DNA of 17,685 bases from an uncultured archaeon (GTDB lineage Archaea; Asgardarchaeota; Thorarchaeia; Thorarchaeales; Thorarchaeaceae): NCBI GenBank assembly GCA_964458565.1, contig CAYWJO010000061.1:1-17685 (forward strand). The letters are read 5' to 3'. The notes beneath the pieces are model-generated. The model did not search any database. It was not told the DNA's origin and worked only from the letters and a program-made list of their open reading frames with translations. Below, one piece after another: positions 1 to 17,685 of the stretch. Within the stretch, counting starts at the first letter, position 1; every line of letters starts with the position of its first letter. The position numbers and the translations under genes are program-made.

Positions 1-1
1 T

Positions 2-1390
2 GACAATGTGCATGTAGTAAATCTAGATACGGTTGATTTCATATATAATGGAAGAGTAAAAGAAGCGTTGGGTTTCGATGCCAAATTCACTTCTCCTGAT
101 CCGAAGAAAGACCCAAGAATTGGTATCTTGAGAATGTTTCAGGAATCATCCAAACAAGTACCAATTTATGTTGACCTAAACAAATTAGTAAGGTATCATT
201 TTGGCGTCTTCTCATTCACAGGAGGAGGAAAGAGTAACCTTCTTTCTAATTTATTTAGGAGATTGATATATCATACAGATGACACTAAATTAGTAATCTT
301 CGATATATCATGCGAATATCCATTTCTGCTTGCTGATGTTTTTAGTGACAAAAAAATCAAAACTCGAATAATCTTAGAAGAAGAAGCAAAAACAGCAGAT
401 GACTTCGCACGGTCTATTGTTAAACCACGAGATTTCGAAGATGATTCTAGAGCGAACGAAGCACTCAAGAGTGTATATGATCGCGGCAATGTGACATTCA
501 TCCAAGCATCGGGATCAACAATTCCCACATATTCCAACATCCTATCAGACCTTCGCACTTTTCAAGAAAGTAATAGCGATAAACCAAATTACCTAGATGC
601 AATAGAAGGGATGCGATACAAGATTATTGATTGGTTGGACACAAAGAATCTGAATGAGAGTGACGAAGTTAATGATGCCTTTGTAGATATGTTTGCTACA
701 GAAGCTGTGACCATTGCAGAGACCTTCAAAGTTTACAAAGGAGCATCGTTACATGGATGGGCAAGCACTCGAGATTTATTAAAGGATAGAATCGCAAGAG
801 CAAAGAAAGCTCAAGCAGGAACGCGACGAGGAGTAGCAATTGATGATATTTTGAAAATGTTATCTGGACCAGAAAGGGTAATCTGTATCTCAATTGCCGA
901 ACCAGAGATATTACGCGATGTCGTTATCGCTTTGACAAATGCTTCTCTAAGATATAGAAAGAAAAGTTTCGTTATCAAACCACAAATACTCTTTGTCTTT
1001 GATGAAGCACAGGAATTCATTCCATCCTCTGCAAGTGGTCAACTATTGTCATGCAGTAGAGCGGTTGAACGCTTGTTAAGACAAGGAAGAAAATATGGAT
1101 TGGGTGGAGCGATTGCAACGCAACGAATTGCATATCTCAATACCAACATTATGCAGCAGCTCCATACATTCTTTGTGGGTACACTCCCGAGACCATATGA
1201 TCGCACTGTTGTAAGCAGCTCATTCCAAATCGACATTAGTATTCTTGACAAGACACTTGAATTTCCACCAGGTTCTTGGTTACTCTCAAGTTATATTGCA
1301 ACAGGTCTAGATAGTGTTCCAATCTTCGTAAAAGCCGATAATTCAGAAGATGTTTTAGAATTTCATCTTCAGCAGGCAGTATCCTCTTGA
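2..1390 (+). CDS. HerA/FtsK-superfamily (DUF87-type) P-loop ATPase, 5'-truncated by the window edge
   Basis: Walker A variant (HFGVFSFTGGGKS), Walker B LFVFDEAQEF, and the HerA motifs RQGRKYG and ATQR. The frame is open from base 2 (gac aat gtg), so the true start and any N-terminal HAS barrel lie upstream. Confidence 0.85.
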   Translation, partial: DNVHVVNLDTVDFIYNGRVKEALGFDAKFTSPDPKKDPRIGILRMFQESSKQVPIYVDLNKLVRYHFGVFSFTGGGKSNLLSNLFRRLIYHTDDTKLVIFDISCEYPFLLADVFSDKKIKTRIILEEEAKTADDFARSIVKPRDFEDDSRANEALKSVYDRGNVTFIQASGSTIPTYSNILSDLRTFQESNSDKPNYLDAIEGMRYKIIDWLDTKNLNESDEVNDAFVDMFATEAVTIAETFKVYKGASLHGWASTRDLLKDRIARAKKAQAGTRRGVAIDDILKMLSGPERVICISIAEPEILRDVVIALTNASLRYRKKSFVIKPQILFVFDEAQEFIPSSASGQLLSCSRAVERLLRQGRKYGLGGAIATQRIAYLNTNIMQQLHTFFVGTLPRPYDRTVVSSSFQIDISILDKTLEFPPGSWLLSSYIATGLDSVPIFVKADNSEDVLEFHLQQAVSS

Positions 1391-1403
1391 TTTTGTTTGG
1401 AGC

Positions 1404-2132
1404 TCATTCATGGTATTCATGACCGTGAGTAATTGCTTTGTCCACGTCACGTAAAGATGCAAAATCCCCAAGAAGATGACCGGCTTTCTCCATTTTTGTT
1501 TGAAGATAGAACTCGCTATACTCAGTTGTTTCCATTATGTGTGGAATTCGCTCCGTAATCTTGATTCCATGCTTTTTTAATTGCTCAAGTTTTTCAGGGT
1601 TATTCGTTAGCAATCTGATTGATTTAACACCAAGAGTTCCTAGCATATGTGCTGCAACTCCATAATCTCGTTCGTCAGGTTGCCAGCCAAGAAGCAGGTT
1701 TGCTTCCACCGTATCATACCCTTGGTCCTGTAAGGCATAAGATTTGAGTTTCTCTGTGAGTCCGATGTTACGCCCTTCTTGTCGAAGGTATATCAATATC
1801 CCAGTTCCTTCATTCTCGATATATTTTAGACCACTTATAAGTTGGTCTCGACAATCACATCGTTTACTACCAAGGACATCTCCTGTTAGACATTCCGAGT
1901 GGACTCTGACAACAATCTCTTCTTTGTTCACGACATCTCCTTTTATTATCGCTGTGTGCTCTTTTCCATCACAAGGACTTACGAATCCGCAGATCTGAAA
2001 TTCGCCAAACATACTAGGCAAATTAGCTACAGCGACAAGTTGAACACAACAGTCCTCAGGATCACAACTATGGTCTTTGCTTGCTTCTAATAGATATGCA
2101 ATTTGTTCTTTTGATAACTTCATGAAACCCAC
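1404..2132 (-). CDS. ribA: GTP cyclohydrolase II
   Basis: VRVHSECLTGDVLGSKRCDC (Zn-binding Cys), YLRQEGRNIGL, DERDYG, LLTNNPEK and YLQTK..GH motifs. The start may be the ATG at 2123. Confidence 0.95.
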   Translation of the reverse strand: MGFMKLSKEQIAYLLEASKDHSCDPEDCCVQLVAVANLPSMFGEFQICGFVSPCDGKEHTAIIKGDVVNKEEIVVRVHSECLTGDVLGSKRCDCRDQLISGLKYIENEGTGILIYLRQEGRNIGLTEKLKSYALQDQGYDTVEANLLLGWQPDERDYGVAAHMLGTLGVKSIRLLTNNPEKLEQLKKHGIKITERIPHIMETTEYSEFYLQTKMEKAGHLLGDFASLRDVDKAITHGHEYHE

Positions 2133-2220
2133 TATTCTAGTTTTATGAAGACACCCCTCCGACCTCTTAATATATAGCTTTCACTCTGGATTAATTATCA
2201 GACAAAAAGGTTGTTTCAAT

Positions 2221-3279
2221 ATGGGTACTGATTTCAATACCGTCTGCGAAAAAACACGTGAATGGCTCAAAGAGAATACGAAAGTATTTGCCTTCAAGAA
2301 ATTAGAGAAAGACATCATAGTAACGGAGGTTTGCGTTGAATGTGGACAATGCGTATCTATATGTCCCGAGAATGCCTTAACTGGAGATACTAGCTCCGGA
2401 AAGTATGTACCAACTCTCACCGGAAAATGTACTGCTTGCGGACTCTGCTATGCAATGTGTCCTCGTACAAAATTCAGTACTGAGGATCTCTTAGGAGATT
2501 TTCAAAGTGCATGGCGTGTAAGAGCTGTCAATAAATCACCAGACAGTCAAGATGGTGGAGCAGTAACCGTATTTTTGCAAACATTGTTAGAAAACAAATT
2601 CGCTAAGGGAGCAGTAGTTACATGTCAAAGTGATACTGAGCCATGGAGACCGATAGCCAAATTAGTGTCAGCTAATTCAAACTTATCAGATTGTGCGGGG
2701 ACATTGTATACTCATTCACCTGTGGTAGATGTACTGTTGAAGACATATGCACATGAAATTAAGGATCTCGCAATAGTAGGGACTTCATGCAATATCGAAG
2801 CAGTTGTTAAAATGGAATCTTACTTATCGAAAAACGTTAGCAAAGATGATCGAATAGAAGTTTTCAAGATTGGCCTTTTCTGCATGGAATCATTTGATTA
2901 TCCAGGTTTAGTTGGATTTCTCAAAGATGCTGGAATCAATATAGAGCATGTAACAAAGATGGCAATTAGTGGAGGTAAATTCAAAGTTAATCATAATGAT
3001 AAGGAAACAGAGTGGCCAATAGCTGAATTGGATCATATTGCCGCAAAATCTTGTAGTGTCTGTCGAGACTTTACATGCAAAGGTGCAGACATTTCCTGTG
3101 GTAATGTAGGAACAGAAGAAGGCTGGTCAACTGTGCTTATCAGGTCGAATAGAGCTGCTGCACTACTTGAAGCAGCAAAGAACAATGGTGCAATTGAAGC
3201 CGAGGAGCTAGAACCGAAGGATATCAGGATCATCGGAAATGTAGCTCGATTGAAGGCAACAAAGCATTACAAAAATTGA
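2221..3279 (+). CDS. Coenzyme F420 hydrogenase/dehydrogenase beta-subunit family protein with N-terminal 2x[4Fe-4S] ferredoxin (FrhB/FpoF-like)
   Basis: CVECGQCVSICP and CTACGLCYAMCP ferredoxin motifs. FrhB motifs QDGGAVT, VGTSC, IGLFCMESF and CSVCRDF..ADISCGNVG..GWSTVLIRS. Confidence 0.9.
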   Translation: MGTDFNTVCEKTREWLKENTKVFAFKKLEKDIIVTEVCVECGQCVSICPENALTGDTSSGKYVPTLTGKCTACGLCYAMCPRTKFSTEDLLGDFQSAWRVRAVNKSPDSQDGGAVTVFLQTLLENKFAKGAVVTCQSDTEPWRPIAKLVSANSNLSDCAGTLYTHSPVVDVLLKTYAHEIKDLAIVGTSCNIEAVVKMESYLSKNVSKDDRIEVFKIGLFCMESFDYPGLVGFLKDAGINIEHVTKMAISGGKFKVNHNDKETEWPIAELDHIAAKSCSVCRDFTCKGADISCGNVGTEEGWSTVLIRSNRAAALLEAAKNNGAIEAEELEPKDIRIIGNVARLKATKHYKN

Positions 3280-3283
3280 TCAC

Positions 3284-3835
3284 ATGATGGATAGAATCAT
3301 GCAGTCCAATATTCTTCTTACGGGAAGACCAGGAATAGGAAAGACCACTGCGATTCGAAAGATAGTGGACGCACTTGGAGAGAAAAGAGTGGGTGGTTTC
3401 TGGTCAAGTGAGATGAGGAAAGAAGGAAGAAGAATCGGTTTCTCAATCAATACATTAAGCGGAATCAATGGAGTTCTAGCTCATATTGATTTTACATTTG
3501 AACCAAGAGTGGGAAAATATCGAGTAAATGTCCAAGATATTGATGAAATTGCAGTTCCGGCTTTAGCTTCTGCAAGAAAAGAGAGAAGAATCATTATTGT
3601 TGACGAAATCGCATCTATGGAGTTATACTCAGATAAGTTCAGAAATGAGATCAAACTATGCCTTGATACAAAGGGAGTTCTCGGGACAATTCAGATGAAA
3701 CATCATCCCGTTCTCAATGTCATAAGAGCGAGAGAGGATGTATCCATATTCACACTTACAGAAAAGAATAGAAACCTCATTCCTGATAAGGTAATTGAGA
3801 TCATCCATTCATTTCTTAGCGAGTACGAGTCCTGA
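3284..3835 (+). CDS. THEP1-family nucleoside triphosphatase (NTPase_1)
   Basis: ILLTGRPGIGKTT Walker A, GGFWS.E.R..GRRIGF, VGKYRV and IIVDEIASMEL Walker B. Confidence 0.92.
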   Translation: MMDRIMQSNILLTGRPGIGKTTAIRKIVDALGEKRVGGFWSSEMRKEGRRIGFSINTLSGINGVLAHIDFTFEPRVGKYRVNVQDIDEIAVPALASARKERRIIIVDEIASMELYSDKFRNEIKLCLDTKGVLGTIQMKHHPVLNVIRAREDVSIFTLTEKNRNLIPDKVIEIIHSFLSEYES

Positions 3836-5558
3836 AGTATAGTGAGAGAATCACAATCAAGGACAATGCTCCTAAGACCAATAGCAATCCCCAGACTATA
3901 CTTGGTGTAGGTTCAGGAGACATAGTACTGATATTAAATTCAATCCAATCAGTTGTAGATGCATTCTGAGCCGTGGAATTGTCTACAGCGGTCACTCGAT
4001 AATATAGTACAGTACCTAGAACGAAGTCACCCAAGGTTGCGGAGAAGAGATTATTGCTTACAGAAGTCATTGATTCTTCGTTAATTGATTCGTTTAGACT
4101 TGTATACCACTCAACCTCTGCATGATTGATACCATTGAGGTCTGCGATGTACGCTTGTACAGCTAACGTATTCTCACTGACTGTAGCGAATGATTCAATG
4201 ACAGTAACAGAATCGATGAGGGGCATTTGTGAATCTGGTGAAACATCTACAAATACAATATCAGATGACAATTGTTCGAAATAATCAACCAGTGTTAGAT
4301 TCAACTCATAGAGACCTGGTAGATAACCATCAACATTGAGAGTTATGTTCTCTCCCCGCCAGCGTCCTTCTTGTATTATCTCACCATCTAGTGTCAGATT
4401 GTAGGATAAGGGATTACTTTCTTCCGCAGACCATTCCAAGTTGAATCCTGTATATCCCTCTTCATAATCAACATTGCCAGGAGATTCTATTATAGGAGCA
4501 CGAATATCGTGATAAATTGTGATGTTTACTGAGTCTGTTACATTCAGGTCATTGATATCGAATAATGTTAGAGAATAAGTATAATTTCCAACATAGAGTC
4601 GGTCTAAGGCAAATTCAATGTTTAGGCCATCAGGATTTGTAATAGTCCACGATTCGGTTGTATTTGAAGGTGGTCCAGTGAATTCTGATGAGTTGCCATA
4701 ATTAGGGTCATTGCTAATTACGATTACTTCTAGTGAGTAGTTCTTTGGATTACTGTCATAGGTGTGCCATGTGAGGAAATGAGAACTTGACCCGAATTCA
4801 AAAGATATGTCATCGGGAGAGTCAATCACTGGTGCAGAGAGATCAGGGGAGACAGTAATATTCACACTAGCAGATGCTTCATGACCAAGTGTATCATTGA
4901 GCCAAATCGTGTATTCGTACCATCTTGATTCGTTTAGCATGTCAACATTGATTGTGAAATTTTGACCACCCCAGTTCCCAGAATCAATAATTGATTCATT
5001 ACCACTTGTTTCATTGGATCTACGTGTAATATTGAAGAAATCAGGATTAGTCTCTGTAATATTCCATCTGATGTAATTACCAATGCTCCCAACTTCATAC
5101 TCAAAGTCCAGGGGCGATTCGATTTGTGGAGGAGTTGTATCCGGTTGAACTAAGACTTCCACTACATCAGAGATTGAGTCATTTTCCATATCGAATACAA
5201 TACACTCGTAGATGAATAGGATAGGAACTGCAGTCACCAAATCATCTCTGTATATCCAATCAACTGGAATATCTATTATTCTACCATCCCATGATGCAGA
5301 TGATTCTATAATCGTATCATTTCTCGTCACGGTATAGTTCTTTGGAACATCTGTTGTAGCATTCCATACAATGATTTTTCCGAATGTGCCATTTTCAAAT
5401 GTGATATCATCGGGATGAGTGATTGTAATCTCACCTGAGAGTTGAATGTCATGAGATACATGTAGATTTGTACTCACGTTAGCTGATATCAAGGGTGACA
5501 TCATGAAACAGATAAGGATGAACGATAGTAACAATCGATTGAATTTGGTTGGCTTCAT
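3816..5558 (-). CDS. Membrane-anchored surface glycoprotein with tandem Ig-like repeats
   Basis: N-terminal signal peptide. Four ~100-aa repeats (HPDDITFENG..W, SPLDFEYEVG..W, SPDDISFEFG..W, SPGNVDYEEG..W, each followed by D/E-x-[NV]-P-x-x-[YF]). Many NxS/T sequons. C-terminal TM helix followed by RTRTR. Confidence 0.8.
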   Translation of the reverse strand: MKPTKFNRLLLSFILICFMMSPLISANVSTNLHVSHDIQLSGEITITHPDDITFENGTFGKIIVWNATTDVPKNYTVTRNDTIIESSASWDGRIIDIPVDWIYRDDLVTAVPILFIYECIVFDMENDSISDVVEVLVQPDTTPPQIESPLDFEYEVGSIGNYIRWNITETNPDFFNITRRSNETSGNESIIDSGNWGGQNFTINVDMLNESRWYEYTIWLNDTLGHEASASVNITVSPDLSAPVIDSPDDISFEFGSSSHFLTWHTYDSNPKNYSLEVIVISNDPNYGNSSEFTGPPSNTTESWTITNPDGLNIEFALDRLYVGNYTYSLTLFDINDLNVTDSVNITIYHDIRAPIIESPGNVDYEEGYTGFNLEWSAEESNPLSYNLTLDGEIIQEGRWRGENITLNVDGYLPGLYELNLTLVDYFEQLSSDIVFVDVSPDSQMPLIDSVTVIESFATVSENTLAVQAYIADLNGINHAEVEWYTSLNESINEESMTSVSNNLFSATLGDFVLGTVLYYRVTAVDNSTAQNASTTDWIEFNISTMSPEPTPSIVWGLLLVLGALSLIVILSLYFRTRTR

Positions 5559-5718
5559 CAGATTCCTTCCTTGAATTATTCATCAGAGCTTTGTAATCGA
5601 GCGGTCATTGGAGTGTGGTTTTATACCCTTCGGTATATTTCGATGGTGTATATCAAGGCAAGTCTATTAAGCCAATTTGTGTTATGACATCTTAACCTGT
5701 GTTGTGCATTACTAACGA

Positions 5719-6654
5719 TTGGGGGTAAAGAAAGTGCCCAAAGCCATGTTTGCAATTTGGTGGGATAACACACTCGGACCGATGACAGGTCGGAGCTACC
5801 CTGAGGACATTGCACTCAAAGAGGATGAAGCACTTGTGGTGTTTATGGGGCATGGCACTCAACAAGAAGCAAAGATTGGCTATACTAATCTCAGTCGTGG
5901 TTTAATCATTTCATATTTGGAAACTCCAAACTGCATTGCAGTATTGTTAGATGAAGATGATGATACTAGCGTTGTTGAAAGAAACCTGCAACGAATTGTT
6001 TCAGAGATTGATTTCAATGCCGATACCTGGGATGATGAACTAAAGAAGTCATTTCATCATCTGCATGAACTCATTCGAGCTTCGTCAGGAGATGAACTCC
6101 TCTCAGATCCTTCCATTACGAGATTGATCCGTGATATGGAAGAAGAGAGATTAGATAGTATTATTCCGAAACATACTCTCCATCTGAAGACAAGATACCC
6201 TAATGCAGCAGAATATCTGGGTCAGGATATTGATGAAGTTGAAAGGAAACTTCATGATTTGGCAAATGAAGAGCTAGTAATAACAAAGACATATGGACGG
6301 AAGGTTGAATGCACGTCATGTGGTAGTTCAGAAGTAGAAATTGTCATTCATTGTCCTAACTGTGACTCAAAAGAACTATACAATGTTTACTCAATCTTTT
6401 GCCCTCATTGCAAAGACCGGATACATTCTGTTATTGAAGATGATATAACTGAAATAATATGTCAGAGCTGCAAAAGACCAGTGTCTGTTTCAAATCTAGA
6501 CATCATCTCAGTAGAACCTCTCTGTAAATCATGCGGCACTGCAACGGATAAACCAAAGATATCGTTGAAATGCGGAGTATGCAACAGACCATTAGAAGCC
6601 GTCGATTTACTTGGTGGAACAGGGCTAGCGTATTATCCAGCTGGGAAGGAGTAA
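5719..6654 (+). CDS. uDENN/longin-like N-terminal domain plus helical/wHTH region and multi-Zn-ribbon (TackOD1-like) C-terminus
   Basis: N-terminal hydrophobic strand followed by WDNTLGP....YPED, the signature of uDENN/NPR2-type longins. Six CxxC pairs in the C-terminal ~110 aa, preceded by RYP...LHDLANEELV. The start could be the GTG at 5734. Confidence 0.6.
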   Translation: MGVKKVPKAMFAIWWDNTLGPMTGRSYPEDIALKEDEALVVFMGHGTQQEAKIGYTNLSRGLIISYLETPNCIAVLLDEDDDTSVVERNLQRIVSEIDFNADTWDDELKKSFHHLHELIRASSGDELLSDPSITRLIRDMEEERLDSIIPKHTLHLKTRYPNAAEYLGQDIDEVERKLHDLANEELVITKTYGRKVECTSCGSSEVEIVIHCPNCDSKELYNVYSIFCPHCKDRIHSVIEDDITEIICQSCKRPVSVSNLDIISVEPLCKSCGTATDKPKISLKCGVCNRPLEAVDLLGGTGLAYYPAGKE

Positions 6655-6658
6655 ACAA

Positions 6659-8248
6659 TCAACTCTTGTTATTTTGTTCCTTAAACTCTTTATGAACAAT
6701 CTTGCGAGCTTCAGCAACTATTTTTTCTGCTCGGGATTGACTTAAACCTTCGATTTTTTGAGCCAATCTTGGAGCTGTTTCTCCTGCTAGTTGCGCTGCA
6801 GAGGAGTATCCAGCCTTACGGAGTTTTGATTCCAATGCTTCACCTATTCCGGGAACTCGTCTAAGAGGAAGAGCTGATTGCAAATCACCTCCAAGAATCT
6901 CACTCATTTCACTATCACTAAGCTCATCTGCAGCTCCCATTATAGTCAACTGAGTTTGAATTGATTCGAAATCTTCATCCCCTAAGAATGCCTCCACAGT
7001 TTCTGCAACTACCTTGTCGTCAAAATCGAGTGCTAGCTCCTCCATCTCAACTTCTCGTCCTAGTATTTGAGGTAGATGACCCGAGAAATATAAGGATACG
7101 AGCGAGAGTAAAATCGAGAACTGTCCAGCAACGTTGAGAATCTCAGGAGGTGCACTCCAAACTCCAAGGGATAATGCCCAGAAAAGTGCCATATATCCAA
7201 GATAAAATATCCAAACGGATGCTAGCCGTAGACCTTTCGTTCTCGGAGACCCTATCTCCGTCCATATCAAGAGGAAACACGAACCAAAGATGAATCCCTC
7301 TACAATTCGTTCAACGGCAAGGAGTGGTGCTGCTACAATCCAAAATGTGTCCAATACTCCAGGATTACTATAACCATAAAATGCAGTACTGAAAATCGCT
7401 AATAGACCCATAAGGAGAATGGCAAAGCTGAAAGTCGTTTTTCTTCCTCTAAAATCAGCAATTACGCCACCTAGTGCAGCTCCCATAGCAAGAAAGAGAA
7501 GCTCATAGGAGCCTATACCAGAATATTGAGCCAACGATACATATGTAGGATCCCAGCTCAAACCTATTTCTATATCCTTCAGGTTTGAAAAATACCAAAG
7601 CATATGTGCTGCGAGAAGTGCAATCATCGGTACAAAGTAACTCGCAGGCCTCCCTCTTACTGCAAGAGGGACTTCCTTCTGCCTCCAAGGTCTCAATGCA
7701 ATGGATGCGAATATACAAACTAATGCAAGTACAAAGGGTATTGAGAAATCGCCTAATGCTAATCCAAATCCGAATTGTATTAGAATATCATATCCTAGAG
7801 TAAGCAATAGAGATGATACTAGAAAGAATGCAGATAGCCGTCCACGGAATCTAACAACGACAGTCCGATTAAGTCGAACTACCCAAGAGATCATAAAAAT
7901 CGTAAAACCTGAGAAGAACAGAATAACTGTGATTGTTTCTATCAACGGAGAAAAACTAGGTGGAAAAAAATTGATAGCTCCCAAGAATGCGAATAAAAGA
8001 GGACCCAATGAACCTCCGTATATCCCGATGATAGGTCTTCTAATCCAATCAACCATAATCCCACACATAGGGATAGTAATAGCAGCTGCCAACGCACCAT
8101 AGCCAAGAAGTAAATAATGATCAACTGGTGAGGAGAAATAGGTCATGGAGATAAGTCCATTTACAAGATAGATGAAGTATGTAAAATAGGGGAAAAATAA
8201 CAGGTAACCAACCGAGGTCTTCATTGGAAATTCGCGATATTCGAGCAT
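6659..8248 (-). CDS. MFS-like 12-TM membrane protein fused to a C-terminal helix-hairpin-helix (RadA-N/HHH_5-like) domain
   Basis: About 12 hydrophobic segments. MFS motif A-like GGVIADFRGRK and GIMVDWIRRP. Acidic linker, then LRRVPGIGEALESKLRKAGY...IEGLSQSRAEKIV. The ATG at 8248 is preferred over the TTG at 8278 because GGAGA lies upstream of it. Confidence 0.7.
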   Translation of the reverse strand: MLEYREFPMKTSVGYLLFFPYFTYFIYLVNGLISMTYFSSPVDHYLLLGYGALAAAITIPMCGIMVDWIRRPIIGIYGGSLGPLLFAFLGAINFFPPSFSPLIETITVILFFSGFTIFMISWVVRLNRTVVVRFRGRLSAFFLVSSLLLTLGYDILIQFGFGLALGDFSIPFVLALVCIFASIALRPWRQKEVPLAVRGRPASYFVPMIALLAAHMLWYFSNLKDIEIGLSWDPTYVSLAQYSGIGSYELLFLAMGAALGGVIADFRGRKTTFSFAILLMGLLAIFSTAFYGYSNPGVLDTFWIVAAPLLAVERIVEGFIFGSCFLLIWTEIGSPRTKGLRLASVWIFYLGYMALFWALSLGVWSAPPEILNVAGQFSILLSLVSLYFSGHLPQILGREVEMEELALDFDDKVVAETVEAFLGDEDFESIQTQLTIMGAADELSDSEMSEILGGDLQSALPLRRVPGIGEALESKLRKAGYSSAAQLAGETAPRLAQKIEGLSQSRAEKIVAEARKIVHKEFKEQNNKS

Positions 8249-8372
8249 TATTGTATCTCCAAGATGTGTCGCAAGCATTGTCGATATAACAAGAAGCTTT
8301 CGGATTTGAATTCGTCATGGGATACCTTAAAGGCAAATCAACATTTTTCGGATAAAGAGGAGAGAACCATTT

Positions 8373-9278
8373 TTGGACAAAAAACTCAAGGTTCTAGAAT
8401 TCATGGTGTTAAAATCAGGTGGAGTACCTGTGTTCCATTATTCGACCCAAGGAACTGAGAAACTAGATGAGCTTCTCTCAGGATTTCTCTCAGCTATAAC
8501 AAGTTTCGCTACAGAATTTGGAGAGAAGTCAGTGCAGAGTCTGACATTTGAGGGGTCAGAACTCCTATATGAAGAATTACCTGATAATACACTATTCATT
8601 TTTCTCGTTGAAACTGGTGCATCGAAAAAGATACTGAGAACTATCTTGAGAGAACTTGCTACAAGATTCATGAAACGGTATGAAAGCGAGATCAAAATGG
8701 ATGTACCTATAAAAGAACTATTCATGAGTTTTGAAACCGAGGTAAGAGAGGTCTTTACTTATTACGAAGAGATTCTCTATATTACATCTAGTCTTAGTTC
8801 ATTTGTTGTCCCGAGTATTCGTCGAGATGTTTTAAGAGAGTTAAATGAAAAAGAAGGATTCATCGATGCTTTCCATCGAGATTATGGTGCAGTGGGAACA
8901 AGAATATTGGATAGTATTGATGGGAAGAAATCTATCTACGAAATAAGTGGAAAGATAGGTCTGCTTGAAGAAGATACATCAGAGATAATTGAGTATCTCA
9001 GTATCTCCGGAGTGATTGAAGTTTCGAAGATGTGTCCCCAAATTGGAACGAATGATACACGATTTGATGCATATCTTGATCTCATTGGATTACCACGAAA
9101 AGATTACCAGTTGCTCCAAAGGGCGAGGTCATTCTGTACAGGTGAAAAGACTGTTGCTGAAATTGCGGATCGATTAAGTGTAACTGCTGAGAGGCTTTAT
9201 GAGGTTCTGACTAAGTTAGGCGATTCTGTCAATTGGAAACTTGTCAAAGTATCGGGATTACCACAACGAATAATCTAA
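8373..9278 (+). CDS. Longin-domain protein with two C-terminal winged-helix domains
   Basis: Asgard-type longin signature VLKSGGVPVFHY...LLSGFLSAITSFATE...F..RY. Winged-helix-like segments IDGKKSIYEIS...YLSISGVI and CTGEKTVAEIA. TTG start with GAGGAG SD. Confidence 0.75.
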   Translation: MDKKLKVLEFMVLKSGGVPVFHYSTQGTEKLDELLSGFLSAITSFATEFGEKSVQSLTFEGSELLYEELPDNTLFIFLVETGASKKILRTILRELATRFMKRYESEIKMDVPIKELFMSFETEVREVFTYYEEILYITSSLSSFVVPSIRRDVLRELNEKEGFIDAFHRDYGAVGTRILDSIDGKKSIYEISGKIGLLEEDTSEIIEYLSISGVIEVSKMCPQIGTNDTRFDAYLDLIGLPRKDYQLLQRARSFCTGEKTVAEIADRLSVTAERLYEVLTKLGDSVNWKLVKVSGLPQRII

Positions 9279-9337
9279 TCTAAATCTGCGAAGGTATAAG
9301 AGGTTACTAACAGCTATGGTATAAGGAGGAACCTGCT

Positions 9338-10636
9338 ATGGTTAAGGAAATCATTATTCTCAGAGACTCTGGCATTCCTCTATTTCATTACAGTGTGGGG
9401 GGAGAGAAAAAGCTTGACGAATTAGTCGCAGGTTTCCTTTCTGCTGTAGGGTTCTTTGCAGAACAAGTTGGTGAATCCAAGATCAAAGTGATATCGTTTG
9501 CCAACAGTAAATTCGTGTGGGAAAAGACTGGAGACCTATACTTCATCGCATTGGTTTCTGATGATGATAGTTCTGAAATCTACAGGGTTATCCTTAGGAC
9601 ATTATCAGACCAATTCGTAAGCACATATTATTCTGAATTGCGAAAGGATGAACCGCTCCTGAAAAATTTCAGACCCTTTACAGATACAGTAGAATTAACT
9701 CTTCAGAAATTTGACGGTATCCCTGGACTTGCACGGAGATACAAGACAGTTCTTCTTCCTGTCGATGAATTAAGGAAATTGAAGGATGGTGTTGCAGAAG
9801 TCGAAAAGCAGTCTGTCGTCTTTCGGGCAGCACTCGTCACAAATGATGGATATATAGTGGTCTCGAATTTCAGAGCTTATGAACTAGAAGGCATCCTCGA
9901 TATCTTGGTGATATTTGGTAATGATGAGAATATTCAGAAAGAAAGCATGATAGCTGTACATACCAGCCTGGATCCACGAACACAGTACTTTCTCATGCGT
10001 GTTGATGGTTTCGGAGTTGCTGTATTTGTTGTTAAAATAGGGCATGAACTTGAAGGTTATGCACAGAAAGTAGCGGGATTTCTTAGTGTTGTCCATACCA
10101 TAGATTTTACGGATATGCGAAAGATTGAACCTAAGCAAGATCCAACAGGATTCGATTTTTACGAATTCGATATTGTAACTCTAACAAAATCCAAGAATGA
10201 AACCTTAGAAGAATTAAAGGGACACCTGGTTACTGCTCCAGAATCAATCCGAGGGGACATTGAAACTGCAGTTCGTGCCATCAGTAGGAATATTACAATC
10301 GATGAGCTGAAAGAGAAGACAGGCCAAACTCGTGAAACAATCAGTGAAGTGCTAGCATATCTTATCAGCGCAGGTATCGCTGAGGTCAATATGATTTTTC
10401 CTGTATTGGAGGAACGAGATGAAAGATTCTCTGCGTATTTAGAGGTAGTTGGACTTCCTAAACGAGAGTATGACATCATTAACACAATATGGAAATTTTG
10501 CAACGGTAGTTATTCTGTTGGTGAAATCGCTGAAATCAGTGGGACACCGCCAGGTAAAATCATCGAAGTCATACGAAAACTTGGCAAGTATGTAAAATGG
10601 GAGAACCAGCGTGTTTTACTTGAAATCCGTCGATAG
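9338..10636 (+). CDS. Longin + roadblock-like + two winged-helix domain protein (paralogue of the upstream gene)
   Basis: IILRDSGIPLFHY...LVAGFLSAVGFFAE longin. AALVTNDGYIVVSN roadblock-like segment. C-terminus homologous to 8373-9278 (DERFSAYLEVVGLPKREY vs DTRFDAYLDLIGLPRKDY). AAGGAGGA SD. Confidence 0.75.
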   Translation: MVKEIIILRDSGIPLFHYSVGGEKKLDELVAGFLSAVGFFAEQVGESKIKVISFANSKFVWEKTGDLYFIALVSDDDSSEIYRVILRTLSDQFVSTYYSELRKDEPLLKNFRPFTDTVELTLQKFDGIPGLARRYKTVLLPVDELRKLKDGVAEVEKQSVVFRAALVTNDGYIVVSNFRAYELEGILDILVIFGNDENIQKESMIAVHTSLDPRTQYFLMRVDGFGVAVFVVKIGHELEGYAQKVAGFLSVVHTIDFTDMRKIEPKQDPTGFDFYEFDIVTLTKSKNETLEELKGHLVTAPESIRGDIETAVRAISRNITIDELKEKTGQTRETISEVLAYLISAGIAEVNMIFPVLEERDERFSAYLEVVGLPKREYDIINTIWKFCNGSYSVGEIAEISGTPPGKIIEVIRKLGKYVKWENQRVLLEIRR

Positions 10637-10759
10637 TACGGATCAACTGCAAGATGCATGGAAGTTGTAACCGCGACTGAGAGTATCGTGATTATCAAAA
10701 ATACTTCAGACACATTGGCACCCTCATGTCTTGGTAATTTGTAGTTCAATAAATGTCTT

Positions 10760-10791
10760 ATTCAGGAAATAGATTAGGGATATTCCTGAAT
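10760..10791. terminator. Inverted repeat (9-bp stem, 14-nt loop) between convergent genes
   Basis: ATTCAGGAA-N14-TTCCTGAAT, immediately downstream of the stop of the 10794 gene. Confidence 0.4.
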
Positions 10792-10793
10792 CA

Positions 10794-11111
10794 TCAAGAT
10801 GTTGTGTCAAAAAAGGACCTCTGATTTAGAACATATACTGTTGAAATAAAAGCGTAAATCACTACTACTAGAATAATAAGCTGGCCCCAATTGAATTCTG
10901 GATTAATAGCAAGAGCTATTATTTGGAGTACCACACAAATTGAAGGGATTCCTAAACCAATGATATATCTTCTTAATCTAGATAGAGTGAAATCAGCTGA
11001 TTGCGCGTCAAGAATCATTTTCTTAAGTATGTACGCATATAGAATAAAAATGACTCCTCCCAAAGCTTGAAATAAAAATGCTGAAATCACAATTTCTATC
11101 ATTCGCTGCAT
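10794..11111 (-). CDS. Small 3-TM membrane protein (105 aa), candidate immunity/cognate partner of the orphan tip
   Basis: Three hydrophobic helices with a basic loop after TM1. ATG at 11111 preceded by GGGTGAG SD. AT-rich. Lies directly downstream of the orphan tip. Confidence 0.65.
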   Translation of the reverse strand: MQRMIEIVISAFLFQALGGVIFILYAYILKKMILDAQSADFTLSRLRRYIIGLGIPSICVVLQIIALAINPEFNWGQLIILVVVIYAFISTVYVLNQRSFFDTTS

Positions 11112-11147
11112 AGATTTCTCACCCAATTTTTACATAATGAATTATAG

Positions 11148-11165
11148 ATGATAATTGTTTATCAT
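11148..11165. promoter_or_regulatory. Palindrome ATGATAA-N4-TTATCAT, possible operator
   Basis: Perfect 7-bp inverted repeat 37-54 nt upstream of the 11111 ATG. Confidence 0.3.
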
Positions 11166-11183
11166 ACGTTGCCAAACACATCA

Positions 11184-12017
11184 TCACCCATCTAACCAAA
11201 TCCTTGCAATTATTATTAACGCAATTCCAATCCCTAGAATGACAATATTTGCCCATAATGCGAATGCTAGTACTTTAGCCAATGGTGTCAATAAAGGTAC
11301 TGCTTGAGCAATGGATTCTAAGACTCCAATAGACATTCCTGCATTACCAAAAGCATTTATGATACCAAAACCAATAGCCGCTGTTAGCCACATAAGACCA
11401 ATATCTAATAGATAACGTCCTGCATCAGTTCTTTGCCATTCACCAATATTTACCATATGACTAGCCAAAATTGCAGGCATTGCTATAGCCCATAAGGCTT
11501 GAGTTGTTAATGCAAAAGCAGCTGAAATTAAGATTATAGGATTTGGGTTGCATTTTGCAGCCCATTCTAGTGTTGCAGCAGCTACAGTAATGCCTATTAA
11601 TAATATGGGAGAAATTATGGTATCTATATTCCAAGCAATCCAATCTTCAGCTTCGCCTTTGGCACCTAGAACACTTGCGTCACCTTCAACACTACATTCA
11701 CTATACTCAGTTATTCCCAATAAATTCTTTTTATAATGTGTATCAACTACCAAAGAAGTATTGGAGTATTGTATTTCATGCTCAATTACTACGTTAAGCA
11801 AGGGCCACCAACCAGTCCAATAAGTTGTTATTGAAAGCATCGCATCACTGAGATAGGAATCAGCAGAGTCAAAATCGTCATCAGTTGGTTTCCCAGTCCC
11901 ATCGAAGGAGTCATCAGGGGGAGGCTCCTGCTCCGTGGTAGTCTGGTCAGCATCCGACTGTGGTCCCTCGTTGCCCTCCTCGTCCACTGCCGAGACCCGG
12001 TAACTGTACGTGGTCTC
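11184..12017 (-). pseudogene. Orphan (start-less) alternative C-terminal module of the 1275-aa protein: end of FN3 + WxGWWPLL linker domain + hydrophobic multi-helix tip
   Basis: The open frame begins mid-FN3 (ETTYSYRVSAVDEEGNEG, identical to aa 1001-1018 of the 12451-16278 product). The ORF-track start at 11987 is an internal Val GTG. Shares FDGT, WxGWWPLL, KNLLG and DA..[FY]LL...L....AA.G with the main gene tip. Confidence 0.8.
11965..12017. repeat. 53-bp direct repeat, copy 2 (FN3-coding, GC-rich)
   Basis: ccctcgttgccctcctcgtccactgcCgaGacccggtaactgtacgtggtctc, 51/53 identical to 13226-13278. Confidence 0.95.
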
Positions 12018-12020
12018 TAA

Positions 12021-12401
12021 CTACAAATCAAGTTCAATCTCATTCTTGGATTTAAAATACCTGTGCTCTCGTAATTCTAAATATAGCCATAGATACATGA
12101 ATTTCAGTCCAATGACCAGATACAAGATGTAATATGGTGCGATCACAATTGTGATAGTATCAATTACTAGATTGATTACAATTATGATCCCTATGAAATG
12201 AAACCGTTCTCTCCTATTGTTTGCCATTCGTTTTGCTATTTGCTCCTTTCGGGATACTCTTTCATTAGTAATCATCGGAATACGGAGCGACATTCTAATT
12301 ATATTCCATTGAATATTGAATATATATAACCACAACATCTGGAGTCCAATGCCTATAATCCATCCAATATTACTTAGTATATCATTAATAATATCCATCA
12401 T
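12021..12401 (-). CDS. Small 3-TM membrane protein (~126 aa), candidate immunity/cognate partner of the full-length protein
   Basis: MMDIINDILSNIGWIIGIGLQ..., three TM segments with an Arg/Lys-rich loop. The ATG at 12401 avoids the 62-nt overlap of the longer ORF call. Very AT-rich. Confidence 0.65.
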   Translation of the reverse strand: MMDIINDILSNIGWIIGIGLQMLWLYIFNIQWNIIRMSLRIPMITNERVSRKEQIAKRMANNRRERFHFIGIIIVINLVIDTITIVIAPYYILYLVIGLKFMYLWLYLELREHRYFKSKNEIELDL

Positions 12402-12418
12402 TGTATCCCAACTATAGA

Positions 12419-12428
12419 ATTTATAAAA
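12419..12428 (-). promoter_or_regulatory. Candidate archaeal TATA box for the 12401 gene
   Basis: TTTTATAAAT on the minus strand 18-27 nt upstream of the ATG, preceded by the purine-rich ATAAGGAA (BRE-like). Confidence 0.35.
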
Positions 12429-12450
12429 TTCCTTATTATCTATTCCTCCC

Positions 12451-15400
12451 CTAGAATGACATAAGCAGGTGTACAACTCCAATAGATAGGATTGCAGCAC
12501 CGATTGCGGCAACTACCAGAAAAGCTACCATGGTTGGTTTCATCCAATCAAGAAATCCCTTTACAGCTACATTATCAACAATCTCTATTGGTCCGTAATC
12601 TGGAAATGTATTTTTCATCTGGCTCTTATTCATACCCCAAGCCGCCATGAAATAAACTAATGAACACTCGAGAAGGAAAATGAATGCATCAAAATGGGTG
12701 AATGCTCCTGACTCGACTCTTTCTTCTGCAAAAGTCACTGGAACCCACCATGCATATGCTGCGACAACAGCGAGTGCGACAATTCCAGCGGCTAATGCTA
12801 ATGGTGCTAATGCTGCTGCAGATTTGTAAGCTACTTCTACTGCATTCCCAAGGATAGCTATGGCTGTCAGAATACCTGCAAGAGGTAGTGCATTTTCGAT
12901 AAGGAATGCAATAATTGCAGGAGCTCCTTCCCAGAAAGATCCATCACCACTCATAGAAACATCCTGGTCCTCAGTAAAACCAAGTAAGTTCTTTGCGATA
13001 TGGAAATTCAAAGTGATATCAACTATGCCATAAGAGATTGGAATTGAGTAGGCAACGTGTAGTAAAGGCCACCATCCTGACCACCAAATGGACAATGTTT
13101 CAAAAGCTTCAATTAGATCAAAATCAGCAGTATAAAGTGCTGATTTAGAGGGATTAAATGTCCCATCGAAATCTTCATCCACAGGTTCAGCCTGAGTGGT
13201 GGCGGAGTCGGGGTCAGAGAGGTCACCCTCGTTGCCCTCCTCGTCCACTGCTGACACCCGGTAACTGTACGTGGTCTCCGGTTCCAGGCCGCTGTCTGTG
13301 AAGGTCGTCGTGGGATGGTCCACCTCACCCACCTTGATACCATCCCGGTAGATGCAGTAGTGGTCCATGTCTAGCTCTTCGATCCCAGTCCACGCGACCT
13401 CTATCTCATCATGAGACAGTGTGGTGGCAGTAACGTCCTCCACTTCATCAGGTGGGTTCCCAAATGACCCTGTTGAGAGACCTACTGAGGACGACTGGTC
13501 CCCCTCATTTCCAGACCGATCTACAGCAGCCACAGCATAGGTGTAACTCGTGTACTCTTCAAGGGCGGTATCAGTGTAGGAGGTTCCTTGAATCTCTGCG
13601 ATCTTTGTGAATGCTCCATCTCCTACCTTTCTATATACACTATAGCGAGTGACATCGGGTTCTGGATTTGCATTCCAGGTGAGGTCTATCTGTTCGGACC
13701 CTGAAGGTTGATCTGCAGCTAGACCTGTTGCCTGTTCAGGTGGATAGATATCATCAGGCTTCTGCATGTTGAGCTTGCACTCCACGTTGATGTTGTGGAT
13801 TCGCATATCAACCAAGTTATAGTACTTGTACCTGTACCCAAGGAGAACTACATACTTTACCACTCTGGTATAGTTGTACGAGACTCCAAGGTCAGCTTGT
13901 CCAACACCCTCAATGTCGCCTTTTATCATTCCTTCGTCAAACCAGAGCTTCGCAGTCTTTGTGAAACCAGAGTTGTAGATATAACCTGACGAATAGGAGC
14001 ATGTGGAACTCCCCTCAGGGTAGAAGTAGATCCTCATGACTGCCTTTTCAGCTCCTACTTGTGCATCACCAATATATACCAACATGATGATGTTCTTGTT
14101 CTCATCGAAGAGAGCAACATACATCTTACCCATGGTATTACTGCTTTGAACCATCTGAATATTGACAGAGAATTCTGTCAGCTGATATAATCGGAATGGT
14201 CTTGATAAAACGTGAACGAAGTCCGGTCCGTGCCATCCAGTATAATCAATAGGGATCTGATCCGGTGTCATATAGCTCTCACCAGAAGGTACAACGAACT
14301 CCCCATCTGATGATGTGCCATATCCAAAATCGAGATCTTTGTTGAATCCGTCCATATCATTGCAGTTGTCATTAAATACCGTGTATTCAGACCTGCAAAA
14401 GCTGACTCGAACATTATCTATCTCCACATGGTGCTGATAGCTTGTAGGATTTCGATAACTCTGTATAACTACATATTTGATAATTCGGTTCTGGTCAACT
14501 GTTATAGGAGTAAAGAATACTTGTTCACTCTTTGTTGGGACATCTCCGGATAATCCTTTCAATCGATCGAAGCGTATTTGCACTATGCCAGAGTAATCTC
14601 CGTAAATATCATCTGAAACTAGCTCTTCATAGCTACCACTCGCCTTGTAGTATCTCGCAACAAAACGCTCTCTCTGATAGGGTGAGCTTGAAGAATAAGT
14701 CCAAGAATCGTAAACAAACAAGCTTGCCATGATGTCTTTATTCTCATCATATAGTGAAACACAAGTATAGGTCCCTCTCCGTCCATCATTATTGTGTTCT
14801 ATTGTAAGATTCACTGAGAATGAGCCTAGATCACGCAGCTTGAAGTATGATGGAAGTGTGCGGACAAATGAAGGCCCTCTCCATCCGCTAGGACTTGAAG
14901 GAATAGATACAGGATAAGTTACATTTCCGTCACAATATAAATCGCCAGTGTTCTGTGCCGTACAGCTTGGAAATACAGGCCATGATGCATCATAATCATA
15001 CTCTACTTTTACACATGGGTCAGTCCATAAACCTCCAGACCTACCAGGATTTCGACCTGTTACAGGTTCCTGCCAGACTCCATCTACCTTTTGTTTTGAA
15101 ACATAGAGCCCATGTATGACAGTTTCATTGAGAGCAATTGAGTCGACTTGATCAAGATCACTCCCACTGGCTGTCACCTCTACTGTTGGTGAGTCACCAT
15201 ATGATATGGAATAGTCAAATCCAACTGTTCCGTAGTATGTTCCACCAGCAAACTGAGTTGGCCCGTCTTCCCAATGCCCTCCTGTTCCGGCGGCTGCCAT
15301 GACATATATCATGCTAAATGAGTCTGGTGGAGGTGGTGGTGGAGGTGGATTCTCAGGAGGTTCAATATCCTCAATCCATGTGGACTCGTAGTACCAGTTC

Positions 15401-16278
15401 ATGGTATAATTGACAGAGGTTGTAATTTGGGATGCTAGTACAGTTTGCCATTCACCATCATCCCAATATGACCCGTAGTAGTATATCAACATATAGCTTA
15501 AATCAGAAGGTAAAAGACTGAAATCGTAAGTGCCATAAACAGTGTAATTTGAAAAACGGATGACCATGTGTTCACTTGTGTATGTATCTGAATACGTGTC
15601 ATCAATGTATTCAATCTCATCGAGAATAATCTGTGAGAAATCCATGATATGAACACTTGTTCCAGTCTGTACGAGTTCCTTCGCCTTGGTAAGTTCCTCT
15701 ATTCTATATTCTTCAACATAATCAGTGTGAAGTCCAACCGCTAGCATTGCGGTGGAGGTAATCTCAACATTAGTGACTTCAGCAGGTCTCGCTCCAATAA
15801 CGGTATAAAGCTTTTTCCCTGAATCATCATCTCCATACTTTACTATCTCCCTACTACAACATGCCATGAACAGGTGTAAGCTTACTGGTGATTCTTCCAC
15901 TATTCCTGCCATTGTCTTCCAGGATGTAATATGCTTGCCTGTGACAATTCCAAATGGTCCGCCATGAGATGCGTAGATGACTATATCCTCATCCAATGTC
16001 AGAGCAACTCGTGGATTATTGGTCCGAATGACCCTGATACGATCAGGAAGAAAAATATCATCTGAAATGAAGGTAGAAAATCTTTCAATTAAATCATTGA
16101 CTGCCCAATCTGTGTCTGAATCACCTGACAACTGAAGGATAGCAATATCAGGACCTTCATTCACAATATCAGCCGTCCATGCAGTAGAAGCATAGAGCTG
16201 CATTCCAAGAATTACAGTAATTGCGATAGTACAAGATAGAAGAAACTGTTTCCTCCTAAGGAGATTAATCCTACACAT
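12451..16278 (-). CDS. Large secreted multidomain protein: caspase/gingipain-like peptidase domain, poly-Pro, 2 beta-sandwich repeats, 2 FN3 domains, hydrophobic multi-helix C-terminal tip (polymorphic toxin/recognition protein candidate)
   Basis: Signal peptide (RRKQFLLSCTIAITVILG...AWTA). IVIYASHGG / LHLFMACCS dyad motifs. PPENPPPPPPPP. GWRGPSF/GWHGPDF repeats 216 aa apart. Two FN3 domains (LTW...Y.VYR...YTD..L...T.Y.Y.V.AVD..GNEG). About 4 C-terminal hydrophobic helices. Confidence 0.8.
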   Translation of the reverse strand: MCRINLLRRKQFLLSCTIAITVILGMQLYASTAWTADIVNEGPDIAILQLSGDSDTDWAVNDLIERFSTFISDDIFLPDRIRVIRTNNPRVALTLDEDIVIYASHGGPFGIVTGKHITSWKTMAGIVEESPVSLHLFMACCSREIVKYGDDDSGKKLYTVIGARPAEVTNVEITSTAMLAVGLHTDYVEEYRIEELTKAKELVQTGTSVHIMDFSQIILDEIEYIDDTYSDTYTSEHMVIRFSNYTVYGTYDFSLLPSDLSYMLIYYYGSYWDDGEWQTVLASQITTSVNYTMNWYYESTWIEDIEPPENPPPPPPPPDSFSMIYVMAAAGTGGHWEDGPTQFAGGTYYGTVGFDYSISYGDSPTVEVTASGSDLDQVDSIALNETVIHGLYVSKQKVDGVWQEPVTGRNPGRSGGLWTDPCVKVEYDYDASWPVFPSCTAQNTGDLYCDGNVTYPVSIPSSPSGWRGPSFVRTLPSYFKLRDLGSFSVNLTIEHNNDGRRGTYTCVSLYDENKDIMASLFVYDSWTYSSSSPYQRERFVARYYKASGSYEELVSDDIYGDYSGIVQIRFDRLKGLSGDVPTKSEQVFFTPITVDQNRIIKYVVIQSYRNPTSYQHHVEIDNVRVSFCRSEYTVFNDNCNDMDGFNKDLDFGYGTSSDGEFVVPSGESYMTPDQIPIDYTGWHGPDFVHVLSRPFRLYQLTEFSVNIQMVQSSNTMGKMYVALFDENKNIIMLVYIGDAQVGAEKAVMRIYFYPEGSSTCSYSSGYIYNSGFTKTAKLWFDEGMIKGDIEGVGQADLGVSYNYTRVVKYVVLLGYRYKYYNLVDMRIHNINVECKLNMQKPDDIYPPEQATGLAADQPSGSEQIDLTWNANPEPDVTRYSVYRKVGDGAFTKIAEIQGTSYTDTALEEYTSYTYAVAAVDRSGNEGDQSSSVGLSTGSFGNPPDEVEDVTATTLSHDEIEVAWTGIEELDMDHYCIYRDGIKVGEVDHPTTTFTDSGLEPETTYSYRVSAVDEEGNEGDLSDPDSATTQAEPVDEDFDGTFNPSKSALYTADFDLIEAFETLSIWWSGWWPLLHVAYSIPISYGIVDITLNFHIAKNLLGFTEDQDVSMSGDGSFWEGAPAIIAFLIENALPLAGILTAIAILGNAVEVAYKSAAALAPLALAAGIVALAVVAAYAWWVPVTFAEERVESGAFTHFDAFIFLLECSLVYFMAAWGMNKSQMKNTFPDYGPIEIVDNVAVKGFLDWMKPTMVAFLVVAAIGAAILSIGVVHLLMSF
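13226..13278. repeat. 53-bp direct repeat, copy 1 (within second FN3 domain)
   Basis: ccctcgttgccctcctcgtccactgcTgaCacccggtaactgtacgtggtctc. Differs from 11965-12017 at two synonymous positions. Confidence 0.95.
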
Positions 16279-16383
16279 GCGAACGCCTCTTTACACAATA
16301 TGATTGGTACTCCATCCCCAATCATAGCCAAGAATTTTATATAATTCGCACTATATAAAATTAAAGGATGATTGAAGAATTAG

Positions 16384-16404
16384 GTGCATTTTGACTAAAT
16401 GCAC
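16384..16404. promoter_or_regulatory. Inverted repeat GTGCATTT-N5-AAATGCAC, possible operator upstream of the large gene
   Basis: Perfect 8-bp inverted repeat ~105-125 nt upstream of the 16278 start, near TATA-like TTTTATATAG (minus strand, 16351-16360). Confidence 0.35.
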
Positions 16405-16568
16405 GCAGATAATATTTTAATGGGTTTCTGTAGCTGTATCTCTATTTTTCGTTTGATTCTGCTTTAGAAAAGTGATTGCATGGAAGATTGTAACACTAAG
16501 AATCCATATTTACTTAACATTTGGCCACTTAATGTAGTAACATCAAATGAGTGAAGAAACCATCTCTT

Positions 16569-16697
16569 ATGAATAGAATTAGAGATGTGAAAGAAACCTC
16601 CTACATGGACAGTGGCCTGCAGGCGGAAACCACCTGTAGTTACTGGGCCTCAATAGTAAACAACAATGAAGTATGTGAGCAATCCCTGACTATCTGA
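16569..16697 (+). pseudogene. Degenerate FN3 C-terminal-half relic (inverted relative to the large gene)
   Basis: Translates as MNRIRDVKETSYMDSGLQAETTCSYWASIVNNNE..., versus TTFTDSGLEPETTYSYRVSAVDEEGNE in FN3 #2. 16608-16661 matches the FN3 #2 coding strand at 39/54 nt. Confidence 0.7.
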
Positions 16698-16798
16698 TGA
16701 ATTCAAGCAAGTCCTATTATAAATGCGTGTACTCTAAATACGTATGTTTCGAATAAAAGAGTATATCAAGAAATCAGCTTTTTGGGTTGTGTGGTTGA

Positions 16799-16957
16799 AT
16801 GAAGTCCATCAAGGAACAGGTGCGAGAGCGAAGAGACAGGGAGCAGGTCCTCACCGCTATCCGCGCGAGGGCTCTTACAGGACTGGACACACTCAGAATA
16901 GGACTCATGTTATCAAATACTGCGTTGAAGGTGGCAGGGGATAAAAAGCATGAATGA
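16799..16957 (+). CDS. Small basic helical protein (52 aa), putative antitoxin/partner of the downstream nucleotidyltransferase
   Basis: MKSIKEQVRERRDREQVLTAIRARALTGLDTLRIGLMLSNTALKVAGDKKHE*. Overlaps the next start by 8 nt (ATGAATGA). Not in the ORF track because it is under 60 aa. Confidence 0.6.
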   Translation: MKSIKEQVRERRDREQVLTAIRARALTGLDTLRIGLMLSNTALKVAGDKKHE

Positions 16958-17504
16958 CATTGAAGAGGTCTTGAGATTGGTCTGTAATTTTCTTAACGAA
17001 CAGAACATGAGATATGTCATTGTTGGCGGCATTGCAGTGATGTTTCATGGAGTTCCTCGAACCACAGTGGATATCGATATCATCTTGGACATGAGTGATG
17101 CGGAGCTCAAGGAATTTACTGGGTTCCTCAAGAGAGAAAAGTTCAATGTTGATTATGATACTATGAGAGAATTGATACATGATGGAAGTCATAGTACTGT
17201 TTTTCTCCATGAGGGTCTGATCCGTTTAGACCTTCAAGGTGTAAATTCAGAGTTCGATCAGGAAACACTGGACAGAGCTATTGAGGTAAATTATTCTGAT
17301 TGTAACCTTAGAATAGGATCTGTTGAAGATACCTTGATCAACAAGCTCTACTTTCAGGGAGAACAGGATCTGAGAGATGCACTTGGGATTTACGCGCGTC
17401 ATAAGAGAGAATTAGATGAAGTGTACATTGCGGAGATGTGTAATGTTTTGGGAATACTCAAATCTTGGGTGAGCTTTAAAGAGAAATATGATGATATTGA
17501 ATGA
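16950..17504 (+). CDS. DNA pol beta-superfamily nucleotidyltransferase (DUF6036/AbiEii-like)
   Basis: YVIVGGIAVMFHGVPRTTVDIDI (GG.A...G..R.T.D.D) and C-terminal K.....EQDLRD motifs. Confidence 0.85.
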   Translation: MNDIEEVLRLVCNFLNEQNMRYVIVGGIAVMFHGVPRTTVDIDIILDMSDAELKEFTGFLKREKFNVDYDTMRELIHDGSHSTVFLHEGLIRLDLQGVNSEFDQETLDRAIEVNYSDCNLRIGSVEDTLINKLYFQGEQDLRDALGIYARHKRELDEVYIAEMCNVLGILKSWVSFKEKYDDIE

Positions 17505-17685
17505 TTCTGAATTGTGATCGACCCGTTTCTTTATCAAATTCCGCAATCATGAGAGGATGGTTCATTCCTCAAGACATATCTGACCTGACACCACCTCAGG
17601 TTCAAGGACCAGTCGCCACCACGGTCTCCTACGAGGAGATCCGTGTCAACTGGACAGCGAGCTCATCCAGCCACGACCACTACAA
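17501..17685 (+). CDS. Partial ORF running off the window, encoding the start of an FN3 domain
   Basis: The ATG at 17501 overlaps the NTase stop (ATGA), with an alternative ATG at 17549. Reads ...SDLTPPQVQGPVATTVSYEEIRVNWTASSSSHDHY, versus GNPPDEVEDVTATTLSHDEIEVAWTGIEELDMDHY in FN3 #2. GC-rich. Confidence 0.65.
   Translation, partial: MILNCDRPVSLSNSAIMRGWFIPQDISDLTPPQVQGPVATTVSYEEIRVNWTASSSSHDHY

Follow-up and report, generated by a model that had tools for sequence, protein, structure and literature searches.

Among the described systems with exchangeable gene ends, the polymorphic toxin systems of the CDI and Rhs type are among the closest to the locus reported here. Orphan cdiA-CT/cdiI and rhs-CT/rhsI modules are known in these systems (Zhang et al. 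2012, PMC3482391; Ruhe et al. 2016, PMC4927057), and such modules are also the subject of Koskiniemi et al. (2014, PMC3967940), as cited in PMC4927057. In archaea, polymorphic toxin systems of the classical kind are seldom found (PMC3482391). The present locus lies in a 17,685-nt contig of a Thorarchaeota genome, the whole of which was analysed and is called the window. It has the same gene layout as CDI/Rhs: a large exported protein is divided at a sharp motif (VENN or PxxxxDPxGL in CDI/Rhs, DGT here) into a constant body and a variable C-terminal domain (the tip), a small cognate gene (the partner) is located immediately downstream of the tip, and tandem 5'-truncated C-terminal fragments share homology with the main gene (the handle), so that their fusion by homologous recombination would cost the resident immunity gene. 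On the other hand, the host is an Asgard archaeon, and no T5, T6, T7 or PVC delivery genes were found; the only delivery feature seen is a Sec-type N-terminal signal or anchor helix, and the neighbouring genes are unrelated. The tips, four-helix domains embedded in the membrane, fall into one homologous family and a second one, in contrast to the diverse soluble enzymes of CDI/Rhs and their unrelated toxin folds. The partners are predicted three-helix membrane proteins, the array is partly inverted, and no integrase or transposase stands between the cassettes.

The S-layer genes of Campylobacter fetus (sapA), pilE/pilS and vlsE have one expression site and promoterless partial copies with a common conserved segment. 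In systems of the sapA type, oppositely oriented copies can move behind the one promoter and the constant part through RecA-type inversion or gene conversion, and the cassettes are kept; antigens are varied to escape host immunity, and the cassettes carry no partner gene. One expression site and startless partial copies with a conserved segment are likewise found here, but each cassette brings a co-varying membrane partner, and switching within a clone is putative. In the Gin/G segment of phage Mu and the R64 shufflon, alternative C-terminal gene ends are switched by a site-specific recombinase at short crossover sites. Alternative ends in opposite orientation, joinable in frame to a constant 5' part, are also present at our locus. 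However, no recombinase family was recognised in any ORF of the window or of the adjoining contig region C44:1-9629, on which ground a shufflon worked by a site-specific recombinase or invertase was rejected, and the repeats are stretches of coding homology of 50–640 nt.

The VARTIG loci of the Thermococcales encode a large Ig-fold surface protein with a C-terminal part made hypervariable by recombination, followed by variable downstream genes; their organisation has been likened to polymorphic toxin systems, their function is unknown, and no counterparts were found in other archaea (Makarova et al. 2021, PMC8416519). The present locus is similarly an archaeal, lineage-specific locus with a variable C-terminal part and variable downstream genes. 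No sequence relationship to VARTIG was found. In VARTIG it is the C-terminal Ig domain itself that varies, whereas here the Ig-like FN3 domain is the conserved handle and a membrane domain varies.

Layout of the locus and the repeat pair

Two 53-nt segments of the window are identical at 51 positions, with two mismatches, as found in agreement by a repeat finder, MAFFT and a mismatch search. No match to the pair was obtained by chance in 200 dinucleotide shuffles of the window. The features of the locus are as follows.

12451..16278, minus strand: main gene, 1275 aa
13465..13743, minus strand: FN3 domain 1 with a PPEQ lead-in
13210..13458, minus strand: FN3 domain 2 (about aa 941-1023), the GC-rich handle region
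13226..13278, minus strand: main-gene copy of the handle at the end of FN3 domain 2, comprising codons 1001-1018 (ETTYSY...GNEG)
13159..13225, minus strand: acidic linker closing with an invariant (F/Y)DGT; DGT at 13167-13159
12454..13158, minus strand: tip A (aa 1041-1275)
12021..12401, minus strand: partner A, small protein with three predicted membrane helices, of no known family
11184..12020, minus strand: orphan cassette B, made up of 18 codons from FN3, a linker of the E/F type and tip B
11965..12017, minus strand: copy of the handle at the 5' end of orphan cassette B, where main-gene homology begins
10794..11126, minus strand: partner B, small protein with three predicted membrane helices
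16593..16673, plus strand: decayed remnant of an FN3 C-terminus, opposite to the main gene and first element of the inverted array
17501..17685, plus strand: start of cassette C (whole FN3 and tip C), which runs off the contig and continues at C44:3-764

In the main protein, a signal or anchor helix at aa 12-30 precedes a conserved alpha/beta domain of the N-terminal part, which has invariant HGG and AC motifs; two central beta-rich repeats follow, and the C-terminal part is made up of the two FN3 domains, the linker and tip A. Tip A begins with an outer helix and a four-strand sheet bearing a W-x-G-W/P-W-P motif, and four membrane helices follow. The start of partner A is most likely ATG 12401 and not further upstream, which is a small correction. 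Orphan cassette B has no ATG, and gene callers start it at GTG 11987 (267 aa).

Read on the minus strand, both copies of the 53-mer give ETTYSYRVSAVDEEGNEG, and the two differences, GTG/GTC (Val) and TCA/TCG (Ser), are synonymous. The starts of the copies are 1261 nt apart. The main-gene copy begins at codon 1001 of the 1275-aa frame (16278..12451), and the orphan copy begins 3 nt past the stop codon of partner A (TAG, 12023-12021). A 277-codon frame opens at the orphan copy and runs to 11187, with its stop at 11186-11184. The predicted fusion is therefore 1000 + 277 = 1277 aa, followed by partner B. An earlier note on this DNA had claimed the 51/53 identity with synonymous differences, the 1261-bp spacing, an in-frame product of 1277 instead of 1275 aa and an orphan that keeps its own partner gene; both the geometry and the arithmetic hold. 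The strong divergence of the adjacent tips that it described was also observed, since identity drops immediately beyond the 53-mer (76% for the 96-nt family, and 28–37% in protein for the tips). The 53-base repeat is probably a shared short handle by which a spare, silent gene end, together with its own partner gene, could be joined in frame to the large surface-protein gene. Its longest perfect stretches are only 26 and 23 nt, which makes it a poor recombination substrate compared with the longer handles described below.

Further cassettes in this genome and in relatives

A BLASTN search with the 53-mer, which the earlier note had proposed, yielded more cassettes, at C44:4070-4166 (88%) and C44:6061-6156 (83%). 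The 3' end of the window joins contig C44; a 353-aa protein found on three JGI contigs consists of the frame at the window end, 39 aa, and the frame at the start of C44. This contig adds four FN3-handle cassettes, C, D, E and the truncated F, all inverted relative to the main gene. From tblastn and motif searches, the genome inventory came to five tips plus one truncated handle; the genome has one full-length gene and five more handle-bearing fragments lacking the body. There are at least six FN3-type handles in this genome, and therefore the locus looks like a swap-the-tip system, which is known from bacterial toxin genes and not described for these Thor-type Asgard archaea. The 53-bp repeat is the shortest handle of a cassette system and no isolated pair.

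In each cassette, a 5'-truncated handle is followed by a linker that closes with the invariant DGT, by a membrane tip of four helices and by a partner gene for a small three-helix membrane protein. The partners give no cross-hits to each other. The handle has 18 codons in orphan B and 50–90 codons in cassettes D, E, F and C, and the handles of the inverted cassettes are longer (up to 244 nt, at 86%). The orphan handles begin at differing 5' points, as expected of orphan modules. Every orphan tip and partner frame is intact, no stop codon interrupts the orphan tip frames of 226–250 codons in this AT-rich DNA, and orphan B was called as an identical 267-aa gene on two independent JGI contigs. 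A nucleotidyltransferase gene sits within the cassette array.

At least six further cassettes are present in a co-occurring relative, and a co-occurring strain carries alternative tips on near-identical handles. Both FN3 domains of the main gene together share 94% nucleotide identity with a two-FN3 orphan cassette of that strain (L017). The earlier note had allowed for a repeat with no other copies or alternative tips; the copies on C44 and the tips of the co-occurring strain provide both. Thorarchaeota relatives carry arrays of up to eight cassettes, including one genome (G007) with eight tandem tips. In their direct arrays, handles of 52–424 nt with 80–88% identity end at DGT, and one related species has an inverted upstream array resembling this locus. 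As a separate observation, four metagenome contigs overlap cyclically, which suggests a cassette-only circle of about 13 kb; the cyclic path, L017-L020-L019 (roughly 13.2 kb), may instead be a tandem array.

Sequence divergence of handles and tips

The 54-nt handle block was 91–96% identical among A, B, E, H and P20, which come from two genomes, and the tips carried on this handle variant were only 20–28% identical in protein. Across cassettes, the handles showed 77–98% nucleotide identity versus 20–28% amino acid identity for the tips, and all handle homologies stopped at the linker that closes with the (F/Y)DGT motif. Between cassettes, homology can end at the FN3 motif, at the DGT motif (13160) or anywhere between the two, so that a crossover would not be confined to the 53-mer as had been proposed. 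The near identity of the pair had been attributed to recent recombination or homogenisation focused on this segment. The orphan B copy is, however, equally close to cassette E and to P20 of the other genome (96%) as to the main gene (94%). Judged from the sequences, the near identity is that of a handle variant common across the population, not a result of local homogenisation.

In the handle, 15 of 18 codons were identical; in the tip, this held for 24 of 64 positions with the same residue. Three nucleotide differences were observed in the handle, as compared with 12.6 expected under genome codon usage (P = 7e-5). The GC3 value of FN3 domain 2 was 0.70–0.80, as against 0.345 for the genome. 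A GC3 peak on the handle was found in four species, one of which has a non-FN3 handle, and the tips had the lowest GC3. Part of the nucleotide conservation of the handle could stem from GC-biased codon usage peculiar to this FN3. One handle variant on diverged tips, the conservation of synonymous sites and the GC3 peak in four species together point to repeated recombination; the recombination itself and its frequency are what we infer from these patterns. They offer a measurable signature, in which the GC3 peak and the conserved synonymous sites fall exactly on the handle.

Proposed routes of exchange and likely roles of the tips

We consider it probable that the 53-bp repeat acts as a homology handle at the 5' end of a C-terminal cassette, a silent orphan, in a polymorphic surface-protein system whose tips are exchanged by recombination. 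Such a system would be found in this family of Thorarchaeota. The constant body, about 1000 aa long, would comprise the signal, the N-terminal domain, both beta-rich repeats and both FN3 domains. After the linker with the invariant DGT would come an exchangeable tip, embedded in the membrane and encoded next to the gene of its small membrane partner. In the spare tip-plus-partner cassettes, a piece of the constant part that is cut short at its 5' side is kept, its length ranging between 18 codons and two whole FN3 domains, and homologous recombination in these pieces would place another tip and partner behind the constant body. With the direct repeat 11965/13226, the product would be a 1261-bp deletion fusing aa 1-1000 to tip B. 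In the reverse reaction, a handle-tip-partner circle or fragment would integrate, which would explain how tip A displaced tip B. The inverted cassettes C–E would instead give an inversion or a gene conversion.

Of the swap proposed in the earlier note, the geometric possibility stands and the special near identity of the pair does not; in addition, the deletion would remove partner A, which would be costly if this is an immunity-type gene, as argued for CDI (PMC4927057). Since most cassettes are inverted and have longer handles, a route by inversion or gene conversion is no less likely than the deletion. The search for a deletion junction or circle was made with read-derived Logan contigs from four runs (X1, X2, X6 and X8) over 9000-17685 at a depth of 5–8x. 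These contigs are broken in the FN3 region (13150-13340) and drop rare variants; X6 and X8 do not cover 9290-11900, and such a gap is no evidence of absence. Neither a 1261-bp deletion joint nor a circle appeared, and no inversion junction could be established, in the Logan contigs of the four runs, in which rare variants are undetectable. With the same limit, a single opposite-strand joint, 13724/17618, was present in three runs. No near-identical full-length protein with another tip was found in a set of 5.8 billion proteins. From these results, switching is still something that we infer. Loose ends at 13178 were considered as alternative tips of the main gene and rejected, since they match cassettes G and K of the co-occurring strain (L018/L019). 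P0004 was likewise rejected as a main-gene fragment with a swapped tip, because it is a complete two-FN3 orphan.

The repeat may instead be a fossil, the scar of an insertion of tip A and partner A that pushed tip B downstream, with no present role and an identity due to protein constraint on the FN3 F-G strands and local codon bias. Decay is indeed visible at the locus, where cassette F ends 12 codons past DGT and an FN3 remnant lies at 16593-16673; in addition, handle lengths vary and the nucleotidyltransferase gene interrupts the array. This is one of two models proposed for CDI orphans (PMC4927057), and it agrees with the lack of junction reads in the Logan contigs, where rare ones are undetectable. 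We regard it as unlikely, because the orphan tip frames are all open despite the AT-rich DNA, the conservation of synonymous sites in the handle exceeds expectation, one handle variant is found on five tips across two genomes, and the GC3 peak is repeated across species. It seems more doubtful still that orphan B is a gene in its own right, expressed independently and encoding a small membrane protein paralogous to the tip, with the FN3 fragment as a leftover 5' end having no role in recombination. Gene callers in three assemblies do give the 267-aa gene from GTG 11987, its frame is intact, and many database relatives are stand-alone proteins of 267–470 aa. However, it lacks an ATG as well as a signal peptide for its outer part of roughly 100 aa, its frame begins right where homology begins, 3 nt past the preceding stop, and the stand-alone relatives all bear 5'-truncated pieces of the constant part in varied lengths, which is unexpected for an autonomous family; expression of this kind would also be compatible with recombination. 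A chimeric assembly, in which the repeat misjoined contigs of two strains or loci and partner A and orphan B are not truly adjacent, is very improbable: Logan unitigs do break within the orphan copy (11982/11988) and depth rises in the FN3 bins by pile-up of paralogues from co-occurring strains, but a difference-free 1164-nt contig spans partner A, the junction and 33 nt of the orphan copy including both copy-specific bases, the two copies share no 31-mer, so that collapse at k = 31 is impossible, depth is similar on either side, and orphan B has the same GTG start on two JGI contigs.

Under the preferred reading, that of a cassette system with exchangeable tips, a tip and its partner would most likely act in the membrane as a pair, either toxin/immunity-like or of an identity type, and the tip is a possible pore-former. 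No toxin, immunity or secretion family was recognised among tips and partners, for which Pfam gave no match; the tip gave no PDB fold match with Foldseek and VIA-align and no match in the ESM Atlas, and a related-locus search with tip B gave none. For the N-terminal domain, a PDB sequence search had no match and the AF2 model was poor (pLDDT 55.6), matching only generic alpha/beta folds. The idea of a caspase-like domain was dropped, as this model was too poor to bear on the question.

A wider interpretation is more speculative, and we hold it only tentatively. The locus may be a lineage-specific system of self/non-self recognition or contact antagonism, in which tip/partner pairs are shuffled onto the surface protein by homologous recombination at GC-enriched handles. 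Reversible inversion, between the divergent silent array and the expressed gene, and cassette exchange between co-occurring strains would be included, and the cassette-only circle of about 13 kb may take part. Should the tip/partner pairs work through membrane contact in kin recognition or in killing, the locus would bear on self/other discrimination in protrusion-forming cells that live in consortia. It provides a concrete case in Thorarchaeota on which a programmed or recurrent exchange of C-terminal cassettes can be tested, with a new membrane tip domain and partner family. For annotation, the 'hypothetical' membrane proteins of 267–470 aa in Thorarchaeota would be gene ends, not genes.

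The 53-bp repeat and its reading frame

An earlier note had proposed that a nearly identical 53-bp pair could exchange the C-terminal end of a 1275-aa surface-protein gene (the main gene). The two copies are present at 11965-12017 (copy A) and 13226-13278 (copy B) and differ at two bases, both synonymous, so that on the minus strand both encode an identical 18-residue segment closing an FN3 domain. No comparable match appeared in shuffles of the window. The feature is real and was correctly measured. Copy B starts at codon 1001 of the main gene (16278..12451). Copy A starts 3 nt past the stop codon of partner A (12401..12021), a small membrane-protein gene, and begins a frame of 277 codons, orphan B. 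Downstream of this frame lies partner B, which also encodes a small membrane protein. Two observations support the placement of orphan B next to partner A: a 1164-nt contig crosses the junction with no differences, and the same 267-aa orphan B gene call occurs on two JGI contigs.

The arithmetic of the proposed crossover, a 1261-bp deletion and a 1277-aa product, holds. The deletion joint was absent from the Logan contigs of four runs; these contigs are short, at 5-8x depth, and broken in the FN3 region, so its absence counts only weakly against the deletion. A near-identical full-length protein with another tip (the exchangeable C-terminal membrane domain) was not found in a large protein set. 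The swap at this pair is plausible but unproven. Of the routes available in the locus, deletion is the least favourable for this pair, since the copies offer only short runs of perfect identity (26 and 23 nt) and the product would lack partner A.

Two other arrangements were observed in the runs. An opposite-strand joint, 13724/17618, occurs in contigs of three runs (X1, X2 and X6; depth 5.7-10.9, shorter side 37 nt), and could have arisen by inversion or belong to a cassette of a co-occurring strain. Two X2 contigs step back by 140 nt (13317 to 13178) and 179 nt (13354 to 13176); in these, at 13176-13354, a handle (the short coding segment common to the main gene and the spare cassettes) and its linker run directly into another partial handle with no tip, as in the truncated cassette F.

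Cassettes in this genome and its relatives

The check for more cassettes suggested earlier was productive: a BLASTN-type comparison of the copy-A region with the whole genome gave two further copies on contig C44, and tblastn with a motif scan gave five tips and one truncated handle in total. The window is the whole contig C61, and an FN3 frame opens at its 3' end. A 353-aa protein from a public collection, found on three JGI contigs, consists of this frame, 39 further residues and the frame at the start of C44; therefore, the two contigs abut. Cassette C is split between them with about 39 codons absent, so the break in the assembly falls within the repeated FN3 segment. The joined locus contains:

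minus strand, in this order: main gene, partner A, orphan B, partner B
plus strand, diverging from the main gene start: decayed FN3 remnant (16593-16673), nucleotidyltransferase gene, cassettes C, D, E and truncated F
17501-17685 plus C44:1-764: cassette C, an FN3-plus-tip gene

Small membrane-protein genes follow each of C, D, E and truncated F. From their plus-strand placement, most spare cassettes are inverted relative to the main gene. The DUF6036/AbiEii-like nucleotidyltransferase gene (16950-17504, plus strand), between the FN3 remnant and cassette C, is accompanied by a 66-aa frame at 16744-16944 and looks like a toxin-antitoxin-type insert within the array. Adjoining the locus, two neighbouring genes at 8373-10636 pair longin or roadblock-like with winged-helix domains (weak Pfam matches, Fuz_longin_1 and TrmB).

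All members found of the N-terminal domain family come from MAGs labelled Thorarchaeota, 'archaeon' or Promethearchaeota. In a set of 301 genomes from the phylum, tips were detected only in the window's own family, and matches elsewhere are to FN3 alone. Related loci are arranged as follows:

L100: four direct orphans, with handles of 180-424 nt (83-88%)
L103: direct orphans, with handles of 52-108 nt
L101: inverted upstream array, with a 53-nt scrap of handle behind the partner gene, an arrangement closely resembling that of this genome
G007:C39: eight tips in tandem
L017-L020, metagenome contigs of the co-occurring strain: at least six cassettes

The 53-bp repeat is one small part of a larger Asgard cassette system that is apparently undescribed. 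The JGI salt-marsh contigs L017, L020, L018 and L019 overlap end to end at 99.8-100%, giving a closed path of about 13.2 kb that contains only cassettes G, P20, J, K, H and I with their partners; the path may represent a circular element or a tandem duplication, or be a sample-pooling artefact. In the main genes of the window (12454-16278), L100, L101 and L103, GC3 is 0.8-0.88 on the handle segment and 0.17-0.30 in the tip.

Probable recombination at the handles

A, B, E, H and P20, from two genomes, share a 54-nt block at 91-96% identity, while their tips are only 20-28% identical. The near-identity is not special to the 53-bp pair, since orphan B resembles the main gene (94%) no more closely than it does E or P20 (96%). 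Over 640 nt, cassette H matches the two FN3 domains of the main gene at 94% identity. The segments are mosaic: the main handle clusters with D, E and H upstream, the main linker with D and C, and the linker of B with F and E. Identical codons number 15/18 in the handle against 24/64 in the tip, counted there at same-residue positions, and 3 nucleotide differences were seen in the handle against 12.6 predicted from genome codon usage (P = 7e-5).

Genome-wide GC3 is 0.345; the value reaches 0.70-0.80 in FN3 domain 2 and 0.60-0.81 in every handle, and is 0.30 in tip A. The GC3 maximum lies just before the tip in four species, in one of which the central domain, not FN3, serves as handle. The peak is consistent with GC-biased repair at a hot spot of recombination, and may be a mark of archaeal GC-biased gene conversion; foreign origin of the handle segment is the alternative.

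The handles begin at different 5' points, leaving 18 codons (B, and K of a relative), half an FN3 domain, a whole one or two; the longest comprise two FN3 domains and the last residues of the central domain. Every handle homology stops at DGT, near 13160. No recombinase lies near the locus, which makes general homologous recombination the likely means of exchange.

This layout is that of the orphan C-terminal/immunity modules of bacterial polymorphic toxin systems (PMC3482391), for which both 'fossil of displacement' and 'silent reserve' readings have been proposed, and in which fusion by homologous recombination costs the resident immunity gene unless duplication comes first (PMC4927057). All frames of the orphan tips are open. 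This, together with the decoupling of handle from tip, the mosaic structure, the synonymous sites and the GC3 composition, favours reading the spare cassettes as a probable active reserve.

Tips and partners

When 21 tips are aligned, a proline and the D-G-T prove invariant and a W-x-G-W/P-W-P motif is seen, after which the sequence turns hydrophobic. The tip model (mean pLDDT 79.6) comprises a helix, a sheet of four strands and a set of four long membrane helices, and the partners have three predicted membrane helices. Neither tip nor partner has a match in Pfam, PDB or ESM Atlas. Two inferred roles fit co-varying membrane proteins in exchangeable cassettes: tip and partner may be a toxin acting on the membrane together with its membrane-bound immunity protein, or they may be an identity pair. 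An Asp-specific cut would be compatible with the (F/Y)D-GT boundary.

The tips are not all of one family, since relatives carry a second, on main genes and orphans, which has no W-x-G-W/P-W-P motif and terminates in LVTC(I/V)YY(I/C):

L094 (G019:C12), 10947-14432
L096 (G015:C221)

Some cassettes have a longer or extra partner (L093 1267-1692 and 5384-5842; L020 884-1660; L019 1284-1850), with a conserved C-terminal helical tail of no known family (like ...SxRxDEVGxxA...) past the membrane helices. In the main protein, aa 102-142 (15860-15970), for which a caspase-like peptidase has been suggested and whose structural model was poor, contain YxSHGGP and HLFxAC motifs, invariant in six orthologues, in a beta-alpha-beta setting.
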